A stretch of DNA of 64,000 nt from a phage. The translations under genes and the position numbers were made by a program. This document shows, piece after piece, positions 1-64,000 of this stretch. Positions within the stretch are counted from its first letter, which is position 1. Each line of letters starts with the position of its first letter. The stretch lies in the sequence record PZ154897.1. One strand, 5' to 3'. The notes beneath the pieces were generated by a model. It was not told where the DNA came from. It was given only the letters and a program-made list of their open reading frames with translations, and searched no databases.

Positions 1-34
1 AATTGAACCTGCTACTAAAGTTTCCATGTTTTCC

Positions 35-415
35 TCACTTAGTCAAATTTTTTACGCATGAATTATAAGAATTTACTACATACTCCATCGGAGCATTTTT
101 ACCGGTACGCCATTGGTAATTATTAGCCCAATTTGCCCAAAGTTCAGCACAGTAGTTTTCAATTTTTTCTTCACGTGTAATCACATCTGAATTACGATAT
201 GCTTGGGCAGATTCATCTGGACGAATAGCTTCGTCAAAATTCGCCTGCATTTGTTCTACTGTCTGTTTTGGAGCCTCTTTATAACACTTAACATTAGGAT
301 TATAAAATTTGCTTGAACAGTTTACAATTTTTCCTACATCAGACTGATTTACTACTGGTCCTTGAGCTACACAACCAGTAAGACCCAATGCAATAACCAA
401 AATAGCGATTTTCAT
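35..415 (-). CDS. putative secreted lipoprotein, Cys-rich (signal peptide + lipobox LTGC)
   Basis: ORF track 35..427 begins at TTG; trimmed to first ATG (413-415) giving MKIAILVIALGLTGC...; GGAG SD upstream; early-promoter element just upstream. Confidence 0.5.
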   Translation of the reverse strand: MKIAILVIALGLTGCVAQGPVVNQSDVGKIVNCSSKFYNPNVKCYKEAPKQTVEQMQANFDEAIRPDESAQAYRNSDVITREEKIENYCAELWANWANNYQWRTGKNAPMEYVVNSYNSCVKNLTK

Positions 416-444
416 TTCATTCTCCAAATCCGTATCAGTTGATA

Positions 445-482
445 GTTATATAGTACCATAAAGGAACCGGGATGTAAACCAT
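445..482 (-). promoter_or_regulatory. early sigma70-type promoter (-35 GTTTAC, extended -10 TGGTACTATA) driving the lipoprotein gene
   Basis: minus-strand GTTTAC (474-479) and TGGTACTATA (449-458); member of repeated promoter cassette also at 16304, 45344, 49367 with shared upstream TTTTCACAAA. Confidence 0.55.
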
Positions 483-566
483 TTTGTGAAAAAATTTTTA
501 ATGAATTCAAAGGGCCCAGAATCATCTATTTTTCCTAAGTATAGATTTATATTACTTGTATGAAAA

Positions 567-584
567 AGGGACCCGGAGGTCCCT
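567..584 (-). terminator. stem-loop (7-bp stem, CGGA/UCCG loop) followed by U-rich tract downstream of gene 43
   Basis: agggacc-cgga-ggtccct palindrome; minus-strand UUUUCAU follows. Confidence 0.5.
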
Positions 585-596
585 AGATTTATTCTA

Positions 597-3293
597 TCAG
601 CCAAACAGGAAGTCTAACGAAGCTTTTTCCTCATAGTCCATACCTGCCGATTCACACATGCCCGCAAGCGGTTTAACAAACGATTTTTGGAACAAAGTTG
701 AGTAGTCAATCCAAGACAGTACATCAGAACGAATTTCTTTTGGAAGTTCCGTACCCGACGGCCAAGCAATGCACTTATCACCAAATGGATTTCCTTCACG
801 TAATGGAAGAACCATTACCTTATTTCCATCCAAAATTGGAGCTACACCTAAACCATTAACAGCTCGACGATAAGTTAGCACCCCACGAATGTGGAACGGG
901 CATTTAAATCCTGGCCAACCTTTATCATCATATTTCGCTATATCGTTCGCAGTTTTTACTTCAGCAATAACTTTATAGTCAAGTTGACGATATTCTTTCT
1001 CAAAGTTCTTGTAGTATTCTTGGACAGACTCTTCACCTTCCTGAAGAATACGACGAATACTTTCTTCGAGAGCTTCTTGTACTGCTTTTGGTGTTGAACT
1101 CTGCTGAGTTTCCATACCCATGATTTTTAGATGTGGTTCAGCAAATCGTTTATCTTCCATATCATAAACGTTCAGAGCATAACGCTTTTTCGCTTTCCAA
1201 AATCCACCAACACCCTTTGAACCAAGTGGAGGGCAAGAAATAGCTTCACGGTCCATATGCATCAGATGCTCGCGGTTATTCATATAATCACATAACTCAC
1301 GATATGCAACATCAATCATAGGTTCCATCTTTTTCTTACCAAACTGATTCATGAATTCAACTAAATCGTTCTGCTCTTTGAATCGGTCAAGACCAACTTT
1401 TTCAACAACTTTATCTACGCAAACATATACCGAATCAGTATCACCTGCTGCGATGAAATCTTCACCATTAGTTCCACACACTTTATTCAGATACTCATTA
1501 ATTTTACGAGCAATCCACTGAATACCGACTTGACCGAAAATTGTGATAGCAGTAGCATTTCGCAAATCATAGTAACGGAAATGAATATTACCAAGAGCAC
1601 CATAAAGACTGTTAATAAGAATTTTACGGTTCAGTTGATTTGTGTTAGCAAGTGTAGCCGCTTTTTCACATTCTTCAATCAGACTATTGAGAACGGATTC
1701 GGTGTAATTCGATAGTTCATTTAAGAAATCATCATTGAACTTAACATATCGTTCAACTTCTGGTTTAGTTGAACAAGACCCTGCGCCTTTCATAATAATC
1801 TTTTTAATAGCTTCGGCATTCATTTCTTCAGCGAACATTTTCTTTTTCCAATCTTTACGCTGGAAAAATACTTTAGCGATTTCCTTTGGAATGATACCTT
1901 CTTGATGCTTATCATACATCCATCCATTCGGAGAGCAAGAATATTCATCACTCGGTTTAGGAGCTGTTCCTGCAATATATTCATGAATTGGATGAACTTT
2001 AAACTGCCCACGAATAGTCTCAGGACTAATGTTAACCTGACGAATAATGCTAGGATACAGAGACGTCAAGTCAAAACTCATAATATATCGACGAGCAATT
2101 GGTTTAGGTTCAAACACAAATGCACCCGGAAAACTCTGTTTAACGTGCGAACCCTGTTGAGGAATAACCTTATGTTCACCTTTCAATGAGTTAAAAATAA
2201 TAGCATCCCAAGTTTTAATAGGACTCATTACACCAGAAAAAGGCATTTTAGCGTAATAAGACATACTTAAAACTAGATCGATAAACCCACGAATTTTATC
2301 AATTGCTTGAACTGATTCTACGTCAATGATGTTATAACTAATGTATCGTTGATGATTAGTCTCACGAAGTTTATTAATAGGACCATCGTACGGCAATTTA
2401 CCTTTTTTGGTTTCATGTTGAGCAACTGATTCCAAAGAGAACGATGGCAAATTAGTAAATGCGAACTTCTTGTATAAATCTAAATAATCAAGAATAGATA
2501 CGCCATCAATAGAATAAATTTCTTTGCTACCGTACATATTTTGAATTAGTTTAGATTTTACTCGACCGATTGGAGAGAAACGTTTCATACTGCGTTCGCC
2601 GAGAACCATTTTAACACGGTTCATGATATACGGAACGTCAAACCCCTCAATATTCCAACCAGTAAAAATAGCAGGTCGTTTCTGTTCCCAGAGATTGATA
2701 TATTCCATGAGCATATCACGCTCATTATCGAATGGCATATAAATTACTCGGTCAAGAATTTCTTGAGGAACTTCATCACCACCTTCACAGTCAAGCTTAG
2801 CAGCTAACTTTGCATCCCATTTTGATACTGAACCGTACATTGAATTCAACAAATCAAAGACGTAAAAACGGTCGTCAATTGAATCATAATGAGTGATAGC
2901 ATCAATTTCATATTCTGCTTTCATTGGGTCAGGAAATTTATCGCCAGTAACCTCAATGTCACAATTAGCTACACGAACAAATTTTCGGTCATAAACAATT
3001 TCTGAACCATACGTATCACTGATATAAGCGAGTTTAAAATCGTTCATACCGAGAGCTTCGAGACCGATGTCTTCCATTCGCTTCATCCAGTCTCGTGCAT
3101 CTTTCATTGATGGAAATTTTTGAGGAGCGCAATTTTTACCATAAATGTCTTTGTATTTTGACTCTTCCTTACAATGCCTAAACATAGTCGGAAGATATTC
3201 TACTTCGCGAGTACGTTCCTTTCCATTTTCATCAATATAACGTTCAACAATATTATTTCCGACTGTTTCGATAGAGATATAAAATTCTTTCAT
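597..3293 (-). CDS. 43: DNA polymerase gp43 (family B, with 3'-5' exonuclease)
   Basis: 898-aa ORF; N-terminus MKEFYISIETVGNNIVERYIDENGKERTREVEYLPTMF matches T4 gp43 from memory; size identical to T4 gp43. Confidence 0.97.
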   Translation of the reverse strand: MKEFYISIETVGNNIVERYIDENGKERTREVEYLPTMFRHCKEESKYKDIYGKNCAPQKFPSMKDARDWMKRMEDIGLEALGMNDFKLAYISDTYGSEIVYDRKFVRVANCDIEVTGDKFPDPMKAEYEIDAITHYDSIDDRFYVFDLLNSMYGSVSKWDAKLAAKLDCEGGDEVPQEILDRVIYMPFDNERDMLMEYINLWEQKRPAIFTGWNIEGFDVPYIMNRVKMVLGERSMKRFSPIGRVKSKLIQNMYGSKEIYSIDGVSILDYLDLYKKFAFTNLPSFSLESVAQHETKKGKLPYDGPINKLRETNHQRYISYNIIDVESVQAIDKIRGFIDLVLSMSYYAKMPFSGVMSPIKTWDAIIFNSLKGEHKVIPQQGSHVKQSFPGAFVFEPKPIARRYIMSFDLTSLYPSIIRQVNISPETIRGQFKVHPIHEYIAGTAPKPSDEYSCSPNGWMYDKHQEGIIPKEIAKVFFQRKDWKKKMFAEEMNAEAIKKIIMKGAGSCSTKPEVERYVKFNDDFLNELSNYTESVLNSLIEECEKAATLANTNQLNRKILINSLYGALGNIHFRYYDLRNATAITIFGQVGIQWIARKINEYLNKVCGTNGEDFIAAGDTDSVYVCVDKVVEKVGLDRFKEQNDLVEFMNQFGKKKMEPMIDVAYRELCDYMNNREHLMHMDREAISCPPLGSKGVGGFWKAKKRYALNVYDMEDKRFAEPHLKIMGMETQQSSTPKAVQEALEESIRRILQEGEESVQEYYKNFEKEYRQLDYKVIAEVKTANDIAKYDDKGWPGFKCPFHIRGVLTYRRAVNGLGVAPILDGNKVMVLPLREGNPFGDKCIAWPSGTELPKEIRSDVLSWIDYSTLFQKSFVKPLAGMCESAGMDYEEKASLDFLFG

Positions 3294-3330
3294 AGATATT
3301 CCTTAGTTTATAGCCCGAGTTATTAGGCTC
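3291..3330 (-). promoter_or_regulatory. gene 43 translational operator (RNA hairpin with AAUAACUC loop abutting the SD)
   Basis: minus-strand reads GAGCCUAAUAACUCGGGCUAUAAACUAAGGAAUAUCUAUG: 5-bp stem, 8-nt loop, SD AAGGAA, start codon; matches the known autoregulatory gp43 binding site. Confidence 0.8.
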
Positions 3331-3352
3331 TTGATATATTATACTCCAAATA

Positions 3353-3368
3353 AGGGGCCGAAGCCCCT
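3353..3368 (-). other. GGGGC-UUCG-GCCCC tetraloop hairpin (intercistronic RNA stem-loop)
   Basis: aggggc-cgaa-gcccct on plus strand = UUCG tetraloop on minus transcript. Confidence 0.5.
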
Positions 3369-3371
3369 TGC

Positions 3372-3593
3372 TTAAATTAATACCAGTTGTCGGTGAAAAA
3401 TTGTCAATCCATCTGCATTAATTGACTTAACCACTGCGGTAAAGTGTTTTTGTTCTGGGTGAACTAATTTTTGAAATTCTACCTGAAATTTTAGTTGGAG
3501 GTTTTCTGGTAAATCAAAAAGTGTTTCTGTTGCAGAAAGATTATATTTTTCTTTAAGAGACGCCATGTATTCTTGCGGAGTTATAGCAGTCAT
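3372..3593 (-). CDS. hypothetical small protein (74 aa) between regA and gene 43
   Basis: ORF 3372..3635 trimmed to internal ATG directly after regA stop (MTAITPQEYMASLKEK...). Confidence 0.45.
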   Translation of the reverse strand: MTAITPQEYMASLKEKYNLSATETLFDLPENLQLKFQVEFQKLVHPEQKHFTAVVKSINADGLTIFHRQLVLI

Positions 3594-3594
3594 A

Positions 3595-3963
3595 TTAATT
3601 ACCAATCGTATATTTAGGAACGAGTTTCCATTCATGTTTTTGTTTAAAAGAAATAACTCGGAAGTTATTAGTTAAATCTTTCATAAAAGTTCTTTGACCA
3701 GGAACGATTTCAATTAGTCCCCAATCTTCTAATAGCCATGCGATTGAATCACGACGAACTTCATCTTCTTCTGTCATTTCAACCTGGCGACCATCCATAC
3801 GAAGCATTTCTTTAAAATGAACGATATAGTATAGTCCTTTTTTCTGAAGAATATGACAGGACTGATACAGAACTTTATCTTTATTATTAGCAATTCCCAT
3901 ACGAGTCAAAGTTTCTTTTACTTTCAGAAAATCTTCAGGTTTTTTAAGAGTAATTTCAATCAT
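3595..3963 (-). CDS. regA: translational repressor RegA
   Basis: 122-aa ORF MIEITLKKPEDFLKVKETLTRMGIANNKDKVLYQSCHILQKKGLYYIVHFKEM...; size and position between 62 and 43 as in T4. Confidence 0.9.
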   Translation of the reverse strand: MIEITLKKPEDFLKVKETLTRMGIANNKDKVLYQSCHILQKKGLYYIVHFKEMLRMDGRQVEMTEEDEVRRDSIAWLLEDWGLIEIVPGQRTFMKDLTNNFRVISFKQKHEWKLVPKYTIGN

Positions 3964-3964
3964 T

Positions 3965-4528
3965 TTACCATTCCAATGCTAGTTTTTTGAGTTGTTTCTG
4001 TTCTTTTACGTTCTTAGTCACTTCTTTCAAAAAATCATCCGTGACTAATCCTTTTAGTTCTTTTAATACTAAAGGTAGTTTTCCGTTTTTAGTAAGAATT
4101 GATTTATAGTTAATTGCATCATTTGTATTAACTTGATACCGTTTAGCAAGTAACTTAATAATCAATACTTCGGTGGAATCTTCAACCAGTTTTGCCCATT
4201 TACCATATCTTTTACCCCGAGGAACAGCAGCCATCAGATAATTAAAATGAGCTTCATCACTTAAACCTGATCCAATTAAATTCATAGCATATACAGCTGG
4301 CATGCACTCTGGAAATTGTGATAATGCATTCTCAACCATGTATTTTGAATAATCTTTTTGAGCAATAGAGCATTTAGTTTTATTATTAATAGCTCCAATT
4401 ATTTCAAAAAACTCATTTTCAGCTTTTTCTTTAAAAGAATCAGCAGCGGATTGGACAGCTGTCCAATCTTTAGAATACCAAGCAACTTGATGCTCGTTTA
4501 ATTGAATATCATCTTCAAATAAGCTCAT
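3965..4528 (-). CDS. 62: clamp-loader small subunit gp62
   Basis: 187 aa from [22 protein letters not shown]...; adjacent to gp44; ORF-track N-terminal extension trimmed. Confidence 0.9.
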
Positions 4529-4529
4529 A

Positions 4530-5489
4530 TCACTTCCACTGCATTTCACATGCCAATTGAATGAAAAGATATGCTAAATGTAATTCAGTATTAGCCGCAA
4601 TTCCATGATACTGGTTATTTTCACCAACAATTTCATACATACGAATAATACTTTGCGGAGTTACGCGTGTATAGATTTCTTCGGCAAGTTTACCTACGAA
4701 CCACGAATAATCAGCCGCATATTTTGGTGCTAAAGCTCTGAGTTGTTTAACATCTTTATTTTTGAGAGACTCAAGAACATCATCAATAGCACCACGATCG
4801 TTAGTAACCAGTGATAAAATACCAGCATCCAAAACACCTTTAGATGAATAACTATCGAGCTCACCAATAGTTTTACGAAAATCAGGAAAATTCTTTTTAA
4901 CCAAAGCTGCTACAACTTTCATATCAGCTATAGCAATTCCTTCATGCTTACAGATTTCAGTCAATCGACGAATCATCTGCTTCATCATTTCAATTTTATC
5001 TTCATCGGTCGGTTGACCGAACGTAATAACTCGACAGCGTGACTGAAGTGGTTTAATAATACCATCAATATTGTTAGCAGTAATAATAATACTACAGTTT
5101 GAACTATAAGCTTCCATAAAGGAACGAAGATGTCGCTGAGACTCTGCTAACCCTGAACGGTCAAATTCATCAATAACGATTACTTTTTGACGACCATCAA
5201 ATGAAGCGGCGCTGGCAAAATTAGTCAAAGGACCACGAACGAAATCAATTTTACAATCTGACCCATTCACAAACATCATATCAGCATTTACATCATGACA
5301 CAATGCTTTTGCTACAGTTGTTTTACCTGTTCCTGGAGAAGGAGAATGAAGAATAATATGTGGAATCTTACCTTTACTTGTAATAGATTTAAAGGTTTCT
5401 TTATCAAAGGCGGGAAGAATACATTCATCGATAGTAGATGGACGATATTTCTGTTCAAGAATGTGTTCTTTTTCATTTATAGTAATCAT
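4530..5489 (-). CDS. 44: clamp-loader ATPase subunit gp44 (AAA+)
   Basis: 319 aa from [22 protein letters not shown]...; Walker [11 protein letters not shown]; Walker B VIVIDEFD; SRC motif (LQSRCRVI). Confidence 0.95.
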
Positions 5490-5523
5490 AATTTCCTCAT
5501 TCAAGTTTTAGTGTAAATTATAA

Positions 5524-5537
5524 AGGGCCGAAGCCCT
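5524..5537 (-). other. AGGGC-UUCG-GCCCU tetraloop hairpin between genes 44 and 45
   Basis: agggc-cgaa-gccct palindrome in 36-bp intergenic gap. Confidence 0.5.
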
Positions 5538-5540
5538 CTA

Positions 5541-6227
5541 TTAAAAATCGTGGGTAGAATCAGCTTCAAGAGCTACTACATAATTCGCATGTTCACCTTC
5601 AAATTTAGCAGCGCCTTGTTTACCTTTTGCCCAGAGAAGAAGTTTATAATTTCCTGGTTGCATTTTCATATTTGCCATATTGATAATGAAATTAAATGTA
5701 TTTTCACCATCATAATCACCAAGAGTCAAAGAATATTTAACACGGGTCAAAGCAGAATCTTCTACTTTGTTAAAACCGTTAATTACAATTTTACCTTCTT
5801 TTACTGTGATAGCAATTGTATCAATCTGCAGACCGCGAGATACACGCAACAGCTGTTGAAGGTCTTCAGCTTTAATTTCAGTAACAACAGATGCTACCGG
5901 GAATGGAATTGGTTTATTAGGAGCAACTACTGTACTCGGATCGGCTGCTGGCCAAAAAATTGTTGAGCGAGCATCAGCAATTTTAATATTACCATCTTCT
6001 GACTGGGAAATTTCTGCATCATCATTAACTAGAGACAGAATACCGAGAAAACCGTTCAAATCGTAAATCGCTACATCAAAATCAATAACGTCAGAAATAT
6101 TTGCTTCCGCATAAGTGGTACCATTAACCGCGCGAGTCATAATAAATTGACCGGATTTAAGCATAATACCGGAGTTAATAGTAGCGAAATTTTTCAAAAT
6201 ATTCAGCGTATCTTTAGACAGTTTCAT
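5541..6227 (-). CDS. 45: sliding clamp gp45
   Basis: 228-aa ORF MKLSKDTLNILKNFATINSGIMLKSGQFIMTRAVNGTTYAEANISDVIDFDVAIYDLNGF...; size/position as T4 gp45. Confidence 0.95.
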   Translation of the reverse strand: MKLSKDTLNILKNFATINSGIMLKSGQFIMTRAVNGTTYAEANISDVIDFDVAIYDLNGFLGILSLVNDDAEISQSEDGNIKIADARSTIFWPAADPSTVVAPNKPIPFPVASVVTEIKAEDLQQLLRVSRGLQIDTIAITVKEGKIVINGFNKVEDSALTRVKYSLTLGDYDGENTFNFIINMANMKMQPGNYKLLLWAKGKQGAAKFEGEHANYVVALEADSTHDF

Positions 6228-6282
6228 GTAATTTCCTTCAATTCAAATGAGATTTAATTTTATAACTAATTTAATAAAGCAA

Positions 6283-6672
6283 TTAACGATTAAAATCAGC
6301 CGCAATTGTTTCCGCAACAAGTTGAGCAGCAACAATTAGACGTTCATCTGCATTACCGCAATATTCATCTTCAAGGCGTTCACCACATGAAGTCATAATA
6401 AATTTAGCACCGGCGTTTAGGGATTCTGTAGTATGTTTGCGCATTAGTTCAATCCATTTATTACTTACTTCACGATCGATAGCTTCATAATACGCATGAC
6501 GAGCAGGTGCAGATTTAATTTTGTTCTGAATAACTTCCATTGCGTTATCAGAAAGAGACAAAACCCATGCTCGACGAATTTTATTTTGGTTTTGTGGATT
6601 TGAATCAGAACGCACGTGTTTTGGCTGAATATCTTTTACATCAACAGTATAATTCACAGTAATTTTAGTCAT
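6283..6672 (-). CDS. rpbA: RNA polymerase-binding protein RpbA
   Basis: 129-aa ORF immediately downstream of gene 45; synteny and size as T4 rpbA. Confidence 0.7.
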
Positions 6673-6681
6673 AATACACCT

Positions 6682-6873
6682 TTAGTCATAATAATCAGTA
6701 ACAGTCCAAGCTTCATTTCTGTTGGACATTATTTTCGTATATTCTGATTTAAATGCATTCTTAAGCATAGATTCAGTAACTATATGCTCTTCATTAGAAA
6801 AATTATTTCTCAGAATATATCGTTTTATTTCAGGAATAGTTAATAGATGCTGTCCAGTTGAATATTCTGCCAC
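6682..6873 (-). CDS. 45.2: small conserved protein (45.2-like)
   Basis: 63-aa ORF in the 45.2 position between rpbA and 46. Confidence 0.55.
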   Translation of the reverse strand: MAEYSTGQHLLTIPEIKRYILRNNFSNEEHIVTESMLKNAFKSEYTKIMSNRNEAWTVTDYYD

Positions 6874-6924
6874 AGTTCCTCCGTATAAATATGTTTATCA
6901 CTCGCTGTATCAAAAGGATATGTT

Positions 6925-7641
6925 ATGAATTATAAACTAATTTATGAAAAGTTAATCTCTAATGCTAAATCTCGAAAACTTGATTGCTATACTGAATCTC
7001 ATCACATTATACCACGCTGTTTAAACGGTAGTGATGATGCTTCAAACTTAGTAGATTTAACGCCAGAAGAGCACTATGTAGCTCATCAACTTTTAGTAAA
7101 AATTTATCCTTCTGAACCAAAATTAGTCTATGCTGCTAACATGATGACAGTTTCTACGAAATACGCTAAACGTAACAATAAAACTTTCGGCTGGATTCGT
7201 CGTAAACTCTGGGAAATAGAAAAGAATAAAGAGTTCTCCAAAGAGACACGAAAGAAAATGTCCGACGCAGTAGCTAATAAAGCAAGACTAACTTGTCCAC
7301 ATTGCGGTAAGTCTGGATTAAGCGGGAATATGAATCGATGGCATTTTGATAACTGCCCAAATCATCCCAATCCTAAAGTTAGACCGCCAATGTCTAAAGA
7401 ACACAGAAATAATATCTCAAACGGGCTTAAAGCAATCGTTCTTGAAGAAACATCCTGCGAATTCTGCGGAATGATAGGCAAGAAATGCGTTATCGCAGCG
7501 CATAGAAATTTCTGCAAGAAAAATCCAAATGGACGCAAGAAAACTGAAAAGACTGGTACTTGCGTCCATTGTGGTAAAGTTACCACTTTCGGAAATTTAT
7601 CAAGATGGCATAATGATAATTGTAAATATAAACCTAGCTAA
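6925..7641 (+). CDS. HNH homing endonuclease (mob-type) with three C-terminal Zn-finger repeats
   Basis: 238 aa; motif [30 protein letters not shown]; three repeats of C-x-H-C-G...W-H/N-x-D/N-N-C; opposite strand to all neighbours; paralog of 51510..52169. Confidence 0.8.
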   Translation: MNYKLIYEKLISNAKSRKLDCYTESHHIIPRCLNGSDDASNLVDLTPEEHYVAHQLLVKIYPSEPKLVYAANMMTVSTKYAKRNNKTFGWIRRKLWEIEKNKEFSKETRKKMSDAVANKARLTCPHCGKSGLSGNMNRWHFDNCPNHPNPKVRPPMSKEHRNNISNGLKAIVLEETSCEFCGMIGKKCVIAAHRNFCKKNPNGRKKTEKTGTCVHCGKVTTFGNLSRWHNDNCKYKPS

Positions 7642-9322
7642 TCTTAGCTAAACTAAATCTACCAACTTTTTCCATTTGAATGTGCTGACCATATTCCTGT
7701 GGGTCATGGTCTTTATGCGAAATTATGAAGAAGTTGGTATCCTTCAAACCATCTAAAATTTTAGCCACATTTTTAATACCTTCAGCATCAAATGCACCGT
7801 CATACACTTCATCAAGAAATAAACAACTTATTTTAACACCTGAAACTTTTTCAGCAATATCACGCCAAGTAAATAAAAGAGCAATATCAATTCGTGCTTT
7901 TTCACCTTGACTAAATGAAGCATAACTAAAATCTTCACGACCACGGGATTTAATTGTCTCATTAAATTCTTCATCTAATGTAAACACATAATCCGCTTCC
8001 ATTATTTTAAGATAATGGTTAATCTGCTTATTAAATAATGGAATGTACTTTTTAATAATAGCACCTTTAATACCAGAATCTTTGAGCATATCAGTCAAAA
8101 TTCCTCGGTGGTATTTTTCCATTACTAAATTAGTTTTTGTCTTAACAATTTTATCAAGTTCTTCTTGAAGCAGTGCTATTTCATCAGCATGGTCAATAAA
8201 CTCAGAAGATGCTTTTTCTATAGCCGCTTTAACCTTTTTAGCTTTATCTACCGTCGTGATTAGAGATTGCTTTTTATTGCGAATATCATTTGCCAACGTC
8301 TGTTGGGTTTTAATATTATCTCGGTATTCATCAACGAGAACTTTTAAATTATCACGATGTGTTGAAAGCTGTTCAAACGAATGCGTGCATTCAGAAACTT
8401 TATCTTTAATTTTAGAAACAACTTTATCACCGGAACTTAATTGTGACAAACAGGTTGGACATAATCCACCTTCGTGATACATATTAATGACTTTATTATA
8501 CGAGTCAATTTTTGATTTAATTAAAAATGCTTCTTGACCGATTTTATTAAATGCATCAGTCGGGTCTTCATCCAAAACAATATTAACTAATCTTTCATTA
8601 GCTTCTTCTATTTCCGATTTTAGCGTTCTAGCTTCTTTTGCCAAATCATCATACATATTCTGCAGACGAGTAAGGTTATCACCAGTTAATTTTTTCTGGC
8701 GTTCAACGTTATCATTATATATTTTAATTTGTTGGATAATACTATCTTTTTTAACATCAAGCACTTGGTTTTGTGAATTTAATTCACGTATTAGTGCTTT
8801 ATTAAGCTTATCCATTTCAGCTAATGTTCCTACCTCAAGCAGGTCTTCCACAAGCTTTCTTCGCGCAGGGGTCGACAAACCCATGAAAGGGGTATACCCT
8901 GCTGTACCAAGGACAACAATCTGCTTGAAACTGGCATATGACATTCCGATAAGCTGTTCAAATTCTGCTTGGAAATCTTTACTGCTGGCAGATTCATTAA
9001 GACGTGTACCGTTAACGGTGATTTCGAAAACGTTTGGTTTTTGTCCTCTTTTGATATAGTACTTTTTCTCATCATATTCCATCCACAGTTCAACTAAAAG
9101 TTCTTTCTTATTTGTGCTGTTTATTAATTGACCTTTCTTTACATCACGGAATGGCTTGCCAAAAAGCCCAAATGTGATGGCTTCTAACATAGTAGACTTA
9201 CCACCGCCATTTCGTCCAGTAATAAGAGTTTTTTGAACCTTATCTAATTGAATGTCAACTCCATTTTGACCAACTGACATTATATTTTTATATTTTACTC
9301 TATTAAGTTTAAATGATTTCAT
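7634..9322 (-). CDS. 46: recombination endonuclease subunit gp46 (SbcC/Rad50-like ATPase)
   Basis: 562 aa; Walker A GRNGGGKST; long coiled-coil middle; CPTC zinc hook; signature SQGE and D-loop FLDEV. Confidence 0.95.
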   Translation of the reverse strand: MKSFKLNRVKYKNIMSVGQNGVDIQLDKVQKTLITGRNGGGKSTMLEAITFGLFGKPFRDVKKGQLINSTNKKELLVELWMEYDEKKYYIKRGQKPNVFEITVNGTRLNESASSKDFQAEFEQLIGMSYASFKQIVVLGTAGYTPFMGLSTPARRKLVEDLLEVGTLAEMDKLNKALIRELNSQNQVLDVKKDSIIQQIKIYNDNVERQKKLTGDNLTRLQNMYDDLAKEARTLKSEIEEANERLVNIVLDEDPTDAFNKIGQEAFLIKSKIDSYNKVINMYHEGGLCPTCLSQLSSGDKVVSKIKDKVSECTHSFEQLSTHRDNLKVLVDEYRDNIKTQQTLANDIRNKKQSLITTVDKAKKVKAAIEKASSEFIDHADEIALLQEELDKIVKTKTNLVMEKYHRGILTDMLKDSGIKGAIIKKYIPLFNKQINHYLKIMEADYVFTLDEEFNETIKSRGREDFSYASFSQGEKARIDIALLFTWRDIAEKVSGVKISCLFLDEVYDGAFDAEGIKNVAKILDGLKDTNFFIISHKDHDPQEYGQHIQMEKVGRFSLAKIS

Positions 9323-9337
9323 TTTGTATCCAATTGT

Positions 9338-10192
9338 TCACAATGAAGAAAATTCTTTAACTAAAGCCTGTAATGAAGCCTCTATTGGATATCCATTCTT
9401 AACTAACATTTTCCTAAACATCACATGTTTAGGACGATTATATGATATCCACAATTCATACAATTTATCTTTATTATCCCAATGATAGCCTTTTCGTCGA
9501 GATGCTATATGAGCTTTTCTAATCTCCGGATTTTTCCAACTAGCAGCTACTGAATTTGATATAGCTATTTTATATTCAGGTTTTGATAAAGCAGCGCGAA
9601 CAGCCCTTTGGTGTTTAATTTTATTTTCTTCGTTATTAAACCATTCCCTTGAAGCCATTGAAATTTTTTGTTTTGTTTTAAAATTATTTAATCTTTCTTT
9701 GTTATCTTTTCTATTTTTTGCTACTGAAAAATATTTTAATGCCCTTTCTCTAGCAGCATTTCTATTTTGCGGATTTGAATAATACTGTTGAAGCCTTTTT
9801 GATATTGTGTCACTTACATCTTGTTTTATAAAACTATATTCAGCAGCTATTAAATCAACTTCGGCTAAAGATAAATTTTTATATGTTTTTCCTGACATCA
9901 TTCTATTTAAAGCATTTAGCATTTTTCCATTTTTACCTTTTGCTAATAAGAAATGTGCTTTGAAATGATTGAAATGACTTAAATTAACTAAATTCCATGT
10001 AGATTTTAAATATTCAGGAAATATTGATTTAGGAAGCACGTGATGTGCTTCCGTTTTACCTGGAGTTTTAACAGTTGAATTCATAGAAATAAAATTAATG
10101 TAAGACTTGGCGTCTTCTTCGCTCAACACTAATTTTTCAACTAATTCCTTTATTAAAAATTCATCATTAATATCAAGTTTAAAATTCTTCAC
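9338..10192 (-). CDS. HNH-family homing-endonuclease-like protein (AT-rich insert between 46 and 47)
   Basis: 284 aa; EAHHVLPKS...NLVNLSHFNHFKAH resembles the HNH motif of the mob-type ORFs; basic Lys/Asn-rich C-terminus. Confidence 0.5.
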   Translation of the reverse strand: MKNFKLDINDEFLIKELVEKLVLSEEDAKSYINFISMNSTVKTPGKTEAHHVLPKSIFPEYLKSTWNLVNLSHFNHFKAHFLLAKGKNGKMLNALNRMMSGKTYKNLSLAEVDLIAAEYSFIKQDVSDTISKRLQQYYSNPQNRNAARERALKYFSVAKNRKDNKERLNNFKTKQKISMASREWFNNEENKIKHQRAVRAALSKPEYKIAISNSVAASWKNPEIRKAHIASRRKGYHWDNKDKLYELWISYNRPKHVMFRKMLVKNGYPIEASLQALVKEFSSL

Positions 10193-10404
10193 AAAAGATT
10201 CCTTTTAATGTATCTTTTAGACCATTCTATCATATCATCATAATCTAAAAAGTATTCATCAAATTCAGCCATGCAAACAACACCTTGTGCTGCTTTTGAT
10301 GTGATATAAATTATTCCAACATATCTAGAATCTTCTTCGGTGTAATCAATATTTGCTATGAATTCATCGTTAATGTCAAATGTCGAAAACTTCACAGTAT
10401 GCAT
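10189..10404 (-). CDS. hypothetical small protein (46.1/46.2 region)
   Basis: ORF 10189..10452 trimmed to internal Met (MHTVKFSTFDINDEF...); start uncertain. Confidence 0.4.
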   Translation of the reverse strand: MHTVKFSTFDINDEFIANIDYTEEDSRYVGIIYITSKAAQGVVCMAEFDEYFLDYDDMIEWSKRYIKRNLL

Positions 10405-10639
10405 CCTTAATACAAGATACAGCCATATCTTGTAATGATTTAGGTGTGTCATTATCTAAAATGTTGAAGTTAAAAGATACAGCCCAGTCAGTGCAGACCG
10501 TGACCTTTTTAATACAATTATCTTCAACCTCTAACGGTTCAAACCAATATTCAATAATTTCTTTATGCCCAATATCATCTTTTACTTCACATTCAAAATG
10601 CTGACTCATCATAACATTTTTAAATTCATCAAAAGTCAT
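10376..10639 (-). CDS. hypothetical small protein (46.1/46.2 region)
   Basis: 87-aa ORF abutting gene 47 stop. Confidence 0.45.
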   Translation of the reverse strand: MTFDEFKNVMMSQHFECEVKDDIGHKEIIEYWFEPLEVEDNCIKKVTVCTDWAVSFNFNILDNDTPKSLQDMAVSCIKDAYCEVFDI

Positions 10640-11655
10640 TGTGTTGCCTCTACATATAACTGATTTGCATATTGAATAAGTGCTTCGCGATCAGAATCAG
10701 TGATGTCTGGAATTGCATTAATGTATTCTTCCATCAACGTCTGAAGAGATTGAACTTCAACTTCTTCGCTATCATCTGACTCGACAGAGTTATCAATCTT
10801 TGACACAACTCGTAATGAATGCACAACTTTTTCTAGTTCAGATTCGAACTTCGTTAGATTTTTGTCTACCTCAGTTACTATAACACGCACTGATAGATTT
10901 GTAAAATCTTTATAGTCAATTTTTCCCTTAAATGGATACTGAATTCGACGATGCCAGGTAGTGTTGTTTGGAATAAATTCCATTCGTTCTGTTTCTGTAT
11001 CAAACATCCAGAACCCGCGAGGGTCATTCTCGTCACCTGCAGTTAGTGTCCATGGTGTCCCAATATATCTGACGTTAGCAGCCTCAGAGATAGTATGGAA
11101 GTGACCAGACCACACCTCTTTATAAGTCTTAAGGAAATCAGGTTCAAGACCGTGAGATTTCATTCCTTTATAAAAATAAAATCCATTCAACTCCCAGTGA
11201 CCAACACAAAAAGAAGCAGATGAAGTTTTGATGTGTTCAAGAATTTCACCAGTATTTTCTTCGCACATCCAAGGAATTAAATCAATCAAACATCCGTCAA
11301 AATCTACTGTAGTAGGCTTATCATATACTTTAACATTAGGATATTTAGCCAAAAGCTCAGTAGAGGCATTTGGATGCATTACATTTTTATAGTGGAGATC
11401 GTGATTTCCTACAATAGTATGTAATGTGATTCCAACGTCATCAAGCATTTGAACTATTTCGCGAGCAAACTCCATAGTTTTATGCGTGATCGCTTTTCGC
11501 ACATCAAAAATATCACCATATTGAATCCATACAGTAATTCCGTTTTTCTTAGAATATTCTATCGCTTGCTTAATTCCATCAATTTGAATACCGCGAATCC
11601 ACTCATCATCAGCTTTAACGCCTAAATGCCAATCACCTAAATTTAAAATTTTCAT
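10636..11655 (-). CDS. 47: recombination endonuclease subunit gp47 (Mre11/SbcD-like phosphoesterase)
   Basis: 339 aa; MKILNLGDWHLG...; calcineurin-like motifs GDIFD, GNHD, GHWE. Confidence 0.95.
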   Translation of the reverse strand: MKILNLGDWHLGVKADDEWIRGIQIDGIKQAIEYSKKNGITVWIQYGDIFDVRKAITHKTMEFAREIVQMLDDVGITLHTIVGNHDLHYKNVMHPNASTELLAKYPNVKVYDKPTTVDFDGCLIDLIPWMCEENTGEILEHIKTSSASFCVGHWELNGFYFYKGMKSHGLEPDFLKTYKEVWSGHFHTISEAANVRYIGTPWTLTAGDENDPRGFWMFDTETERMEFIPNNTTWHRRIQYPFKGKIDYKDFTNLSVRVIVTEVDKNLTKFESELEKVVHSLRVVSKIDNSVESDDSEEVEVQSLQTLMEEYINAIPDITDSDREALIQYANQLYVEATQ

Positions 11656-11815
11656 ATATCAAGAACCGTCATTGAAATGCAAAATAAAATTATTGAAATA
11701 AATCCATCTGGAGTGCTAAAGAACCCAATCCAACATGCTCTAGTGAATAGATAAAATGCAAGAAAAAGTATCACATATCCAAGAAATATCATTATATCAA
11801 ACTCCGTATAAAGCT

Positions 11816-11833
11816 AAAGGGCCGAAGCCCTTT
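11816..11833 (-). other. AAAGGGC-UUCG-GCCCUUU tetraloop hairpin overlapping the a-gt stop codon
   Basis: perfect 7-bp palindrome with cgaa loop. Confidence 0.5.
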
Positions 11834-13034
11834 ATTTTGTAATAATGTCAAACTGTTCTTTAAAGCAGAAGCTTGAATCTTGATGCTGATACAAAAATTC
11901 ATAAGCTTTTTCACGTTCACGGTCATAAAGAGCTCGGTCAGATGACAGTTCTTTAATACGTTCAAATGTTGATTCCATGTCATTTTCATCAAACCAAACG
12001 ATACCGCTATCGTGTGAAATTAATGGAGTATTATCAACACGGAATTTTAAATTTTCGCCAGTACATTTCCAAAATACCGGAATTGTTCCACATGCACCAA
12101 GCTCGAGATGAGTATATTCTAAAGAACGTTGTAGATATTTTTTGTCCAACTTACTCAGCTGATAACCAAATCCGGATTTACTCATGCGTTCAAGCATTTC
12201 GCTATTTACATAACGGTCGAGAATTTGCGTCGGCAAATTAGGAGCAATTTTAATTTGGTCTACTTGGTGAAGACGATAATACTCGTATGGAATTCCTTTT
12301 TCTTTAATAGGAATGAACGCTGGAGAACGTTCCAGACCTTCCATAATAGTACTTAGTCCTGCAGGTTTAAGATGTTTTTCATGAAAATCAAACATCTGAT
12401 AAAAACCTTTCCATGTAGTCGTACGACCAATCCAACGGTTGATATTCATGTTAATTTCAGAAACATCTTTCCAGTAGGTTGACCGAACCTTCGCAATATC
12501 CATAGGAGGCTGAAAGTTATATACTGCCGGTGCTTCTTCAATATCATCAAACAGAGAAACTGTTTCAGGATACCATTCTTTCATCAGAACTTTATTAAAA
12601 TCACCATTATCAGAATGGCTAAAAATAACATCAGCTCGACGAACAGTTTCTTCTAATCCCAAATTTCGGCGCAAAGAAAGAGAAGAATGGTCATGTTGAT
12701 AAACTACAACACGAACAGAAGGTTTAATGTTATCAATAATTTTTTTATAGTTATTAATAGTGTCTTCTTCAACCGAAGTAGCAGGAACTGAATTGATAAT
12801 TAGAATATCACAATCATTTACCAGCTTAAGTGTTTTATCGTATTCTTTTGCCAATAAAACTGGAATTGAAAATGATTTATAATCATGCGCGCAATTACGA
12901 GTAAATGATTTATCTTTAGCATAAACCAAAGTCACTTCATGACCATTTTTAATAAACCAATCACGTTGCTCGAGTGAGAATTTTGTTACACCACAACCTT
13001 CAAGACCTCGAGCCATAAAAATACATACTTTCAT
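11832..13034 (-). CDS. a-gt: DNA alpha-glucosyltransferase
   Basis: 400 aa; MKVCIFMARGLEGCGVTKFSLEQRDWFIKNGHEVTLVYAKDKSF... matches T4 a-gt from memory. Confidence 0.9.
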   Translation of the reverse strand: MKVCIFMARGLEGCGVTKFSLEQRDWFIKNGHEVTLVYAKDKSFTRNCAHDYKSFSIPVLLAKEYDKTLKLVNDCDILIINSVPATSVEEDTINNYKKIIDNIKPSVRVVVYQHDHSSLSLRRNLGLEETVRRADVIFSHSDNGDFNKVLMKEWYPETVSLFDDIEEAPAVYNFQPPMDIAKVRSTYWKDVSEINMNINRWIGRTTTWKGFYQMFDFHEKHLKPAGLSTIMEGLERSPAFIPIKEKGIPYEYYRLHQVDQIKIAPNLPTQILDRYVNSEMLERMSKSGFGYQLSKLDKKYLQRSLEYTHLELGACGTIPVFWKCTGENLKFRVDNTPLISHDSGIVWFDENDMESTFERIKELSSDRALYDREREKAYEFLYQHQDSSFCFKEQFDIITK

Positions 13035-13085
13035 TTAATATCCTCTTTGTTTTGGTTTATTTTACCAAAAATTTATAAAGCAATA

Positions 13086-13103
13086 TAGGAGCCGAAGCTC
13101 CTA
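13086..13103 (-). other. UAGGAGC-UUCG-GCUCCUA tetraloop hairpin
   Basis: taggagc-cgaa-gctccta palindrome overlapping the stop of the 56-aa ORF. Confidence 0.45.
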
Positions 13104-13271
13104 TCCACATAATACGTCATACAGAGGCTCATTTGAACTTTTAAATCGAATGGGCTTGTACGTAATAGTTCCTTCGGCTTTAGCTTTATCATAAGACTCT
13201 TTAAAACGTCTCATTCTTTCTGCTTTGCCTTTACGGATTTTATCGAAATTTTCAGAAGTCTGGGTGTTCAT
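13101..13271 (-). CDS. hypothetical small basic protein (56 aa), not in ORF track
   Basis: manual translation MNTQTSENFDKIRKGKAERMRRFKESYDKAKAEGTITYKPIRFKSSNEPLYDVLCG; ATG at 13269-13271 directly after upstream stop. Confidence 0.4.
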   Translation of the reverse strand: MNTQTSENFDKIRKGKAERMRRFKESYDKAKAEGTITYKPIRFKSSNEPLYDVLCG

Positions 13272-13274
13272 CTT

Positions 13275-13481
13275 TCACAGTTGCCACCATTTTTTGACTT
13301 GATAAGAATCAACCCACACTTTCATATTAGGGTCTGCTCTTACAATAGGAGGATTAACTTCTTTAATTGAACTATCATGGTATTCTTTTTCAGAAATTTT
13401 CACACAAAGATGACCGTTCAAAGATTCAGTAAATCCTGCATTAATTTTAAGACGCTTGAATTTTACGTGTGTAAGCATCAA
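13275..13481 (-). CDS. hypothetical small protein
   Basis: 68-aa ORF in packed minus-strand array. Confidence 0.4.
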   Translation of the reverse strand: MMLTHVKFKRLKINAGFTESLNGHLCVKISEKEYHDSSIKEVNPPIVRADPNMKVWVDSYQVKKWWQL

Positions 13482-13764
13482 TCATATCCTCAATCTGCGA
13501 TCTAGTAGTCTTCCAAAGAATACTAATGAGTTCATCGTTATATGGCTGTTTTAGAATATCCCGACTTTTCTTGATAGCATATTCGTATTGAGCAAAATTA
13601 TTGTTTTCGGCTGCAATCTGAGCATGTTTATAAAGACGGTTCAGTTCGCGTTTATTTTTAGACAATAACTTATTTGCTTTTCTTTCTGCTTCAAGACGGT
13701 TCTTTTCTTCAATAGAAGAAATAAGCTTTTCAACTTCATCATTAATTTCGGATTTATCAGTCAT
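13447..13764 (-). CDS. hypothetical protein (105 aa, helical/charged)
   Basis: ORF in a-gt to 55 interval. Confidence 0.5.
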   Translation of the reverse strand: MTDKSEINDEVEKLISSIEEKNRLEAERKANKLLSKNKRELNRLYKHAQIAAENNNFAQYEYAIKKSRDILKQPYNDELISILWKTTRSQIEDMIDAYTRKIQAS

Positions 13765-13765
13765 A

Positions 13766-13984
13766 TTATTTCTCTAATATAAAATAAAAATCATCATCTG
13801 TTAAATGATACCGATAGTTTAATTCTACACCATTAGATTTAAAAGCGGTATCATACGGATTTTCTGGATCAATATCAATGTCAAGAGCTAAAACTTCCCT
13901 GAGATACATTTTAAGTAAATAGGGAATAGCTTCAACTTCAGGTATTTCTTCCAAGAATCCGGAGAGGTTAATCGTTAGCCTCAT
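13766..13984 (-). CDS. hypothetical small protein
   Basis: 72-aa ORF immediately downstream of gene 55. Confidence 0.5.
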
Positions 13985-14525
13985 ATAAAAAATCCAAACT
14001 AGGAGAATCGTCTACAACACTTTTCTTTTCAGCCCCCGGTGTTCTATAGGTTGATTCTTCGTAATGCGTCATTTTATCGTAGATGTCTTGAATAAAAGTT
14101 TCATCTACTAACGCAACCATATCGTCGTCACGGCTGTCATAGACATTGTGAACGAAGTAACTATATTTCTTTGCAACTTCCTTACGTTCTTTTTTAATAC
14201 GCTGGACGAATGCATTAAAACAAGCTTGAGTTATATACGCATGTGGGTTTTTATATTTCGTTTCATCAAAATTATGAAGCCCCTTAATAGAAGCTTCTAT
14301 ACCATCTGCAATCATTTCTTGTTTCCAAGACTGGGTGTATCCTGAAAAGTTGAAACGTTTAGATAAGCCTTCTGCAATAAGCATAATGGCTAATCCGATA
14401 GTATCATTCTGACGAACTACTTTATTTGGGTCTTTATTATTTGCTAATTCTGTTTTCCAATCAATAATAGCTTGTAAAAGCTCTTTATTGTTTACGTAAT
14501 TATATTTAGGCTTAGTTTCTGACAT
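13968..14525 (-). CDS. 55: late-transcription sigma factor gp55
   Basis: 185 aa from [54 protein letters not shown]...; matches T4 gp55 from memory. Confidence 0.95.
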
Positions 14526-14603
14526 TTTCACCTCTTAGCTCAATTCATAGATCTATTATATCATAATATTTGAAGATCTATCTTAAAGCATAGAGGATAT
14601 CAG

Positions 14604-14873
14604 TTATCTAAGTAAACAGTATGCTTGGAACACTTTCTCCATCATCTTTTTAAATTCATGAATATCTATGTAATGATCATTAATATCAGCACGATATAAA
14701 AAGTCTAAAAACTTTTTATGGGTGTTAGAATATTTACTTTCATTTAATTCAGAAACATGGCTTTCCCAATATCCAACACCAATCTTATTTGGGAAAAATG
14801 AAATTTTCATGTATTGGTCAACATAGAAAATACCAAAATTTTCAATAGCAATAGAAATATTAATTAATTTCAT
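14604..14873 (-). CDS. hypothetical protein (55.x region)
   Basis: 89-aa ORF. Confidence 0.45.
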   Translation of the reverse strand: MKLINISIAIENFGIFYVDQYMKISFFPNKIGVGYWESHVSELNESKYSNTHKKFLDFLYRADINDHYIDIHEFKKMMEKVFQAYCLLR

Positions 14874-15085
14874 GCATTCATCAACTTAGCCGCTTCAAGA
14901 GCTGCATCTAGTGAATCAAATTGGTCAACGTATTCAATCAATTCGCCGTAATTAGCGTATAACCACCATTGGCTAAATTCATACTCAAGGATGAATCCAT
15001 TTCCTTCAATTTGAGTTAAACCAATACCGTTTGTATTTACTTCATATCCGGCAAGACGCAAATCGTTAATAAGAGCTTCGTTCAT
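14870..15085 (-). CDS. hypothetical small protein (55.x region)
   Basis: 71-aa ORF, 4-bp overlap with neighbour. Confidence 0.5.
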   Translation of the reverse strand: MNEALINDLRLAGYEVNTNGIGLTQIEGNGFILEYEFSQWWLYANYGELIEYVDQFDSLDAALEAAKLMNA

Positions 15086-15087
15086 AA

Positions 15088-15414
15088 TTATACCTTAGCA
15101 ATTTTCAGGTCTGCAAATTTTTTCTTGCGTTGATTTTTCATGCGACGAATAGTTTTATCGGAAATTTCATGCTTTTGATAAGCTTTAGATTCTACACCAA
15201 AAGCTTTAACATCAAATTCTGACAAGATATATTGAACCAACAATTCACGGACAGTATTGCGTCCAATCTTCTGATCATTCTGTTTCATCATTTGATGAAG
15301 CTCTTTTTCCCATTTATCCAAAATTTGAGGAGTTACAATATCGCCTTTTTCTAGCAAAGAAACTACTTTATCATATGCGTAAGAATTAATGACGTTTTTA
15401 ATTTGAATAGTCAT
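15088..15414 (-). CDS. hypothetical protein (55.x region)
   Basis: 108-aa ORF. Confidence 0.5.
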   Translation of the reverse strand: MTIQIKNVINSYAYDKVVSLLEKGDIVTPQILDKWEKELHQMMKQNDQKIGRNTVRELLVQYILSEFDVKAFGVESKAYQKHEISDKTIRRMKNQRKKKFADLKIAKV

Positions 15415-15452
15415 ACATTATCCTCAATTACGTTAAAATTTTATTATCCAAA

Positions 15453-15468
15453 AAGGGCCGAAGCCCTT
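15453..15468 (-). other. AAGGGC-UUCG-GCCCUU tetraloop hairpin
   Basis: aagggc-cgaa-gccctt palindrome. Confidence 0.5.
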
Positions 15469-15667
15469 AGCTAAACCGTTTGGCACCCTTCCAGCCTTCG
15501 TACATCATTGCGGCTGATATTAATATTGCTCCTGAGCAACTTGAATATTTGTGATTCCAAAACCAGTTTAGAAAAACTTCATCATCAATACCTTGGGCTA
15601 TCATATTTTCAAAGAACTGACGACGAGCTTCGGCAATTCGTTGTGATAATTTAGATTCAGGATTCAT
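15467..15667 (-). CDS. hypothetical small protein
   Basis: 66-aa ORF. Confidence 0.45.
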   Translation of the reverse strand: MNPESKLSQRIAEARRQFFENMIAQGIDDEVFLNWFWNHKYSSCSGAILISAAMMYEGWKGAKRFS

Positions 15668-15883
15668 TTAAATTTTCCAGTTACCGTTTTCATCAATAAA
15701 TTTAATCCAGTCATTTACTGACCACTTAGTTGTATCACCTTTTGGAGTAACATTTAAAGTGTATAATCCTTGTTTAAAAAGCATTCGTTTGATATTCATA
15801 TTTTCCTCAGCTGTAACGATAACACTCGTTTGATTTACGCTTAGCAACTCGTTGAGAAGTATTATAATCAAAATCATCGTCAA
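15668..15883 (-). CDS. hypothetical small protein
   Basis: 71-aa ORF. Confidence 0.45.
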   Translation of the reverse strand: MTMILIIILLNELLSVNQTSVIVTAEENMNIKRMLFKQGLYTLNVTPKGDTTKWSVNDWIKFIDENGNWKI

Positions 15884-16100
15884 TGTAAACTGATTTTTTC
15901 AACTTTCTTACTTCACTACGTAATTGACGATTTAGCTCATCTTTAACTTCTGAATCAATGCCTTTCATTCTACGCCATTTATCAGAGCGAAAAATGTTTT
16001 CAACCATATCTTTATGACTTACACCATCAGGAGCTTTGCGCTTTCCAAAATAGTCATAATCACGTACTTTTAAATCTTTACGACGATATGTTTTACCCAT
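15807..16100 (-). CDS. hypothetical basic protein
   Basis: ORF 15807..16145 trimmed to internal Met (MGKTYRRKDLKVRDYDYFGKRK...). Confidence 0.4.
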   Translation of the reverse strand: MGKTYRRKDLKVRDYDYFGKRKAPDGVSHKDMVENIFRSDKWRRMKGIDSEVKDELNRQLRSEVRKLKKSVYIDDDFDYNTSQRVAKRKSNECYRYS

Positions 16101-16275
16101 GGAGTTTAATTTCCTTAGCAACTGAACTAAATACAGCACGATCACAAATCATCTGTTTATGTAACTTGAGTATAAGATAATAAACTTCAAAACCGTTTAC
16201 GTAAGTAACACGAACAACATTACCATTAATAAAATAATATTGTCCCTTTTTAATTTCTTTATCAACCACAACCAT
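16093..16275 (-). CDS. hypothetical small protein
   Basis: 60-aa ORF immediately downstream of an early-promoter cassette. Confidence 0.45.
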   Translation of the reverse strand: MVVVDKEIKKGQYYFINGNVVRVTYVNGFEVYYLILKLHKQMICDRAVFSSVAKEIKLHG

Positions 16276-16303
16276 ATCAAATCCTCAAAGGCAATTCATA
16301 TGT

Positions 16304-16335
16304 TAATAATACCACAGTTTGAACTTCTTGTAAAC
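16304..16335 (-). promoter_or_regulatory. early sigma70-type promoter (repeat-cassette member)
   Basis: minus-strand GTTTAC (16330-16335), spacer, TGGTATTATTA (16304-16314); shared upstream TTTTCACAAAGTTGTTTAC. Confidence 0.5.
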
Positions 16336-16405
16336 AACTTTGTGAAAATTATTTTAGGGAACGATAAGAAGGGAACGATAGCTTAGAATGGTAATATACA
16401 GAATG

Positions 16406-16420
16406 TGAGAAAGAAAGGCC
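16406..16420 (-). terminator. GC-rich hairpin downstream of nrdH
   Basis: ggccc-agag-ggccc stem-loop followed on minus strand by UCUUUCUC. Confidence 0.4.
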
Positions 16421-16433
16421 CAGAGGGCCCGTC

Positions 16434-16754
16434 TTAGTCTTCTATGATATCTCTATCATATCCAAGTGAAATGAGAGTTTCTTTGAAGTGTTTAATGTTC
16501 TTTTGTCTAGAATCATTAATGAAAATGACTGGATAACGAATGTTAAGAGATGTGAATCCAGCGCGTTTAGCAAGAGATACAATCAATGGACGATCATACT
16601 CGATCTTACCATTATTTGTAAGAACTTTATAGAAAGTAAAAGGAGCATTGAGCTCCTTTAGAAGTTTTGTAACTGATTGACATCCAGGACAACGACCTAC
16701 TTCATCTGGAATTCCATAGACTTCAATCTTATTCTTTAAGTTCGAGTTTTGTTC
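16434..16754 (-). CDS. nrdH: glutaredoxin-like protein NrdH (CPGC redox motif)
   Basis: C-terminal ~100 aa IEVYGIPDEVGRCPGCQSVTKLLKELNAPFTFYKV... is a thioredoxin-fold signature; start uncertain (ORF-track start would overlap upstream gene; GTG at 16754 proposed). Confidence 0.65.
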   Translation of the reverse strand, partial: EQNSNLKNKIEVYGIPDEVGRCPGCQSVTKLLKELNAPFTFYKVLTNNGKIEYDRPLIVSLAKRAGFTSLNIRYPVIFINDSRQKNIKHFKETLISLGYDRDIIED

Positions 16755-17040
16755 CACGAGAAATAATTCCTTGATAAGCCCAGTATGGCGGGTTAACAGA
16801 ATCATCGCCAGAATTTTCTTCAGGAAAATAAACCTGGATAACAAATCCAGATGCATCAAAGGTAAAATAAACCGTAGGCAGTTCACCTAACAATTCAGCA
16901 CGAGCATTAATTTCTTCGAGATCTCGTTCACGTCCAGCCCAAAAACTAGGATTTAGACTACATTCATAGAAATAATAGTCATTACCAAACATATCAAACC
17001 CCTTCCAACTCTCTACCACATACTGCTCAAAACTAATCAT
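16729..17040 (-). CDS. hypothetical protein
   Basis: 103-aa ORF MISFEQYVVESWKGFDMFGNDYYFYECSLNPSFWAGRERDLEEINARAELLGELP... Confidence 0.5.
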   Translation of the reverse strand: MISFEQYVVESWKGFDMFGNDYYFYECSLNPSFWAGRERDLEEINARAELLGELPTVYFTFDASGFVIQVYFPEENSGDDSVNPPYWAYQGIISRGTKLELKE

Positions 17041-17042
17041 AA

Positions 17043-17282
17043 TTAAGCCTTTTTATCAAGAACAGCATTAAGCTTGTTAGTAATTTTATCCAGACGCTCA
17101 TTGAACTCGCTAGAAGATAAGCCTTTTTCTGGAGAAATTAAGCTAATTACGAAAAATATAGCAATAAAAGGAATAAGAAAAATAGCACCAACTGCCATAA
17201 ACAAAAAGAACGTTACAGTTGTAAGAAAATCAGCTAAACCTTTACGAAATTTATACATATTTACCCTTAATTGATTAACCAA
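17043..17282 (-). CDS. small membrane protein (one long TM segment)
   Basis: hydrophobic core FLTTVTFFLFMAVGAIFLIPFIAIFFVISLI; start may be internal Met. Confidence 0.45.
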   Translation of the reverse strand: MVNQLRVNMYKFRKGLADFLTTVTFFLFMAVGAIFLIPFIAIFFVISLISPEKGLSSSEFNERLDKITNKLNAVLDKKA

Positions 17283-17372
17283 GCATTGATAAGTACTAAA
17301 CTATACTGCGAATAAAATTCTGGACCAAAATGAAAAATCATATCATTTATAGTATCAATAATATAATTCAGT

Positions 17373-17843
17373 TTAATCATGTTTCCACACCCCATCGGTA
17401 TTTGACCAAAGTCGCTGATTATCTGAACCTCGCCACAGCTTTTTGGTTGGAAGATTTTTCTCATACTTCCCATCAATAATAACATCAACATATTTAAGCA
17501 TTTCTAGTTGTTTAATATCTTCAAACTTGTACCCTGTCCACAACCAAATGCTTTTATTTGGATAAAGATTTTTTACAGTTTGAACAATGCAATGAACATC
17601 ATCTCGGTTATCAGGATAAAGAGGGTCACCTCCAGTTATAGTTAATCCTTCTATATAATCATTATTCAAACATTCAATTAATTGTTCTAGTGTTTCACCA
17701 GTAAATGGAACGCCATTTCTAGCATTCCATGTTGATTTATTATAACACCCTTCGCATTTATGCAAACAACCTGTAACGAAAAGAACTGTCCTGCATCCAG
17801 GACCATTAACAAAGCAGCACGGGTATATTCTGTCATAATTCAT
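17373..17843 (-). CDS. nrdG: anaerobic ribonucleotide reductase activating protein NrdG (radical SAM)
   Basis: 156 aa from MNYDRIYPCCFVNGPGCRTVLFVTGCLHKCEGCYNK; Cys cluster CxxxCxxC; start ATG overlaps upstream stop (ATGA). Confidence 0.9.
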   Translation of the reverse strand: MNYDRIYPCCFVNGPGCRTVLFVTGCLHKCEGCYNKSTWNARNGVPFTGETLEQLIECLNNDYIEGLTITGGDPLYPDNRDDVHCIVQTVKNLYPNKSIWLWTGYKFEDIKQLEMLKYVDVIIDGKYEKNLPTKKLWRGSDNQRLWSNTDGVWKHD

Positions 17844-18670
17844 AATAATATCCAATTTTTCCAAGCTTCATCAGTAGAATTACAGCGTTTTAGTATAAGA
17901 TGTCTAGAAACTTTTATGGCATTTGAGCACTTTTTAATTGAATCATATTTAATACCGTCAACTGAAACGGTTTTGCTAGTTGGAGAAATTTTTCCATACA
18001 TTGGATTTTTTGAACCAACTTGAAGTCCTTTTAAAGCTTTTGAAAGCTTTTGTCTAGATTCCAATGACATGGGAGAATTCTTTTTACCTTCAATAATTCG
18101 CTTGCGATGAAGTTCGCGTTCTTCTTCACTCAAAGAATTGTAATATTTTTTAACACCGTTTGATATAGATAATTTATCTTTCTCAGACCGCTCTCCAGCT
18201 AATTTACTTCTAACATCTTTTCGCTTCATAGCTATGCTTACGGCTTTATTTAAATTTGCTTGATGCTCTGGCGTACGTTTATATTTCTTTAAAGCACGTG
18301 AAATAGCTATTTTAGTTTCTTCTGTTCTCTTTTTACCTTTATTTGCTAAACTATTTTTGCGGCGATGTTCAAGTGTCTGTTCATAGGCAGTTCCACCTTT
18401 TCCACCAGGTTTAATATTATATGTATTTTCTTTTAGACAATACTCTTCGGTTACAAGTTCAGCTTCTTTATCATACATTTGTTTTTCATTATCAAAAACA
18501 TGTAAAATTTCTTTATTAAAATTTTTTCTACCATATTTTAATAAAGCGGCACGAATCAATGTTCCTGACCCCATATAACCGTCATTTATGTTATCGGTGC
18601 TATGCGCACCGATATATTCCTTTGAATTAATTATATTTGTTATTTTATAAATTATATAATACCTATGCAT
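17840..18670 (-). CDS. GIY-YIG homing endonuclease (seg-like) with NUMOD-type DNA-binding repeats
   Basis: 276 aa; N-terminus YYIIYKITNIINSKEYIGAHST...YNIKPGG; about half the N-terminal residues match the segB-like ORF at 46478; overlaps nrdD stop and nrdG start. Confidence 0.8.
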   Translation of the reverse strand: MHRYYIIYKITNIINSKEYIGAHSTDNINDGYMGSGTLIRAALLKYGRKNFNKEILHVFDNEKQMYDKEAELVTEEYCLKENTYNIKPGGKGGTAYEQTLEHRRKNSLANKGKKRTEETKIAISRALKKYKRTPEHQANLNKAVSIAMKRKDVRSKLAGERSEKDKLSISNGVKKYYNSLSEEERELHRKRIIEGKKNSPMSLESRQKLSKALKGLQVGSKNPMYGKISPTSKTVSVDGIKYDSIKKCSNAIKVSRHLILKRCNSTDEAWKNWILL

Positions 18671-20480
18671 GTTTTACTCGTTTTACCATTTCTTTCATTT
18701 TACCTAAATTCCATGGAACAACGCTAGGAGTTCCAAGATATCCGCATGTTCTTCTTATTGTGTTCATCTTTTTAGGATCAGTTTCTCCACAAATAGAACA
18801 AACAAATCCGTTTTCAGTAGGAGTCATTTCATGGGTACTTCCGCATGTAAAACATTTATCTACCGGCATGTTAACACCAAAATAATCTAAATGTTGTGCA
18901 GCATAATCCCATATGGCCTCAAGGCCTTTTAAGTTATTTTTCATATCAGGAAGTTCAACATAAGAAATGTGACCACCTGTCGCAATGAAATGATATGGCG
19001 CTTCACGAGAAATCTTTTCAAACGGAGTAATATTTTCTTCTACTGAAACGTGGAAACTGTTAGTGTACCAGCCTTTATCAGTAACATCCTTTACACTTCC
19101 ATATTTTTCAGTATCAAGTTTACAGAAGCGATAGCACAGGTTTTCAGCAGGTGTAGAATACAAGCTAAAAGCAAAACCGGTTCTTTCAGTCCACTGCTTA
19201 AGACGAGTATTCATTTTAGTTAAAATTTCTTGTCCAATATCACGACCAACAAGAATATTCAATTCGTGAATACCAATGTATCCTAGGGACACTGAACTTC
19301 TACCGTTTTTAAATAACTCAATTATATCATCATCGGGTTTAAGACGAACCCCGAATGCACCTTCTTGGTAAAGAATAGGAGCAACAGTAGCTTTAACTCC
19401 TTTTAAGGAACTAATTCTACACATCAATGCTTCAAAACATAAATCAATTCGTTCATTGAACAATTCGGCAAATTTCTGTTCATTGAACTGTGTTCCAATA
19501 TAAGAATCTAGCGCAATGCGAGGAAGATTCAGTGTTACAACGCCAAGATTATTACGTCCATCAAGAATTTCATTACCAGTCGAATCTTTCCATACGCTCA
19601 AGAAACTGCGGCAACCCATTGGAGAAACAGGAATAGATGAACCTGTGATAGCTTTATTGTTCTTAGCCGAAATGATGTCAGGATACATTCTTTTGCTTGC
19701 ACACTCTAAAGCAAGCTGTTTAATATCATAGTTCGGATCGTCTTTATAAAGATTAACACCTTCTTCAACGAACATAACAAGTTTAGGGAAAATAGGAGTT
19801 ATCCCGTCACGACCAAGACCTTTAATACGATTTTTCAGAATTGCTTTCTGAATCATTCGTTCAGTCCAGTCAGTTCCCGTACCAAATGTAATTGTTACAA
19901 AAGGCGTTTGTCCGTTTGAACTAAAGAGAGTATTTACTTCATATTCATAAGCTTGGAACGCATCGTATACATCTTTTTCTGTTTTAGATTGGGCATAATT
20001 CAATGCATCTGCGATTTGCCATTTTTCCGCGTCCTCAATATGTTTCGCATAGGTGCGTTTAACATAAGGAGAAAGTACTTTATCTACATTCGCAAAAGTC
20101 GTTCCACCATATTGATGGGAAGCAACCTGTGCAGTAATTTGTGCCATAATTGCAGTAGCAACACCGATTGATTTAGGAGTTTCAATCTGTGCATTACCGA
20201 GCTTAAACCCGTTCTCAAGCATTCCTTTTAAATCTACTAAACAACAATTAGTAAAAGGCAATGATATACTGTAATCTAAATCATGAAAATGAATTAATCC
20301 GACGTTATGAGCATTTACAATATGGCTTGGAAGAATACTACAAGCGATATGTTTAGAAACAATACCAGCCATTAAATCTCTTTTTGTTGGAAAGACACGA
20401 GAATCTTTGTTGGCATTTTCGGTATTTAATTCTTTATCTTTATTTGAAATAAAATTTAAAACATCTTTCTCTAAAGACAT
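18663..20480 (-). CDS. nrdD: anaerobic ribonucleoside-triphosphate reductase NrdD (glycyl-radical enzyme), intron-less
   Basis: continuous 605-aa ORF; C-terminal Zn-ribbon CFTCGSTHEMTPTENGFVCSICG and glycyl-radical region RTCGYLGTP. Confidence 0.95.
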   Translation of the reverse strand: MSLEKDVLNFISNKDKELNTENANKDSRVFPTKRDLMAGIVSKHIACSILPSHIVNAHNVGLIHFHDLDYSISLPFTNCCLVDLKGMLENGFKLGNAQIETPKSIGVATAIMAQITAQVASHQYGGTTFANVDKVLSPYVKRTYAKHIEDAEKWQIADALNYAQSKTEKDVYDAFQAYEYEVNTLFSSNGQTPFVTITFGTGTDWTERMIQKAILKNRIKGLGRDGITPIFPKLVMFVEEGVNLYKDDPNYDIKQLALECASKRMYPDIISAKNNKAITGSSIPVSPMGCRSFLSVWKDSTGNEILDGRNNLGVVTLNLPRIALDSYIGTQFNEQKFAELFNERIDLCFEALMCRISSLKGVKATVAPILYQEGAFGVRLKPDDDIIELFKNGRSSVSLGYIGIHELNILVGRDIGQEILTKMNTRLKQWTERTGFAFSLYSTPAENLCYRFCKLDTEKYGSVKDVTDKGWYTNSFHVSVEENITPFEKISREAPYHFIATGGHISYVELPDMKNNLKGLEAIWDYAAQHLDYFGVNMPVDKCFTCGSTHEMTPTENGFVCSICGETDPKKMNTIRRTCGYLGTPSVVPWNLGKMKEMVKRVKHA

Positions 20481-21292
20481 AATTCTAATTTATCCTTTTG
20501 AAATTCTTCGTCTAAATATGGGTTCCAACCCATTTTAAACCTTTTGATGAAATTATCAATTCTAAATTTCGGTAAGTTTAAATCCGCAAAAATAGATGAT
20601 TTACTTTTAAAATATGGACCTAAATAATCATATAAAATTTCTGCGTATTTTAACCATAATATACAAGTACCAGATTTAATTGCTCTCGGAGTTTTCCAAG
20701 GTTTTACACCATACATCGGATTTCCACTTCCTTTATGCCTGATAGAAGATGAAATTCCAATTTTAATTTTAGCTTCCTTTGTGTGCGAAAATCCATGATG
20801 TGGATTTTCTTTCCAGTATTTTTTAGAAGCTTCTGATATTTTCTTTCTGGCTAAATTAGTATGATGCTTTCCATAAAATCCATGATTTTTACCTTTATTA
20901 CGATTTCTTTTAATCATGGTTATTGATTGCTTTTCTCTAGTTTCTTTAGAAGGAGAAATACCATACGTTGTAAATTGACCGTCAGCATATGCTAAATTGA
21001 AATACTCTTTATTCCATATATCTTTTTCTATATTCTTTTGAAATTCAGCTTCAATGCTAGTTATTTGTTCATCTCCGACTAATTGAAAATATAATATTTC
21101 AACTTTCGGCGTTTCTTTCAACAGGGCTTTTTGAAATTCGGAAGATGACGAAGACGAATAATAAAATTTACCATTTTTATCAATAATATTCGTTCCGTCA
21201 AAAGTGCAATTGGTTTTACTTCCAATATAATAATATGGCGGGGTTTTAGCATTAATTCTACTAATAAATGATAGTTTATATACTACATTCAT
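20471..21292 (-). CDS. GIY-YIG-like homing endonuclease (degenerate motif) with NUMOD3 repeats
   Basis: 273 aa; VYKLSFISRINAKTPPYYYIGSKTN; repeats NHGFYGKHHTNLARKKISEASKK / HHGFSHTKEAKIKIGISS / GSGNPMYGVKPWK; very AT-rich; overlaps nrdD start by 10 nt. Confidence 0.6.
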   Translation of the reverse strand: MNVVYKLSFISRINAKTPPYYYIGSKTNCTFDGTNIIDKNGKFYYSSSSSSEFQKALLKETPKVEILYFQLVGDEQITSIEAEFQKNIEKDIWNKEYFNLAYADGQFTTYGISPSKETREKQSITMIKRNRNKGKNHGFYGKHHTNLARKKISEASKKYWKENPHHGFSHTKEAKIKIGISSSIRHKGSGNPMYGVKPWKTPRAIKSGTCILWLKYAEILYDYLGPYFKSKSSIFADLNLPKFRIDNFIKRFKMGWNPYLDEEFQKDKLELCL

Positions 21293-21762
21293 TTTAAACT
21301 CTTTCTAAGCTGCTTCTTGAATGAAGCTATTAATTGTGTTTTGGTGTCAGATTCATTATATTCAAATCCTCTTTGAAGCATCTCGGCCATCATTTCCTCT
21401 TTTCCTAAACGAGAAAATTCCTTTGATTTATCTCCAACGAAGTTAGGGTGAATATTATTTTGGGTGTAATCGGATTTTAAATAAGTAAGTAAATTTTCTA
21501 ACCATTCAAGATAATCAACACCTTGTCCCTTTAAGCCAGAACGATTAAATTTGTGCTTCATTTGACCTTCTGCGGCATTGCATAGATTACAAAGCAATCC
21601 ACGTACCTTTCCTGCTTTTGGTCCATTTAATTCATGGTCATGATCGAGGTGATTAGCTTGAACGTCAGGATTTAGTTCTCGTTGGCAAATTAAGCATTTA
21701 CCATTTTGTGCATCATAAAATTTCTGTTTTTCTTCTTTATATAATTTGCCAGTCAATAACAT
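21289..21762 (-). CDS. 49: endonuclease VII (Holliday-junction resolvase) gp49
   Basis: 157 aa MLLTGKLYKEEKQKFYDAQNGKCLICQRELNPDVQANHLDHDHELNGPKAGKVRGLLCNLCN... matches T4 endo VII from memory. Confidence 0.95.
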   Translation of the reverse strand: MLLTGKLYKEEKQKFYDAQNGKCLICQRELNPDVQANHLDHDHELNGPKAGKVRGLLCNLCNAAEGQMKHKFNRSGLKGQGVDYLEWLENLLTYLKSDYTQNNIHPNFVGDKSKEFSRLGKEEMMAEMLQRGFEYNESDTKTQLIASFKKQLRKSLK

Positions 21763-21803
21763 AATAAACCCTTACCTTAAATAGATAAGGGTATTTATTA
21801 TTT

Positions 21804-22289
21804 TCAAGTATTGTAAAACATTTGATTCAATCGCTTATATTGCCGAATCTTTTGGTCAGAAAAAGAAATTTGAGTTTCAAGCCATTCAATATATTCTGCC
21901 GCAGCTTGCATCAAATTTCCTTCATAGCCATCATTGTTTTCTTGCGCAGCTAATTTAGCTAATGCATATGAAATGCGTTCACCTTGAAAAGCGGCTTTAG
22001 GTTTATGAATAGCTTGATCAACTCGTTCTACAACTTCTTCAATTTCGCCGTTTTCTACTGATTCAGTATTCCATAGGCACCAATATGTAATTGGCTTATC
22101 ATAGATGTTAATAACCTTTCCGTCAGAAAGTTCAATTTCAATAATTCCAGTATCAGGTTCTATATCATCTTCACATTCTTTTGCAAGTTCACGAACTTTA
22201 AAGACAGTACCTGCACTAAGTTCCGGCCAGTAATTACACAGCCCTTTATCAGCACGATTAATTCTAAACCACTTATCTACTGTAATCAT
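21804..22289 (-). CDS. pin: probable protease inhibitor Pin (161 aa) by position and size
   Basis: ORF trimmed to ATG at 22287-22289; synteny downstream of gene 49; identity not sequence-verified. Confidence 0.45.
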   Translation of the reverse strand: MITVDKWFRINRADKGLCNYWPELSAGTVFKVRELAKECEDDIEPDTGIIEIELSDGKVINIYDKPITYWCLWNTESVENGEIEEVVERVDQAIHKPKAAFQGERISYALAKLAAQENNDGYEGNLMQAAAEYIEWLETQISFSDQKIRQYKRLNQMFYNT

Positions 22290-22412
22290 GTCCCATCTCC
22301 ATATCAATTATGTCATTTATTGTAGGTTCATTATATACTGTTTCTTCATCAGTGTAAACCGGTTCTTCCGGTTCTGGCTCTACTGTTTCCCATCTAGCCG
22401 CCCACCAAGGTT

Positions 22413-22733
22413 TTATAGCGTAATCCATTCTCGTATTGTCTGAGTTACTACACGTTCACGGGGCTCGACTAATTCAACAGTCGGAACTGCATAATACCAG
22501 TCAGAATGGTAAGAACCTGAGCGAGATTCATTTACAGACACATGAACGTTATGTTTTGGACTAAAATAAACACACTGACGATATTGACATTTACCGTCTT
22601 GCACCCAGTCTTCTATTTCGACAGGTTTAAGATAATCGGAAAAATCGAAATCATAGTTTTCTGAAAATGCATCATGGTCTTCAATGATTTCACTCAGAAC
22701 TGCATCAACATCTAATTTATTTTCAATATTCAT
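22413..22733 (-). CDS. hypothetical acidic protein
   Basis: 106-aa ORF. Confidence 0.5.
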   Translation of the reverse strand: MNIENKLDVDAVLSEIIEDHDAFSENYDFDFSDYLKPVEIEDWVQDGKCQYRQCVYFSPKHNVHVSVNESRSGSYHSDWYYAVPTVELVEPRERVVTQTIREWITL

Positions 22734-22743
22734 TTGTCACCAA

Positions 22744-22953
22744 TTAATTTCGCAATTTATTAAGTTCTTCATAATCAATCCAGGATTCTAGTCCTGATGG
22801 CAAATCAGATTCAATTTCCCAAAGAAGCTCTTCAATTTTCTGAAGACGATCTAATTCTTCGGCTGGAATAGTAACCATTGACGGAGTTCTTGATACACTA
22901 ATATCGTAAATCATATTTACCCCAGTTTGACCATGCAATCGCCATATTTCCAT
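22744..22953 (-). CDS. hypothetical small protein
   Basis: 69-aa ORF. Confidence 0.45.
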   Translation of the reverse strand: MEIWRLHGQTGVNMIYDISVSRTPSMVTIPAEELDRLQKIEELLWEIESDLPSGLESWIDYEELNKLRN

Positions 22954-23132
22954 TTAGAAATAGACTTTTCACCATTAGAATAATAAACTTCGAGTTTAGC
23001 ACGATTATTTTTAATTTGAATAACCTTTGCTGTCATCAAAGTTCCATACCCATAATAAACTGCAACCTCATCACCTACATATACCGCGCTTCCGCGGTAG
23101 TCATGGATATAATCAGTTCCTTCGAGCATCAT
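22917..23132 (-). CDS. hypothetical small protein
   Basis: 71-aa ORF, 4-bp overlap with nrdC start. Confidence 0.45.
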   Translation of the reverse strand: MMLEGTDYIHDYRGSAVYVGDEVAVYYGYGTLMTAKVIQIKNNRAKLEVYYSNGEKSISKWKYGDCMVKLG

Positions 23133-23392
23133 TTAAAGTATTCCCGCAATTGGTCAAATCCACCAATATGACTTCCATCAGGAGCAAATACTTGTGGCAT
23201 CGTCAGTCCAATTTGAGTATCACGACCTAGTTTCGTCAGAAGCTCAGCGATTTTCTCATCATCAAAAACACCTTTTTCCGGCATAATGTTGATAAATTCA
23301 AACGGCTGTTTCTTCACAGTCAAGAGACGTTTTGCATTATCGCAATACACACATTTGTGGATGTTGCTATCATAACCATATACTTTAAACAT
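23129..23392 (-). CDS. nrdC: thioredoxin/glutaredoxin NrdC
   Basis: 87 aa MFKVYGYDSNIHKCVYCDNAKRLLTVKKQPFEF... with CVYC redox motif; matches T4 NrdC from memory. Confidence 0.9.
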   Translation of the reverse strand: MFKVYGYDSNIHKCVYCDNAKRLLTVKKQPFEFINIMPEKGVFDDEKIAELLTKLGRDTQIGLTMPQVFAPDGSHIGGFDQLREYFK

Positions 23393-23393
23393 A

Positions 23394-23651
23394 TTATTCC
23401 TTAATTCCTAGTACTTGTTTAAAAGTCTCGTCGTAATCAAGACTTTGGCCCGTTTGTTCTTTATGTTTGTATATAATATCACTTACTTCTGATAGCATAT
23501 TTTTATATGAACGAGTTAAAGCAGATTTAAGCACGCTGTATCTATCAGGAAATTTACCGTGTTCATTATAATACGCTATTGCTAATTCACGGACTGCCTT
23601 TTCAGCAATCTCCATATATTCTTTACGCTTTTTCATTTTCTTCTCGGTCAA
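23394..23651 (-). CDS. hypothetical protein (nrdC.1 position)
   Basis: 85-aa ORF. Confidence 0.5.
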
Positions 23652-23940
23652 ATCGGTGTTTGCAATGACGACATTTATAACGAAGAATACTAGTCTGCCA
23701 ATGAACTAATTGTACCTGTTCAGTACCACATTTTGGGCAGTTCGGAACATTCTTAGAAGCCCTTTCGCGGCGTTCAACCATAACCATAATAGCATCCCAT
23801 GCCGGAGGTTTAAAATCTAAATCGTCACAACCATGAATCTTTCCACGCATTTCCAGATCGTCTTCTTCACCAGCCATAATAATTTTAATTAGACTAGAAT
23901 TACTTGAAGCTGCAATGTCTTCTAATAGACGCTTTTTCAT
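23623..23940 (-). CDS. Zn-ribbon protein (CPKCGT...CRHCKH)
   Basis: 105-aa ORF with two CxxC pairs. Confidence 0.5.
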
Positions 23941-24866
23941 TTCAATACCTCAATAGCATTACGTAAACCATTTGCTTTTGCATTAAGAGCTTTTAACAAT
24001 TTGGTGTGTTCGGCAATCTGGGCTTCAACTTCAACCAATCGAGATTTGAGATATTCACGTTCTTCACTCAGGTTATCAACCTTTTCTACTTTAGGTTCTT
24101 TTACATCTGGCTTATATGTATTAGGGTTCTTCAGTTTAATTAGAATGCGTGAACTGTATAACATTGAACCATTATCTTCGGTTTCGTCATACATTTCCAC
24201 TACGTCCATAATTTTTAGCATCATGCGGAGTTTATAAGACAACGAACGAATAGTTTTGTTATGCTTATTAATTTCTCTAGCATTCATGGTGCCGAGATTA
24301 CGTGAGTAATAATAAGGAACCTGGATATTAATTAATACTGATGAACCACCTGGCTTGTGTGTTACTTCATCAGCAATAACCCAATCCTTAACATGAACTG
24401 TATTTGTACGGTCATCACCCGCGGTAAACAGTTTGCGAGCATGCTTAAAAAGCATATTCACTTGGTCATTGAATTGACAAGCAAATTTATCAGCAAATTT
24501 AGTTTCAGGAATGGTAGATAACCAATCAGCCAAATGAGTCTTTTTAACATCGTTAACAATAGTAAATTCAACCAAATCAGTTATAGATGTCTCAGATTTA
24601 ATAAAGCTCGGCTTCATAAAGTTTTTAATGTTATCGCGAGCTACAGTAGAAGATAACATACGAGAACGTTTAAACCATTCAAGCAAATTGCCTAACGAAT
24701 GAGAATAAGCGTTTTGAGTATCTTTACAGATATGATTTTCCTGGCCAACATATTGAAGGAAATCACGAAGAATATTATTGATTACTGCTCTGTGCCCGAT
24801 TTGATAATTACGGTGTTTAGTAATAAGACTGTCAAAATAATCAATATAATGTTTACGAGTTTTCAT
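23937..24866 (-). CDS. paralog family member A: ~260-aa N-terminal domain + Pro/Lys linker + C-terminal coiled coil
   Basis: 309 aa; tail ...[60 protein letters not shown]. Confidence 0.6.
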   Translation of the reverse strand: MKTRKHYIDYFDSLITKHRNYQIGHRAVINNILRDFLQYVGQENHICKDTQNAYSHSLGNLLEWFKRSRMLSSTVARDNIKNFMKPSFIKSETSITDLVEFTIVNDVKKTHLADWLSTIPETKFADKFACQFNDQVNMLFKHARKLFTAGDDRTNTVHVKDWVIADEVTHKPGGSSVLINIQVPYYYSRNLGTMNAREINKHNKTIRSLSYKLRMMLKIMDVVEMYDETEDNGSMLYSSRILIKLKNPNTYKPDVKEPKVEKVDNLSEEREYLKSRLVEVEAQIAEHTKLLKALNAKANGLRNAIEVLK

Positions 24867-24918
24867 GTTCTTCTCACTTGGTTAATGATTTATACTCCGA
24901 GCCATCCTTGGCTTTAAA

Positions 24919-25920
24919 TTACTTAATTAATTGTAAAGCTTGTTCCAGACGATCCAGACGATTAACAGATTCTTCCCAAATCCTTTTAGTCTTCTCATAT
25001 TCTTTCTGTGCTTTATTAGAAATTTCTAGAGCTTCTTTATAAGCTTTTTCTAATGCAATAACTTCTGGACGAATTTCTACCGGTTCAGGTGAATCGTCAA
25101 GACATTCCATTAGTTCCTCAAGGGTAGTTTCTTCTTTAGGAGTATTCACAATTTCTTCGCATTTTTGTTGATAAATTTCTTTATCAGTCGGTGAGTACGC
25201 ACGCTTTACTTCACGAAGGCTAATTATAATTTTATATCCTTCCCAACCACACATATTTTTGAAAGGATATGTATGAATACTTTTTACAGTTTCCATACAG
25301 CCCAAAGCCGCCTCTAATTGATAAGTTATAGTGCTAGCAATTGAGAAAAATTTATTAATATTCTTTTGGTTAGCGTTTGGTGTAAAAAATCCATAATTCA
25401 CAAAAATAGCTACTTTATTTTTATCAAGCTCATATTCTTTTACGATAATCATATCAGAAGCCAAAGGATGAATTTGACGATAATCGCCATAGCATAATTT
25501 AGAAGCTGATTTTAGAATTTGTCCTTTAAAAAGTCTGAAATTACTAATCCAACGACGAGTAAAAATATTCTCAGGGTCTTCTTTATTATTAAGATGATAA
25601 GAATTAACATCACCGAACCAATTATATCCTACTACATCTTTAGTTCGTTTAATTTCTTTCCCAAATTTACTAAGAATATCTCTGTTGACTAAGTATGAAA
25701 GAAGACGAGACCCTTTAAAGGTTTTCTTAATGTCTTCTTTATCTGTACGACTAGAAATTTCACGAACTTCATGAATAAATTTGCCAGAAGAAACAATACT
25801 TGCATCAGTATTATTGAGCCATTGATTGATAATAGAAATCAAACTATTCTGACTAGACATAGGTTTAACTTTATCATCAATAACGCTGTTGAACGATTTG
25901 ATATATTCGTTGCGAGTCAT
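24919..25920 (-). CDS. paralog family member B (C-terminal coiled coil)
   Basis: 333 aa from MTRNEYIKSF (ORF-track extension trimmed; GGAG SD); tail ...SPEPVEIRPEVIALEKAYKEALEISNKAQKEYEKTKRIWEESVNRLDRLEQALQLIK. Confidence 0.6.
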   Translation of the reverse strand: MTRNEYIKSFNSVIDDKVKPMSSQNSLISIINQWLNNTDASIVSSGKFIHEVREISSRTDKEDIKKTFKGSRLLSYLVNRDILSKFGKEIKRTKDVVGYNWFGDVNSYHLNNKEDPENIFTRRWISNFRLFKGQILKSASKLCYGDYRQIHPLASDMIIVKEYELDKNKVAIFVNYGFFTPNANQKNINKFFSIASTITYQLEAALGCMETVKSIHTYPFKNMCGWEGYKIIISLREVKRAYSPTDKEIYQQKCEEIVNTPKEETTLEELMECLDDSPEPVEIRPEVIALEKAYKEALEISNKAQKEYEKTKRIWEESVNRLDRLEQALQLIK

Positions 25921-25947
25921 ATTAATCTCCTCAGTAGAAAGTAAGAA

Positions 25948-25978
25948 CATTATACCACATCCTTGTGGCAAAGTAAAC
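25948..25978 (-). promoter_or_regulatory. early sigma70-type promoter inside the B/C junction
   Basis: minus-strand GTTTAC (25973-25978) and TGTGGTATAAT (25948-25958). Confidence 0.45.
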
Positions 25979-27006
25979 TAGTTTAGTGCATTTAGTGCAT
26001 TGTTCAGTTTAGAACGTTGCTTCGTGAGATTTTTGACTTTTTCTTGAGCTTTTTCTAGCATCTTTTCAGCTTCTAGCACTTCATTAGTTGCTTTAACGAG
26101 TTCATCATCTACTGCCTTGATAGACTTCTCAATCGCATCTGCATGCCATTTTTCAACAGGTTTAAGACTCGGATTTTCAACAGGAAGAAAATTCACTTTA
26201 TTGAATTTCCATTCATCCTTATTACCTGAACTATACATCCAAAATTTAGGATCGTTTGATAAGTAATTGGATAAATTTAAATTTAAGTTATCTTGCACTT
26301 CCTGCTTTTTCTCTTGCGTGACTTCGTCCTTTCTCAAAAAATCGTATTTAAATGAAACGATCATATCAAGTTCATATGTTGTTGTGTCTAATTTAAATCG
26401 TTCGAAATGCTGTGAAATCTTAGACTGAACAGCAGCAACAACATCCATATACTTAAATGCTTCTGTCAACTGCGATTTAAGGCATTCGCAAATTGAAAGA
26501 GAATTTTTTGTATTAGGTTTAAAGCTAATTCGTGCGGTTCTATTATTTTCTTTTAATGGTCTTACTTCCATCTGAAGAGTATAACCATCAAATTTCAGAT
26601 TCTTTAAATTAATATCAGAACCTTTTAATCGACTCGCAGTTGATAAAATTTGCTTTAATTGCCTACGGAACAGAGCAATAAATCTCCATTCAATACGATA
26701 ATGATTTGGATTGAAAAATCCAGATGATAAATCGACCTTACTTTGGCCAACGCCTTGAACAAATAGAGGATTTTTATAATCAATAGTTTTACAGAAATCG
26801 GTGAGCTGCTCACGAGCAGTCATTTGTGTAATATATCCCGCTTTATTAAAATTACGCACCCATTCACTGCTATTCGTATACTTAAAGTGATGAATAACAC
26901 GATTAACTTTATCAGGGTCTAAATTATTTTCACACAAAAATGTCATAACATCACGAGTATAGCTGGCATTACGAACCATATCTTCAATTTGAGAACGAGT
27001 TTTCAT
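25978..27006 (-). CDS. paralog family member C (C-terminal coiled coil)
   Basis: 342 aa; tail ...SLKPVEKWHADAIEKSIKAVDDELVKATNEVLEAEKMLEKAQEKVKNLTKQRSKLNNALNALN. Confidence 0.6.
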   Translation of the reverse strand: MKTRSQIEDMVRNASYTRDVMTFLCENNLDPDKVNRVIHHFKYTNSSEWVRNFNKAGYITQMTAREQLTDFCKTIDYKNPLFVQGVGQSKVDLSSGFFNPNHYRIEWRFIALFRRQLKQILSTASRLKGSDINLKNLKFDGYTLQMEVRPLKENNRTARISFKPNTKNSLSICECLKSQLTEAFKYMDVVAAVQSKISQHFERFKLDTTTYELDMIVSFKYDFLRKDEVTQEKKQEVQDNLNLNLSNYLSNDPKFWMYSSGNKDEWKFNKVNFLPVENPSLKPVEKWHADAIEKSIKAVDDELVKATNEVLEAEKMLEKAQEKVKNLTKQRSKLNNALNALN

Positions 27007-27014
27007 GGTATTCC

Positions 27015-27905
27015 TTAAGATTTAAGTAAATCAACAATTTTAATTAACTTTTCACGCTCAGATTTAGCTTTACTACTCAGTCCAGATAGTCTGAAAATTT
27101 CATCGTCATATTGTTGAATAGAAATATTCAGCTCTTCAATCTGCTTATTAAAATAATCAATTTGTTCAGAATGTTTTTCGTTACTACGAACTGGTACAGG
27201 TTTTGTAGGCAATTTAGTTGAACTGGATTCATCCGGGCGATAAATTAAAATACAACTTGAACCAATAGGGCATTTAGCACCAGATGAATATTCTAGTGTT
27301 CCAGCTTCTTTTAAAACTTCAAAAGCTAAACAGAGATGATGACCCATATTGACATAATCTGTAGAGCGAGCTCTGATGTAATAATCATCTCCGCGAATAC
27401 TAAATTTAAAGCATTTAAGGTCTTCTGTATTATTGGTCTTAAAAATCATTTGTTTATCTAGACCTTTAGCTAATCGAGCGCCCAATGCTAATAATCGTCG
27501 TTGATTTTCCCACAAATCCGCAATCATTTGATCGAATGATAATTTTGGCATTAGTCGACCATAAAGGTCATATCCTTTATTATAATTACGAAGGATTTCG
27601 CTCGCATTAATACGAGACAACGCTCCAATTTTATTAAGGGCTTTCATAATGCGATTAGATAAACTCATTCCAGACCCGGTTGTTCGCTGCAAATGTTTTT
27701 CTAATCCAAATCCAATATCAACTTTAAACTTATCTAAAATTTCTGCATGAACATCTTTGTCGATAACATTCAAATCCAAAGTTGGGTTAAATCTATGAAA
27801 AAATTTATCTGGCTCTCCACGGCGAAGTACAGTCCATTCATTCATCATTTTTTTATTAACTAATGATTTAATTACTGCATTGACATTATTAATTACTACT
27901 GACAT
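27015..27905 (-). CDS. paralog family member D (C-terminal coiled coil)
   Basis: 296 aa from MSVVINNVN (GAGGA SD); tail ...TKPVPVRSNEKHSEQIDYFNKQIEELNISIQQYDDEIFRLSGLSSKAKSEREKLIKIVDLLKS. Confidence 0.6.
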   Translation of the reverse strand: MSVVINNVNAVIKSLVNKKMMNEWTVLRRGEPDKFFHRFNPTLDLNVIDKDVHAEILDKFKVDIGFGLEKHLQRTTGSGMSLSNRIMKALNKIGALSRINASEILRNYNKGYDLYGRLMPKLSFDQMIADLWENQRRLLALGARLAKGLDKQMIFKTNNTEDLKCFKFSIRGDDYYIRARSTDYVNMGHHLCLAFEVLKEAGTLEYSSGAKCPIGSSCILIYRPDESSSTKLPTKPVPVRSNEKHSEQIDYFNKQIEELNISIQQYDDEIFRLSGLSSKAKSEREKLIKIVDLLKS

Positions 27906-27912
27906 ATTTTCC

Positions 27913-28320
27913 TCACTCAATTTCAATTTTACTAAATACACAGAATATGATTGAACAGACTACATAAGCGCCACACACGGATTGAACTAATACCATCCCA
28001 AAGAACCAAACAATATTATCAAACAGTGTCTGTTTTACGTCGAAAGGACGTAAACTTACAGTAATATTATCACCCTTTTCTATTGAAGAATACATCTCTG
28101 GGGAAATATATTCACTAAATCTATAACCGTCTTTGAGTTCATATACGGCAATAAACGATAAACTAGACCCCTTTCCTTGTGTTCCTGTAATGGTATTAAC
28201 TACAGTAACATCATAATCTTTATAATGCATATAATCATTAATTGCGTAATAACCGTATGCAACTACTACACATAAACAACATATCAATAAATTCAATCTT
28301 TTAATTATCAACTGTTTCAT
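27913..28320 (-). CDS. membrane protein (N- and C-terminal TM segments)
   Basis: 135 aa; LLICCLCVVVAYGYYAI and IVWFFGMVLVQSVCGAYVVCSIIFCVF. Confidence 0.5.
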   Translation of the reverse strand: MKQLIIKRLNLLICCLCVVVAYGYYAINDYMHYKDYDVTVVNTITGTQGKGSSLSFIAVYELKDGYRFSEYISPEMYSSIEKGDNITVSLRPFDVKQTLFDNIVWFFGMVLVQSVCGAYVVCSIIFCVFSKIEIE

Positions 28321-28375
28321 AATAATCTCAATTAAAAGGGCTTAGAACCATTATACCATCCTTGGTATAAAGCGG

Positions 28376-28903
28376 TTATGCGAGTACCGTCTTTAACCGT
28401 TCTTCAAACTTCCGAAGAGTATTTTGGCGTTCAGCTCTTTGCTTTTTGTAAGTTTCAATACGCTCTGAAATGAGAGTGTATCGTTCATTTACTGATTCTT
28501 TCATAAAATCAGGAATTTCACGAGAAGCTTTAATCTCATCAAATTTATCAATAACAGCTTGCTCTTCAGCAATTAAGTTATCATACATTAAAATATCTTT
28601 CTTGATGAACTCAATATCTTCTTGAGTTACACGAGATAATTTAGATGCTTTATCCTTTTTGTACTGTTCGTTAGTATCACGAGACCAGTGTAATGTACGA
28701 TTTTTATTCGTATTCTTGTAAATTTCTACAATACCAATCTCATCAATAATAACGATCCAATTCCAACGGGATTTGTAAATTTGTCCTCCATCAACAGTGA
28801 TTTCACCTCCGATTGAGATGTCGTTAAAGAACTTACTCTGTACTTCAGATTTAAATTTACCATCGTTGTAATTTACTAAGTTGAAAATATCTTTAGCGTT
28901 CAT
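28376..28903 (-). CDS. hypothetical protein with C-terminal coiled coil
   Basis: 175-aa ORF preceded by early-promoter cassette. Confidence 0.5.
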   Translation of the reverse strand: MNAKDIFNLVNYNDGKFKSEVQSKFFNDISIGGEITVDGGQIYKSRWNWIVIIDEIGIVEIYKNTNKNRTLHWSRDTNEQYKKDKASKLSRVTQEDIEFIKKDILMYDNLIAEEQAVIDKFDEIKASREIPDFMKESVNERYTLISERIETYKKQRAERQNTLRKFEERLKTVLA

Positions 28904-28929
28904 TTTCTGTTCCTCCGTAGTTGATAGTT

Positions 28930-28961
28930 GTATAGTACCACAGAGGAACAGTCTTGTAAAC
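28930..28961 (-). promoter_or_regulatory. early sigma70-type promoter (repeat-cassette member)
   Basis: minus-strand GTTTAC (28956-28961) and TGGTACTATAC (28930-28940). Confidence 0.5.
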
Positions 28962-28963
28962 CA

Positions 28964-29278
28964 CTAAAAGAAACTTCTTTCACAATTTTTTCCACTGAAC
29001 CATGCACTCACTGCTTTCTTAGTCTCAGGAGCAGTGTTATCCATAAACCATTCAAAGGCAGCCTTTTTATGATTCTGGAGGGCTTCTCGGGCTTTAATCT
29101 GCTCACGGTCTATTAACACTAACATATGAGCCTTTCTTGTCACCATGGGCTTCTTATGATTTTTTGAATACTCCCAGTCATTTGTCCATCGCATTGTCGT
29201 TGCGAATTGAAATACAGCTTCTTTAATCTTAGTTTCGTAAATTTCACGAGCCTTTGAGTATAACATCACTACCTCCAT
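28964..29278 (-). CDS. hypothetical protein
   Basis: 104-aa ORF; start may be internal Met. Confidence 0.45.
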   Translation of the reverse strand: MEVVMLYSKAREIYETKIKEAVFQFATTMRWTNDWEYSKNHKKPMVTRKAHMLVLIDREQIKAREALQNHKKAAFEWFMDNTAPETKKAVSAWFSGKNCERSFF

Positions 29279-29367
29279 TCACCAGTTTAATTCTAGTCAT
29301 CTTTTTAATGGCAGTCCATATAATCTATTTCTGAACTGCCTTTTTGTCATAGAAGTCCTCTTATGAA

Positions 29368-30336
29368 TTATTTCAGAAGAGTAACCTCAGCAATTTCTTC
29401 CCAACCGTTTTTGTCGGTCATAATAAAGTCAGCAAGATAAAGAGCAGTACGCAGTGAAACATTGCGTAAACGGTTAACATTAACTTTCATCCATGATAAT
29501 GCTTTATAAGTTTCTTCATCAGAAAGACCGCGCTTTTGCATCATGTCAGTTGAAAGAATAACATCTTCAACCCTGACCATAATTTCTTCATTAGTGTGAA
29601 CACCCAAATCTAAATAAACCGAGCGGGACACTAATGCTTGTAAGTGTGGAGCAAGTTTAGTACCACGGTCTAATTCGCGGTCAATGTCAACGTTTGTGAT
29701 AAAAACAATCGTTCCTTTAAATTCAAACTCACGCTCAATGCCTTTTTCTTCTAAGTAAGAAGATGCAGTGCTCCAGCAGACTTTACGGGTTTCTCCGGTG
29801 TCCAGAGCGGCTTTTAGAAGATTAAGAATGTCCATATCAGAGAAAACATCCACATCATCAATCAAAAGGACAGAATTCTCTTCACGATTATTCCAAAGCT
29901 GCTCATAAAGACCAATACCAGAGATTTTACCATTAATGCTTTTATATTCAATGTATCCAATATCATTTGCTTTATTTAAAGCTTTATCTAAAGAATACGT
30001 TTTACCAATACCTGCTGCGCCAGAGATAATTAATGAACGAATATTTCCATTAATAATACCATTCGTCATCATTCCCATAACATTAAATCTTTTATTAATG
30101 CGGGTTTTCATATCTTCATATGATTCTTTAACTTCTTCAACTTTTACACCATCATATGAAATATCTGATTTGTAAACCCAAACACCGCGACGTTTACCGT
30201 CAATTTCAACAAAAACTTTACCATCTCCTTGTGCATCTACCGGAGCATTATCTGGGAACCATTCGCCTAAGAGCTCAAAAGTTCCAGAGATTTCTTTACC
30301 GAAGTAGATACCCTTATTGATAGTTACAGTTTTCAT
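29368..30336 (-). CDS. P-loop NTPase (AAA-like ATPase) with ~100-aa N-terminal domain
   Basis: 322 aa from MKTVTINKGIYF; Walker A ISGAAGIGKT, Walker B VLLIDDVD, sensor-like ITNVD; ORF-track 5' extension is a translated promoter-repeat copy. Confidence 0.65.
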   Translation of the reverse strand: MKTVTINKGIYFGKEISGTFELLGEWFPDNAPVDAQGDGKVFVEIDGKRRGVWVYKSDISYDGVKVEEVKESYEDMKTRINKRFNVMGMMTNGIINGNIRSLIISGAAGIGKTYSLDKALNKANDIGYIEYKSINGKISGIGLYEQLWNNREENSVLLIDDVDVFSDMDILNLLKAALDTGETRKVCWSTASSYLEEKGIEREFEFKGTIVFITNVDIDRELDRGTKLAPHLQALVSRSVYLDLGVHTNEEIMVRVEDVILSTDMMQKRGLSDEETYKALSWMKVNVNRLRNVSLRTALYLADFIMTDKNGWEEIAEVTLLK

Positions 30337-30398
30337 TTTATTCTCCAAATCCGTATCAGTTGATAGTTGTATAGTACCATAAGCCCGAAGGCTCCCTA

Positions 30399-31412
30399 TC
30401 ATTTATAATAACTTCGATGGTTTTCAAGATAGACCTTCTCAAGGAAGTCATCCCAGAAACTCATGTCTACTGTTTTAGGCATACCGTTCTTAGAAGCTTC
30501 AGTAGATGCTGCTTCTACTTGATCGACCACATCTTCCAAAAACTCTTGAACGGTTTTAAATGGATGTTTACCCAACTTCACGTCGAGAATAAATGGAGCG
30601 TCTTGAAGTGGATAAACCAAGTCACCAGTTTTGTAAATTTCCAATAGTTGAAGTCCACCACGACAAGCATGGCTCAGAGCTTTCCAGTCGATGCCTTCAT
30701 TGGCTTCGGCCTTACGAGCGCGTTCACCATATTCAGCATTTAATTTGTTCAGTGACTGCTTAAGCTCAATAAGAGAAAGCGTTGTCTGATATTTACGACC
30801 CAATACAGTATAGAACGTTTGTGGGCCTGTTTTCTCATGATCATGGAACACCCATTCACAGAATTCGTTTTTTGGAAGACGATGCTTAATATCTTCAACT
30901 TTAGTACGACGCTGCTTAATGGAACCGTCTTCTTGGTAATCAACCCATTGCTCAGGGATTTGATTAACTACTTTCAATACATCACGTAATGCAGCCAAAC
31001 GAGAACCCTTGACACCGTATTTAGAAGCTTGCTTACGGACATATCCTAAATAGGATTTCATGTTAGTCGTATAAAAACGAGAACGGTTGTCTTGAATAAA
31101 CTTCCACACATCAGGCAAATCAGATTTAACCACTAGTTCAGGTGGAGTGTGAAGCATATCCAATGCTACAGTTTCACCATCTGCTGCTAATTTAAAGAAA
31201 TACTTAAGACTATACAATTCGTGGTCAATATCATCTTTAGTGTTTTTAGATGATGTGTTGTTGGTGTTTTTACTCATGTGCTCTTTGACGTTTCCGATAA
31301 GAATATCACGAGCAGGAGGAACAAAAATTTCTTTAAAATCTACATCAGATTCTGGAGTAGAAGTTCCATAAAGATGACTACCAAAATAGCTTTTCATTAC
31401 TGTTTTCATCAT
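30399..31412 (-). CDS. nucleotidyltransferase-fold protein (Pol-beta/CD-NTase-like N-terminus + helical C-domain)
   Basis: 337 aa; GSHLYGTSTPESDVDF fits hG[GS]-x(9-13)-[DE]h[DE]h; third acidic residue in TVALDMLH. Confidence 0.6.
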   Translation of the reverse strand: MMKTVMKSYFGSHLYGTSTPESDVDFKEIFVPPARDILIGNVKEHMSKNTNNTSSKNTKDDIDHELYSLKYFFKLAADGETVALDMLHTPPELVVKSDLPDVWKFIQDNRSRFYTTNMKSYLGYVRKQASKYGVKGSRLAALRDVLKVVNQIPEQWVDYQEDGSIKQRRTKVEDIKHRLPKNEFCEWVFHDHEKTGPQTFYTVLGRKYQTTLSLIELKQSLNKLNAEYGERARKAEANEGIDWKALSHACRGGLQLLEIYKTGDLVYPLQDAPFILDVKLGKHPFKTVQEFLEDVVDQVEAASTEASKNGMPKTVDMSFWDDFLEKVYLENHRSYYK

Positions 31413-31870
31413 TCAGCCTTATATTCAATAACAGGACATACTTTAGCTTTACGCGCTTTTAAAAATTCGACGATAATAGATTTCTTGGGTTGAATAGGTG
31501 GTAAACCTTTATACGCCCTATCAATATTTTCTACATGTAAAGCATAATCCTTTTTCCATTTATAATCTTTATATTTTTCATGCAGCTGTGCAGGAATAAC
31601 AAATGAACCAATAATAAGTAAAACAAGCAAAATGGCAAGTACAAATGCTGATGGAATAAGAGTCCATAAACTACCAAAAATAAGCCATTTCTGTATGATT
31701 TCTGCGCAGATGATAGTTAGACCTGCGAGTATAGTACATCCGAAAAAAGAAACGAAAAATGTAGGGATAACAATAGACCAAAAGTATGCACACAGTGTCT
31801 TAGGTCGTTTCCATTCATCATTAAACATTTTGAATAATTTATAGTGCCAAGAGCTTTCATTAATAATCAT
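31409..31870 (-). CDS. polytopic membrane protein (about 4 TM helices)
   Basis: 153 aa; four hydrophobic segments; 4-bp overlap with NTase start. Confidence 0.5.
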   Translation of the reverse strand: MIINESSWHYKLFKMFNDEWKRPKTLCAYFWSIVIPTFFVSFFGCTILAGLTIICAEIIQKWLIFGSLWTLIPSAFVLAILLVLLIIGSFVIPAQLHEKYKDYKWKKDYALHVENIDRAYKGLPPIQPKKSIIVEFLKARKAKVCPVIEYKAE

Positions 31871-31872
31871 AA

Positions 31873-32394
31873 TTATCCTTTCATTGAAGGTGTAACAGTT
31901 GTTAAATACTTAATCATAGCTTCAGCTTCTGATTTTGATAATGAAATTTCTCCATTGTTTTGACGAATAGAAATAAAATCCGGATGACGGTCACCACCAG
32001 CTTTCAAAACACACATATAAGTATCAGTTTCATCTTCAATATTTGAAATGATTGAAGCAGTTCCACATGAATGCGGTTTTTGATAAATCAATACGGCTTT
32101 TCTTCCACTGTTTGACTGTTCATAAACTTTTAACACATCAAACAAATCACTTCTTTTATCAATAGCTAAGATGTTGTTTTCATCTTCAATGTTAAATCCT
32201 TCGGATACTTCATAAAGTGTCACCCATAAATCACCTATATCGATAGTAGCATTTTCCTTTCCATGACTTTCAAGAGCATGACAAATTTTCTTGATTTCGT
32301 CATAACTCATTTTAATAATATCATCTCCTTGAATAAGGAAGATGTCATTTTTAAATTCAACACGAATTAAACCGCTTTCACTTGAAATAAACAT
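31873..32394 (-). CDS. hypothetical protein, tandem paralog 1
   Basis: 173 aa; shares EGFNIEDENNILAI / ...SKSEAEAMIKYLTTVTPSMKG with neighbour. Confidence 0.5.
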   Translation of the reverse strand: MFISSESGLIRVEFKNDIFLIQGDDIIKMSYDEIKKICHALESHGKENATIDIGDLWVTLYEVSEGFNIEDENNILAIDKRSDLFDVLKVYEQSNSGRKAVLIYQKPHSCGTASIISNIEDETDTYMCVLKAGGDRHPDFISIRQNNGEISLSKSEAEAMIKYLTTVTPSMKG

Positions 32395-32400
32395 ATTTCC

Positions 32401-32964
32401 TCACTTTGAAATCATAGTTGGAATGACAGAATCAAGATAAGTCTTTAGCGCAATAGCTTCGTCTTTGGTAAATGTGACAATATGTGATCGAAAATCGTCA
32501 ATTTGACGAATAGATACTACATCTCCTTCTTCATAGCATTTTGATACATTTAAAACAGTTTCATCATTCTGATCGCACTGATCGCAAGCGTTAGTAATAA
32601 TAGCATTGCAATTTTTAAGCCATTTTAAACTATGTTTTCTTTCATTAGAATAATAAAAATATTTAATGTAAGTTATAAAATTATCCCAATTATTAATTGA
32701 TAAGCATATTGACTCGCTTTCAATGTTAAATCCTGGGCATAAAGAATAGAAATGAATTTTATGCTCATCATTAATGCTTACAATTTTATCAGTATAAGGA
32801 TATTCAATTTGGGTTAAATGAATAATTTCGCTAGGCGTAAAATATAGCATATCATCTTCTTGCGTCAAACGATACATATTATTTACTTTTTCTATAGCCA
32901 ATTCACCAAAAAGTGAACTAACTTCTAATACTAATCGTTTCATATTAATCCTTTTTATTGGCAC
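32401..32964 (-). CDS. hypothetical protein, tandem paralog 2
   Basis: 187 aa; PGFNIESESICLSI / ...TKDEAIALKTYLDSVIPTMISK. Confidence 0.5.
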   Translation of the reverse strand: MPIKRINMKRLVLEVSSLFGELAIEKVNNMYRLTQEDDMLYFTPSEIIHLTQIEYPYTDKIVSINDEHKIHFYSLCPGFNIESESICLSINNWDNFITYIKYFYYSNERKHSLKWLKNCNAIITNACDQCDQNDETVLNVSKCYEEGDVVSIRQIDDFRSHIVTFTKDEAIALKTYLDSVIPTMISK

Positions 32965-33223
32965 GAATTTGTTCTAAAATTTTAGAATATTCCTTTGTAT
33001 CAGATTTACGTACAATTGATACACTATAAGGCATACTATCGGTGTCTTTTATAAAGCGTTCCAAATGACACTCTAACAAAATTTCTGGATTATAAATCGT
33101 GTACATCAAATTACCTGTTGCTCCACGATATTGGCAGATTTCTACTGATTGAACACCATTCCATAATTTTGTTAAAACTAAATCACCTACTTCTAATTTA
33201 GGAAAGCCCATGTTATTCACCAA
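32945..33223 (-). CDS. hypothetical protein
   Basis: 92-aa ORF. Confidence 0.45.
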   Translation of the reverse strand: MVNNMGFPKLEVGDLVLTKLWNGVQSVEICQYRGATGNLMYTIYNPEILLECHLERFIKDTDSMPYSVSIVRKSDTKEYSKILEQIRANKKD

Positions 33224-33398
33224 TTAAAGTTTCAATATAAGAATCAAGATTTACTTTAGCTTCTTCCATAAGAGTTTTGTATTTAATCTTGTTAGCATGT
33301 CCGGAGAAAGCTGATTCATCAATAATTGTTGATGTATGAACAGCTTTACTATACGTCTCAATTAATTCTCTTAATTTAAAAGCCTGCTCACTTGTCAT
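33213..33398 (-). CDS. hypothetical small protein
   Basis: 61-aa ORF downstream of promoter cassette. Confidence 0.4.
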   Translation of the reverse strand: MTSEQAFKLRELIETYSKAVHTSTIIDESAFSGHANKIKYKTLMEEAKVNLDSYIETLIGE

Positions 33399-33530
33399 TA
33401 CATACTCCTTTGAATAATATCAATAATGTTGTTCACTAGATTATAAGTAAACATTGGGTAATTATATTGAATCATCACATACACAACAAACAAAATTTTC
33501 ATTCTCTTCTCCTTGGCAGTTGACAAGATT

Positions 33531-33560
33531 ACTATACCATAACCTTGCCAACTTGTAAAC
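33531..33560 (-). promoter_or_regulatory. early sigma70-type promoter
   Basis: minus-strand GTTTAC (33555-33560) and TGGTATAGT (33531-33539). Confidence 0.45.
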
Positions 33561-33725
33561 CATTAAATGACGTTTTCAATAAAATTCTGAAGCTTTGTGT
33601 GAGCATCAACCATAATTTTCATTTCTTCCTTTGCGAAAGCTGTACCTCTTTCACGAGAAGAATACTCATAGTCAGAAACTGCATTAGCGTATTCTTCAAT
33701 TAGCTTCATTAAAAACATCTGCTTT

Positions 33726-33920
33726 TCAGTTTTCATTATTCCACCTAATCATTTCAAGATATTGAACTAACTTAGCTTTGGATTTATCCAAATCCTTTTT
33801 TGCTGCTTCTATACCATCGTACGAATATCCTTCGCAATGCTCAACTGCTAATTGATATGAATCTATTTCAACATCACGTGCTAATTTAATGATTTTTTCA
33901 AACTGTTCGCGTGTTAGCAT
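33726..33920 (-). CDS. hypothetical small protein
   Basis: 64-aa ORF. Confidence 0.4.
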   Translation of the reverse strand: MLTREQFEKIIKLARDVEIDSYQLAVEHCEGYSYDGIEAAKKDLDKSKAKLVQYLEMIRWNNEN

Positions 33921-33922
33921 AC

Positions 33923-34126
33923 TTACACTCTCGTATTATGATCGATAATTTCATCAAGAAACATATCTAACGCTTCTACAGCATTATCAACTTTAGTTTC
34001 AAAGTCTTTAATGCCTTTATTCGAAATACCCGATGAATACCAAGCAAAGTCAATCAGCTCTTCATCTGCTTTACGAATTAAAGCTACCAATTCCTTGATT
34101 TTATCTGCTTGTTCGATACTAATCAT
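33923..34126 (-). CDS. hypothetical small protein
   Basis: ORF trimmed to internal Met ([13 protein letters not shown]...). Confidence 0.4.
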   Translation of the reverse strand: MISIEQADKIKELVALIRKADEELIDFAWYSSGISNKGIKDFETKVDNAVEALDMFLDEIIDHNTRV

Positions 34127-34359
34127 TATTCCACCACATATGAAAGAGAGAATATTGCACACGCCATGTGAGTTGCAACTTCATCACACATATCATAACG
34201 TTTCTTAAGAAGTTCTACAAGTTCTTCACTAGTAACTTCATCCATGCCGACGAAAAAATCACCATTAATGATGACGTAGATATTTCCTTCTTGATTGAGT
34301 GCTTCAATTTTCATGATGTTCTCCTCTTTATCCGATGGTTGTATAGTATCACAGCTCAA
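34126..34359 (-). CDS. hypothetical small acidic protein
   Basis: 77-aa ORF; start uncertain. Confidence 0.4.
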
Positions 34360-34372
34360 ATGGAAAGTAAAC
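34340..34372 (-). promoter_or_regulatory. early sigma70-type promoter
   Basis: minus-strand GTTTAC (34367-34372) and TGATACTATAC (34340-34350). Confidence 0.45.
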
Positions 34373-34387
34373 CGGTAAAATGAAAAA

Positions 34388-34405
34388 AGTCTCCCGAAGG
34401 AGACT
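34388..34405 (-). terminator. AGUCUCC-UUCG-GGAGACU hairpin followed by U-run
   Basis: 7-bp palindrome with cgaa loop; minus-strand UUUUUCAUUUU follows; downstream of rI.-1. Confidence 0.55.
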
Positions 34406-34409
34406 AATG

Positions 34410-34796
34410 TTATTCGAGGGAAAGAAGATACTTACTCTGGTAAAACATTCCAGTAATATCATCTATCGTGCTTTGAATGGCTGGAGGCATTTCTTTATAA
34501 ATGCTGTTAGATTGGTCTAGTATACGATCAATCATTTTAATTGTGTCGGTAGGAAGTTTACTAGCATCTGGAATTGAAGGTGTGTATTTTCTACCAGAAT
34601 ACCCCAAATATTGCTCACCAAATTTATCAATCAAATCTGGCAACTCGGAGAAAATAAAATCGTATGCTTTGTGTCTAGCATAACTTTTAGTTTCAAAATG
34701 TGCAGAATGAAAATAAGCTTGTGCAGCCATTAATAAACCTAAGTATTCATCTGCCTTTGAAGGTTTTCCACTTTGTGAAAAGTCGCTGAATTTCAT
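34410..34796 (-). CDS. rI.-1: hypothetical protein (rI.-1 position)
   Basis: 128-aa ORF immediately downstream of rI; symbol by synteny only. Confidence 0.45.
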
Positions 34797-35086
34797 TCAG
34801 TCTCCAATTTAATGTTCATAATTCTAGCGTATGATTGTGCCATCTCCGCGCCTCGTTCTATACATTCAAAATCAGAAGAGCACGGGTCATTTTTATAGGT
34901 CGTTCTCATAAAACTATAGAATTGTTCAGACGATTCTACGCTTTTATTTTCAAAAAGCATATAAACGTGCCTAATACCAGATTCCATAAATTTATCAAAA
35001 TGAGGATCGACATTCGCTTCAATCGGTGGAGATAAAACAAATGACAATCCTAGCATGGCAAATAGTGCCGTTGCTTTTAAGGCCAT
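34793..35086 (-). CDS. rI: lysis-inhibition regulator rI (secreted/membrane-anchored)
   Basis: 97 aa MALKATALFAMLGLSFVLSPPIEANVDPHFDKFMESGIRHVYMLF...; matches T4 rI from memory. Confidence 0.85.
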   Translation of the reverse strand: MALKATALFAMLGLSFVLSPPIEANVDPHFDKFMESGIRHVYMLFENKSVESSEQFYSFMRTTYKNDPCSSDFECIERGAEMAQSYARIMNIKLETE

Positions 35087-35098
35087 AAAGGCCTCCTA

Positions 35099-35311
35099 TC
35101 ATTTTTGTCCTGTATTTACTTTATGCCGATGCACGGCCTTAACTTTATCAAGGTATTTTTCAAAATTTCGCAATCTAGTATAGTCTGCCGGAGATTGGTT
35201 GAGTGATACTTCTCGACGCAAAGCTGAAATGATATTTCCAACTTCCCTACGAATTTCATCTAATTGAAGAACAGTAAGATTGCGAAGTTGCTTTTCAGTT
35301 AATTGTAGCAT
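35099..35311 (-). CDS. rI.1: hypothetical protein (rI.1 position)
   Basis: 70-aa ORF upstream of rI; symbol by synteny. Confidence 0.45.
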
Positions 35312-35336
35312 ATATACCCCTTTAGTTAGATAAACC

Positions 35337-35344
35337 TATTTATA
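35337..35344 (-). promoter_or_regulatory. possible late promoter (TATAAATA on minus strand)
   Basis: tatttata on plus strand 26 nt upstream of the 35311 start codon. Confidence 0.3.
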
Positions 35345-35353
35345 ACTTTTGCA

Positions 35354-35935
35354 CTAACCGAGCTTTTTAGTTAATTCATTCCAATGTTTTCTACACAAAG
35401 AAACATAAATTTCATCACCAATACAGATTTGATTACCTTCTTTAACTGGTGTTCCATCTTCCATTAATCGAGCTGTCATAATAGCTTTTTTACCACAATG
35501 ACAAACTGCTTTTAGTTCAATAAGTTTATCTGCAATCGCCAAAAGTTCTTTAGAACCTTCAAATAATTTTCCAGCGAAATCAGTCCTTAGTCCATAAGCC
35601 ATAACAGGAACATTATATGTATCAACAATTCGGCTTAATTGATGCACCTGTTCAGTTTTTAAAAACTGGGCTTCATCTACAAATACACAATGAATATCTT
35701 TTTGTGCTTCAGCCCATTTATAGAACTCAAAAATATCCATATCATCCGTAATAATATTCGCTTCCTGCTTAATTCCAATGCGAGAAACGACTTCACAGAC
35801 AGAATCACGAGTATCAATAGCAGGCTTAAGAACTAATACACCCATTCCGCGTTCTTTATAATTATGCGCAGCAGTCAAAAGAGAAGCAGATTTTCCAGCA
35901 TTCATTGCTGCATAAGTAAAAATTAAACTCGCCAT
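35354..35935 (-). CDS. tk: thymidine kinase
   Basis: 193 aa; P-loop MNAGKSASLL; C-terminal zinc motif CHCGKKA...CRKHW. Confidence 0.9.
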   Translation of the reverse strand: MASLIFTYAAMNAGKSASLLTAAHNYKERGMGVLVLKPAIDTRDSVCEVVSRIGIKQEANIITDDMDIFEFYKWAEAQKDIHCVFVDEAQFLKTEQVHQLSRIVDTYNVPVMAYGLRTDFAGKLFEGSKELLAIADKLIELKAVCHCGKKAIMTARLMEDGTPVKEGNQICIGDEIYVSLCRKHWNELTKKLG

Positions 35936-35944
35936 ATCACCTTC

Positions 35945-36130
35945 TTAAAGCGTATTCACATAAGCTATTAATTCGTTTTCTTTCTTATCAAACCGATCAG
36001 CAAATTCTTCCTGTTGTTCGGGAGATAGCGGGCCGTATTCATCATAAAAGGCGTTTGCTTCTGTATGCTCATCTAGAAGTTCATGGATAAGCTCAAACAA
36101 TTTATCTTTTTGTTCTTTACTCAGACTCAT
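35945..36130 (-). CDS. hypothetical small acidic protein (tk.1 position)
   Basis: 61-aa ORF. Confidence 0.45.
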   Translation of the reverse strand: MSLSKEQKDKLFELIHELLDEHTEANAFYDEYGPLSPEQQEEFADRFDKKENELIAYVNTL

Positions 36131-36300
36131 ATATTAATTTCCAGAAGTTTTAAAATAATTCGCTTTTGCTTAAATATTTCCATAGTTAAATGATCAGTAT
36201 CTTTTTGACCAATTCCGATGGCAAAACCTTTATTAACAGCGAGTTCAATTAAATTATCGAGTTCACGTAACACTTCATATTGTAACTCAGAACTATTCAT
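36127..36300 (-). CDS. hypothetical small protein (57 aa), not in ORF track
   Basis: manual translation MNSSELQYEVLRELDNLIELAVNKGFAIGIGQKDTDHLTMEIFKQKRIILKLLEINI; ATGA overlaps at both ends suggest translational coupling. Confidence 0.4.
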   Translation of the reverse strand: MNSSELQYEVLRELDNLIELAVNKGFAIGIGQKDTDHLTMEIFKQKRIILKLLEINI

Positions 36301-36524
36301 TTTGGTTTACCTTCTTTAACAAAATCGGGATAAGGATAAAATCCTGAATAAAATCCTTCACCTTTATGATTAATGCATCCTTTATTAGAGCAATAGCACC
36401 AATAATCGAAATCACAAGCCATTTCATCATTGCATAAAGCAAAAACAACTGGCCATTTACACTTTTCACAATGTGCATTTTTAAGAATGCTAGTTTGGCT
36501 CATAACCATGTAACCTTTAAGCAA
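36297..36524 (-). CDS. small Cys-rich protein (probable Zn-binding)
   Basis: 75 aa with CEKCKW...CNDEMACDFDYWCYCSNKGC. Confidence 0.45.
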   Translation of the reverse strand: MLKGYMVMSQTSILKNAHCEKCKWPVVFALCNDEMACDFDYWCYCSNKGCINHKGEGFYSGFYPYPDFVKEGKPK

Positions 36525-36712
36525 TATTCTTCTACATGCTGTTTACGACCTTTCTTATCAATAAAGGTATATTCAACGAATGTTCCAATATAGTCTTTAT
36601 CTACATCATGAGGACTATTAATTGGGCATTTAGTACGGCAAATGCGTTCCCATTGACGAATAATTTCTGCTTTGTTTTTAGGATCAAACGGATGCGGGTA
36701 ATGTACTTTCAT
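36500..36712 (-). CDS. hypothetical small protein
   Basis: 70-aa ORF. Confidence 0.4.
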   Translation of the reverse strand: MKVHYPHPFDPKNKAEIIRQWERICRTKCPINSPHDVDKDYIGTFVEYTFIDKKGRKQHVEEYCLKVTWL

Positions 36713-37163
36713 AATCCACCACTATTAAATCAATATCAGGAGTAAACATGTCGATTAATTTAGAAACCTTATCCCAATCACCGCCAGCAATACCACAACC
36801 TATGCGTGGAATGTAAATTACTGGTTTAAACAAAAGGGTCTCTGCCTGTAGATTTAATTCTATCATGCAGTTTACTAAAGCACCATAATCAAGATTAGGA
36901 CCCGGTTCGTATTGCGTATACAGGTTATAGCATATACCAAATCCCGTAGGACTATGTTTAAAAACAATAGACATATCGCCTAATTTATCACGAGAACCGT
37001 ACTCGGTAGTGGTTTTATCTATTTCTAAAATTTTGGGATAGGCCCTCGCTAATTGACCCGCTACACCTGAACCCATAGTATGAAAGCAGTTGCACCCGTG
37101 CGCAATAATATTACCTTGAAGAAATAGGGCGACAATATCGCCCTTGATATATTTTACAATCAT
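36684..37163 (-). CDS. macrodomain protein (ADP-ribose binding/processing fold)
   Basis: 159 aa; GNIIAHGCNCFHTMGSGVAGQLA and IGCGIAGGDW resemble the two glycine-rich loops of macrodomains. Confidence 0.55.
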   Translation of the reverse strand: MIVKYIKGDIVALFLQGNIIAHGCNCFHTMGSGVAGQLARAYPKILEIDKTTTEYGSRDKLGDMSIVFKHSPTGFGICYNLYTQYEPGPNLDYGALVNCMIELNLQAETLLFKPVIYIPRIGCGIAGGDWDKVSKLIDMFTPDIDLIVVDYESTLPASV

Positions 37164-37501
37164 CTAGTACTCAATCCTCGATTATAAGAATCTACCAAAC
37201 GGTCAACCATTGAATGACAAGCGGCTTTATCTTTCTCCTCCGCAACTGAACATTCTAAGGTATTCCACTTTTTAGCATATCGTTTTAATAAAGTATCGTT
37301 CTTGTATCTGCTTGATTTATCTCTTTCTCCGTCTTTATATGCATATATTAATTTCTGCGCAAATTCAGCTTGGCATGCTTTATTTTTCCCGCAATAATCC
37401 GCGGCAGTACGGTTTACATACTCTCTAATTTCAGTATATGATGTATTTGCTAACGCAGAAAATGAAATTAATCCTATACATAAAACCAAAATTTTAGTCA
37501 T
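37160..37501 (-). CDS. small secreted protein (signal peptide); occupies the vs position
   Basis: 113 aa; MTKILVLCIGLISFSALANTS signal-peptide-like; four Cys. Confidence 0.45.
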   Translation of the reverse strand: MTKILVLCIGLISFSALANTSYTEIREYVNRTAADYCGKNKACQAEFAQKLIYAYKDGERDKSSRYKNDTLLKRYAKKWNTLECSVAEEKDKAACHSMVDRLVDSYNRGLSTR

Positions 37502-38039
37502 TTACTATTTCCAAAAGTTTATTATTTTTAAGGTAGTTAGCCTTTTCTAGGACTTCAGAAGCATATTTAGAACCTGCTTTAACATTCCATCCCGAATTAT
37601 AAGAGGATATAGCCTTTCTTATATCGCCCTTATGTATATTTAACCAATAAGAAAGTTCAATGTACGCCCAGGAAGCTGAATTGGACCGTTTATTCAACAT
37701 TCTTTTTATTTCAGCATCGGTCATATTATAACCAAGTTCCTTAACTCTTGCTCGCATTGTCGGCAAATAATTTTGGAACATTCCATAGGCATGATGCTTT
37801 GGTTTAGATTTTAAATTAACTCCGGCAGAGCTTTCTTGCCATAAAATAGCAGCCATTATATGACCTAATCCACCCTTGTGGATATTTTTATGTGTTTTAT
37901 ATTTTCCATCCTTAGAAAATTGTTCCCCGAATTGATACGCGTAACGCATGTTATCGAGTTGGACATTACTGAAAGTATGCTCGGAGCTATGTGCCATCAT
38001 TGAAATGGCCAATAGACCAGCGAGTAGTGCTTTTCTCAT
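37494..38039 (-). CDS. secreted lytic transglycosylase-like protein (SLT family 1 motifs)
   Basis: 181 aa; signal peptide MRKALLAGLLAISMMAHS; motifs ILWQESS, YGMFQ, SYNSG. Confidence 0.6.
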   Translation of the reverse strand: MRKALLAGLLAISMMAHSSEHTFSNVQLDNMRYAYQFGEQFSKDGKYKTHKNIHKGGLGHIMAAILWQESSAGVNLKSKPKHHAYGMFQNYLPTMRARVKELGYNMTDAEIKRMLNKRSNSASWAYIELSYWLNIHKGDIRKAISSYNSGWNVKAGSKYASEVLEKANYLKNNKLLEIVND

Positions 38040-38046
38040 GCTTACC

Positions 38047-38508
38047 TCATTGAGTTTTAATTACTGCTTTAGAAGCCTTTCCTGGTAAACGACGACTGTT
38101 GATAATTGCCATCCTACATTGAAGTGACGGGTCTTTGAACTTCGCATTAGGTTTACAAACTGTAAATCCAAGCCAAAGATTTCCATCAGTGATTTCTAAA
38201 CGCCCAGGACGATATTCAACCCCATCAATAAAATCCTCGTCAATGTCAGGACGCGGAGGCATACTCAGGAATTCATTAACTTCTAAAACATGGTCTTTTA
38301 TTTTATGGAATAATTCAAAAACATATGTCTCATCAATCTCCCGTTGAATTGCACGATCAAGAAGATGTTGAGAATATTTTAGATGAAACGATGAGACCCC
38401 TGCTGCTTTTGATGCCTCACGAATCTCATTGTTAATTTGACGAAACTCCGACTCAAAGTGACGACGAAGCTTATTTCGACGGATAAAAACTTCTGTATTG
38501 ATAGTCAT
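38047..38508 (-). CDS. regB: site-specific RNA endonuclease RegB
   Basis: 153 aa; size and position (upstream of denV, downstream of early promoter) as T4 regB; identity from synteny and partial recall. Confidence 0.7.
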   Translation of the reverse strand: MTINTEVFIRRNKLRRHFESEFRQINNEIREASKAAGVSSFHLKYSQHLLDRAIQREIDETYVFELFHKIKDHVLEVNEFLSMPPRPDIDEDFIDGVEYRPGRLEITDGNLWLGFTVCKPNAKFKDPSLQCRMAIINSRRLPGKASKAVIKTQ

Positions 38509-38533
38509 GTTATTCTCCTCTTAACTGATAGAA

Positions 38534-38563
38534 AAATTATACCACAGTCAAGAGGAAAAGTAA
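38534..38563 (-). promoter_or_regulatory. early sigma70-type promoter upstream of regB
   Basis: minus-strand GTTTAC (38558-38563) and TGTGGTATAAT (38534-38544). Confidence 0.5.
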
Positions 38564-38568
38564 ACAAG

Positions 38569-38847
38569 TTATTCTTTAAATCTAATCAATTTATTCATAG
38601 ACTTTGAAACTTCTGCACGAACCTCATGTAGGTTTTTAAGCTGTTCAAGACGCTGCTCATAGTAAGCAATTTCATCTTCTTCGAGACAGTCCTGTGAATC
38701 TTCTTTAAGATAACGCGCATAGTCCTGGAAAGCTTTACGGACTACTTCCTGGAAGTCATCAAGACTTTGAATTTTCTTAGGAGCAACAGATACACGACGA
38801 GGGGCAGTATAATACTCATAACCAAACCCTGCGCTTAATTGAGCCAT
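38569..38847 (-). CDS. hypothetical protein (vs.3 position)
   Basis: ORF trimmed to internal Met [13 protein letters not shown]... (92 aa). Confidence 0.4.
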
Positions 38848-39149
38848 TAATATTTTTCCTCTGGTTGGAACACAGCACGACAAGCCCACATACTGGCTTC
38901 TTTGAGTTTCGTTTTAGCAATAGTTAACTGATCAAGACTTTCAGCATAATTCTTTGCGAATTCGCAGTCTTCACAATTATCTAATGCTTCCCAGAATTCA
39001 TCGTATAAAGCATCAAAGATAAGTCCTAAACGAACTTCAGCGTCTTTGATAGCATTCACTTTACTGATTTTATCGTCAGTATGTGGCTTATAACCTTTAA
39101 TATCTTCAATCATATTTGACTTCCTCACCAGTGCATAAATCATATTCAA
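38847..39149 (-). CDS. hypothetical ~100-aa protein at the vs.4 position (candidate Acb2-type sponge by synteny only)
   Basis: second ORF after regB; size near T4 Vs.4; no sequence-level confirmation possible here. Confidence 0.35.
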
Positions 39150-39327
39150 CTAAACGAATAGGTTCATGAATGCCATATCCCTGAACAGAAATTTCTGTCG
39201 TAGGATAAATTCCACTAATATCACCCATATTCCACGCTTCATTAAATTGCTGTTCGCCTGAATTACTAAACCATTCGGCGAAAGCATTTAGCACATCTTT
39301 AGAACCTTCAATAATTATCTTTGCCAT
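39106..39327 (-). CDS. hypothetical small protein
   Basis: 73-aa ORF. Confidence 0.4.
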   Translation of the reverse strand: MAKIIIEGSKDVLNAFAEWFSNSGEQQFNEAWNMGDISGIYPTTEISVQGYGIHEPIRLVEYDLCTGEEVKYD

Positions 39328-39689
39328 TACAGACTCTCGGTAAAGGTACGAGCGATAACGTCGCGCTGCTGTTCCGGAGTCAGAGAGTTAAAGCGAACTG
39401 CATAACCGGATACACGGATGGTCAGCTGCGGATATTTTTCCGGATGCTTAACTGCATCTTCCAGAGTTTCACGACGCAGAACGTTAACGTTCAGGTGTTG
39501 ACCACCTTCAATTTTAACTGTAGGTTGTGTTTCAATTTCAATTTCACGGGCATGCAAACCATAGAAAATTTCTGGGTCTACAAAAGAGTCCTCTTTAAAG
39601 GTTTTAGAGACAATAATTCGTGCTTGAATACCGTCTTCAAAATAAATAGTACCTTTATGCGTGCCTTCAAGAATTTGATATGCTTTCAT
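39327..39689 (-). CDS. autonomous glycyl-radical cofactor (GrcA/YfiD-like)
   Basis: C-terminal ~60 aa [59 protein letters not shown] carry the RVSGY glycyl-radical motif; local GC and codon usage enterobacterial-like. Confidence 0.85.
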
Positions 39690-39697
39690 ATAACCTC

Positions 39698-40024
39698 TCA
39701 ATTAGAAAATAAATTTATCCAAGATTGCTCTTTAATTAAAAATGGCTCAGAATCATATGCCATTAAACTTTGGGTAATTAGTCCTTTAAAAGGCCCATCA
39801 ATAAATTCCATGGTAAAATATGGAATTTTATTCATTAATCTTGCATTAGGAGCAGTGCACAAAACTCTGCATCCTTTGAATACGCCTTTTTGTAATTTGT
39901 ATTGCTTAGGATAAAATTCGCTCAAGACGTTGTTATTTGCCAAAATTTCAAAATGATTCACCAATTTATTTTTAATAGTTTTTGGCGAAAAATAAAGATA
40001 TTCGAAAAGTTGCGTGTCTGTCAT
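39698..40024 (-). CDS. hypothetical protein
   Basis: ORF trimmed to internal Met ([15 protein letters not shown]...). Confidence 0.4.
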
Positions 40025-40611
40025 CATTGCATTCCAATCACAAAAAATTGAGGACGAGTAATACCACCAATGCAACATTTACTATTGCAGCAGTACTGTA
40101 CAGTGTCAATATGAGCATCATAAATCTTATCCATATCAGGAGATTTGACAGGCTCATCAATTATATATAAAATTCGCGAAAGAGATAAACCTCTGAACTT
40201 GCTTCCTTTATTACCAATAAAACTACACACAGAATCAGTAAATAAACGAAAACGTATATCATCATTAGAATAACGCGAAAATTCCTTTTTGATGTTATCT
40301 GCAGAAATTTTAGCATAAGCTGAACTATTAGAAAGAACAATAACTGTTCCACCGTCATACAACCAATTAGCGGCAAAATTAGTTACTGCAATTGATTTAC
40401 CGGATTGACGTCCACCATCTAGTCGAAGTGTGCAATACTGCTTAAGTAAGTCTTCAAATGGCAGGATATATTCGTTTTTACAAATTTCTTCTACTCTAGC
40501 ATCAGAATGGTGTGTAAAAGCATTCATCAGGGATAGATAAGGACCAGTTAAAAATGTTCTCATTTTGTTATCTCTAAATTTGGGCCATTCCGTGGCGCAT
40601 GAATTGTCCAT
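40024..40611 (-). CDS. small P-loop NTPase-like protein
   Basis: 195 aa; Walker A-like GGRQSGKS and Walker B-like ILYIIDEP. Confidence 0.45.
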   Translation of the reverse strand: MDNSCATEWPKFRDNKMRTFLTGPYLSLMNAFTHHSDARVEEICKNEYILPFEDLLKQYCTLRLDGGRQSGKSIAVTNFAANWLYDGGTVIVLSNSSAYAKISADNIKKEFSRYSNDDIRFRLFTDSVCSFIGNKGSKFRGLSLSRILYIIDEPVKSPDMDKIYDAHIDTVQYCCNSKCCIGGITRPQFFVIGMQ

Positions 40612-40708
40612 TTCTGTATTTACCCATTACCGCACTTGGGCTCGACCTTATTACAGGTTGGCGGGAATCCCTCATAGAATCATGAGGTCCAGGTTATTCC
40701 CATGTTAT

Positions 40709-41125
40709 TTAAATGTAAATATTTTTGCCGTAATACTTGTACCAGTGTGGCTTCATTAAAATTTTTTCATCGAGTCGTTGTTGACTCAACCTAATAGCTG
40801 ATTTGCATGGATTATAATCATTTTTCCATTCTACTGGAATATCACTGATGTCAGGAACTTCAGTATCTTTTATACTAAACCCGCGTTTTAAGCATTCCGT
40901 TATAATGTCTGATTGACGCTTTCGCAAAAATTCTAACTTATCGTAAAAGAACGTAACATGACCAGAACCTAAAATAAACTCGGAAGATATTTTAAAATCT
41001 TTAACTCGTTTACCATTTGCCACGTGTTTACGAATTATACCAAAAACACGTGGCAATTCACGGTATTCTGCGATTAAATGCTGATCAGCAAGTTCAGATA
41101 CTAAAGTCAAATTAATACGAGTCAT
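40709..41125 (-). CDS. denV: endonuclease V (pyrimidine-dimer DNA glycosylase) DenV
   Basis: 138 aa [29 protein letters not shown]...WYKYYGK matches T4 endo V from memory. Confidence 0.95.
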
Positions 41126-41148
41126 TTTATCCCTCCAAGTAACTGTGA

Positions 41149-41181
41149 ATATACTATCACAGTTACTTGGAGAAAGTAAAC
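41149..41181 (-). promoter_or_regulatory. early sigma70-type promoter upstream of denV
   Basis: minus-strand GTTTAC (41176-41181) and TGATAGTATAT (41149-41159). Confidence 0.5.
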
Positions 41182-41185
41182 AACT

Positions 41186-41716
<531 letters not shown>

Positions 41717-42172
41717 TTAAAAGAGGCTGTTCATTATTCGGTAAAGTGAAGGACCCATCACATATTGCCACTGAGTACGAGGAATAAGAGCAAAAGCATC
41801 CATCTCTGGAATCATAACACCATCTTTATTTTCAAAATAAGACTCGCAATGGCAATTTCTAAACATCTCATGCTCTACTGGAATCGTATAATAAAATAAC
41901 TGTAAGTCTTTATTACTAGAATATTTAAATACACCTAGGTCTTCTAGAAGGTCTGGATTATAATTATTAAAACCAGTCTCTTCTAAGCATTCTCTTCGTG
42001 CTGCATCTAGCGCGCTTAAATCAGAATTTTCTACACGGCCCTTTGGGATATCCCAGCGATGTGCCATCATTCCAGGCTTACGAGAACCAGTAACCCGACC
42101 CATAAATAAATCTTTATCTTCTGTCATAAAGATAATACCAGCTGATAATGTTTTCATTTTAATTTCCTGCAT
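41717..42172 (-). CDS. nudE: Nudix hydrolase NudE
   Basis: 151 aa; Nudix box GRVENSDLSALDAARRECLEETGF. Confidence 0.85.
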   Translation of the reverse strand: MQEIKMKTLSAGIIFMTEDKDLFMGRVTGSRKPGMMAHRWDIPKGRVENSDLSALDAARRECLEETGFNNYNPDLLEDLGVFKYSSNKDLQLFYYTIPVEHEMFRNCHCESYFENKDGVMIPEMDAFALIPRTQWQYVMGPSLYRIMNSLF

Positions 42173-42642
42173 TCAGTGATAAAGTTATTTAAATTTTGAG
42201 TATATTTCTTTTCATCAAAAATCTTTTGTTGTCTGCGTAGCCGCCATGGCATTTCAATGAACGTGTACCATATCCCAGATAATATTGCTGCTGTAAAAAT
42301 ATTAACAAGTATGGTTAAAAGAATCCAATCTCCTATTCTGTCCATTGGATTTTTTATAAAAAAGTAAAATACGAATGATGTCACAGGAAGACTAATAATA
42401 TACCACAGAATCATAATTTTATCTGTGAACCAATCAGCGTTCGTTAATTTAGCGCGACCATTATGAATACATACGAATTTATCATCTGTTGCAGTAGATG
42501 GCTTAACTGGTTGATATCCCATTCTAAACTCCCTAATCAGCAAATTTTTCATATCTTCGGAACAGCCATTCCAGTCAACTCTATCAACTGGAATGCCATC
42601 ATCCCCATCATCTAAATCATACCAGCGAGTTTTTAAAATCAT
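42154..42642 (-). CDS. two-TM membrane protein, paralog 1 (C-terminal FITECRK tail)
   Basis: 162 aa; TM segments + basic WRLRRQQK + ...NFITECRKLK; overlaps neighbours. Confidence 0.5.
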   Translation of the reverse strand: MILKTRWYDLDDGDDGIPVDRVDWNGCSEDMKNLLIREFRMGYQPVKPSTATDDKFVCIHNGRAKLTNADWFTDKIMILWYIISLPVTSFVFYFFIKNPMDRIGDWILLTILVNIFTAAILSGIWYTFIEMPWRLRRQQKIFDEKKYTQNLNNFITECRKLK

Positions 42643-43004
42643 CTGATTTTCCTACAATCACTCACAAACTCTTTCATTGATTCATTTTCAATATAAGACA
42701 TGTAGCTATTATATTCTTTTAATTGTATTTTGTAATCCTTTTTTCTTTGCCAATTTATTTTAAAATTATCATAATGAAAATATAGAATGATACAAAAGAA
42801 TGAAAATAATGAAATAATTTTAGTATAGCGAAGTTCACTCCAAACTTCTATTATATTTACTGTGCCATCGATGTTTAAAATAAAACAGTCGTCAATTAAC
42901 AATCCAAAAAGACTACCCGCAAGAGCTGCAGCCAACGCCACAGCAAAAATTAAAAATGACTCAGGAAGCGAATATTTGACTTTATTTAGTTTTGGCTTTT
43001 GCAT
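42639..43004 (-). CDS. two-TM membrane protein, paralog 2 (C-terminal FVSDCRK tail)
   Basis: 121 aa; ATGA overlap with paralog 1. Confidence 0.5.
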   Translation of the reverse strand: MQKPKLNKVKYSLPESFLIFAVALAAALAGSLFGLLIDDCFILNIDGTVNIIEVWSELRYTKIISLFSFFCIILYFHYDNFKINWQRKKDYKIQLKEYNSYMSYIENESMKEFVSDCRKIR

Positions 43005-43399
43005 CGTGATTCCTTAACAAATTTCATAATTTCATCAAATTCATACGCAGCAAGTTTAAGCTGATATTCCTTTTTAATCTTTTTACACTGTGCTTTCCAA
43101 TCACGTACGCGTTTACGATAATGCCTTCCTTGATACCAGTATCCTACCCAATTTACAGGTACTAATAAAAATGGAACTATTAATGGAAGAATTAGCATTA
43201 ATACAAGTATTTCGCCAGAATCAATATCAGTCATAACATCTAAAACACCTCCAATAATCAATAGAATTACAAATGATATGAGTATAACAGGACCTATTAA
43301 TACATCAGTAGAAATTAGCTGACGCTTTGGTTCATACTTCACAGGTTTACTTGGAAGGTATAGTGATGGCTTTGACATATTCTCTACATTCCTTAACAA
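42986..43399 (-). CDS. two-TM membrane protein, paralog 3 (C-terminal FVKESRCK tail)
   Basis: 137 aa; start uncertain (possible internal Met MSKPSLY). Confidence 0.5.
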   Translation of the reverse strand: MLRNVENMSKPSLYLPSKPVKYEPKRQLISTDVLIGPVILISFVILLIIGGVLDVMTDIDSGEILVLMLILPLIVPFLLVPVNWVGYWYQGRHYRKRVRDWKAQCKKIKKEYQLKLAAYEFDEIMKFVKESRCKSQN

Positions 43400-43955
43400 A
43401 TTTTTCTAATAATAAATCGCTTTCAAAATTAGGATTTTCCACGAATTTATCAAAAAGATCATCAACAATAGTTAAGATATTCTTTTTACTAAGAATACGT
43501 TTATTTTCATGCTTTGTTTCAGAATCAACTATAAGAGTAAAGAAATATTTCTTTCCCTGAAATTTTACCGTAGTATCAATATAGAACAAATTTGACTTTT
43601 GTAAATTACGTTTAAACCATGCGTCACTTAAACTATAAACGCCAAGATAATCATAATCGTCATTTAAATAACAAACCGTCCATTCAGGAGAAATGAAATC
43701 AGTAAATTCAACATCAAAATCACACGTCAATGAATGAATTGATTCAATACTTTTAATGAGTATTCCAGGACGTATTAAAGACTTTTTACCTCTAGAAAAT
43801 CTTCCAGAAAGACTTTCATCAGTTTCATATGAAGACCCCCAATAGTAATTACGTCCTTCTGCCATACGTTTAAGAGCATTTAGTAATTGGTCTGGAACAT
43901 CAACCTGTCTTTGGAACTCTTCAAACATTGAATTGAAATCACTTTGCATTTTCAT
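43347..43955 (-). CDS. hypothetical protein sharing the C-terminal FVKECRE motif with the membrane paralogs
   Basis: 202-aa ORF. Confidence 0.5.
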   Translation of the reverse strand: MKMQSDFNSMFEEFQRQVDVPDQLLNALKRMAEGRNYYWGSSYETDESLSGRFSRGKKSLIRPGILIKSIESIHSLTCDFDVEFTDFISPEWTVCYLNDDYDYLGVYSLSDAWFKRNLQKSNLFYIDTTVKFQGKKYFFTLIVDSETKHENKRILSKKNILTIVDDLFDKFVENPNFESDLLLEKFVKECREYVKAITIPSK

Positions 43956-43975
43956 TCCTATTTACTCCAAGTAAT

Positions 43976-43991
43976 AGGGGCCGAAGCCCCT
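43976..43991 (-). other. AGGGGC-UUCG-GCCCCU tetraloop hairpin
   Basis: palindrome with cgaa loop in 41-bp intergenic gap. Confidence 0.5.
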
Positions 43992-43996
43992 TATCA

Positions 43997-44590
43997 TTAT
44001 TTCAGAGAATTAATGTATTCCTGAACATCGGCAGAGGTAGTTTCAACCCCGGAAATATTACCGTTAAAGGTTTCAACTCGAGCAAGAGTATCTTCAATAT
44101 CAACCTTAGTTAGCGCTGCGATTTCAACTACATCATCGGCAGTACTAATTCCAAGGGCATTTGCTGCACGAGTTTCACGGATATATTCCAATTTAACTGC
44201 AAGTTCTTGACGAGCATCATCTAATTCAACTACTTTCTTGGCGATTTCAATTCGCATTTCAGCATAACCATCAGCTTTAGTAGTCAACTGCTCAGCTGTT
44301 CGACGATATAGTAAACCGAGCTTAGCATGCATTGTTACATCTTGACCTTCGGAAAGAAGTTTGCGAATTTCACGCTCTTTTGATTCGGCTTGTCGATTCT
44401 TTTCGATAACAAGTTCACGAATACGTTTTTCTTCATTAATAGATTTAACAGAAGCAGTTTTTAGATCTTTAATTTTATCAAGCAGTTTTGCTGCTGCAGC
44501 AGTATACTGTTCTTCAACAGATAGATTTTTAGCCATAGCAGAACCAAGTTTAGTGCGAATAAACTCAACAATTTTCTTCAGTGTGTTCAT
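43997..44590 (-). CDS. coiled-coil protein resembling PspA/IM30 (phage-shock protein A family)
   Basis: 197 aa, mostly helical; local similarity to E. coli PspA recalled from memory (LDDARQEL vs VDDTLARM, IRETRA vs [15 protein letters not shown] vs ARFESFERRI). Confidence 0.4.
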
Positions 44591-44616
44591 AGTATTTCCT
44601 TAGATTGATACAATTA

Positions 44617-44647
44617 GATAATATCACGTTTTTAATAGATTGTAAAC
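44617..44647 (-). promoter_or_regulatory. early sigma70-type promoter upstream of the PspA-like gene
   Basis: minus-strand GTTTAC (44642-44647) and TGATATTATC (44617-44626). Confidence 0.4.
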
Positions 44648-44983
44648 TTATTCTTCGTCTAGCTCGTCGATAAAGACGTTGATGGACTCGACAATGGCAT
44701 CGTTAATAGCCAGTAAAATAAAATCGTCGTCAGTACCTTTATAAGATTCTGAAGCATTGATATATGCTTGATTGGCGAGTTCCCAAGCCTTTTTAAAATA
44801 AGGAGCTTCATCATCAGGACAAATATCCCGCACACCTTCAAAGATACGATTGGCATAATCTAACACCCATTGTACAGGTATGTTTTGAGAACGTTCATTA
44901 AACTCTTTAAAGTCCTTAGATTCAAAAAGCTCTTCAGGGTAATCATTTCTATTGCAAAAATCTTTGCTAAAGTTACGTTTCAT
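44648..44983 (-). CDS. hypothetical acidic protein
   Basis: 111-aa ORF. Confidence 0.45.
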   Translation of the reverse strand: MKRNFSKDFCNRNDYPEELFESKDFKEFNERSQNIPVQWVLDYANRIFEGVRDICPDDEAPYFKKAWELANQAYINASESYKGTDDDFILLAINDAIVESINVFIDELDEE

Positions 44984-45038
44984 AATATTTTCCTCAAATT
45001 ATAGGCTCATAATATCTCAATCATGAGCCTATGTAAAC

Positions 45039-45314
45039 TTATTTCATATTATTAAAATATTCTTCTGCGATTTCGTCGTTATCATGGTAAACTTTAGAAG
45101 ACAGTTTAACATAACCTTCAGCAGTGAACATGTTAATCACAACCTTTACAGTATACCACTGACCGTCTTCATTACCCATTACTGCGTAAGTTTCAAACAT
45201 CGGATGGTCAGGACCGATAACTTTAATATCATTCACTGTACGACCGAAATCTTCTGAAACACATTTCATAAAGAAGTTGAACAGTTCGCCGTAATTATCC
45301 ATTTCATTCTCCAA
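45039..45314 (-). CDS. hypothetical small protein
   Basis: 91-aa ORF downstream of promoter cassette; start may be Met5. Confidence 0.45.
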   Translation of the reverse strand: MENEMDNYGELFNFFMKCVSEDFGRTVNDIKVIGPDHPMFETYAVMGNEDGQWYTVKVVINMFTAEGYVKLSSKVYHDNDEIAEEYFNNMK

Positions 45315-45343
45315 GTTATTTTCTGTATCAGTAGTTGATAGTT

Positions 45344-45375
45344 GTATAGTACCATGGAAAAACGGGGATGTAAAC
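45344..45375 (-). promoter_or_regulatory. early sigma70-type promoter (repeat-cassette member)
   Basis: minus-strand GTTTAC (45370-45375) and TGGTACTATAC (45344-45354); upstream TTTTCACAAAACTGTTTAC. Confidence 0.5.
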
Positions 45376-45506
45376 AGTTTTGTGAAAAATTTTTTTAAAA
45401 AGTTTTAGGGAATTCTAGGGTGGGAAGGGGCAATTAAAGGATAGGATAATATATTATAAAGGGTAGAAACTAAATGATGCCTAGAGAGGTCCAGAAAGGT
45501 CTAGAT

Positions 45507-45539
45507 ACCAAAAAGCCCCAACCTTTCGGTCGGGGCTAA
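45507..45539. repeat. 33-bp direct repeat, copy 1 (terminator module)
   Basis: accaaaaagccccaacctttcggtcggggctaa identical to 46050..46082. Confidence 0.8.
45514..45537 (-). terminator. rho-independent terminator downstream of the IP-like gene
   Basis: agcccc(g/a)acc stem with tttc/GAAA loop; minus-strand UUUUUGG follows. Confidence 0.6.
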
Positions 45540-45544
45540 GAATG

Positions 45545-46003
45545 TTATTTGATTTGTTTAGCAGACCAAATGCGGTCTTTAATAATTTTTTGGATGTCTT
45601 CAACATACTCTAGGTCATGAGCATGTGGATTATCTTTAAAACTATAAGCTCGCGCAAGTTTCTGGCCTTCGGTCTTAATTACCAAAAGTTCTTTAAGAAT
45701 TGCTTCATACCTAGAAATAATTCCTTTAGCAATATTTTTTTCTTGTGCTGCTTTAGGGTCAGCCTTAGGAGCAGGTTTACCAGAAGGTTTTTCGAAAGCC
45801 GCACCAGTAGCAACCAGGCTTTTCCAGGCGGTGGTAACATAGTTACCCACAAAGCCTTCAGCTCTCATATCGTCGTAGAACTTGTACCGAGATTCGTCAG
45901 AAGCATCTTTATAAGAATATTTACCAGCTTTAATAGCAGCAGTTGCTACAGCGCGAACATCTGAAGCGGATGCTTCATTTAAAAATTGAGCATATGATTT
46001 CAT
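45545..46003 (-). CDS. internal-protein-like ORF with capsid-targeting-sequence-like leader (MKSYAQFLNEA)
   Basis: 152 aa; N-terminal decapeptide resembles the T4 IP leader MKTYQEFIAE; Ala/Lys-rich; late promoter upstream; flanked by 33-bp repeats. Confidence 0.5.
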   Translation of the reverse strand: MKSYAQFLNEASASDVRAVATAAIKAGKYSYKDASDESRYKFYDDMRAEGFVGNYVTTAWKSLVATGAAFEKPSGKPAPKADPKAAQEKNIAKGIISRYEAILKELLVIKTEGQKLARAYSFKDNPHAHDLEYVEDIQKIIKDRIWSAKQIK

Positions 46004-46042
46004 CTTATTTCCTGTTTTAATTCGTGATTTAATATACTACTA

Positions 46043-46050
46043 TATTTATA
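46043..46050 (-). promoter_or_regulatory. late promoter TATAAATA
   Basis: tatttata on plus strand ~40 nt upstream of the 46003 start. Confidence 0.5.
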
Positions 46051-46082
46051 CCAAAAAGCCCCAACCTTTCGGTCGGGGCTAA
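46050..46082. repeat. 33-bp direct repeat, copy 2 (terminator module)
   Basis: identical to 45507..45539. Confidence 0.8.
46057..46080 (-). terminator. rho-independent terminator at the 3' end of the tRNA/stable-RNA transcription unit
   Basis: same hairpin as 45514..45537 followed by minus-strand U-run. Confidence 0.6.
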
Positions 46083-46084
46083 AG

Positions 46085-46397
46085 CCTTGCGGCAACCTTG
46101 TCGGGGTTCCACCTGCTAAGGCAAGTGTTTGTACGAAACGCCGGGATTCGAACCCGGTTATTAAGCAGTTGACGCTACTTAATATTTTTAAAAGGCCATA
46201 TCTCGACCATATCCGAACGTTCCGTCAAAAACGCTACTCGGCTTACGGCAAAGATATTTCCTCGAATCGATAATTCGGTGCGCCGTTTCTGCTGTGATGT
46301 AAGAGGGCATCAACAAATCATAAAGATTTATTAACGCAATTCCTTACCCAGGGAACATCAGTCCGACGACTTACCGGTAGCGACCCGGTTTCTTGTC
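46085..46397 (-). ncRNA. stable small-RNA region (candidate rnaC/rnaD-like RNAs); boundaries unresolved
   Basis: ~310-bp non-coding, relatively GC-rich tract downstream of tRNA-Arg with a T-arm-like CCGGGTTCGAATCCCGG element. Confidence 0.35.
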
Positions 46398-46474
<77 letters not shown>

Positions 46475-46477
46475 TAA

Positions 46478-47143
46478 TTAAAATTTCATTTTTCGACCTT
46501 TAAACCATCCTTCTGGAATTGGGTCAGTTTTCTTAATACGTTTAGAAACTTTTTCATCTAATGAATGAATCCACATCATACCAAATTGGGAATTCTTTTC
46601 GCCCTGTTGGTGTTTATTTCTGGCGTGAGATTCTTTCATTTTATTAATAGTTTCAGGAGTATGGGTCTTACCCAAGAAAGATTTAATATTTAAAAATTTC
46701 TCTCTATACTTAGGATTATCCCAAAGCTGTTTAAACCTTTCTGAACCCATTTTACGATATTTTTCTTTAAGGTCTGGGTCGTTCTCAAATCTGGTTTTAA
46801 AAGCAGCAGCCCCTTTTAAGGAAGCTTCTTTCTTTTTATCCAAATATTCTTTAGTGTTTAAATGGTCCCAACCACCTTCACCACCTAATTTCAAATTATA
46901 AACATCAGGGCGCTTTAAAAACTCTTCAGTCACAATATTCTTTTCTGACTCAAACATAGAGGTTTTATCGTCAAAGAACTCTAATATTTCTTTAGAGAAA
47001 TTTTCTATACCATACTTGTCTTGGGCTCTTTTTAATAATTTACCAGAACCCATATATCCATCATCTAAATTTTCGGTAGAATGAGCGCCTATATAGATTT
47101 TATTATTAATTTTATTTGTTATTTTATAAGTGTAATGGAACAT
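46478..47143 (-). CDS. segB: GIY-YIG homing endonuclease in the tRNA cluster (segB-like)
   Basis: 221 aa; YTYKITNKINNKIYIGAHST...YNLKLGGEGG; paralog of 17840..18670; sits between tRNA subclusters as T4 segB does. Confidence 0.8.
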   Translation of the reverse strand: MFHYTYKITNKINNKIYIGAHSTENLDDGYMGSGKLLKRAQDKYGIENFSKEILEFFDDKTSMFESEKNIVTEEFLKRPDVYNLKLGGEGGWDHLNTKEYLDKKKEASLKGAAAFKTRFENDPDLKEKYRKMGSERFKQLWDNPKYREKFLNIKSFLGKTHTPETINKMKESHARNKHQQGEKNSQFGMMWIHSLDEKVSKRIKKTDPIPEGWFKGRKMKF

Positions 47144-47184
47144 AAATATCTCCTATTTCTAAGAGTATTTATGTTCCCAAAATA

Positions 47185-47256
47185 TGGCCCTGGGTGGAAT
47201 TGAACCACCATCTGGCGATTATGAGTCGCTTGCTTGAACCTTCCAGCTACAGGGCC
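47185..47256 (-). tRNA. tRNA-Ile (anticodon CAU, AUA-decoding type)
   Basis: hand-folded; anticodon loop CUCAUAA; T-arm GGTGG-TTCAATT-CCACC; acceptor GGCCCTG/CAGGGCC. Confidence 0.75.
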
Positions 47257-47263
47257 TTGATAT

Positions 47264-47335
47264 GCTGATTGACGGAATCGAACCGCCGACATCCTCATTA
47301 CAAGTGAGGTGCTCTACCTACTGAGCTAAATCAGC
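47264..47335 (-). tRNA. tRNA-Thr (anticodon UGU)
   Basis: hand-folded; anticodon arm CCTCA-CTTGTAA-TGAGG; acceptor GCTGATT/AATCAGC. Confidence 0.8.
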
Positions 47336-47342
47336 GAAATTA

Positions 47343-47429
47343 CGGAGGCGATAGGATTTGAACCTATGAGTCACCGGAGCGACTGCCGGTTTTCAAGACC
47401 GGTGCATTAAACCACTCTGCCACGCCTCC
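47343..47429 (-). tRNA. tRNA-Ser (anticodon UGA), long variable arm
   Basis: hand-folded; anticodon arm CCGGT-CTTGAAA-ACCGG; acceptor GGAGGCG/CGCCTCC; 87 nt. Confidence 0.8.
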
Positions 47430-47431
47430 AG

Positions 47432-47505
47432 TCTCCGCGGCAGGATTTGAACCTGTGACATTCTGCTCCCAAAGCAGACGCTCTACCAAACTGAGCTACA
47501 CGGAG
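47432..47505 (-). tRNA. tRNA-Pro (anticodon UGG)
   Basis: hand-folded; anticodon arm TCTGC-TTTGGGA-GCAGA; 2-nt spacer to tRNA-Ser (dimeric precursor arrangement). Confidence 0.8.
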
Positions 47506-47517
47506 TAAATTAAATTT

Positions 47518-47589
<72 letters not shown>

Positions 47590-47595
47590 AAACTT

Positions 47596-47682
47596 TGGTA
47601 CGAGAAGTGGGACTCGAACCCACAAGGAAATCATTCCGCAGCATTTTAAGTGCTGTGCCTTTACCAATTTGACCATTCTCGC
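47596..47682 (-). tRNA. tRNA-Leu (anticodon UAA), long variable arm, CCA encoded
   Basis: hand-folded; anticodon arm CAGCA-CTTAAAA-TGCTG; T-arm GTGGG-TTCGAGT-CCCAC. Confidence 0.8.
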
Positions 47683-47683
47683 G

Positions 47684-47755
47684 CGGGGAATAAAGGACTC
47701 GAACCTTTGCATCTAGCAGTCAAAGTGCTATGCCTTACCAACTTGGCTAATTCCC
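47684..47755 (-). tRNA. tRNA-Gln (anticodon UUG)
   Basis: hand-folded; anticodon arm TAGCA-CTTTGAC-TGCTA; T-arm AAAGG-TTCGAGT-CCTTT; weak 1:72 pair. Confidence 0.75.
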
Positions 47756-47853
47756 AATTATTAACAAAGGCTCTCTAACAAGAACCCTTGATGATAGAGG
47801 GTATTAATCAGTGCGATATGAGTTAATAATAACAAATAATTCTTAAAGCATAT

Positions 47854-48141
47854 TTACCATTTATGATAATACATATTTACGATGCATTCAAGACCCAAAG
47901 AATTCTTGAAAATATCATATTCAAGAGGACCTTTTTCTGTTTCAATAAAGAAATCAAAGTTAACTGTGTTAAATTTACGGTCTTCCTTCACTAATTTAAC
48001 TTGAGAAGATGAACGGTCAACATAAACCTTTTCAACTTCAAAACATGTTAAAACGCCATAATCATCAATCAAGGCTTTAGCTGCTTCTTGATCATATTTA
48101 TATCCATTTTCAATGGATGATACTTTCGCATAAAGAATCAT
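47854..48141 (-). CDS. hypothetical protein
   Basis: 95-aa ORF upstream of tRNA cluster. Confidence 0.45.
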   Translation of the reverse strand: MILYAKVSSIENGYKYDQEAAKALIDDYGVLTCFEVEKVYVDRSSSQVKLVKEDRKFNTVNFDFFIETEKGPLEYDIFKNSLGLECIVNMYYHKW

Positions 48142-48143
48142 TA

Positions 48144-48527
48144 TCAGCCTTCATCAACAATAGTATGAGTATTGGCATTTACAATTTGCCACCAATCAAA
48201 GCGGTTGGAACCATAATCTGGTTTGTTTTCATTTTCTTTGATAATGTCACGGAGTTCATCTTCAGTGGCGGCTTTCGCGATTAAATCAGCATATCCACCA
48301 CGAGGATAATAATTATCACCTGCAAAAAGTAAAAAATTTGGTTTAATATTATTAAACTCTTCAAGAGTAATAACTTTTCCTGATGGTAGTTGAACAATCT
48401 CTACATATTTATATCCTAATTTTTGAGCAGCATCTACTGCTTCAAGCAAAGTATCATGAGCCCATCCAATTTGACAACCTGGCTTTTCAGATGGATTAGC
48501 CTGATAATCCGCGTACACTTTATACAT
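48144..48527 (-). CDS. hypothetical protein
   Basis: ORF trimmed to internal Met (MYKVYADYQANPSEKPGCQIGWAHD...). Confidence 0.45.
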   Translation of the reverse strand: MYKVYADYQANPSEKPGCQIGWAHDTLLEAVDAAQKLGYKYVEIVQLPSGKVITLEEFNNIKPNFLLFAGDNYYPRGGYADLIAKAATEDELRDIIKENENKPDYGSNRFDWWQIVNANTHTIVDEG

Positions 48528-48528
48528 T

Positions 48529-48714
48529 CTATTCACCTTTAGAAATTTTATCCATAACAATAGCGATTAAACCAATTAAAAATGCTACTACAAGTGAAAA
48601 CACATTTTCTGCTGTAGTTAATAATCCACATATAAATCCAACAAACATTGAAAAACTAAAAGCAGAAGCAGAAATTGCAATAGCAACATTTCGAATTAAT
48701 TCACATCGTTTCAT
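48529..48714 (-). CDS. small two-TM membrane protein
   Basis: 61 aa; VAIAISASAFSFSMFVGFICGLL and FSLVVAFLIGLIAIV. Confidence 0.45.
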   Translation of the reverse strand: MKRCELIRNVAIAISASAFSFSMFVGFICGLLTTAENVFSLVVAFLIGLIAIVMDKISKGE

Positions 48715-48737
48715 TTTATTCTCCTCAGTAATTGATA

Positions 48738-48772
48738 GGGTAATAGTATCACACTACTACCCAGAAGTAAAC
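48738..48772 (-). promoter_or_regulatory. early-type promoter, cassette copy 1 of 3 (TGATACTATTACC)
   Basis: minus-strand GTTTAC (48767-48772) and TGATACTATTACCC (48738-48751). Confidence 0.5.
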
Positions 48773-48775
48773 AAC

Positions 48776-49000
48776 TTATTCCGCTCCAGCAGCTTTCAAA
48801 AGCTTTTTAAGATTAACAGTGCCACGAGCAGAAAACGTGACTTTACCATCCTTTTCACTAATAGAGCCAGTTAACTTAGAAAGTTTATCGCTAGGAATTT
48901 TTTTAAAATCACTTAATGTACCATCAAAAGTTTTCGTAACAATTGGTAGTTCATCTTCATGTCTTTTAGCTTCATTGATAAATTCTTGATATGTTTTCAT
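48776..49000 (-). CDS. internal-protein-like ORF with capsid-targeting leader MKTYQEFINEA
   Basis: 74 aa from Met5 of the ORF-track product; leader matches the T4 IP consensus MKTYQEFIAE. Confidence 0.55.
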   Translation of the reverse strand: MKTYQEFINEAKRHEDELPIVTKTFDGTLSDFKKIPSDKLSKLTGSISEKDGKVTFSARGTVNLKKLLKAAGAE

Positions 49001-49030
49001 TTTGATTTCCATTTAGTTTTGTTTTGATAG

Positions 49031-49064
49031 GGTAATAGTATCACAACTAAACCACCGTGTAAAC
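49031..49064 (-). promoter_or_regulatory. early-type promoter, cassette copy 2 of 3
   Basis: minus-strand GTTTAC (49059-49064) and TGATACTATTACC (49031-49043). Confidence 0.5.
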
Positions 49065-49067
49065 AAT

Positions 49068-49340
49068 TTATTTTAAATAAATTGCATATTTTTTATAACC
49101 AGCCGTCTCGTGACGCAGACCTTTTTCATTAGCAAAGCGTTCAATATTATTAATTTGATTCTGATCAAGTTCTGAAATATCAAATACAAAAAAGTTTCGT
49201 TTATTTCCTAACGTTACATGATTCGTCAAATCAATGTTATAAAGATGATTTATATTATCAATCATAGTCTTAACAGATTTGCTAATTTTTACTTCTTCAT
49301 TAAGAGCAGATTCAACGATAAACTCTTTGAAAGTTTTCAT
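49068..49340 (-). CDS. internal-protein-like ORF with capsid-targeting leader MKTFKEFIVE
   Basis: 90-aa ORF; N-terminus fits the IP leader pattern. Confidence 0.5.
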   Translation of the reverse strand: MKTFKEFIVESALNEEVKISKSVKTMIDNINHLYNIDLTNHVTLGNKRNFFVFDISELDQNQINNIERFANEKGLRHETAGYKKYAIYLK

Positions 49341-49366
49341 TTTATTTTCCTAATTAATTTTGATGA

Positions 49367-49400
49367 GGTAATAGTATCACAACTAAAACCCCGTGTAAAC
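49367..49400 (-). promoter_or_regulatory. early-type promoter, cassette copy 3 of 3
   Basis: minus-strand GTTTAC (49395-49400) and TGATACTATTACC (49367-49379); shared upstream TTTTCACAAAGTTGTTTAC. Confidence 0.5.
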
Positions 49401-49412
49401 AACTTTGTGAAA

Positions 49413-50109
<697 letters not shown>

Positions 50110-50110
<1 letters not shown>

Positions 50111-50823
50111 TATAGTACCTTTAGTGTATTTTTAATTTTAGAAAAAAGTTCTTCAAGAGAACCATCGTTTGTAATTACTAAATCGCCATCACGAATTGGC
50201 AATCCAGCTTCTGTAATATGTGTATCATTGGATTTTTGACCAGGACGAACTACATGAATTACTGTAGCACCCATCGCCCTAGCCGCATCCATTTCATGAT
50301 CTTGACGAGTATCAGGAACGATATAATAATCATAACCTGAGTTAAATTTATCAAGATAATCTAAAGCAAATAATTTTACCCAATACATGCGGTCGAAGTT
50401 ATTAACAATCAAATCCGTACCTAGGGCTTGCATCAGACGACGGACTGACCATTGATCTTCAATATTATTTATAACGTCAGCAATCTTGTTAAATGCTACG
50501 AAATTAACTGCGTCATCAAAAACAAACACACCTTTAATTGGGCTTTTACTATTAAGATAGCAAAATGCTTGTTCCATAATCGTGATTACTTCTGATTTAG
50601 TCAGATTTAAATTAGTCTCACGATCATAGTCAATTCCTTCAAACTCTCTACGAGTTAAGCAAGGATAGTCAGTGTTTGCTGCAAATACACCCCATGCATA
50701 AGCCAATGCATCTTTAATAGGACCAGCAAGTTGATATTTAACTGCAGAATAATTATTCATGATAAAATCTGCAGTAGTATCTTTTCCACTACGCTTTACA
50801 CCACTTAAAAAGATTAGTTTCAT
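50110..50823 (-). CDS. 1: deoxynucleoside monophosphate kinase gp1
   Basis: 237 aa; MKLIFLSGVKRSGKDTTADFIM P-loop. Confidence 0.95.
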
Positions 50824-50872
50824 ATGTTTCTCCTCAAATTTAGTTAAGATTATAACACATGAAACTTAAGCA

Positions 50873-51403
50873 TTAAACTTCTGCTATAATTTTGCCATCT
50901 TTTTCTACTTGAAAATACGTATAAGGAATCGTTGCTGTGCATACTAAAGCTGGGTCTGAATCTTCTGTGTAGCTAAATTCTACTTCAGACAGGTCAGAAA
51001 CCCAAGGCTTATAAAAGTTTATTGACATCACGATTTCAGTTTTACTATTATCTAAAATGTAAAGCGTAATGTATTCAGGACCTGTTTTTTGGGCAGTATT
51101 TTCGCCTGTAAGATAGTTACTAGTTCCTAGCATCCATTCATACATTCCTATCCACGACTTAAGTTCTTCATCAACTATAAATCTCACAATGAGTGGGTCG
51201 TACTCAAATGTAACTCCTGGACGTTGTGCTCGGCCCAGTCCAAACGGCCCAGTCACAGTATCAGTAACAGGTATTCTAATTCCTGGAATAGGAACTGACT
51301 GAGCATTTAAAGTAAAAGCAGATGTAGTATTACTATGTGGTATTGATACTACAAAGTTAGTTGTATTTGCTTGGTTAAAAATTTGTTGCAGAGCTTGCGA
51401 CAT
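50873..51403 (-). CDS. 3: tail sheath stabiliser/tail completion protein gp3
   Basis: 176 aa from MSQALQQIFNQANTTNFVVSIPHSNTT (ORF-track extension trimmed; GAGGA SD). Confidence 0.9.
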   Translation of the reverse strand: MSQALQQIFNQANTTNFVVSIPHSNTTSAFTLNAQSVPIPGIRIPVTDTVTGPFGLGRAQRPGVTFEYDPLIVRFIVDEELKSWIGMYEWMLGTSNYLTGENTAQKTGPEYITLYILDNSKTEIVMSINFYKPWVSDLSEVEFSYTEDSDPALVCTATIPYTYFQVEKDGKIIAEV

Positions 51404-51509
51404 ATATTCCTCATAATGCTTTATAAATGTTGGTGGTATAATGGGTCTAAGTCCCTTCCATTCAATTCCAATTAGAACAAACAATAGAAAAGAATGGAAG
51501 ATAATAGAA

Positions 51510-52169
51510 TTAATTTATTAGACTTCTTAAACGAGCAGAAGTCATAAATGGAAATTTTTCTAAAGTTGGCTTTCGCCAATATCTTGGATGACAAGTTGAT
51601 TTAAAATCAAGAACAATTTTCTTTGCTTCATCAATAGTGCTAACTCCAAAGTTATCTAACATTATTTTCTTTTCTTTTTCCCACCGTTTATTAGCTAAAG
51701 CAGATTGAAGCTTTTTGTTTTTAAATGTATCATTTTTTCTAGAATGAGTTGTGCCTTGTGTCGGACTCCATCCTCTTCCTAAAATAAATCCCTCAGGAAT
51801 TATATCTCCATCATGCAATTTTATACATCTTTTACCATTATTATAATATTTTCGTCCAGTTTGTGTATTTGAAATATTATTTGCATGTTTTCTTTTTAAC
51901 CAACCATAAACTTTATTATTTCTCCTAACATATTTAGTTGAAACCGTCATTTTTATGGCCGCATAAGATAATTTTAAAGAATTTGGGTGTATTTTTACTA
52001 ATAGTTGATGTGCAACATAATGCTCTTCTGGAGTTAAATCAACCAAGTTAGAAGCATCATTACTACCGCCTAAACATTTCGGAATAATATGATGTCTTTC
52101 TTTATATCCAGTAAGGGCTCTATTGCGAGCCCTATCAATTAGTGAATTATAAATTTTTTCATAATTCAT
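51510..52169 (-). CDS. HNH homing endonuclease (mob-type) between genes 3 and 2
   Basis: 219 aa from [10 protein letters not shown]; [35 protein letters not shown] nearly identical to motif in 6925..7641; ATGA overlap with gene 2 stop. Confidence 0.8.
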
Positions 52170-52993
52170 CGTACATTGCTCCAAACTTTGTTTGCAGAGA
52201 AACGTTTTCCTTTGGAGTAGAAGCTTTGGAGTGGCATCAACACAACGTTCGCCCAGTCTTTCGGGGCGATTTCAACAAGGCTACCCATAATATTACCAGG
52301 TATATATGCCTTAATCATTTGGTCTGCACCCCTAAATCCTTTCACTTGACTCCAATCAATTTTTAATTTCGTTTTATTAGTAATAGTAGGTGTATTTGAA
52401 TATTGCTTTAAAAGCTCTTCTAGAAATTGCTGACGAGCTTTAGGTGGAATATAGTGCAAGTTCAATCCATACATTAAATTATGTTTACCTAAACCGAGGT
52501 AAATTATCAAAGGAAATTTATCCCAATAAGGAAGAGTTTCCTTGTGTTTAGCATCATAAGCAAAAGCATATATTCGTCCCGGCTGCGGGCGAACAACTTT
52601 ATGTCCTTTTACTTGCTTAATAGTTTCAGCAAACCACTTTCTGGTTTTATTATTAATTGCTGCGCCTTCATTACGAATTTTATCACGCAATGTTTGTCTG
52701 AATGAATTTATCATAAGCAGTTGTCTTTCTTGCTTATTGAGTTTATTCATTGGTTTTGATTCAAGCTTTTGAATCTTTTCAGCCGTTTTAATTCCTGAAG
52801 CATATTTTGACATTGCCGAAGTAAACGTAGAGTATTTGATTCCTCTTTCTTCAGCAAATTGCTTTCCTGTCATTCCTTTTGCTTTGGCCTTTTTGTATTC
52901 AAGACCTATCTGAATCCATTTCTTTTCATTTAATGATTGCTTAACCTTTGGAACTTGGGGAGTGCTTTCATTAATTATTTGAAAAATAGCCAT
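52166..52993 (-). CDS. 2: DNA end-protector protein gp2
   Basis: 275-aa ORF; position between 3 and 4; size as T4 gp2. Confidence 0.85.
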
Positions 52994-53445
52994 TATGCCC
53001 CCTTAAAGCCAAGAGCTCTTAATCCATCTTCTGTTAGAATTCTAAATTTTATTCCACGCTTTTCAGCTAAAGCCTGCGCTGCTTTCCATTTGTCAGTATT
53101 AACAGAATATGTATAAATTTCATTCATAAATCTTTTCTTCGCTGCAGTTGTTAGATGTGCTGGTTTAACTGGTGGTTGTGTTTCTTTTTTAGGTTTTATT
53201 TCAATAAAAAATTCTTGTCCAGAAGAATCTTTCATCCAAATATCCATGAAGTATCTACGTTTTTTCCCTTCTGCATTACAAAAATAAGGAATTACTGCTG
53301 TTTCACTACCCCATGCAATAATTTCTGGATTTTTATCTAACCATTCAAAAAAGAATTTTTCCCAATTTGATCTATACGTAATTTTTTTAGGGTCACCTCT
53401 ATATTTTGATATATTTTTAGGAACCCATTTTCCAGAATATGCCAT
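52993..53445 (-). CDS. 4: head completion protein gp4
   Basis: 150-aa ORF; divergent from gene 53 with late promoter upstream. Confidence 0.85.
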
Positions 53446-53456
53446 TGGATTCTCCT

Positions 53457-53464
53457 TATAAATA
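53457..53464 (+). promoter_or_regulatory. late promoter TATAAATA for gene 53
   Basis: exact TATAAATA 29 nt upstream of the gene 53 ATG. Confidence 0.65.
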
Positions 53465-53471
53465 GATAATA

Positions 53472-53479
53472 TATTTATA
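53472..53479 (-). promoter_or_regulatory. late promoter TATAAATA (minus strand) for gene 4
   Basis: tatttata on plus strand 27 nt upstream of the gene 4 start; back-to-back with the plus-strand late promoter. Confidence 0.6.
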
Positions 53480-53492
53480 AACAGGAGGGCCC

Positions 53493-54083
53493 ATGCTCTT
53501 TACATTTTTTGATCCGATTGAATATGCGGCCAAAACGGTGAATAAAAACGCGCCGACTATTCCTATGACAGATATTTTTAGAAACTATAAAGACTATTTC
53601 AAACGTGCTCTTGCGGGATACCGCTTACGTACTTATTATATTAAAGGTTCACCACGCCCGGAAGAATTAGCAAATGCTATATATGGAAATCCGCAGTTGT
53701 ATTGGGTTTTATTGATGTGTAATGATAATTATGATCCGTATTATGGATGGATTACTTCGCAAGAAGCTGCTTATCAAGCATCTATACAAAAATACAAAAA
53801 CGTAGGTGGAGACCAAATAGTATATCATGTGAATGAAAACGGTGAAAAATTTTATAATTTAATATCATACGATGATAATCCATATGTTTGGTATGACAAA
53901 GGCGATAAAGCTAGAAAATATCCTCAATATGAAGGAGCACTTGCTGCGGTCGATACGTATGAAGCTGCTGTTCTTGAAAATGAAAAACTTCGTCAAATAA
54001 AAATAATAGCAAAATCAGACATCAATTCATTTATGAACGACCTTATACGTATAATGGAGAAATCTTATGGAAATGATAAGTAA
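53493..54083 (+). CDS. 53: baseplate wedge protein gp53
   Basis: 196-aa ORF MLFTFFDPIEYAAKTVNKNAPTIPMTDIF... Confidence 0.9.
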   Translation: MLFTFFDPIEYAAKTVNKNAPTIPMTDIFRNYKDYFKRALAGYRLRTYYIKGSPRPEELANAIYGNPQLYWVLLMCNDNYDPYYGWITSQEAAYQASIQKYKNVGGDQIVYHVNENGEKFYNLISYDDNPYVWYDKGDKARKYPQYEGALAAVDTYEAAVLENEKLRQIKIIAKSDINSFMNDLIRIMEKSYGNDK

Positions 54084-55794
54084 TAACCTTAATTGGTTTG
54101 TTGGTGTTGTTGAAGATAGAATGGACCCATTAAAATTAGGTCGTGTTCGTGTTCGTGTAGTTGGTCTGCATCCACCTCAAAGAGCGCAAGGCGACGTAAT
54201 GGGTATTCCAACTGATAAATTACCATGGATGTCAGTTATTCAACCTATAACTTCTGCAGCAATGTCTGGAATTGGAGGCTCCGTTACTGGTCCAGTAGAA
54301 GGAACTAGAGTTTATGGTCATTTTTTAGACAAATGGAAAACTAACGGAATTGTCCTTGGCACTTATGGTGGAATAGTTCGCGAAAAACCGAATAGACTTG
54401 AAGGATTTTCTGACCCGACTGGACAGTATCCTAGACGTCTAGGAAATGATACTAACGTATTAAACCAAGGCGGAGAAGTAGGATATGATTCGTCTTCTAA
54501 TATTATCCAAGATAGCAATCTAGATACTGCGATAAATCCCGATGATAGACCGTTATCAGAAATTCCAACTGATGATAATCCAAATATGTCAATGGCTGAA
54601 ATGCTTCGCCGTGATGAAGGATTAAGACTAAAAGTTTATTGGGATACTGAAGGATATCCGACAATTGGTATTGGTCATCTTATCATGAAGCAACCAGTTC
54701 GTGATATGACCCAAATTAATAAAGTTTTATCAAAACAGGTTGGTCGTGAAATTACCGGAAATCCGGGTTCTATTACAATGGAAGAAGCGGTAACTTTATT
54801 TGAACGTGATTTAGCTGATATGCAACGTGACATTAAATCACATTCTAAAGTTGGCCCAGTTTGGCAGGCAGTTAATCGTTCTCGTCAAATGGCATTAGAA
54901 AATATGGCATTTCAGATGGGTGTTGGCGGTGTAGCTAAATTTAACACAATGTTAACTGCTATGTTAGCCGGAGATTGGGAAAAAGCATATAAAGCTGGTC
55001 GTGATTCATTGTGGTATCAACAAACAAAAGGCCGTGCATCCCGTGTTACCATGATTATTCTTACAGGGAATTTGGAATCATACGGTATTGAAGTGAAAAC
55101 ACCGGCTAGGTCTTTGTCAGCAATGGCTGCTGCTGTAGCAAAGTCTTCTGATCCAGCTGACCCTCCTATTCCGAATGATTCGAGAATTTTATTTAAAGAA
55201 CCTGTTTCTTCATATAAAGGTGAATATCCGTATGTTCACACAATGGAAACTGAAAGCGGTCATATTCAGGAATTTGACGATACCCCGGGACAAGAACGAT
55301 ACAGATTAGTTCATCCGACTGGAACATATGAGGAAGTATCACCGTCAGGAAGAAGAACAAGAAAAACTGTTGATAATTTGTATGATATAACAAATGCTGA
55401 TGGTAATTTTTTAGTAGCCGGCGATAAAAAGACTAACGTCGGTGGATCAGAAATTTATTACAACATGGATAATCGTCTTCACCAAATAGATGGAAGCAAC
55501 ACAATATTTGTGCGTGGCGATGAAACTAAGACAGTTGAAGGTAATGGAACTATCCTAGTCAAAGGTAATGTTACTATTGTAGTTGAAGGTAATGCTGACA
55601 TTACAGTTAAAGGAGATGCTACCACTTTAGTTGAAGGAAATCAGACTAATACAGTAAATGGAAATCTTTCTTGGAAAGTTGCTGGGACAGTTGATTGGGA
55701 CGTTGGTGGCGATTGGACAGAAAAAATGGCATCTATGAGTTCTATTTCATCTGGTCAATACACAATTGATGGATCGAGGATTGACATTGGCTAA
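54067..55794 (+). CDS. 5: baseplate hub/tail lysozyme gp5
   Basis: 575 aa; N-terminal OB domain; lysozyme domain MLRRDEGLRLKVYWDTEGYPTIGIGHLI; C-terminal beta-helix VEGN repeats. Confidence 0.97.
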   Translation: MEMISNNLNWFVGVVEDRMDPLKLGRVRVRVVGLHPPQRAQGDVMGIPTDKLPWMSVIQPITSAAMSGIGGSVTGPVEGTRVYGHFLDKWKTNGIVLGTYGGIVREKPNRLEGFSDPTGQYPRRLGNDTNVLNQGGEVGYDSSSNIIQDSNLDTAINPDDRPLSEIPTDDNPNMSMAEMLRRDEGLRLKVYWDTEGYPTIGIGHLIMKQPVRDMTQINKVLSKQVGREITGNPGSITMEEAVTLFERDLADMQRDIKSHSKVGPVWQAVNRSRQMALENMAFQMGVGGVAKFNTMLTAMLAGDWEKAYKAGRDSLWYQQTKGRASRVTMIILTGNLESYGIEVKTPARSLSAMAAAVAKSSDPADPPIPNDSRILFKEPVSSYKGEYPYVHTMETESGHIQEFDDTPGQERYRLVHPTGTYEEVSPSGRRTRKTVDNLYDITNADGNFLVAGDKKTNVGGSEIYYNMDNRLHQIDGSNTIFVRGDETKTVEGNGTILVKGNVTIVVEGNADITVKGDATTLVEGNQTNTVNGNLSWKVAGTVDWDVGGDWTEKMASMSSISSGQYTIDGSRIDIG

Positions 55795-55804
55795 TATACT
55801 TCCA

Positions 55805-56323
55805 ATGAGCGCTGATTTAGGAGAATCCATGGAAGGTTCTTCTATCGACGTCACCTTTACCGCTCAATTAGAAACAGGTGAAACGTTAGTATCTATAAAT
55901 ATAACTAGTTACGAAGAAACTCCTGGGGTTTTAGTAGAAGAAAATCGTTTATATGGAACGTATGAATCTGTATTTGGATTTGGAAATGATGCGTTGAAAT
56001 ATCGTTTAGATAATGAATTTAAAACTGCTGCTTCATGGGAAGACCTTCCAACTGATTCTAATACTCAGTTATATTTATGGAAAGCTCCTCAAAACCTCCA
56101 GAAGACATTCACTTACGAAGTAACATTAATATATGACTACCAAGAACAAGGTGAATCTGGAGGTTCTGGCAGTAATTCTAGGTCATCTTCTGATACTACT
56201 GAACCAACGAATCCTCCAGCTCCAATAAGAAAAACTCTTGTTAAAAATTATACAAAAACTATAGTTGGAAATTGGAGTCGTTGGGCTAATAAATTGAGAA
56301 GCTATGTGTATGAGAGGCCATAA
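55805..56323 (+). CDS. 5.1: baseplate-associated protein gp5.1
   Basis: ORF trimmed to ATG after gp5 stop (MSADLGESMEG...). Confidence 0.6.
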   Translation: MSADLGESMEGSSIDVTFTAQLETGETLVSINITSYEETPGVLVEENRLYGTYESVFGFGNDALKYRLDNEFKTAASWEDLPTDSNTQLYLWKAPQNLQKTFTYEVTLIYDYQEQGESGGSGSNSRSSSDTTEPTNPPAPIRKTLVKNYTKTIVGNWSRWANKLRSYVYERP

Positions 56324-56617
56324 ATGTCAGGATTAAGTTACGATAAGTGTGTTACTGCTGGCCATGAAGCATGGCCTCCAACAGTTGTGAATGCCACACA
56401 AAGTAAAGTATTCACTGGAGGAATTGCTGTTCTCGTAGCAGGTGATCCAATTATAGAACATACAGAAATTAAAAAGCCATATGAAACACATGGCGGAGTG
56501 ACACAACCTAGAACTTCTAAGGTATATGTCACTGGAAAGAAAGCTGTTCAAATGGCTGATCCAATATCATGCGGTGATACTGTGGCTCAGGCATCATCTA
56601 AAGTATTCATTAAATAG
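56324..56617 (+). CDS. 5.4: PAAR-like spike-tip protein gp5.4
   Basis: 97 aa; small Gly/Val-rich PAAR-type fold signature. Confidence 0.8.
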
Positions 56618-56625
56618 GATTTAAA

Positions 56626-58608
56626 ATGGCAAATACCCCTGTAAATTATCAATTAACAAGAACAGCAAATGCTATTCCCGAGATATTCGTCGGGGGTACA
56701 TTTGCTGAAATAAAACAAAACCTCATTGAATGGCTTAATGGTCAAAATGAATTTTTGGATTATGATTTTGAAGGCTCAAGATTAAACGTTCTGTGCGACC
56801 TTTTGGCTTATAATACATTATACATTCAGCAGTTTGGTAATGCTGCCGTGTATGAAAGCTTTATGCGTACTGCTAACTTACGTAGTTCAGTAGTTCAAGC
56901 GGCACAAGATAATGGATATTTACCTACTTCAAAATCAGCTGCTCAAACTGAAATTATGCTAACTTGTACAGACGCATTGAATAGAAATTACATTACTATT
57001 CCTCGTGGTACTCGCTTTTTAGCATATGCAAAAGATACTTCTGTTAATCCTTATAACTTTGTATCTACCGAAGATGTTATTGCTATTCGCGACAAAAATA
57101 ACCAATATTTTCCGCGTTTAAAATTAGCCCAGGGACGTATAGTAAGAACTGAAATCATTTATGATAAATTAACACCTATTATCATTTATGACAAAAATAT
57201 AGATAGAAACCAAGTTAAACTATACGTTGATGGAGCAGAATGGATTAACTGGACAAGAAAGTCAATGGTTCATGCTGGTTCTACATCAACAATTTACTAC
57301 ATGCGTGAAACTATTGATGGAAATACTGAGTTTTATTTTGGCGAAGGTGAGATTTCTGTTAATGCGGCAGAAGGAGCATTGACTGCTAATTATATTGGAG
57401 GTCTTAAACCTACCCAAAACTCTACGATTGTTATTGAGTACATCAGTACTAACGGTGCAGATGCGAATGGCGCAGTCGGATTTTCATACGCAGATACATT
57501 AACAAATATAACTGTCATCAACATTAATGAAAATCCAAACGATGACCCAGATTTTGTTGGGGCAGATGGCGGCGGCGATCCAGAAGATATTGAACGTATT
57601 CGCGAATTGGGTACTATTAAACGCGAAACCCAGCAACGCTGCGTAACTGCAACTGACTATGATACATTCGTTTCAGAGAGATTTGGTTCTATTATTCAAG
57701 CAGTTCAGACGTTCACTGATTCTACTAAACCTGGTTATGCATTTATTGCTGCTAAACCTAAATCAGGTCTGTATTTAACTACTGTACAGCGCGAAGATAT
57801 TAAAAATTATCTCAAAGACTATAATTTAGCTCCTATTACGCCATCAATTATTTCTCCTAATTATCTTTTTATTAAGACTAATTTAAAAGTCACATATGCT
57901 TTAAATAAGCTGCAAGAATCCGAACAGTGGCTCGAAGGTCAAATAATTGATAAAATTGATCGTTATTATACCGAAGATGTAGAAATTTTTAACTCATCTT
58001 TCGCTAAATCTAAGATGTTGACATATGTAGATGATGCAGATCATTCTATCATTGGCTCATCAGCGACAATTCAAATTGTTCGTGAAGTACAAAACTTCTA
58101 TAAAACGCCTGAAGCAGGTATTAAATACAATAATCAAATAAAAGATCGTTCTATGGAATCTAATACGTTTTCATTTAATTCTGGACGAAAGGTTGTAAAT
58201 CCTGATACTGGTTTAGAAGAAGATGTATTATATGACGTTCGCATAGTATCAACAGACCGAGATTCTAAAGGAATTGGTAAAGTTATTATTGGTCCATTTG
58301 CTTCTGGCGATGTTACAGAAAATGAAAACATTCAGCCGTATACAGGCAACGATTTTAACAAATTAGCAAATTCTGATGGACGCGACAAATATTATGTTAT
58401 CGGTGAAATAAATTATCCAGCTGATGTGATTTACTGGAATATCGCTAAAATTAATTTAACATCTGAAAAATTTGAAGTTCAGACTATTGAATTATATTCT
58501 GACCCAACCGATGATGTTATCTTTACTCGCGATGGTTCACTGATTGTATTTGAAAATGACTTACGTCCACAATACTTAACTATCGATTTGGAGCCTATAT
58601 CACAATGA
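56626..58608 (+). CDS. 6: baseplate wedge protein gp6
   Basis: 660-aa ORF MANTPVNYQLTRTANAIPEIFVGGTFAEIKQ... Confidence 0.95.
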   Translation: MANTPVNYQLTRTANAIPEIFVGGTFAEIKQNLIEWLNGQNEFLDYDFEGSRLNVLCDLLAYNTLYIQQFGNAAVYESFMRTANLRSSVVQAAQDNGYLPTSKSAAQTEIMLTCTDALNRNYITIPRGTRFLAYAKDTSVNPYNFVSTEDVIAIRDKNNQYFPRLKLAQGRIVRTEIIYDKLTPIIIYDKNIDRNQVKLYVDGAEWINWTRKSMVHAGSTSTIYYMRETIDGNTEFYFGEGEISVNAAEGALTANYIGGLKPTQNSTIVIEYISTNGADANGAVGFSYADTLTNITVININENPNDDPDFVGADGGGDPEDIERIRELGTIKRETQQRCVTATDYDTFVSERFGSIIQAVQTFTDSTKPGYAFIAAKPKSGLYLTTVQREDIKNYLKDYNLAPITPSIISPNYLFIKTNLKVTYALNKLQESEQWLEGQIIDKIDRYYTEDVEIFNSSFAKSKMLTYVDDADHSIIGSSATIQIVREVQNFYKTPEAGIKYNNQIKDRSMESNTFSFNSGRKVVNPDTGLEEDVLYDVRIVSTDRDSKGIGKVIIGPFASGDVTENENIQPYTGNDFNKLANSDGRDKYYVIGEINYPADVIYWNIAKINLTSEKFEVQTIELYSDPTDDVIFTRDGSLIVFENDLRPQYLTIDLEPISQ

Positions 58609-61600
58609 CAGTAAAAGCACCTTCAGTCACTAGTCTCAGAATTTCCAAGTTATCCGCAAATCAGGTGCAAGTACGCTGGGATGACGTTGGTGCTAATTTC
58701 TACTATTTTGTAGAAATCGCTGAGACAAAAACAAACTCGGGGGAAAATCTCCCGAGTAATCAATACAGATGGATTAACTTAGGATATACTGCAAATAACA
58801 GCTTCTTTTTTGATGATGCTGACCCATTGACATCATACGTTATTAGAGTAGCCACAGCTGCGCAAGATTTTGAGCAGTCTGATTGGATTTATACCGAAGA
58901 GTTTGAAACTTTTGCTACAAATGCTTATACATTTCAAAACATGATTGAAATGCAATTAGCTAATAAATTCATTCAGGAAAAATTTACTCTTAATAATTCT
59001 GATTATGTTAATTTTAATAATGACACTATAATGGCTGCATTGATGAATGAATCATTTCAGTTCAGCCCATCATATGTTGATGTTTCATCAATAAGTAATT
59101 TTATTATTGGTGAAAATGAGTATCATGAAATACAAGGTTCTATTCAGCAAGTATGTAAGGATATTAACCGAGTTTATTTGATGGAATCAGAAGGGATTCT
59201 ATACCTTTTTGAGCGCTATCAACCTGTAGTTAAAGTATCCAATGATAAAGGACAAACTTGGAAAGCTGTAAAGCTCTTCAATGACCGCGTAGGATATCCT
59301 TTATCTAAGACAGTATATTACCAATCTGCGAACACAACATACGTTCTAGGATACGACAAGATTTTCTATGGCCGCAAATCGACTGATGTTAGATGGTCAG
59401 CTGATGATGTCAGATTTAGTTCTCAGGATATAACATTCGCTAAACTCGGTGACCAATTACATCTAGGATTTGATGTAGAAATTTTTGCCACTTACGCGAC
59501 TTTACCAGCTAATGTATACCGTATTGCAGAAGCTATTACTTGCACCGATGATTACATTTACGTTGTCGCCAGAGATAAAGTTAGATACATAAAAACGAGT
59601 AATGCACCTATAGATTCTGATCCATTATCTCCGACATATTCGGAAAGGCTTTTTGAACCTGATACTATGACTATAACTGGAAATCCTAAAGCAGTATGCT
59701 ATAAAATGGATTCTGTCGGTGATAAAGTTTTTGCTCTTATTATTGGTGAAGTTGAAACATTAAATGCTAATCCTAGAACATCAAAAATAATTGATTCTGC
59801 TGATAAAGGAATATATGTTTTAAATCATGACACAAAAACGTGGAAAAGAGTTTTTGGCAACACTGAAGAAGAAAGAAGACGTATTCAACCAGGGTATGCG
59901 AATATGTCAACTGATGGTAAATTAGTTTCTCTATCATCGAGTAATTTTAAATTTTTAAGTGATAATGTTGTTAATGACCCTGAAACTGCAGCAAAATATC
60001 AGTTAATCGGTGCCGTTAAATATGAATTTCCTCGTGAATGGCTAGCTGATAAGCATTATCATATGATGGCATTTATAGCAGATGAAAAGTCTGATTGGGA
60101 AACTTTTACTCCTCAGCCGATGAAATACTACGCTGAACCATTCTTTAACTGGTCTAAAAAATCTAACACACGTTGTTGGATAAACAACTCTGATAGGGTT
60201 GTAGTAGTTTATGCTGATTTAAAATACACTAAAGTTATAGAAAATATTCCGGAAACATCACCAGATAGATTAGTTCATGAATATTGGGACGATGGCGATT
60301 GCACTATAGTAATGCCAAATGTTAAATTCACTGGATTTAAAAAATATGCATCTGGGATGCTTTTCTATAAAGCCTCTGGTGAAATAATTTCTTACTATGA
60401 TTTTAACTATCGTGTTAGAGACACTGTCGAAATTATTTGGAAACCAACTGAAGTATTTTTAAAAGCATTTTTACAAAACCAAGAGCATGAAACTCCTTGG
60501 TCGCCCGAAGAAGAGCGTGGATTAGCTGACCCTGATTTAAGACCATTGATTGGCACAATGATGCCTGATTCTTATTTGTTACAGGATTCGAATTTTGAGG
60601 CATTTTGTGAAGCATATATTCAGTATCTCTCTGATGGATATGGAACTCAGTATAACAATTTACGAAATTTAATTCGTAACAAATATCCACGAGAAGAGCA
60701 TGCATGGGAATATTTGTGGTCAGAGATATATAAAAGAAACATTTATTTAAATGCTGACAAACGTGATGCTGTTGCAAGATTTTTCGAATCACGTAGCTAT
60801 GATTTTTATTCTACTAAAGGAATTGAAGCATCATATAAATTTCTTTTTAAAGTTCTTTATAATGAAGAAGTTGAAATTGAAATTGAATCTGGGGCTGGTA
60901 CTGAATATGATATAATCGTTCAATCTGATTCTTTGACTGAAGACTTAGTAGGACAAACGATTTATACAGCTACAGGAAGATGTAATGTTACTTATATAGA
61001 AAGAAGCTATTCTAATGGTAAATTGCAATGGACCGTAACTATTCATAATCTTTTAGGAAGATTAATTGCCGGTCAAGAAGTTAAAGCAGAAAGACTCCCT
61101 AGTTTTGAAGGCGAAATTATTCGTGGAGTTAAAGGGAAGGATTTGCTTCAAAATAATATAGACTATATTAATAGAAGTCGATCATATTATGTAATGAAAA
61201 TTAAATCCAATTTACCTTCTTCCCGCTGGAAATCTGACGTTATTCGTTTTGTTCATCCAGTAGGATTTGGATTTATAGCAATTACTCTTTTAACAATGTT
61301 TATTAATGTTGGTTTAACTCTTAAACCAACAGAGACTATAATTAATAAATACAAAAACTATAAATGGGATTCTGGATTGCCTACTGAATATGCTGATAGA
61401 GTAGCTAAATTGACTCCAACCGGTGAAATTGAGCATGATTCGGTAACAGGTGAAGCAATTTATGAACCTGGCCCAATGGCTGGTGTAAAATATCCTCTTC
61501 CTGATGACTATAATGCTGAAAATAATAATTCAATATTTCAAGGTCAATTGCCATCTGAACGACGTAAATTAATGAGTCCTTTATTCGATGCATCTGGAAC

Positions 61601-61703
61601 AACATTTGCACAATTTAGGGATTTAGTTAATAAACGTCTAAAAGATAATATAGGAAATCCAAGAGACCCTGAAAATCCAACACAGGTTAAAATAGATGAA
61701 TGA
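58605..61703 (+). CDS. 7: baseplate wedge protein gp7
   Basis: 1032-aa ORF; 4-bp overlap with gp6. Confidence 0.95.
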   Translation: MTVKAPSVTSLRISKLSANQVQVRWDDVGANFYYFVEIAETKTNSGENLPSNQYRWINLGYTANNSFFFDDADPLTSYVIRVATAAQDFEQSDWIYTEEFETFATNAYTFQNMIEMQLANKFIQEKFTLNNSDYVNFNNDTIMAALMNESFQFSPSYVDVSSISNFIIGENEYHEIQGSIQQVCKDINRVYLMESEGILYLFERYQPVVKVSNDKGQTWKAVKLFNDRVGYPLSKTVYYQSANTTYVLGYDKIFYGRKSTDVRWSADDVRFSSQDITFAKLGDQLHLGFDVEIFATYATLPANVYRIAEAITCTDDYIYVVARDKVRYIKTSNAPIDSDPLSPTYSERLFEPDTMTITGNPKAVCYKMDSVGDKVFALIIGEVETLNANPRTSKIIDSADKGIYVLNHDTKTWKRVFGNTEEERRRIQPGYANMSTDGKLVSLSSSNFKFLSDNVVNDPETAAKYQLIGAVKYEFPREWLADKHYHMMAFIADEKSDWETFTPQPMKYYAEPFFNWSKKSNTRCWINNSDRVVVVYADLKYTKVIENIPETSPDRLVHEYWDDGDCTIVMPNVKFTGFKKYASGMLFYKASGEIISYYDFNYRVRDTVEIIWKPTEVFLKAFLQNQEHETPWSPEEERGLADPDLRPLIGTMMPDSYLLQDSNFEAFCEAYIQYLSDGYGTQYNNLRNLIRNKYPREEHAWEYLWSEIYKRNIYLNADKRDAVARFFESRSYDFYSTKGIEASYKFLFKVLYNEEVEIEIESGAGTEYDIIVQSDSLTEDLVGQTIYTATGRCNVTYIERSYSNGKLQWTVTIHNLLGRLIAGQEVKAERLPSFEGEIIRGVKGKDLLQNNIDYINRSRSYYVMKIKSNLPSSRWKSDVIRFVHPVGFGFIAITLLTMFINVGLTLKPTETIINKYKNYKWDSGLPTEYADRVAKLTPTGEIEHDSVTGEAIYEPGPMAGVKYPLPDDYNAENNNSIFQGQLPSERRKLMSPLFDASGTTFAQFRDLVNKRLKDNIGNPRDPENPTQVKIDE

Positions 61704-62700
61704 TTCAAGTGTTATCTATCGTGCGATAGTTACTTCAAAATTTAGAACAGAAAAAATGTTGAATTTTTATAATTCAATTGGAAGTGGTCCGGATAAAAAC
61801 ACTATCTTTATCACATTTGGAAGATCAGAACCATGGTCATCAAATGAAAATGAGGTGGGATTTGCCCCACCTTATCCCACCGATTCTGTATTAGGTGTAA
61901 CTGACATGTGGACTCATATGATGGGAACCGTGAAGGTTCTTCCATCTATGCTTGATGCAGTTATTCCTCGTCGAGATTGGGGAGATACTAGATATCCGGA
62001 TCCATACACATTTAGAATTAACGATATTGTAGTATGTAACTCAGCTCCTTACAATGCTACCGAATCAGGCGCAGGCTGGTTAGTATATCGTTGTTTAGAT
62101 GTTCCTGATACCGGAATGTGTTCAATTGAGTCTTTAACTAATAAGGATGAATGCCTTAAGTTAGGTGGAAAATGGACTCCTTCTGCTAGGTCAATGACTC
62201 CTCCTGAAGGTCGAGGAGACGCGGAAGGAACAATCGAACCTGGAGACGGGTATGTATGGGAATATCTTTTTGAGATTCCGCCTGATGTATCTATAAATAG
62301 ATGTACGAATGAATATATCGTGGTTCCTTGGCCGGAAGAATTAAAAGAAGACCCAACTAGATGGGGGTATGAAGATAATCTCACTTGGCAACAAGATGAT
62401 TTTGGATTAATTTACCGTGTTAAGGCAAATACTATCCGTTTTAAAGCATATTTAGATTCAGTTTATTTTCCTGAAGCTGCACTGCCGGGAAATAAAGGAT
62501 TTAGGCAAATATCAATAATCACGAATCCTCTTGAAGCTAAAGCTCATCCAAATGACCCAAACGTTAAAGCTGAAAAGGATTATTATGATCCGGAAGATTT
62601 AATGAGGCATTCGGGAGAAATGATTTATATGGAAAATAGGCCACCTATTATCATGGCAATGGATCAAACAGAAGAAATCAATATTCTGTTTACATTTTAA
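61696..62700 (+). CDS. 8: baseplate wedge protein gp8
   Basis: 334-aa ORF MNDSSVIYRAIVTSKFRTEKMLNFYNSIGSG... Confidence 0.95.
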   Translation: MNDSSVIYRAIVTSKFRTEKMLNFYNSIGSGPDKNTIFITFGRSEPWSSNENEVGFAPPYPTDSVLGVTDMWTHMMGTVKVLPSMLDAVIPRRDWGDTRYPDPYTFRINDIVVCNSAPYNATESGAGWLVYRCLDVPDTGMCSIESLTNKDECLKLGGKWTPSARSMTPPEGRGDAEGTIEPGDGYVWEYLFEIPPDVSINRCTNEYIVVPWPEELKEDPTRWGYEDNLTWQQDDFGLIYRVKANTIRFKAYLDSVYFPEAALPGNKGFRQISIITNPLEAKAHPNDPNVKAEKDYYDPEDLMRHSGEMIYMENRPPIIMAMDQTEEINILFTF

Positions 62701-62703
62701 CTT

Positions 62704-62729
62704 AAGGGAGCCCATGGGCTCCCTTTTTC
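62704..62729 (+). terminator. rho-independent terminator after gene 8
   Basis: gggagcccatgggctccc perfect palindrome followed by TTTTT. Confidence 0.7.
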
Positions 62730-62731
62730 TT

Positions 62732-62739
62732 TATAAATA
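62732..62739 (+). promoter_or_regulatory. late promoter TATAAATA for gene 9
   Basis: exact TATAAATA 25 nt upstream of the gene 9 ATG. Confidence 0.65.
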
Positions 62740-62763
62740 CTATAAACTCATAAGGAAACCGCT

Positions 62764-63630
62764 ATGTTCATTCAAGAACCAAAGAAATTGATTGATACCG
62801 GCGAAATTGGTAACGCTTCTACTGGTGATATCTTATTCGACGGTGGTAATAAAATTAATAGTGATTTTAACGCAATTTATAATGCGTTTGGCGATCAACG
62901 TAAAATGGCAGTAGCAAATGGAACTGGAGCAGATGGCCAAATTATCCATGCTACTGGATATTATCAAAAACACTCTATCGCAGAGTACGCAACTCCAGTA
63001 AAAGTTGGCACTAGGCATGATATTGATACCTCTACTGTAGGTGTTAAAGTTATCATTGAAAGAGGCGAACTTGGTGATTGTGTTGAATTTATTAACTCAA
63101 ATGGATCAATATCAGTTACTAATCCTTTAACAATTCAAGCCATTGATTCAATTAAAGGTGTTTCAGGTAATTTAGTAGTAACTAGCCCATATAGTAAAGT
63201 AACTTTACGTTGTATTTCATCTGATAATTCTACATCGGTGTGGAATTATTCTATTGAAAGTATGTTTGGTCAAAAGGAATCACCAGCTGAAGGTACATGG
63301 AATATTTCTACATCCGGATCAGTTGATATTCCACTATTTCATCGTACTGAATATAACATGGCTAAATTGTTAGTTACATGCCAATCAGTAGATGGAAGAA
63401 AAATTAAAACGGCAGAAATAAATATTCTTGTGGATACTGTTAATTCAGAGGTCATTTCTTCTGAATATGCTGTCATGCGGGTTGGGAATGAAACCGAAGA
63501 AGACGAAATCGCTAATATTGCATTTAGTATTAAAGAAAATTATGTAACGGCGACTATAAGTTCTTCAACTGTCGGTATGAGAGCAGCAGTTAAAGTTATC
63601 GCTACGCAGAAAATCGGGGTGGCTCAATAA
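62764..63630 (+). CDS. 9: baseplate protein gp9 (long-tail-fibre socket)
   Basis: 288-aa ORF MFIQEPKKLIDTGEIGNASTGDILFDGGNKINSDF... Confidence 0.95.
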   Translation: MFIQEPKKLIDTGEIGNASTGDILFDGGNKINSDFNAIYNAFGDQRKMAVANGTGADGQIIHATGYYQKHSIAEYATPVKVGTRHDIDTSTVGVKVIIERGELGDCVEFINSNGSISVTNPLTIQAIDSIKGVSGNLVVTSPYSKVTLRCISSDNSTSVWNYSIESMFGQKESPAEGTWNISTSGSVDIPLFHRTEYNMAKLLVTCQSVDGRKIKTAEINILVDTVNSEVISSEYAVMRVGNETEEDEIANIAFSIKENYVTATISSSTVGMRAAVKVIATQKIGVAQ

Positions 63631-64000
63631 TGAAACAAAATATTAATATCGGTAATGTTGTTGATGATGGTACCGGTGACTACCTGCGTAAAGGTGGTAT
63701 AAAAATAAATGAAAACTTTGATGAGCTTTATTACGAGCTTGGTGATGGAGATGTTCCATATTCAGCCGGTGCCTGGAAAACTTATGATGCTTCATCTGGT
63801 CAAACACTAAAAGCTGAGTGGGGGAAATCATACGCTATTAATACCTCTTCTGGAAGAGTAACTATAAATCTTCCAAAAGGAACTGTCAATGATTACAACA
63901 AAGTAATTAGAGCTAGAGACGTATTTGCTACATGGAACGTTAACCCAGTTACATTAGTAGCTGCTTCCGGTGATACGATTAAAGGGTCTGCAGTACCAGT
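63630..64000 (+). CDS. 10: baseplate protein gp10, 5' part (runs off window end)
   Basis: ATG overlaps gp9 stop (TAATG); translation MKQNINIGNVVDDGTGDYLRKGGIKINENFDELYYELGDGDVPYSAG...; not in ORF track because no stop in window. Confidence 0.85.
   Translation, partial: MKQNINIGNVVDDGTGDYLRKGGIKINENFDELYYELGDGDVPYSAGAWKTYDASSGQTLKAEWGKSYAINTSSGRVTINLPKGTVNDYNKVIRARDVFATWNVNPVTLVAASGDTIKGSAVP

Follow-up and report, generated by a model that had tools for sequence, protein, structure and literature searches.

Two free-standing GIY-YIG-type endonuclease genes, each linked to a variant end of an intron-less phage nrdD

The nrdD locus and described homing systems

Promoter-less free-standing endonuclease genes that overlap their neighbours have been described in phage T4; their cleavage sites are distant from the genes themselves, and nrdD and nrdG are among the targets of seg and mob enzymes (PMC2988022). 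SegG (formerly 32.1; Liu et al. 2003, J Mol Biol 334:13) is listed there as an active enzyme; its gene lies upstream of gene 32, within which the enzyme cuts at a long distance from the place where segG is inserted (PMC2988022, Table 1 and text). Together with SegF, SegE and SegB, it represents intron-less homing with marker exclusion, in which a sporadically distributed gene occupies a fixed site, has co-converted flanks and overlaps the upstream gene in a way that suggests weak coupled translation (PMC2988022). T4 nrdD is itself a recurrent target, with mobile elements both inside it (a group I intron containing I-TevII) and at its 3' junction (mobC) (PMC2988022). SegH receives a one-line mention in the same review (PMC2988022). 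The locus described here, in a stretch of 64,000 nucleotides of phage DNA (PZ154897.1; the window, whose coordinates are used throughout), resembles these systems in having mobile genes at nrdD, one at each end. All genes at the locus lie on the minus strand:

17373-17843, minus strand: nrdG, the NrdD activase (Pfam Fer4_12, E 4e-48), downstream neighbour
17840-18670, minus strand: segH (276 aa), free-standing homing endonuclease gene of the GIY-YIG type
18663-20480, minus strand: nrdD, anaerobic ribonucleoside-triphosphate reductase, 605 codons, continuous and without intron
18663-18726, minus strand: final 64 nt of nrdD, a 3' variant linked to segH
19942-19949, minus strand: equivalent of the insertion site of the T4 nrdD group I intron, empty here
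20256-20480, minus strand: diverged 5' tract of nrdD linked to the upstream endonuclease gene, nt 1 to ~225, codons 1-75
20471-21292, minus strand: upstream SegG-family endonuclease gene, free-standing, GIY-YIG, 273 aa
21289-21762, minus strand: gene 49, endonuclease VII (Pfam Endonuclease_7, E 5e-22; Endonuc-dimeris, E 1.5e-33), upstream neighbour

This layout bears out an earlier note on the same DNA, which had described an intron-less nrdD of 605 aa between two free-standing homing endonuclease genes of the GIY-YIG type that overlap their neighbours at starts and stops. The nrdD frame is uninterrupted (Pfam NRDD, E 2e-170; Gly_radical, E 1e-24), and direct reading of the sequence gave the same overlaps: 8 nt between the nrdD stop and the segH start, 4 nt (ATGA) between the segH stop and the nrdG start, and 10 nt between the stop of the upstream endonuclease gene and the nrdD start. 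Another ATGA overlap of 4 nt, absent from that note, joins the TGA of gene 49 to the ATG of the upstream endonuclease gene. Many phage genomes in GenBank annotate these ORFs with identical overlaps. The nrdG start is the ATG at 17843, matching T4 and PP01, while the mechanical ORF list begins the gene at a TTG at 17864. In endonuclease-free genomes the nrdD ATG sits exactly at the gene 49 ATGA, the place that is taken here by the ATG of the upstream endonuclease gene; both endonuclease genes are inserted exactly where neighbouring genes otherwise overlap at ATGA. NUMOD3, previously noticed in the upstream protein, was found in both endonuclease proteins (Pfam, E 3e-8 and 6e-7).

Alignments to the intron-containing loci of Lv5cm, SYGD1 and T4 break cleanly at 19942-19949, and the presence of an intron in T4 nrdD, with I-TevII inside, was confirmed. 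Among 943 records holding the locus, however, a T4-type nrdD intron occurs in only 27 (mobC was found in 32 records of the phage collection). An intron-less nrdD is therefore the norm, and its intron-less state, put forward earlier as a feature of this locus, is real but not special.

Identity of the two endonuclease genes

The downstream gene had been called 'seg-like', which is correct as to type (GIY-YIG, seg) but incomplete, for by its sequence it is the already named segH. The named segH reference records come from RB3, LZ2 and T6 (GenBank AY262137-AY262139), and the gene is 99.9% identical at the DNA level to RB3 AY262138.2, 99.8% to AY262139.2 and 98.9% to AY262137.2. The first of these, entitled 'Bacteriophage RB3 ... 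SegH (segH) gene', has the same 8-nt and 4-nt overlaps. The encoded protein is identical to PP01 SegH (BBC14414.1) and matches the families phrog_314 (E 2e-60) and TIGR01453 (E 3e-13). With RB3, LZ2 and T6 the locus shares the gene, its position between nrdD and nrdG and both overlaps, and we see no material difference. Sandegren, Nord and Sjoberg (2005, NAR 33:6203) are reported to have found that SegH cleaves near its own locus and homes in mixed infections. In T4 the position between nrdD and nrdG is held by mobC, which encodes an HNH enzyme unrelated to segH, and the T4 intron is missing here.

The upstream protein belongs to the SegG family, as shown by 40% identity to T4 SegG over 126 aa (BLASTP, E 9e-27) and a match to phrog_7504 (E 1e-33). 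It consists of a nuclease domain (aa 1 to ~105), a linker that includes NUMOD3, and a SegG-like C-terminal region, whose motif GWNPYLDEEF aligns with the SegG C-terminus. The modelled N-terminal domain (pLDDT > 90) has a predicted GIY-YIG alpha/beta fold that matches the I-TevI catalytic domain. Across an alignment of 28 family sequences E81 and N99 do not vary and Y5, Y22 and G24 hardly do, and in hhalign these residues (Y5, Y22, G24, E81, N99) fall on Y6, Y17, G19, E75 and N90 of I-TevI. On the other hand, hhalign could not place an equivalent of the catalytic Arg27 of I-TevI anywhere in the SegG family. After the 'GSS' most family members have Lys or Arg (K49 in T4 SegG), whereas the upstream protein has a Ser run (S46-S51).

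The GIY-YIG motif of this gene had been described as degenerate and the gene as possibly decaying; neither statement is supported. The pattern VVY...YYIG is the family-wide SegG motif (T4 SegG has IVY...YYIG), and its spacing of 17 residues, instead of the usual 10-11, is likewise found throughout the family, T4 SegG included. No match to the Pfam GIY-YIG model PF01541 was obtained for the upstream protein at E up to 0.1, but T4 SegG is also unmatched, so that this reflects the reach of the model and not decay. Besides the key residues and the I-TevI-like fold, codon-level comparison argues against decay: of the variant codons 26 are synonymous and 21 non-synonymous, for 158 and 661 sites respectively, which gives a pooled dN/dS of 0.17 (binomial p 5e-8), and the nuclease domain has the lowest ratio (15 synonymous changes, 5 non-synonymous).

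The motifs IVY/VVY...PPYYYIGSK...IEAE...YFNL and a similar C-terminal 'GW(N/I)P...(D/E)EF' region are common to the upstream protein and T4 SegG, and both genes are promoter-less and lie directly upstream of their targets, the target of the upstream enzyme being predicted. The differences are ~60 extra linker residues, including NUMOD3, the Ser run, the presumed nrdD target, and the locus, which is 49/nrdD here and 59/32 for T4 segG. That the upstream gene is an ortholog of segG was rejected on this ground; from sequence and position it is a paralogous member of the SegG family, and the label 'SegG homing endonuclease' that the JK42 record gives it is loose. A literature search found no paper on the upstream protein. 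The gene is uncharacterised, although the kind of element is already known, and the locus as a whole is a tidy but ordinary case of intron-less homing and not a new kind of system.

Distribution and linkage to the nrdD ends

The upstream gene occurs in 50 of the 943 records and segH in 73. In Mosigvirus genomes the upstream gene is 97-98.7% identical to that of the window, while their gene 49 is only ~82% identical; a Moonvirus has a segH that is 91.9% identical, between flanks at ~74%. Sporadic presence at a fixed site, with near-identical copies across genera, is the pattern of homing endonucleases, and both genes show it.

Each gene is also tied to a variant end of nrdD. Among 25 loci, some of them from closely related isolates, the upstream gene is accompanied by the diverged nrdD 5' tract in 14 of 14 carriers and in none of the 11 endonuclease-free loci, with 71 fixed differences between the two groups. 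Over the first 250 nt, nrdD sequences from the two groups share 60-71% identity; from nt 251 onwards they are as similar between groups as within them. The tract ends sharply, near nt 225-250. The corresponding 84-aa N-terminal variant of NrdD reaches 95% identity or more in 49 records and does not exceed 68% in any other phage except OLB35, which has lost the upstream gene by deletion and kept the linked tract. Comparison of the phage collection by way of this variant found no donor of the tract. At the other end, all six segH-carrying loci examined, and also PD112 with its internally deleted segH remnant, have the segH-type nrdD 3' variant, in which the NrdD C-terminus reads ...TPSVVPWNLGKMKEMVKRVKHA. 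The variation begins right after the glycyl-radical motif RTCGYLG, and a variant 5' end of nrdG usually accompanies segH as well. All 18 examined loci without segH end in ...NPNERGFNLGKNKEIMHRVKHQ, 17 of them with none or another endonuclease gene and one, T4, with mobC. With endonuclease-linked variants at both of its ends, nrdD in the window is therefore a three-part chimera. This linkage was missed in the earlier note.

In contrast to the SegF, SegE, SegG and SegB systems, the co-converted flank is here a 30-40% diverged coding piece of the target gene, and carriers therefore encode a chimeric NrdD. A second difference is a relic of the displaced native nrdD 5' end, kept in the distant relative L066. 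In this T4-like metagenomic contig, gene 49 is followed by a remnant of the native nrdD (codons 1-55), a frameshifted ortholog of the upstream gene and then a full nrdD whose first ~237 nt are foreign, and it may be read as an independent footprint of the upstream cassette.

Decay of the upstream gene does occur in a few other genomes, though not in this window. Besides its loss from OLB35, the gene is broken in Manna, Pu-Krd-SF3/SF4 and FL18, nonsense, frameshift and deletion changes all being represented among these genomes, and public records also show nrdD deleted between the two endonuclease genes. Such records represent several stages of an endonuclease life cycle: intact genes, nonsense and frameshift variants, deleted segH, gene loss leaving a putatively resistant site, and deletion of nrdD.

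Proposed cassettes, predicted target and alternative explanations

These observations are probably best explained by two homing-endonuclease cassettes, free-standing and independent of each other, that occupy the two ends of an intron-less nrdD. The upstream cassette would comprise the SegG-family gene and the strongly diverged first ~225 nt of nrdD, and the downstream one segH with the variant final 64 nt of nrdD and, as a rule, the variant 5' end of nrdG. In a mixed infection, as the enzyme families and the comparative pattern suggest, each enzyme would cut the allele of a co-infecting relative that lacks the endonuclease gene. Repair of the break from the endonuclease-carrying genome would then copy the endonuclease gene together with its diverged nrdD end, which would shield the carrier from self-cleavage. 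The 5' tract is thus proposed to be the immunity, or co-converted, segment of the upstream cassette; it could also be foreign DNA that was imported with the gene and is not an immunity determinant.

The upstream gene might instead be catalytically dead and decaying, and survive only because its deletion harms nrdD expression or because breaks that its neighbours make (I-TevII, SegH) allow it to hitch-hike. Such neighbour-driven trans-homing of a defunct endonuclease gene is known for mobE and I-TevIII (PMC2790892), and the missing Pfam match, the unassignable Arg27 equivalent, the Ser run in place of Lys/Arg, the broken or lost copies and the frameshifted L066 ortholog would all be compatible with it. 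We nevertheless consider it unlikely. A dead domain should drift, yet dN/dS is lowest in just this domain; the Tyr, Tyr, Gly, Glu and Asn residues are intact; and T4 SegG, for all its listing as active (PMC2988022, Table 1), has the same motifs and escapes the same Pfam model. Nor is there a constant neighbour to hitch-hike on, because segH is absent from ~40 of the 50 carrier records and the intron from most of them.

Neither endonuclease gene has a recognisable promoter of its own. The locus contains no TATAAATA motif, and its sigma-70-like sites are no more frequent than chance would give (17 sites, against 21.5 expected). One of these (10/12 matches) lies upstream of nrdD in the 3' end of the upstream gene, which also contains the nrdD translation-initiation region. 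Both endonuclease genes are probably read from the 49-nrdD-nrdG transcript, and low-level translation would probably depend on coupling where each endonuclease ATG overlaps the stop of the preceding gene, by 4 nt or 8 nt. The sigma-70-like site and the initiation region in its 3' end, along with the strong purifying selection on the upstream gene and the fact that I-TevI doubles as a repressor (PMC2988022), could also be taken to mean that the upstream protein is domesticated and serves a host-beneficial role other than homing, such as DNA binding that regulates nrdD or exclusion of competitor phages, and that the nrdD 5' variant is itself adaptive. This seems to us quite improbable, since the promoter-like matches do not exceed chance and the gene is carried by only ~5% of related genomes and sometimes lost or broken, which is the pattern of a selfish element and not of a beneficial gene. 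That the flanking ORFs are chance or mis-called frames with meaningless overlaps, such as an AT-rich region (~30-37% G+C) yields in number, has next to no probability and is refuted by strong family matches for both ORFs, reading frames conserved in dozens of genomes and purifying selection at the codon level.

Under the two-cassette explanation, the upstream enzyme is predicted to cut inside nrdD of endonuclease-free phages, probably at about codons 55-79, at the conserved LPFTNCC motif or immediately ahead of it; this motif contains an active-site cysteine. Tentatively, at a little short of an even chance, the upstream gene would encode an active, as yet unnamed SegG-family enzyme whose mobile unit is the gene plus the recoded first ~75 codons of its own target; it would cut endonuclease-free nrdD between about codons 55 and 79, beside LPFTNCC, and make nrdD a three-part chimera together with segH, the gene as a whole being swept between genera in mixed infections. 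The T-even set gains one more experimentally tractable free-standing endonuclease, with a concrete predicted target in nrdD codons 55-79. Both ends of a conserved enzyme gene appear to be swappable as parts of endonuclease cassettes, and NrdD phylogenies and genus-level comparisons (Tequatrovirus, Mosigvirus) will therefore be mosaic at this locus. In another T4-like phage, an intein sits in the LPFTNCC motif.

An uninterrupted nrdD between two endonuclease genes

The window belongs to a T4-like (Tequatrovirus-type) phage genome, and 943 phage records match the 4.5-kb region around nrdD, the gene for the anaerobic ribonucleoside-triphosphate reductase; the best match is Escherichia phage OES_C-3, at 98.0% identity. 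The locus is organized as follows.

Genes of the nrdD locus
21289-21762, minus strand: gene 49 (endonuclease VII)
20471-21292, minus strand: upstream ORF of 273 aa
18663-20480, minus strand: nrdD, a single uninterrupted ORF of 605 codons
17840-18670, minus strand: ORF of 276 aa (segH)
17373-17843, minus strand: nrdG

The earlier note was right in outline: the nrdD that it described as intron-less is indeed one unbroken 605-codon ORF, and the overlaps that it listed are all exact in the sequence: nrdD shares 10 nt with the upstream ORF and 8 nt with the 276-aa ORF, and the latter meets the nrdG start in an ATGA. The gene 49 stop and the start of the upstream ORF also share an ATGA overlap, as read from the sequence. 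Where the note went wrong was on decay of the upstream gene.

By comparison with deposited records, the downstream gene is segH, which is already known. It shares 100% DNA identity with the annotated segH of phage PP01, the two proteins agreeing residue for residue, and 99.9%, 99.8% and 98.9% with the segH records AY262138 (RB3), AY262139 (LZ2) and AY262137 (T6), respectively; the RB3 record has the same 8-nt and 4-nt overlaps. In T4, by contrast, this position is held by an unrelated HNH gene, mobC. The description of SegH is due to Sandegren, Nord and Sjoberg in 2005, who reportedly found segH in place of mobC in three phages and the enzyme to cleave near its own locus and to home in mixed infections. 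A phmmer search of SegH and of the upstream protein against the PDB returned nothing relevant.

The upstream gene and its nuclease domain

Residues 1-126 of the upstream protein share 40% identity with T4 SegG (E 9e-27) and match the SegG PHROG (E 1e-33), its C-terminal GWNPYLDEEF region aligns with the SegG C-terminus, and its NUMOD3 motif (E 6e-7) sits in about 60 additional residues. The neighbours of T4 segG are genes 59 and 32; those of the upstream gene are gene 49 and nrdD. Judged by this homology, it is a member of the T4 SegG family and not segG itself. Its N-terminal domain is modelled confidently by AlphaFold (pLDDT >90). An alignment of 28 sequences shows no variation at E81 and N99 and hardly any at Y5, Y22 and G24; profile alignment places Y5, Y22, G24, E81 and N99 on Y6, Y17, G19, E75 and N90 of I-TevI. 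Both the model and these residues are evidence that the nuclease domain is functional. No GIY-YIG match to Pfam is found for the upstream protein, nor for T4 SegG, which is given as an active enzyme (PMC2988022, Table 1). The motif VVY...YYIG, previously taken as degenerate, is the norm of the SegG family, T4 SegG itself having IVY...YYIG. The single real oddity of the upstream protein is its run of six serines after 'GSS', where most family members have Lys or Arg (K49 in SegG); an equivalent of I-TevI Arg27 could not be placed by profile alignment anywhere in the family. Arg52 of T4 SegG, a Glu in the upstream protein, was considered as the catalytic Arg and dropped because its position is not conserved across the family. 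A literature search on a 49/nrdD endonuclease found no paper on the upstream gene, which is a new, uncharacterised member of the SegG family, although GenBank already labels it 'homing endonuclease'.

Locus L067 (ENA ERZ13617658 NODE_202), at 4001-4822, encodes another 273-aa protein, flanked by gene 5 on one side and a 5.1-like gene / PAAR gene on the other, close to where segC lies in T4. Its SegG-like nuclease domain is 57% identical over the first half and its C-terminal half differs; with only the nuclease domain in common, it shows that domains have been shuffled within the SegG family.

The 14 full-length copies of the upstream gene carry 26 synonymous versus 21 non-synonymous variant codons over 158 versus 661 sites, a pooled dN/dS of 0.17 (binomial p 5e-8). 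Constraint is strongest in the nuclease domain, where 15 synonymous changes stand against 5 non-synonymous ones. With this ratio, and with the copy in the window intact, the gene there appears not to be decaying, contrary to what had been suggested. Disrupted copies exist in other phages: in Manna codon 20 is a stop codon, and in Pu-Krd-SF3 and SF4 1 nt has been inserted. The Mosigvirus FL18 (locus L057, PP400780.1, 2714-4205) has no nrdD at all; through a deletion, only its last 70 nt remain, fused to nt 608 of the upstream gene. Gene 49 is followed directly by the truncated ORF of this fusion, and that by segH and nrdG.

Distribution of the genes and the nrdD ends linked to them

An IMG/VR scan with gp49 (endonuclease VII) gave five close relatives only, and population data were hence taken from individual GenBank records.

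Elements found in records with the locus
Upstream SegG-like gene: 50/943
segH: 73/943
mobC: 32/943
T4-type nrdD intron: 27/943

With the intron in so few records, an intron-less nrdD is the usual state; its combination with both endonuclease genes is found in only six of the 943. As segH is absent from about 40 of the 50 upstream-gene carriers, the two genes are independent. In Mosigvirus genomes whose gene 49 is about 82% identical to that of the window, the upstream gene is 97-98.7% identical, and in one Moonvirus segH is 91.9% identical with flanks at about 74%. On this distribution and these identities, both genes behave as mobile elements.

Several other variations were seen. Escherichia phage TadeuszReichstein (locus L053, MZ501106.1, 947-1786) has at the nrdD/nrdG junction a different putative endonuclease gene, neither segH nor mobC, whose 279-aa protein has weak NUMOD1 / I-HmuI NUMOD-like matches only; at least four arrangements thus exist at the junction (segH, mobC, this gene, none). 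The window itself holds a third Seg-type GIY-YIG gene (46478-47143, minus strand; 221 aa, N-domain 51% identical to SegH), flanked by tRNA-Arg (46398-46474) and a seven-tRNA block (47185-47756), which is the T4 segB position. Around the empty intron site (19900-19990, minus strand), nrdD differs from the T4 exons at several synonymous positions, and its sequence is similar to the exons of Lv5cm, a phage that has the intron.

Genomes free of the endonuclease gene have the ATG of nrdD overlapping the stop of gene 49 (AAAATGA); carriers have the ATG of the upstream gene at exactly that position. A diverged nrdD 5' tract is present in 14/14 carrier loci versus 0/11 endonuclease-free loci, with 71 fixed differences in nt 1-225 of nrdD; up to nt 250 the two groups share 60-71% identity, and from nt 251 they are as similar to each other as loci within one group are. 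Between the same 14 and 11 loci, the gene 49 side has no fixed differences. The 84 residues encoded by the tract are at least 95% identical among carriers, 90.5% in Escherichia phage OLB35 and at most 68% in all other phage NrdD proteins; a tblastn search of all phage records with this variant turned up no intermediate that could mark a donor.

The other end of nrdD shows a comparable linkage. Its last 64 nt, beginning directly after the glycyl-radical motif and encoding ...TPSVVPWNLGKMKEMVKRVKHA, form a variant common to all six segH carriers and to the segH remnant of phage PD112, versus a C-terminus of ...NPNERGFNLGKNKEIMHRVKHQ in 18/18 examined loci lacking segH. A 5' haplotype of nrdG, the gene for the NrdD activase, is also linked to segH, usually but not always. 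With endonuclease-linked variants at both ends, the nrdD of the window is therefore a three-part chimera. The remnant in Escherichia phage PD112 (locus L051, NC_054928.1, 1548-1790), unannotated in the record, consists of segH nt 1-139 and 717-831 with the middle deleted, next to a segH-type nrdD 3' end.

Proposed homing and proposed position of the break

Neither a late-promoter motif nor an own promoter for either endonuclease gene was found within the locus, where sigma-70-like matches are at chance level. In the proposed mechanism the upstream gene and segH are promoter-less cassettes; the 49-nrdD-nrdG transcript probably carries them, with weak translation, again probably, by coupling via the overlaps, similar to the weak coupled translation of segC, segF, mobA and mobC described in a T4 review. 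The analysis establishes identity, fold, selection, distribution and linkage; cleavage, target position and immunity we infer. In a mixed infection the target of each enzyme would be the endonuclease-free allele; with the carrier genome as template, repair would copy the endonuclease gene together with its nrdD end, and the diverged end would protect the carrier against its own enzyme. OLB35 (locus L063, MH992122.1, a record marked UNVERIFIED, 3001-3260) is the 'lost gene, resistant site' stage: the upstream gene is deleted and the linked nrdD 5' tract retained, NrdD starting with MNVVYKL, from codons 1-7 of the upstream gene, and continuing in frame with ...FISNKDKEL.

L066, a metagenomic contig (Logan SRR27536177) from a distant T4-like phage (gp49 64% and NrdD 68% amino-acid identity), carries in order gene 49, a 55-codon relic of the nrdD 5' end native to that lineage, a frameshifted ortholog of the upstream gene (54-66% identity; relic and ortholog at locus 2188-3180) and a complete nrdD that starts with ~237 nt foreign to its own lineage. 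It looks as if a break inside nrdD had been repaired from one side only and in part illegitimately, which would place the break at about nt 165-237. The tract boundary in the clade of the window, at the conserved LPFTNCC motif, agrees with that position. The frameshift corresponds in position to the Ser run of the window's upstream protein.

The motif at which the endonuclease-linked nrdD tract of the window ends is also the site of an insert in locus L040 (IMG/VR UViG 2706796082, 5468-8245), from a distant T4-like phage whose NrdD of 925 aa contains about 300 in-frame residues at LPFTN-C/CLVDL. An intron was rejected, Rfam finding nothing in the insert, which is in frame; with Cys first, an end of ...VVTGN followed by Cys, and a LAGLIDADG-like LIAADG inside, it looks like an intein.

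Follow-up and report, generated by a model that had tools for sequence, protein, structure and literature searches.

In the T4-like phage genome examined here (sequence record PZ154897.1, of which a 64,000-nucleotide stretch, the window, was analysed), a gene for a small macrodomain protein overlaps the first of two consecutive genes for predicted signal-peptide proteins, one of which resembles a lytic transglycosylase. This arrangement raises the question of what a macrodomain does for the phage, and whether its neighbours take part in the same function.

A T4-like locus with three overlapping genes

The window derives from a Tequatrovirus, and the 3-kb region around tk.4, vs and vs.1 is 98.4% identical to that of Escherichia phages FL33 and FL34. 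In all, 745 phage records match this region, and 446 carry it at 95-99% DNA identity. The window counterparts of T4 rI.-1, rI, rI.1, tk, tk.3, vs, vs.1 and regB are 94-100% identical to the T4 proteins. An earlier reading made from the letters alone (the sequence-only reading) had reported three open reading frames between positions 36684 and 38039, and these are present on the minus strand exactly where it had placed them:

36684-37163, minus strand: tk.4 (adfM) allele, 159 aa, a stand-alone macrodomain (ALC1/TARG1-like class) in which Gln84 occupies the catalytic-Lys position
37160-37501, minus strand: vs, 113 aa, annotated as valyl-tRNA synthetase modifier, with a predicted Sec-type signal peptide and four conserved Cys
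37494-38039, minus strand: vs.1, 181 aa, a predicted signal-peptide protein with an SLT fold (family 1 lytic transglycosylase or goose-lysozyme-like)

The overlaps are 4 nt between tk.4 and vs and 8 nt between vs and vs.1. A promoter and terminator scan of the region gave counts no higher than those in shuffled sequence; the best sigma-70-like promoter match is TTTACT-17-TATAAT with an upstream TG (38536-38564, minus strand), located just upstream of regB. About 1.7 kb upstream of tk.4 lies an ortholog of vs.4 (38850-39113, minus strand) whose product is 96.6% identical to T4 Vs.4. This gene is annotated as the anti-CBASS protein Acb2 in a related phage, and its proximity to tk.4 suggests two counter-defence genes in one early gene block.

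Tk.4 is a macrodomain of the ALC1/TARG1-like class

The macrodomain had been called from two glycine-rich loops, which correspond to residues 22-39 (HGCNCFHTMGSGVAGQLA) and 121-130 (IGCGIAGGDW) of the 159-residue protein, and this call is borne out by profile searches. Pfam Macro (PF01661) matches with E 1.3e-7 over profile positions 2-117 of 118, its 32 bits exceeding the cutoff of 22, PHROG 335 matches at E 1.2e-71, and the protein conforms to the three-layer alpha/beta/alpha macro fold. When a profile built from an alignment of 69 Tk.4 homologs was searched against solved structures, the matches were as follows:

BT1257: E 2.5e-19
TARG1: E 3e-17
SCO6735: E 6.6e-16
Poa1p: E 1.7e-13
M. tuberculosis DarG: E 6.6e-12

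The closest relatives in both sequence and structure belong to the ALC1/TARG1-like macrodomain class. The protein has no signal peptide and is acidic (pI 5.0). The window protein is predicted to bind or hydrolyse ADP-ribose. The motif and domain matches of tk.4, like those of vs.1 described below, are far beyond chance. Neither domain assignment is new, both going back to 2003-2006: a comparative genomics study of T4 relatives from 2006 listed A1pp/macro for tk.4 and SLT for vs.1, citing PSI-BLAST results obtained before (PMC1524935).

Stand-alone macrodomains of the same type, about 150 aa long and carrying the equivalent of Gln84, are also found in many bacterial phyla at 33-44% identity (contigs L082-L161). 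The carriers include Rhodobacteraceae, Desulfobacterales, Verrucomicrobia, Planctomycetota and Bacteroidota.

The active site is of the glutamine type

Three elements of the predicted active site can be placed on the window, the first and third from the 69-sequence alignment and the second from HMM alignments:

37047-37100, minus strand: His22-x-x-Asn25 active-site element and first Gly-rich loop of tk.4, residues 22-39
36912-36914, minus strand: codon for Gln84 of tk.4, at the position of the catalytic Lys84 of TARG1 and Lys80 of DarG
36774-36803, minus strand: phosphate-binding loop of tk.4, residues 121-130

Across the 69 sequences, H22, G23, N25, C26, G33 and A35 are invariant, as are G122, G124 and W130, and the Gly-rich loops at residues 31-35 and 122-128 are conserved. 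In addition, Q84, N80, Y82 and D49 are invariant in 159 of 159 viral and bacterial homologs, and these four positions fall outside the patterns used to fetch the homolog loci.

Residue equivalences with other macrodomains were taken from HMM-based alignments. Gln84 of Tk.4 aligns with Lys84 of TARG1 and with the Lys of PhiKZ AdfM (FPTKDNW); the correspondence of TARG1 Lys84 to Lys80 of Thermus aquaticus DarG is that given in the literature (PMC9411070). Because Ala126 aligns with TARG1 Asp125 and Gln84 occupies the Lys84 position, the Lys/Asp dyad is absent from Tk.4. Asn25 aligns with N23 of PhiKZ AdfM and, via BT1257, with N27 of SCO6735, and BT1257 has the same three residues (H, N and Q) at the aligned positions of H22, N25 and Q84.

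SCO6735 also has Gln at the catalytic-Lys position, in the numbering of PMC9411070. In that work its Gln85 is essential (Q85A is inactive), and the enzyme outpaces DarG in cleaving the thymidine-linked ADP-ribose (dT-ADPr) that DarT makes on DNA; it also relieves the toxicity of DarT. The mechanism proposed there is water-mediated, with Gln85 and Asn27 responsible for positioning (PMC9411070). Tk.4 shares both marks of this SCO6735/BT1257 Gln-type subclass, namely the Gln at the Lys position and the His-x-x-Asn element. Judged by these residues, the mechanism of the Tk.4 family should resemble that of SCO6735 (Gln) more than that of DarG (Lys).

The resemblance is not complete. SCO6735 (Streptomyces coelicolor) and BT1257 (Bacteroides thetaiotaomicron) are bacterial proteins, whereas Tk.4 is phage-encoded. 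Their mobile loop is 5-6 residues longer and carries DNA-binding lysines, an extension that Tk.4 lacks; compared with the Tk.4 profile, BT1257 carries six inserted residues directly behind the Gln, and the corresponding loop of the window protein is QYEPGPN, with no Lys. BT1257 also has a pI of 8.4, in contrast to the acidic window protein. Finally, SCO6735 and BT1257 carry Val or Ile at position 25, whereas the Tk.4 family has an invariant Gly23. The role of Val25 in SCO6735 was proposed to run through its backbone, so Gly23 in Tk.4 is compatible with the same chemistry.

Tk.4 is distinct from DarG and from PhiKZ AdfM

DarG, the antitoxin of DarTG2 (Thermus aquaticus, M. tuberculosis), uses the catalytic Lys80 where Tk.4 has Gln, and it carries a C-terminal DarT-binding domain that is missing from Tk.4, which is a macrodomain alone. 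Against the NCBIfam DarG equivalog NF048014, the window protein scores 27.7 bits, compared with a cutoff of 250, and covers profile positions 2-142 of 338; it matches only positions 3-144 of 329 of the PADLOC DarG model. A DarT2-like sequence was not detected in the window (best tblastn E 0.93), nor was a darT gene within 3-4 kb of 159 Tk.4 homologs, both searches relying on a single P. aeruginosa DarT2 query of limited sensitivity. An identification of Tk.4 as DarG was thus rejected on the equivalog score, the DarT-binding domain, the catalytic Lys and the neighbouring darT. Most likely, Tk.4 would work like DarG without being a DarG.

The product of PhiKZ gp104 (AdfM) is, like T4 Tk.4, a phage stand-alone macrodomain that counters DarTG2, and its residue N23, equivalent to window N25, is important for its activity. 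However, the PhiKZ protein is DarG-like and of the Lys type, whereas the window protein is of the Gln type. The two align by BLASTP at E 0.005 over only 23 residues, and PhiKZ AdfM scores 31.8 bits against the Tk.4 family HMM, indicating remote similarity. It also differs in being imported into the phage nucleus. On sequence grounds, we assign the two proteins to different macrodomain branches.

A probable role in countering DarTG2

The function of the T4 gene has recently been addressed by genetics. In a transposon-sequencing screen of a T4 library on a DarTG2-expressing host, tk.4 was the single hit, and a clean knockout sensitised T4 to DarTG2 (bioRxiv 10.1101/2025.11.20.689424). The authors of that preprint renamed the gene adfM (anti-DarT factor Macrodomain) and suggested that its product strips ADP-ribose from DNA enzymatically. 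The PhiKZ protein of the same name removes DarT2-made T-ADPr in vitro, and its N23A substitution reduces activity (PMC13309987, Cell Rep 2026). For Tk.4, the evidence for anti-DarTG2 protection is only genetic, comes from a preprint, and pertains only to the T4 allele, which is 58% identical to that of the window. Literature searches returned no enzymology for any Tk.4-type protein, and the literature on CmdTAC and AdfN does not mention tk.4.

The sequence-only reading had offered two functions for the macrodomain. Its main proposal, reversal of a host DarT-type defence, is supported by the sensitised T4 knockout and, given the 2025 preprint, was already published. Its second proposal, a tuning of phage-directed ADP-ribosylation, is very unlikely, as set out below.

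We favour the view that the window macrodomain counters DarT2 by removing thymidine-linked ADP-ribose, to which we give a probability of about 0.7. The host toxin DarT2 ADP-ribosylates thymidines (the second T of TNTC) in single-stranded phage DNA, and this modification blocks replication. Tk.4, as an early, cytoplasmic, stand-alone macrodomain, would act as an orphan antitoxin-like counter-defence protein that most likely hydrolyses the thymidine-ADP-ribose bond, frees ADP-ribose and restores the template. The invariant Gln84, held by His22 and Asn25, would position the distal ribose for water-mediated cleavage, as was proposed for SCO6735. Both the hydrolytic chemistry and the activity of the window allele are inferred. 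Against this view count the 58% identity to the T4 protein and the purely genetic nature of the T4 evidence, which are the main sources of doubt, along with three features of the window protein itself: the lack of a Lys-bearing DNA-binding loop, its acidic character, and a Gly in place of SCO6735 Val25.

Hydrolysis may even be dispensable for protection, since catalytically dead SCO6735 and DarG still inhibit DarT in vitro. Indeed, SCO6735 Q85A, DarG K80A and TARG1 K84A all lower DarT activity, with the SCO6735 mutant having the largest effect (PMC9411070), and an allele replacement of the kind found at tk.4 (see below) would fit co-evolution with a protein partner. A macrodomain whose main effect is to bind and inhibit the DarT2 toxin, rather than to erase the DNA modification, is nonetheless unlikely in our judgement. 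Phage and bacterial homologs that share 33-45% identity all keep H22, N25, Q84 and the Gly loops unchanged, a pattern that points to selection on catalysis, and the model coverage given above places the C-terminal DarT-binding domain of DarG outside what Tk.4 retains.

A further alternative is a housekeeping enzyme, either an ADP-ribose-1''-phosphate phosphatase (the phosphatase of current annotations) or an O-acetyl-ADP-ribose deacetylase, that would clear NAD-derived metabolites during infection. The phosphatase label derives solely from the old A1pp domain name, and the T4 knockout phenotype is specific to DarTG2 hosts, with tk.4 as the sole hit of the screen, which makes such a role very improbable. 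A similarly low likelihood applies to a Tk.4 that tunes or reverses what the phage's own ADP-ribosyltransferases Alt, ModA and ModB do to host proteins, or that strips ADP-ribose from RNA (for example, the uracil-linked form). The Alt and Mod enzymes modify arginine, and no data connect tk.4 with their targets. T-even phages do encode three ADP-ribosyltransferases (PMC10468400), and uracil-ADPr on RNA is a further substrate of TARG1-like macrodomains, SCO6735 among them (PMC13036486). However, the class members discussed in the literature consulted act on Glu/Asp-, thymine- or uracil-linked ADP-ribose, not on the arginine-linked form (PMC9411070, PMC13036486), and no uracil-ADP-ribosylating defence against T-even phages emerged from that literature.

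Adjacency to vs and vs.1 reflects T-even synteny

The three genes are co-oriented, overlap by a few nucleotides and keep their order in T-even-like phages, features that could be taken to indicate one functional module linking ADP-ribose metabolism to the cell envelope. Gene co-occurrence does not favour this idea. Among 79 viral Tk.4 loci, a Vs relative occurs within 4 kb in 15 and a Vs.1 relative in 25, leaving 54 with neither; RegB is present within the same distance in 20. The neighbour-bearing loci are the T-even-like ones plus five that are more distant and have a Vs.1-like gene only. In the 54 loci that lack Vs, Vs.1 and RegB neighbours, the macrodomains are 35-45% identical. The 80 bacterial homologs span many phyla, and each is a stand-alone ORF of about 150 aa for which single-query tblastn detected no DarT2 neighbour within 3 kb.

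Moreover, both neighbours carry predicted signal peptides while the macrodomain has none, and the body of tk.4 has been exchanged by itself, without its neighbours. We therefore rejected the functional module on co-occurrence, consider it extremely unlikely, and attribute the arrangement to T-even synteny. With regard to the counter-defence role favoured above, vs and vs.1 have no part in the Tk.4 mechanism and are simply co-transcribed neighbours.

An exchanged tk.4 allele

At 58% identity over 155 aa (E 1e-69), the window and T4 Tk.4 proteins are far more divergent than the products of the flanking genes, which are 94-100% identical to those of T4. T4 Tk.4 occupies the same slot between vs and tk.3, and H22, N25 and Q84 are identical in the two alleles. 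Its first 40 residues are 80-90% identical to the window allele, whereas residues 61-80, 121-140 and 141-155 show 27-40% identity. The T4 protein has 155 aa and the window protein 159, with four extra C-terminal residues. A sliding window over a three-way DNA alignment of the window, T4 and the viral contig L004 (170,523 bp) resolved the following segments:

36683-37070, minus strand: exchanged cassette (tk.4 body), 38-74% DNA identity to T4 and 80-92% to L004
38041 to ~37120: vs.1, vs and the 5' end of tk.4, 88-100% DNA identity to T4, lower to L004
36682-36533: tk.3, 86-100% DNA identity to T4, lower to L004

The tk.4 allele class of L004 is about 90% identical to the window allele, and we regard this contig as Dhakavirus-like in view of the 93%-identical allele of the BASEL phage dhaeg. 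By comparison, the Vs, Vs.1, RegB and Tk proteins of L004 are 44%, 68%, 59% and 71% identical to those of the window. The proximity of the tk.4 body to L004, combined with the divergence of the L004 neighbours, indicates that the cassette moved between T-even lineages. Of 50,697 phage records, 276 have the window-type allele and 221 the T4-type allele (each at 95% identity or more), and 159 have a further class that is 80-90% identical to T4; some Tk.4 homolog is present in about 2,750. The exchange may stem either from selection imposed by DarT2 variants or from the mosaicism that is usual in this hyperplastic region.

Additional features lie in and around this gene. The window tk.4 continues for four codons after the point where the T4 allele ends, and its overlap with the start of tk.3 is 29 nt (36684-36712, minus strand), compared with 4 nt in T4. 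Within its 5' end is a perfect 8-bp G+C-rich hairpin (AGGGCGATATTGTCGCCCT; 37126-37144, both strands), which sits just upstream of the drop in T4 identity. The stem is kept in T4 and L004, with the sole change in the loop; the hairpin encodes the conserved KGDIVAL, so the conservation of the stem may simply reflect coding. Farther downstream, the tk.1/tk.2 region (~36250-36532) has 28-72% DNA identity to T4 and is closer to the Dhakavirus-like L004. It includes a 75-aa ORF (36297-36524, minus strand), without a T4 counterpart at that location, that matches the Pfam Phage zinc binding domain PF23895 (E 3.3e-29).

Vs and Vs.1 carry predicted export signals

Both neighbours had been described as signal-peptide proteins, a description that agrees with their N-termini and with those of their orthologs. 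Each begins with a basic n-region, followed by a hydrophobic core of 12 residues (Kyte-Doolittle 2.70 for Vs and 2.31 for Vs.1) and small residues at -3/-1 (ALA/N and AHS/S, respectively, with the slash at the putative cleavage site). Our use of the term secreted for these proteins refers to the n, h and c regions, the -3/-1 rule and conservation in orthologs, and is a prediction in both cases.

The putative signal peptide of Vs is MTK-ILVLCIGLISFS-ALA/N. Window Vs is 96.5% identical to T4 Vs, annotated as the valyl-tRNA synthetase modifier, and matches PHROG 1256 at E 6.5e-40. Orthologs at 42-69% identity keep the signal-peptide character but not its sequence, and four Cys in the mature part are invariant among them. 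The predicted mature protein has 95 aa, a mass of 11.0 kDa and a pI of 9.05. Searches with Vs against PDB, NCBIfam and PADLOC gave no match, and a full HMMER scan of 1.84 billion proteins recovered only 8 cluster representatives of the family; with so few relatives, there is no remote homology to explain Vs.

Vs thus looks like an exported small Cys protein. An exported, disulfide-bonded Vs would be hard to reconcile with binding to the cytoplasmic valyl-tRNA synthetase. Deletion of vs impairs T4 plaque formation in minimal medium only (10.1101/2025.11.20.689424), and full-length His-tagged Vs was insoluble (PMC8076793). If Vs is periplasmic, then either the textbook assignment of this gene is wrong or the protein acts before or without export. 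The predicted export signal is also relevant to the newly reported minimal-medium phenotype.

Vs.1 contains the three SLT motifs noted earlier (ILWQESS, residues 65-71; YGMFQ, residues 85-89; SYNSG, residues 146-150 of the 181-aa protein). Its match to Pfam SLT (PF01464) is marginal, at 23.2 bits against a cutoff of 21.3 (E 5.5e-5), and the protein conforms to the lysozyme-like SLT fold. In an alignment of 37 Vs.1 homologs, E69, G86, F88, Q89, Y147, N148 and G150 are invariant and S70 is present in at least 90%. One position is of particular functional relevance:

37833-37835, minus strand: codon for Vs.1 Glu69, the presumed catalytic glutamate (WQES motif), invariant in the 37 homologs

The E-S motif defines the family 1 lytic transglycosylases. 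Members of this family (Slt70, MltE, MltF, MltC, EtgA) share with Vs.1 the SLT fold and the E-S, GxFQ and YNxG motifs, and they are exported by a signal peptide, as is predicted for Vs.1. Mature Vs.1 differs in being just one domain, 163 aa long, that carries about 40 residues of N-terminal extension. Sequence and profile searches against PDB gave nothing significant, the best match being the C-terminal motif of goose-type lysozyme (E 0.51), and the SLT call consequently depends on the Pfam match, the motifs and the predicted fold. Vs.1 is a putative exported SLT-type muramidase or transglycosylase; a transglycosylase, unlike a hydrolase, would form 1,6-anhydro-muramyl products.

Implications

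For the window tk.4, the gene identity, fold, class and active-site residues are established here. The anti-DarT2 role was reported in 2025-2026 and the domain content of tk.4 and vs.1 has been known for two decades, and the novelty of our analysis is incremental. It consists of the Gln-type short-loop active site, the exchange of alleles between T-even lineages and the Vs export signal. These points could be joined into a larger picture in which Tk.4-type AdfM proteins stand apart among dT-ADPr hydrolases as a branch with a Gln-type active site and a short loop, with alleles shuffled as cassettes between T-even genera, and Vs is an exported, disulfide-bonded periplasmic protein. We offer this combination tentatively, and it is doubtful that it will hold as a whole.

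A reading of the sequence alone reached the counter-defence function that experiments with T4 tk.4/AdfM and DarTG2 have just reported. Among T-even phages, tk.4 exists as at least two deeply diverged alleles (58% identity) that move as cassettes, so results for the T4 allele should not be taken to hold for the approximately 276 sequenced phages of the window type. The distinction between the Gln and Lys types matters for the design of catalytic mutants, and the name matters as well because the AdfM of PhiKZ belongs to a different, Lys-type branch. If protection also needs contact with the toxin, tk.4 alleles could differ in their specificity for DarT2 variants, in which case the tk.4 locus would be a small anti-defence specificity cassette.

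Follow-up and report, generated by a model that had tools for sequence, protein, structure and literature searches.

How did one half of a gene in an AT-rich phage genome come to look like the DNA of its host? The question is raised by vs.6, a gene for a small glycyl-radical protein in the window analysed here (the whole stretch of 64,000 nucleotides). An earlier note, made from the sequence alone, had called this gene chimeric and had proposed that its 3' segment was recently captured from the host. The nucleotide evidence described below supports a recent capture and points to Escherichia coli as the donor.

The vs.6 gene and its neighborhood

The reading frame runs from 39327 to 39701 on the minus strand. 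The mechanical listing of open reading frames starts it at the TTG at 39701, but the ATG at 39689 is the likely start, giving the 120 aa annotated for T4 vs.6. The features of the locus are as follows:

39327..39689, minus strand: vs.6 coding sequence (120 aa plus stop), from the open reading frame, 97.3% nucleotide identity to T4 vs.6 and synteny
39512..39689, minus strand: phage-type 5' half, AT-rich, homologous to the N-terminal region of GrcA but diverged from it (nucleotide and protein alignment, GC3 0.20)
39340..39511, minus strand: tract acquired from the host, probably by gene conversion, with all 172 nt matching E. coli grcA (alignment, dS, GC)
39405..39407, minus strand: Gly95 codon in an RVSGY motif, the predicted glycyl-radical site (computed position; the motif lies within the Pfam Gly_radical match)
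39327..39339, minus strand: phage-type 3' end, ACC GAG AGT CTG TAA with only the last base of the ACC included; the tract has its 3' junction here, and E. coli differs at 3 synonymous positions
39694..39697, minus strand: putative Shine-Dalgarno-like GAGG, read from the sequence 4 nt upstream of ATG 39689 and overlapping the region of the vs.7 stop codon
39698..40078, minus strand: vs.7 homologue, upstream neighbor of vs.6 and synteny marker (list of open reading frames, T4 annotation)
39106..39327, minus strand: vs.5 homologue (list of open reading frames, T4 annotation), whose ATG overlaps the vs.6 stop (TAATG)

With vs.7 and vs.5 on its two sides, the gene lies in the denV-regB interval and on the strand of the early genes, and the gene order of the window (e, denV, vs.8, vs.7, vs.6, vs.5 ... 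regB, vs.1, all on the minus strand) agrees with the T4 annotation. The 97.3% nucleotide identity and the vs.7-vs.6-vs.5 neighborhood argue that the window gene is the orthologue of T4 vs.6 (Y06I) and not merely a homologue, as it had been described before. Promoter-like and terminator-like sites around vs.6 were not in excess. A 197-aa open reading frame on the plus strand (39321..39914) is an antisense shadow of vs.6 and vs.7.

Predicted function of the Vs.6 protein

The protein matches Pfam PF01228 (Gly_radical) over residues 60-101 (E=2.2e-18, 67 bits, cut-off 22), and its best NCBIfam match is TIGR04365 (GrcA, IPR011140; E=1.4e-45). The latter alignment is confined to residues 20-120 because the N-terminal half has diverged, and its score (154.6) stays under the trusted equivalog cut-off of 170. 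The structure of GrcA (PDB 6OWR) is matched with E=4.6e-42, and the C-terminus is of the type found in pyruvate formate-lyase (PFL), matching residues 697-759 of the PDB PFL chains 1H16/1CM5 (E=4.8e-26). Residues 60-120 are identical to residues 67-127 of E. coli GrcA at 61 of 61 positions, RVSGY included, so that the near-identity stated in the earlier note is in fact complete.

The same note had called the N-terminal ~60 residues phage-like. This is correct in that their coding sequence is AT-rich and of phage type, but the region is not foreign to GrcA, since residues 22-60 are ~35% identical to GrcA 28-66; the first 21 residues gave no alignment. At the nucleotide level the 5' half is ~45-50% identical to grcA, and its closest relatives are phage orthologues. 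This phage-type half is shared with T4, JK36, Shinkou, PKO111, phT4A, leE, CC31, and RB43. The N-terminus 'MKAYQILEG...' is common to CC31, RB43, Jiaodavirus, and Slopekvirus, and the 'MKAYQ' start is also found in a T5-like phage.

Gly95 of Vs.6 corresponds to G102 of GrcA and G734 of PflB (PMC8683613). According to that paper's account of Wagner et al. (2001), T4 Y06I accepts the radical from the PFL activase and rescues oxygen-cleaved PFL, and the biochemistry of E. coli GrcA (YfiD) as a glycyl-radical cofactor was published as well. The role of Y06I as a spare part for PFL, already cited in the earlier note, is thus a published one; the RefSeq label of T4 vs.6 is 'GrcA'. By analogy with the T4 protein (118 of 120 residues identical), the window gene would encode a phage autonomous glycyl-radical cofactor. 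The host PFL activase would put the radical on Gly95, and the protein would then dock on host PFL cleaved by oxygen at Gly734 and substitute for the lost radical domain. Fermentative output of acetyl-CoA and formate would thus be kept up during infection in low-oxygen habitats. YfiD has a disordered N-terminal half, yet this half is required for binding of cleaved PFL and for efficient activation (PMC8683613); that of Vs.6, being phage-type, may act differently.

The glycyl-radical enzyme NrdD, which had been brought up as encoded in the same window, is present (18663..20480), but at a distance of 19 kb it does not bear on the interpretation. Both NrdD and NrdG are encoded in the window, and Vs.6 was considered as a spare part for NrdD; BLASTP found no similarity between the two proteins, and the sequence gives this idea no support.

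A tract identical to E. coli grcA

Alignment with E. coli grcA, which had been suggested as a means of finding the recombination junction, located both bounds of the tract and gave an identity far above the expectation from protein conservation. The 172 identical nucleotides encode the structured glycyl-radical domain (EGGQHLNV...RTFT). When the last 185 nt of the gene (39327..39511) were compared with complete E. coli genomes, grcA was 98.4% identical in 5,426 of the 5,426. As a yardstick, the longest in-register exact runs between grcA genes of different enterobacterial species have a median of 18 nt and a 95th percentile of 34 nt. None of the ~42 synonymous sites differs from E. coli (dS 0), as expected for the recent capture that had been proposed. 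The dS of the tract rises to 0.05 against another Escherichia species, 0.40 against Citrobacter, 0.74 against a Klebsiella metagenome-assembled genome (MAG), and 1.2 against Salmonella.

The tract shows zero synonymous change relative to E. coli, and its donor is this species specifically and not another enteric. Salmonella was tried as a donor and rejected. When its grcA was searched against all phage records, nothing exceeded 90%; the matches were E. coli-type alleles at ~83%, and no Salmonella-type patch was found among the sequenced phages. Apart from the vs.6 tract, megablast against E. coli genomes detected no E. coli-like DNA in the 64 kb.

The composition of the gene changes with its relatedness. 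The host-like, GC-rich island of the 3' half, first noticed from the sequence alone, is confirmed by a GC of 0.49 in the tract versus 0.34 in the 5' half, and by a GC3 that goes from 0.20 in the 5' half to 0.42, the value also found in the E. coli grcA tract. For the phage open reading frames of the window, the background GC3 is 0.243 +/- 0.043 and never exceeds 0.325. As few as 0.35% of 172-nt windows are as GC-rich as the tract, the tRNA cluster at 46.4-47.8 kb being the sole GC-richer stretch, and only 0.5% of 57-codon windows within open reading frames reach its GC3.

The two ends of the tract behave differently. The 5' junction is identical in all the E. coli-type phages compared. At the 3' junction, E. 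coli-type and phage-type bases are mixed differently among related phages over four codons, giving mosaic haplotypes. The overlapping start of vs.5 would limit the 3' reach of any host patch in vs.6.

Distribution and age of the tract among phages

The comparison with T4 and other T-even orthologues, also suggested in the earlier note, revealed the same E. coli-type tract in T4 and in hundreds of genomes of Tequatrovirus and Mosigvirus. T4 has the same gene in the same order (vs.8-vs.7-vs.6-vs.5-regB), also with an E. coli-identical 3' tract, and its protein differs from that of the window at two residues. T54P falls in the 5' half; R73H falls in the tract and is the only internal departure of T4 from E. 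coli there. The 3' junction differs too: T4 keeps the E. coli type as far as ACT GAA, but the window phage has already changed at ACC GAG. The E. coli tract is also present in phages that were isolated on Yersinia, Hafnia, or Salmonella.

Between the window phage and the Av-05/JK36-type lineage, dS is 0.35 in the 5' half and 0 in the tract (Fisher p=2e-4), and the tract is 98-100% identical between flanking DNA of 72-90%. Because of this difference in dS, the E. coli patch appears younger than the split of these phage lineages. As an alternative to repeated conversion, the zero divergence of the tract could be explained by exchange of a recently captured patch between phages.

The genes of CC31 (Karamvirus) and RB43 (Pseudotevenvirus) resemble the window gene in N-terminus (MKAYQ/MNAYQ...), length, radical domain, and T4-type position in the gene order. 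The vs.6-like genes of T5-like phages share the first three features, but they lie in another context, beside tRNA genes. Unlike the window gene, the CC31 and RB43 orthologues and the vs.6-like gene of the T5-like phage DT57C match E. coli grcA in their 3' halves at only 71-83% identity. Codon usage in CC31-type tracts is phage-like, with a low GC3 (0.21-0.29), and dS between the window tract and the CC31 orthologue is 1.1. These comparisons indicate that the E. coli-identical tract is not ancestral to the phage family, and the CC31, RB43, and T5-like genes appear to represent the state without a recent patch.

A second patch in Klebsiella phages

A pattern scan of metagenomes, which returns metagenome contigs, revealed a Klebsiella-like donor. 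A Jiaodavirus-type metagenomic phage contig (L177) has an exact run of 158 nt with grcA on bacterial contigs of GC 0.56-0.58; in phage KPV15 this stretch contains one mismatch. The genus of the donor contigs, probably Klebsiella-like, was assigned from their GC content and from their closest relatives among GTDB representatives, which are a Klebsiella sp. MAG and Raoultella. A Klebsiella MAG (L025) was rejected as the Jiaodavirus donor at an identity of only 83-87%. PKO111 differs from the K. pneumoniae-like donor at 15 synonymous positions, several of them in common with Raoultella. In all, 106 phage records, mostly of Klebsiella phages, are 95-99% identical to the Klebsiella-like grcA over nt 202-369/374, and one 'Salmonella' Jiaodavirus has the Klebsiella tract.

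The Jiaodavirus patch shares its 5' junction position with the E. coli-type patch and, to judge from its different host donor, is an independent event. An IMG/VR contig (L119), with 91% identity to Yersinia grcA, was considered as a third phage event but discarded: it encodes a full bacterial GrcA (MITGIQ...), so that the provirus call contains host DNA. The patching would be recurrent because a parallel patch from another host exists in the Klebsiella phages, and repeated conversion within the E. coli phages themselves is suggested.

Origin of the host-like 3' half

Taken together, vs.6 is very probably a cofactor gene of the T4 family whose 3' half has been overwritten, recurrently, by gene conversion with the grcA of the infected host. 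It is an old phage copy of grcA whose AT-rich 5' half has diverged, and the chromosomal gene of the host would overwrite the radical-domain half by homologous recombination. The patch begins at the EGGQHLNV motif, where phage-host homology sets in, and stops a few codons short of the vs.6 stop, with the next phage gene starting there. By this route E. coli grcA would have patched Tequatrovirus and Mosigvirus, and a Klebsiella-like grcA would have patched Jiaodavirus independently. The gene called chimeric is then no fusion: a phage grcA copy of long standing has received a young patch of host sequence by gene conversion.

T4 breaks down host DNA early in infection. Recombination with host DNA must therefore be rare, which counts against conversion. 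A single recent capture in one phage, followed by spread across Tequatrovirus and Mosigvirus through recombination in co-infections and with no repeated conversion by the host, is in our opinion unlikely, though it has several observations in its favor. The shared 5' junction of the E. coli-type phages fits one capture as well as it fits repeats limited by homology, T-even phages are known to recombine readily, and the E. coli genomes searched lacked the private internal variants that phage allele L091 carries, the best match being 97.3%. However, the island of 98-100% identity matches the E. coli-homologous stretch to within ~20 nt on each side and brings no flanking phage DNA with it. A single capture also leaves the Klebsiella-phage patch unexplained, which implies host-to-phage conversion at this site more than once.

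It is very improbable that mimicry of host grcA at the nucleic-acid level, for instance by diverting a host RNA regulator or an RNase that acts on grcA mRNA, maintains the identity. Perfect identity across 172 nt in several lineages would suit such a role, and grcA mRNA is a known MazF target, by the title of PMC5610899. Nevertheless, an RNA element is not indicated in the region of vs.6, where no Rfam family matched; CC31, RB43, and T5-like phages retain the gene without nucleotide identity; and recombination accounts for the pattern without extra assumptions.

Hardly any credence can be given to the absence of recent transfer, that is, to an ancient grcA copy with a 3' half kept host-like solely by extreme purifying selection. 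The C-terminal 61 residues are almost invariant over hosts and phages, as this explanation would have it, but it is refuted by the synonymous sites. Citrobacter amalonaticus grcA encodes the same 61 residues as the phage with a nucleotide identity of only 90%, and Citrobacter has 13 synonymous differences at these residues compared with none of the 42 for E. coli; the tract of phage leE, with the same protein sequence, is only 84% identical.

Transfer in the opposite direction, with E. coli and Klebsiella receiving the 3' half of grcA from phages, seems equally far-fetched, even though two-way exchange has been proposed for cyanophage psbA (PMC1484495). In host grcA, the 5' and 3' halves have diverged in step between species, and their GC3 is even; related phages lack the sequence. 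Because the host halves agree in this way, while the phage gene is a mosaic in GC3 relative to its own genome, the transfer went from host to phage. Finally, the merging of host reads into a phage assembly can be dismissed as an artifact, given the same mosaic in the T4 reference and ~650 independently sequenced phage genomes and an unbroken reading frame that continues in phase from the phage 5' half.

Returning to gene conversion by the infected host, the near-identity to the host created by a patch would ease further conversion. Repeated conversion would hold the phage domain identical to the GrcA of the current host, and this domain does carry host-specific residues (E..K in E. coli, L..E in Klebsiella). 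A stronger form of this explanation makes vs.6 a standing hotspot, in which the grcA of each new enterobacterial host rewrites, and keeps rewriting, the radical-domain half. We put this forward tentatively, judging it slightly less probable than an even chance.

Relation to known systems and significance

Both the gene and what its product does biochemically are textbook knowledge for T4; the value of the present finding lies in its evolutionary signal. In the papers found, a set that did not include the 2003 T4 genome review, vs.6 is mentioned at the level of function or domain, and none describes host-templated patching. E. coli GrcA resembles the phage protein as a standalone protein of ~14 kDa with a PFL-type domain and the published role described for the T4 protein, while the phage protein is 7 residues shorter and diverged in its N-terminal half.

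A parallel is offered by cyanophage psbA/psbD (Zeidner, 2005; Sullivan, 2006, PMC1484495), which are likewise host-derived metabolic genes in T4-like phages, with patchy GC, segments traceable to host alleles, and exchange in part of the gene in several events. As in psbA, vs.6 combines host-like composition in one segment, segment-specific relatedness, and more than one independent event. It differs in that the donor can be named to the species and that the patch, which has sharp bounds and not one mismatched base, occupies one and the same site in two phage genera paired with two host genera; the remainder of the gene is also much more diverged from the host than in psbA.

This locus would offer an unusually clean case of a strictly lytic phage that destroys host DNA and nevertheless recombines with the chromosome, with the donor species and both junctions visible. 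The independent patch in Klebsiella phages suggests either selection for a match to the PFL repair of the host or a recombination hotspot arising from a conserved domain. The tract may mark the recent natural host of a phage and could help to read the host range of therapeutic T4-like phages. If the hotspot proposal is true, the gene of a virulent phage and its host homologue would undergo concerted evolution, the tract would be a built-in record of the recent natural host, and vs.6 would provide a tractable system for measuring the rates of recombination from host to lytic phage.

The vs.6 gene and its composition

The window phage is T4-like, and the order of its genes in the ORF listing agrees with the T4 annotation. 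The following genes were located in this listing:

41186..41680, minus strand, lysozyme e
40709..41125, minus strand, denV
39327..39701, minus strand, vs.6 orthologue as delimited in the mechanical ORF listing (probable ATG at 39689)
38047..38508, minus strand, RegB
minus strand, vs.1 and small vs genes

The flagged ORF shares 97.3% DNA identity with T4 vs.6 and is the orthologue of this gene, alias Y06I. The vs.6 gene of Escherichia phage vB_EcoM_SYGD1 is 100% identical to it at the DNA level, and about 650 phage records match it at 90% identity or more. Translation probably starts at the ATG at 39689, which is preceded by a GAGG, yielding a product of 120 aa as in the T4 annotation, and the gene ends in an overlap with the vs.5 start codon (TAATG). 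As an annotation the gene is ordinary, since both vs.6 and its function are already known. Within 40709..41680, e adjoins denV; T4 has ipIII and ipII upstream of denV, in a compared stretch that stops short of e.

The gene is composed of two dissimilar halves. The 3' half (39340..39511; hereafter the tract) has a GC content of 0.49 and a third-codon-position GC (GC3) of 0.42, whereas the 5' half (39512..39689) has 0.34 and 0.20, and the ORFs of the window have a background GC3 of 0.243 +/- 0.043. Only 0.35% of the 172-nt windows and 0.5% of the 57-codon windows match the tract in GC-richness, and the sole stretch that exceeds it is a cluster of eight tRNA genes (46401..47756, minus strand), which is the GC peak of the window.

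The 3' half is identical to E. coli grcA

Residues 60-120 of Vs.6 are identical to residues 67-127 of E. coli GrcA (61/61). Every complete E. coli genome in the comparison (5,426) has a grcA that is 98.4% identical to the final 185 nt of vs.6, and the identity is unbroken over 172 nt at 39340..39511. Between the grcA genes of different enterobacterial species, the longest in-register exact runs reach 18 nt at the median and 34 nt at the 95th percentile. The tract shows no differences from E. coli at about 42 synonymous sites; its synonymous divergence (dS) is 0.05 from another Escherichia species, 0.74 from a Klebsiella MAG, 1.2 from Salmonella, and 0.40 from Citrobacter amalonaticus, although the latter encodes the same 61 residues. 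Conservation of the protein is thus no explanation for the identity. The earlier note had described a GC-rich 3' half in an AT-rich background, encoding a C-terminus nearly identical to GrcA, and had proposed a nucleotide alignment with grcA; the composition was borne out, the protein match proved exact, and the alignment was decisive.

A megablast search of the entire 64 kb against E. coli genomes detected no E. coli-like DNA outside the tract. Each E. coli genome gives a second match, which is again obtained with just the tract as query; it therefore stems from the tract and presumably represents the end of pflB, which is homologous. In T4 vs.6 (2512-2874 of the T4 stretch compared), one base inside the tract differs from E. 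coli, a nonsynonymous change (CGT to CAT, R73H) that is absent from the other phages examined.

The transfer went from host to phage

The grcA gene of the hosts behaves like an ordinary, vertically inherited gene, whose halves diverge in step between species: the dS from E. coli in the 5' half and in the tract is, respectively, 0.60 and 0.42 for Citrobacter, 0.85 and 1.13 for Salmonella, and 0.75 and 0.59 for a Klebsiella-like contig (L171). GC3 is equal across the halves of E. coli grcA (0.42), and the jump of the phage gene is not present. Since the host halves are concordant and the phage gene is a mosaic, the direction of transfer is from host to phage.

The phage-type N-terminus (MKAYQILEG...) is shared by the vs.6 genes of Mosigvirus, Jiaodavirus, Slopekvirus, Pseudotevenvirus and Karamvirus phages, while a T5-like phage has only the opening residues MKAYQ in common with it. 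Residues 22-60 of Vs.6 still align to GrcA 28-66 with about 35% identity. Thus, the N-terminal 60 aa or so are phage-type, as the earlier note had stated, but they are not unrelated to GrcA. Since the 5' half still aligns to GrcA and the phage-type N-terminus is widespread, vs.6 is an old phage-borne grcA copy, which drifted to phage composition and later had its 3' half replaced. The 5' junction lies just ahead of GAAGGTGGT, the start of EGGQHLNV, and marks where the phage and host genes become sufficiently alike for pairing; the 3' junction falls within the final four codons. With 172 nt identical, a dS of 0 and a mosaic phage gene, the initial observation is confirmed and its interpretation, a recent capture of the host 3' segment, is supported.

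Possible recurrence among E. coli phages

The E. coli-identical tract is not ancestral. Enterobacter phage CC31 and relatives have a tract with phage-like GC3 (0.21-0.29) and a dS of 1.1 from E. coli; RB43, RB16-type, Slopekvirus and Cronobacter phages share 80-84% identity in the tract with E. coli grcA, and a T5-like phage propagated on E. coli shares 71%. Compared with the Av-05/JK36 (Mosigvirus-type) lineage, the window phage shows a dS of 0.35 in the 5' half of vs.6 and of 0 in the tract, with 0/42 synonymous sites changed (Fisher p = 2e-4). Along a 2.7-kb alignment of these lineages, the flanks have 72-90% identity, the 5' half 87-93% and the tract 98-100%, with a drop to 74% directly downstream. 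This island of identity between phage lineages coincides with the E. coli-homologous stretch. Phages differ in their mixture of E. coli-type and phage-type bases at the final four codons (ACY GAR AGY YTG).

By these comparisons, the tract postdates the split of the phage lineages carrying it. Its zero divergence, the coincidence of the island with the E. coli homology and the varied 3' ends fit with repeated conversion from E. coli in separate phage lineages. A narrower explanation, one recent capture followed by spread from phage to phage, is less likely.

A separate event in Klebsiella phages

Jiaodavirus phages (Shinkou, PKO111) combine a phage-type 5' half (GC 0.35-0.37) with a tract of GC 0.53-0.55. 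This tract encodes the L..E variant (ETLLDAVEHPEKY) of Klebsiella-group GrcA, the E. coli variant being E..K. No close donor was found among the GTDB representatives retrieved. A metagenome scan with the phage-tract pattern gave 28 stretches, most of which encode a full bacterial GrcA (MITGIQ...CLCAKGGFAEDD...) and come from contigs (about 620 kb at most) whose examined DNA has a GC of 0.53-0.58. The genus of these donor-like contigs is taken to be Klebsiella-like because their nearest GTDB relatives, among the representatives retrieved, are a Klebsiella sp. MAG and Raoultella.

Relative to the Klebsiella-like grcA (L171 10255-10638), a Jiaodavirus-type metagenomic phage contig (L177) has an exact run of 158 nt (gene nt 181-338), KPV15 a single mismatch over the 158-nt stretch, and Shinkou 97.5% identity. 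The 5' junction coincides with that of the E. coli case, and no alignment is possible between the 5' halves. In 106 phage records, almost all of Klebsiella phages, nt 202-369/374 are 95-99% identical to this grcA, and the 3' end points of the match differ. The Klebsiella-phage patch is thus an event independent of the E. coli one. In PKO111, isolated on K. oxytoca (L084 413-775), the dS from other Jiaodavirus is higher in the tract (0.43) than in the 5' half (0.21), 13 synonymous sites of the tract differ, and several of its variants are common to Raoultella grcA, which hints at a third donor, possibly K. oxytoca.

In KPV15 (L200 322-683; also L116), the 5' half of vs.6 is out of frame, the annotation giving two short CDS for it, with the host-identical 3' tract intact; either the gene is a pseudogene or the sequence contains an error. 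The 288,685-bp record of Klebsiella phage vB_Kpn_AM_K4 (L201 2324-2686) has a Jiaodavirus-type vs.6 with a Klebsiella tract, beside tRNA genes in a different gene context; the record is of unusual length, and may stem from another phage lineage or be an assembly chimera. The IMG/VR contig IMGVR_UViG_2706794630_000006 (L119 990-1497) was rejected as a phage vs.6: it encodes a full bacterial Yersinia-like GrcA (MITGIQ...) and is host DNA inside a provirus prediction.

Other hosts and phage families

The E. coli-type tract was also observed in phages isolated on Yersinia, Salmonella and Hafnia, and a Salmonella-isolated Jiaodavirus has the Klebsiella-type tract; the records concerned include Yersinia phage fPS-65 (LR215724), Salmonella phages Lv5cm (MZ150757) and PSE-D1 (ON550260), and a Hafnia phage (MW749000). 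The tract may be a trace of the phage's recent natural host and not of the host used for isolation. Small GrcA-like genes are present in unrelated phage families, namely T5-like DT57C (L088 320-688), whose gene opens with the vs.6-type MKAYQ N-terminus, and jumbo Klebsiella phages near K64-1 (L117/L118, L090), with a copy close to an anaerobic ribonucleotide reductase gene. The phage-type grcA gene appears to move between phage families.

Function and relation to NrdD

Vs.6 carries the Pfam Gly_radical domain and the motif RVSGY, with Gly95. Its C-terminus is of the pyruvate formate-lyase (PFL) type and matches PflB 697-759 and GrcA (PDB 6OWR). The best NCBIfam model is the GrcA equivalog, with a score of 154.6 that lies under the trusted cut-off of 170 because the N-terminal half has diverged. 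The window protein and T4 Y06I are identical in 118/120 residues. In T4 Y06I, the radical is installed by PFL activase and oxygen-cleaved PFL is reactivated (Wagner et al., 2001, as cited in PMC8683613). YfiD has a disordered N-terminal half that is nevertheless required to bind cleaved PFL (PMC8683613), and precisely this half is phage-specific in the window Vs.6.

The window also encodes NrdD, as previously noted, together with NrdG:

18663..20480, NrdD
17373..17864, NrdG

BLASTP detected no similarity between Vs.6 and NrdD, and thus a role of Vs.6 as a spare part for NrdD is without sequence support. The nrdD gene, a single unbroken ORF of 605 aa, is flanked by two homing-endonuclease-like ORFs on the minus strand, one of 276 aa between nrdD and nrdG (17840..18670), with a GIY-YIG-like N-terminus by eye, and one of 273 aa between nrdD and endonuclease VII (20471..21292), with a NUMOD3 motif (Pfam).

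Proposed mechanism and significance

During infection, fragments of the host chromosome bearing grcA would pair with vs.6 over the conserved coding region of the radical domain, and the host sequence would be copied into the phage by the T4 recombination system. The patch would be limited at its 5' side by the end of the homology and at its 3' side by the stop codon, since going further would destroy the overlapping vs.5 start. A first patch would leave 170 nt of perfect homology, so that later conversions should be much easier, and this would hold the tract identical to that of the current host. The patch may be either selected, for matching of host-specific residues or of codon usage, or neutral.

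Intragenic recombination between host and phage has been described for cyanophage psbA and psbD, which are phage metabolic genes (PMC1484495). In the literature searched, vs.6/Y06I is mentioned at the domain or functional level, and neither the nucleotide mosaic nor its recurrence was found; the 2003 T4 genome review, outside this search, may mention the identity. The vs.6 gene is a clean and probably under-described example of recurrent gene conversion from host to lytic phage.

Follow-up and report, generated by a model that had tools for sequence, protein, structure and literature searches.

Gene e.6 of T4-like phages as a probable divergent relative of PspA, and the C-terminal tail of its downstream neighbours

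The closest described counterparts of the gene cluster treated here are bacterial. In E. coli and Yersinia, PspA is encoded beside PspB and PspC, and in the phage cluster the gene for a probable peripheral membrane protein of the PspA family likewise has as neighbours genes for small proteins of the inner membrane, which might recruit it through their cytoplasmic parts. In B. subtilis, the PspA homolog LiaH is tethered to the membrane by LiaI, a small protein with two transmembrane (TM) segments. There are also cases in which variable proteins are steered to a common partner by a conserved helix or peptide at one end, such as the MIM/MIT motifs of ESCRT-III and the capsid-targeting sequence found on internal proteins of T4; the T4 sequence is N-terminal and is cleaved.

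The window, i.e., the whole stretch of 64 kb that was analysed, originates from a T4-like phage (Tequatrovirus). The genes concerned correspond to T4 nudE, e.2, e.3, e.4, e.5, and e.6, all located on the (-) strand. In T4 annotations e.2 to e.6 are entered as hypothetical genes, or are given the incorrect label "host specificity protein", and a literature search on e.5 and e.6 found nothing, the gene names being easily confused with decimal numbers. Under laboratory conditions T4 can do without this region, deletion of e.2-e.8 being tolerated (PMC9825161). The relationship between e.6 and PspA is not new, since a 2022 paper on the same PHROG family proposed PspA homology for phrog_1203 (Kuttervirus SeF3a) from a pdb70 analysis, and the idea of an anti-abortive-infection role for this homolog was already printed there (PMC9409062). 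T4 e.6, the downstream partner genes and the shared tail appear not to be treated in that work. In addition, annotations as "PspA/IM30 family protein" exist for Salmonella phage sal1 and Acinetobacter phage ME3.

Gene layout of the e.2-e.6 region

Reading frames of 162, 121, 137, 202, and 197 aa had been listed for this region in the initial annotation, and all five were recovered on the (-) strand. The features are as follows.

41717-42172, (-) strand: nudE, open reading frame
42154-42642, (-) strand: e.2, open reading frame of 162 aa; 75-aa N-terminal domain, two predicted TM segments and the tail
42639-43004, (-) strand: e.3, open reading frame of 121 aa; two predicted TM segments, the second weaker
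42986-43378, (-) strand: e.4, open reading frame of 130 aa from ATG as in T4; two predicted TM segments, N-in/C-in, with a basic C-terminal region predicted to be cytoplasmic
43347-43955, (-) strand: e.5, open reading frame for a 202-aa soluble protein with the tail
43974-43994, (-) strand: hairpin GGGGCUUCGGCCCC with a UUCG tetraloop, within the 41-nt spacer between e.6 and e.5
43997-44590, (-) strand: e.6, open reading frame of 197 aa; ortholog of T4 e.6, phrog_1203, PspA/IM30-like (ESCRT-III superfamily)
44618-44646, (-) strand: promoter-like site of sigma70/T4-early type (TTTACA, 17 nt, TG-TATTAT), lying just upstream of e.6; a consensus match only

The 137-aa form of e.4 is the longer reading, 42986-43399, which starts from TTG, while the T4 annotation starts at the ATG at 43378. 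Neighbouring genes overlap by 19 nt (e.4/e.3), 4 nt (e.3/e.2), and 19 nt (e.2/nudE); the overlap between e.5 and e.4 amounts to 53 nt with the TTG start and to 32 nt with the ATG start. Of the range of 4-53 bp originally given for these overlaps, the lower value was thus retained and the upper one was not, provided that e.4 starts as in T4. Gene e.2 is intact in the window, while the T4 reference copy is frameshifted. Sites comparable to the promoter-like site of e.6, likewise consensus matches only, were located upstream of e.7 (45009-45037) and e.8 (45346-45374). The GGGGCUUCGGCCCC hairpin is not followed by a U-run on its 3' side on the coding strand.

Relationship of e.6 to PspA and Vipp1

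The product of e.6 is very probably a divergent member of the PspA superfamily. The gene is conserved in more than 1100 phage genomes from two families. The e.6 protein of the window, when taken alone, gave no match to PF04012 even at E ≤ 1 and did not reach the Pfam gathering threshold, nor was there any match to PDB with the single sequence. Sequence identity with Vipp1/IM30 and ESCRT-III proteins is only 14-17%. The relationship was seen at the level of profiles and of the whole family. PF04012 was matched by 5 of 38 e.6-family members, with E = 8.9e-10 as the best value. Two members from Ackermannviridae, P0065 and P0066, scored 35.1 and 39.0 bits against the gathering score of 33.9, residues 6-146 being aligned to profile positions 2-143, and both of them matched the e.6 profile over the full length (E = 1.3e-21 and 2.6e-20, respectively). 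P0066 showed in addition a weak match to LiaH (E = 0.005), and when it was used as query in a search for related loci, phage May alone was returned.

Depth of the profile mattered. With the shallow e.6 profile (A1), matches to Vipp1 stayed below threshold (E = 1.8-4.4), the alignment with the PspA profile was limited to the a4 region, and an exhaustive HMM search did not reach cellular PspA, ending in a closed family of 45 representatives. It was through the divergent members found in this search that the link to PspA was made. The deep profile (A2) matched Synechocystis Vipp1 with E = 9.3e-5, residues 1-146 being colinear with 1-147. Solved Vipp1 chains were matched with E = 9.3e-5 to 3.6e-3, and further Vipp1/PspA chains were matched too; E. 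coli PspA 4whe was found at E = 1 only. In hhalign, e.6 and E. coli PspA were aligned over 167 colinear columns with P = 9.4e-5 and 59% probability, and the sequence ARVETF, invariant in the e.6 family, was paired with ARFESFE of PspA. All direct links between e.6 and PspA or Vipp1 are modest, with E or P about 1e-4. The resemblance to PspA that the initial annotation had named for the 197-aa protein is borne out by these profile matches, with the e.6 of the window below Pfam significance on its own.

The description of this protein as all-helical agreed with the AlphaFold2 (AF2) model. The predicted helices are a0 (3-20), a hairpin of a1 (25-80) and a2/3 (86-145), a4 (165-175), and a5 (186-196), with pLDDT above 88 across the hairpin, and their order corresponds to the a0-a5 topology of PspA/IM30 and ESCRT-III. 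The hydrophobic moment (muH) of a0 is 0.45, compared with 0.42 in PspA. The e.6 protein might in principle be a generic coiled-coil hairpin unrelated to PspA, whose matches reflect composition. We consider this very improbable, since every match runs colinearly from residue 1 onward, spanning a0 through a3 and a4, and two family members exceed a curated Pfam threshold. A Foldseek search of the model against 350,542 PDB chains may also argue against it, with Vipp1 at all ranks from 1 to 8, followed by CdvB2. The viral library, where phage PspA/IM30 and Snf7 proteins stood within the first three places after the e.6 family's own members, and the independent pdb70 analysis, which came to the same PspA conclusion (PMC9409062), speak against it as well.

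Similarity to the PspA family is found mainly within residues 1-146 of e.6, and a4 and a5 are conserved as well. The hairpin region of E. coli PspA, a part conserved in e.6, also mediates binding of PspF. This leaves some room for a reading in which e.6 is no membrane effector itself and instead antagonises the host Psp system or serves it as a decoy, binding for example PspF or PspB/PspC. Such a role seems improbable to us: T4 shuts off host transcription early, so regulation of a sigma54 operon would be of little use, and the amphipathic N-terminal helix and the conserved a4 and a5 have been kept in e.6, as would fit a polymerising effector.

The C-terminal tail and the proteins that carry it

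The four genes downstream of e.6 end in a common motif, as had been noticed initially, and the tails were located as follows.

43383-43409, (-) strand: tail of e.5, LEKFVKECR
43001-43030, (-) strand: tail of e.4, IMKFVKESRC, a degenerate form
42651-42677, (-) strand: tail of e.3, MKEFVSDCR
42166-42192, (-) strand: tail of e.2, LNNFITECR

The consensus comprises nine residues, Phi-[E/N/D]-x-F-[I/V]-x-x-C-R. Outside the e.2-e.5 cluster, F[IV]xxCR was absent from all six frames of the 64-kb window. Across the whole T4 genome, represented by 1408 segments 40 aa or more in length, it occurs three times, each time at a C-terminus: that of e.5, that of e.3, and that of the e.2 remnant. The recurrence of the motif is far beyond chance. 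In 46 loci the tail was found in 106 of 1183 ORFs, all 106 downstream of e.6 and none upstream, and the gene immediately 3' of e.6 bears it in 37 of the 46 loci. Shared phylogeny confounds this co-occurrence of tail and e.6. In IMG/VR, all genuine C-terminal instances of FIxECRK come from contigs on which e.6 is also encoded. Ackermannviridae, RB43-like phages, Ceceduovirus, and metagenomic lineages have their own variants of the tail, again placed after e.6 homologs; the form in Ackermannviridae is I-I-x-x-A-R. No recognisable tail was found near e.6 in the contexts of Miltonvirus 3M, P0083, and P0087. When the tails were removed, the carriers fell into 21 clusters without BLAST links between them, comprising both soluble and TM-containing proteins.

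One explanation would make the tail a by-product of the overlapping downstream gene, imposed by its Shine-Dalgarno sequence and start codon. In the window, the motif codons of each tail do overlap the Shine-Dalgarno sequence of the next gene (AAGGAA in e.5 and e.4, AGGAAA in e.3 and e.2), and the tails of e.5 and e.4 have 16 identical nucleotides in common. The Shine-Dalgarno sequence does not fall on a fixed part of the motif: two genes have it on V-K-E and two on C-R-K. Tails are found also where the next gene starts 68 or 240 nt away. Furthermore, codon choice is fully varied among 86 distinct contexts: Arg of the tail is encoded by all six codons (CGN 49, AGR 37), Cys by TGT and TGC in equal numbers (43/43), and Phe and Ile occur with all their synonymous codons as well. 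Codon diversity and instances without an overlapping gene thus refute an origin in a nucleotide signal, to which we assign a negligible probability. Position -3 is hydrophobic in 79 of the 86 instances. These patterns indicate that the tail is under selection at the protein level, and it is very probably a functional peptide motif, one that appears to have been undescribed so far. The prohead-protease (gp21) site, I-x-E, was considered as its identity and rejected, Glu being present at that place in only 29 of the 86 instances.

The three small membrane proteins had been described as paralogs with two TM helices each and a basic juxtamembrane stretch. Two clear hydrophobic segments were found in e.2 and in e.4; in e.3 the second segment, at about residues 62-77, is less pronounced, being both shorter and weaker. 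The basic stretch is evident from 15, 10, and 9 K+R in the C-terminal regions, and by the positive-inside rule the tails are predicted to be cytoplasmic, with N-in/C-in topology. Full-length hhalign alignments, all colinear, gave P = 2e-6 (e.4-e.3), 4e-8 (e.3-e.2), and 7e-6 (e.4-e.2); with the tails removed, these values became 1.2e-3, 0.022, and 0.045, respectively. Judged from these alignments, the proposed paralogy would rest largely on the tail and the common architecture. Comparisons of e.2, e.3, and e.4 with Pfam and NCBIfam gave no significant match, and no similarity to PspB, PspC, or LiaI was detectable.

The e.5 protein has only the tail in common with e.2-e.4. Its family is fast-evolving and occupies the position directly 3' of e.6, and its unity holds with the tail excluded (P = 2.6e-30). 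When the tail of e.5 was compared with the membrane proteins by pairwise BLAST, the similarity was not significant in itself. The structure prediction for e.5, made from a shallow set of homologs, reached a pLDDT of 57.5, too poor for a fold search; in this low-confidence model the tail is helical (residues 181-196).

A possible membrane module and its relation to known systems

Taken together, we moderately favour a reading in which the region encodes an early, dispensable inner-membrane module, with e.6 as a PspA-type effector and the cytoplasmic tails as a docking motif. The module would be an early-expressed accessory set of T4-like phages, working on the inner membrane of the host from its cytoplasmic side. 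By homology, e.6 would bind the membrane with its N-terminal amphipathic helix and polymerise through the helical hairpin, and the polymer could stabilise or reshape the inner membrane and keep the proton-motive force during infection, at a stage at which induction of the host's own Psp response is no longer possible. The soluble e.5 and the two-TM proteins e.4, e.3, and e.2 would present the same amphipathic helical tail of nine residues in the cytoplasm on different bodies. As a short linear docking motif the tail would need a receptor, for which e.6 is the most plausible candidate, and the membrane proteins could then serve as anchors or adaptors, as PspB/PspC do for PspA and LiaI for LiaH. 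Polymerisation, membrane protection, and above all the contact between tail and e.6 are inferred, and docking of the tail on e.6 is put forward tentatively.

It is conceivable, if somewhat doubtful, that e.6 is PspA-like and the tail is recognised by something else, such as a host protease, a chaperone, membrane-associated machinery, or another phage protein; adjacency to e.6 would then reflect only a shared early-gene block growing by local duplication. Some tail carriers are found as far as about 6 kb downstream of e.6, many genes past it and mixed with unrelated ORFs, some e.6 lineages have no recognisable tail nearby, and the invariant Cys-Arg could in our own estimate be a modification or recognition site. 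Against this stand the tail in the gene directly 3' of e.6 in most loci, the variant tails that follow e.6 homologs even in the other genomic neighbourhood of Ackermannviridae, and the lack of carriers upstream of e.6 in the 46 loci and elsewhere in T4.

A wider version of the docking model is a bolder suggestion, and we regard it as rather unlikely in its full form. Here T4-like and ViI-like phages would possess a viral machine of PspA/ESCRT-III type, in which the tail is a portable address tag that connects a changing repertoire of soluble and membrane proteins, with no fewer than 21 unrelated bodies, to the polymer of e.6. With this machine the phage would maintain the energised state of the inner membrane in the face of holin leakage, damage by superinfection, or membrane-targeting abortive-infection effectors. 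The tail might even mimic a5 of e.6 (EYINSLK), which is speculation.

Membership of e.6 in the PspA/ESCRT-III group would give a concrete, testable role to a widely conserved gene of the reference lytic phage T4, with the idea that the phage brings its own "phage shock protein" once the host has been silenced. A strictly conserved C-terminal peptide, exclusive to the cluster and carried by many unrelated proteins, is the signature expected where all carriers share one docking site. Accessory genes linked in function could be recognised as a set by this peptide, which would also offer a simple handle for finding the partner. If the module does counter membrane-depolarising defence, anti-defence mechanisms would gain a new class, one with relevance both for host range and for phage therapy.

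In comparison with the described systems, the profile of e.6 is colinear with PspA and Vipp1 from residue 1, and the protein is somewhat shorter than PspA (197 versus 222 aa). The phage module differs from the Psp system in having no PspF-type regulator, in being encoded by a phage with putative early promoters, and in having several putative partners, one of them soluble, with one C-terminal peptide common to all. In size and topology e.4 and e.3 are similar to LiaI, while no sequence relationship of e.2-e.4 to LiaI was detected. The analogy of the tail with MIM/MIT motifs and T4 capsid targeting is conceptual only, the sequences being unrelated and the module containing no MIT-domain protein. 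The best structural and profile matches of e.6, known here from its sequence and a model, are Vipp1/IM30 and ESCRT-III (Snf7, CdvB); ESCRT-III differs in that a Vps4-like ATPase is not encoded near e.6, and the helical hairpin, the N-terminal amphipathic helix, and the C-terminal helices of these proteins are all found in the predicted e.6 structure.

Gene content of the region and its annotation

The window is a Tequatrovirus (T4-like) genome. Its stretch 41100-45400 shows approximately 95% identity with many public T4-type phages, and genes were named by comparison with the T4 reference annotation. The ORF at 41186-41680 is T4 gene e (lysozyme). The genes considered here, with the C-terminal peptides ("tails") of e.2 to e.5, are:

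41717-42172, minus strand, nudE
42154-42642, minus strand, e.2 (162 aa), tail LNNFITECR
42639-43004, minus strand, e.3 (121 aa), tail MKEFVSDCR
42986-43378 from the ATG of T4, or to 43399 from an upstream TTG, minus strand, e.4 (130 aa; 137 aa from the TTG), degenerate tail IMKFVKESRC
43347-43955, minus strand, e.5 (202 aa), tail LEKFVKECR
43997-44590, minus strand, e.6 (197 aa)

The ORFs, overlaps, basic stretches and C-terminal motifs reported in the initial annotation were all found, including the FVKECRE-type ending of e.5. Neighbouring genes overlap by 32 nt (e.5/e.4; 53 nt from the TTG start), 19 nt (e.4/e.3), 4 nt (e.3/e.2) and 19 nt (e.2/nudE). Sites resembling T4 early-type promoters (TTTACA, 17 nt, TATTAT) lie directly upstream of e.8, e.7 and e.6, and a UUCG-tetraloop hairpin follows e.6. 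In a genome reduction study, viable T4 mutants were missing large genome fragments, 'e.2-e.8' among them (PMC9825161).

Public records label the genes from e.6 to nudE 'hypothetical' or 'membrane protein', and e.6 'host specificity protein'; in PHROGs, e.3 to e.6 are of unknown function and e.2 is a 'membrane protein' only. Orthologs of e.6 (43997-44590) are named 'host specificity protein' (ACLAME 1259) or 'tail completion protein' in many GenBank and UniRef entries. No support for either name was found in the present analysis, and both therefore look like propagated misannotations. Homologs of e.5 (43347-43955) carry the precomputed Pfam accession PF26876, i.e., this family is already catalogued.

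In the window denV (40709-41125) is directly followed by e (41186-41680), the intervening internal-protein genes ipII and ipIII of T4 being absent. The start codon of nudE may be the second ATG (MKTLS..., 146 aa; window 42154-42172), which shares an ATGA with the stop codon of e.2 and is preceded, at a distance of 7 nt, by AGGAAA. Nothing comparable surrounds the annotated first ATG. The T4 reference e.2 comprises 102 aa, versus 162 aa in the intact form (3470-3961 in the T4 reference locus L001, i.e., T4 67470-67960, versus 42154-42642 in the window). There, a 1-nt deletion in an A-run is followed 67 nt further on by a 1-nt insertion; the 21 codons between them are out of frame and include a stop, after which the original frame returns with FITECRKLK. 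Either the T4 copy of e.2 is a pseudogene or its sequence is an artefact of sequencing. Between e.8 and tRNA-Arg, where T4 has rnaC and rnaD, lies a 152-aa ORF (45545-46003; phrog_2280, function unknown), flanked on both sides by identical 24-nt terminator hairpins, AGCCCCGACCGAAAGGTTGGGGCT, at 45514-45537 and 46057-46080 (region 45514-46080).

The e.6 protein and the PspA/IM30 family

The proposed similarity of e.6 to PspA was borne out at the profile level. With the e.6 sequence alone, PspA_IM30 in Pfam gave no match even at E <= 1, and a PDB sequence search gave none. A profile of 30 close homologs hit Vipp1 below threshold (E = 1.8-4.4), yet colinearly (4-143 versus 4-145). Exhaustive hmmsearch of 1.84 billion representatives yielded a closed family with 45 members, each of approximately 200 aa. 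When 38 diverse members were aligned, five of the 38 matched PF04012, the Pfam entry of the family (best E = 8.9e-10). Two divergent members, P0065 and P0066, passed its gathering score of 33.9 with 35.1 and 39.0 bits, respectively (residues 6-146 on profile positions 2-143), and both are matched end to end by the e.6 profile at ~1e-21. P0066 originates from Ackermannviridae, e.g., Klebsiella phage May, and already bore the PF04012 tag in its source collection. The 38-member profile hit Synechocystis Vipp1 at E = 9.3e-5 (1-146 on 1-147), and several other Vipp1/PspA chains at 3e-4 to 4e-3; for E. coli PspA it reached only E = 1. Its hhalign comparison with a shallow enterobacterial PspA alignment gave P = 9.4e-5 (probability 59%, 167 colinear columns), with the invariant ARVETF of e.6 aligned on ARFESFE of PspA helix a4.

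The AF2 model of e.6 (pLDDT 75 overall, above 88 over the hairpin) has helices at 3-20, 25-80, 86-145, 165-175 and 186-196, the a0-a5 layout. In Foldseek searches against the PDB, Vipp1 took each of the first eight ranks (E = 1.4e-3 to 2e-2) and archaeal CdvB2 came next. In a viral structure library five e.6 orthologs came first and then one unnamed protein, preceding a phage 'PspA/IM30 family protein' (rank 7) and a giant-virus 'Snf7 family protein' (rank 8). We consider it highly probable that e.6 belongs, as a divergent member, to the PspA/IM30 branch within the ESCRT-III superfamily; a generic coiled coil is less likely. The homology, shown here for e.6, is not new for the family. PMC9409062 (2022) inferred it for phrog_1203 in a Kuttervirus and suggested an anti-abortive-infection role. 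Our e.6 matches phrog_1203 at 1.6e-87, and the name 'PspA/IM30 family protein' is already in use in one GenBank record.

The C-terminal tail of e.2 to e.5

Six-frame translations of the window contained no strict F[IV]xxCR apart from the tails. In the complete T4 genome, with 1408 open segments of 40 aa or more, the pattern occurs only three times, always at a C-terminus (e.5, e.3 and the e.2 remnant). Neighbourhoods of e.6 were gathered from 46 loci (e.6 identity 49-100%), and same-strand ORFs were counted as carriers when the strict motif lay in their final 22 residues. The tail was found in 106 of 1183 ORFs, all 106 downstream of e.6 and none among the approximately 360 upstream ORFs; the gene directly after e.6 bears it in 37 of the 46 loci. 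In an unbiased scan of 2.9 million viral contigs with back-translated FIxECRK, 39 matches were obtained; the genuine C-terminal instances, 14 in number, were all on contigs already known to carry e.6. The sole recurring match outside T4-like phages was an internal IEDFI[SA]ECRKT.PDLKAAE, 44 residues from the C-terminus of an unrelated family (L070, L076 and L086; IMG/VR contigs of 10-45 kb), which is probably coincidental.

In the window the codons of each motif coincide in part with the Shine-Dalgarno sequence that serves the next gene, and the tail could be a nucleotide by-product. This was ruled out. The Shine-Dalgarno sequence falls on different residues, V-K-E in e.5 and e.4 but C-R-K in e.3 and e.2. 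All six Arg codons are used among 86 distinct DNA contexts (CGN 49 times, AGR 37 times), Cys is TGT and TGC equally often (43/43), and Phe and Ile draw on all of theirs; selection therefore acts on the peptide and not on the nucleotides. The tail is also present with gaps of 68 or 240 nt before the next gene. Position -3 from the Phe is hydrophobic in 79 of 86 and position -2 is E, N or D; the conserved -3, 0, +1 and +4 thus form one helix face, while the flanking sequence holds little information.

With tails removed, 110 carriers fell into 21 BLAST-unlinked clusters, eight soluble and 13 with predicted TM segments. Proteins in the e.5 position form a single fast-evolving family (P = 2.6e-30, tail excluded), sharing with the membrane proteins only the ~18 tail residues. 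For the suggested paralogs e.4, e.3 and e.2, full-length profiles aligned colinearly (85-95% probability), and the alignments became weak when the tail was cut (P = 1e-3 to 0.045). Two strong hydrophobic segments were found in e.2 and e.4, the second in e.3 being weaker. Regions downstream of TM2 are strongly basic (15, 10 and 9 K+R) and inter-TM loops acidic, so the positive-inside rule predicts an N-in/C-in topology with cytoplasmic tails.

Literature searches on the motif found nothing, and a search on the e.5 Pfam accession returned no paper. The motif, its exclusivity to the cluster and its presence on numerous protein bodies that are unrelated to each other appear not to have been described before. 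A second cluster-specific C-terminal motif, W[VIL]SSSxMC, occurs on a ~95-aa family in tandem copies downstream of e.6 in Gaprivervirus, Kanagawavirus and Karamvirus (L005 6363-6944, L006 6210-6805, L008 5802-6328); the motif is absent from this window.

Pairing of the tail with e.6

Variants of the tail follow divergent e.6 homologs in other lineages. In two Ackermannviridae they lie on one-TM proteins, as ESIIRRAR and DSIIKQAR in phage May and as ESIVDRAR and LQIVDKAR in phage moki. RB43-like phages have KFIHSCK, Ceceduovirus has SFINYCI and SFVEYCI, and metagenomic lineages have KYIHRCK, KFVISCY and SFVRDCF. No variant was seen near the e.6 homolog in Miltonvirus 3M and two other metagenomic contexts. 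Tail and e.6 thus stay paired in two phage families and in differing gene neighbourhoods, which is the main, though indirect, argument for a joint function of the two. In the chief alternative reading, the tail would be directed at some other factor of host or phage. The near-invariant 10-residue C-terminus of e.6 has the same spacing as the tail, hence the idea, from sequence, that tails might mimic helix a5.

The observation in the initial annotation is confirmed, and its reading as a possible membrane-remodelling or envelope-stress module is supported as far as computation can test. The analysis shows the homology of e.6, selection on the tail at the peptide level, its exclusivity to the cluster and its predicted cytoplasmic location. 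In such a module e.6 would bind and polymerise on the inner membrane, keeping its integrity after host shut-off, and e.2 to e.5 would dock through the tail helix that they share, with e.6 as the most plausible receptor. A role of e.6 as a Psp antagonist is less likely. Pairing of PspA with PspB/PspC, and of LiaH with LiaI, is well established; e.6 with the tail-bearing e.2 to e.5 would parallel both arrangements.
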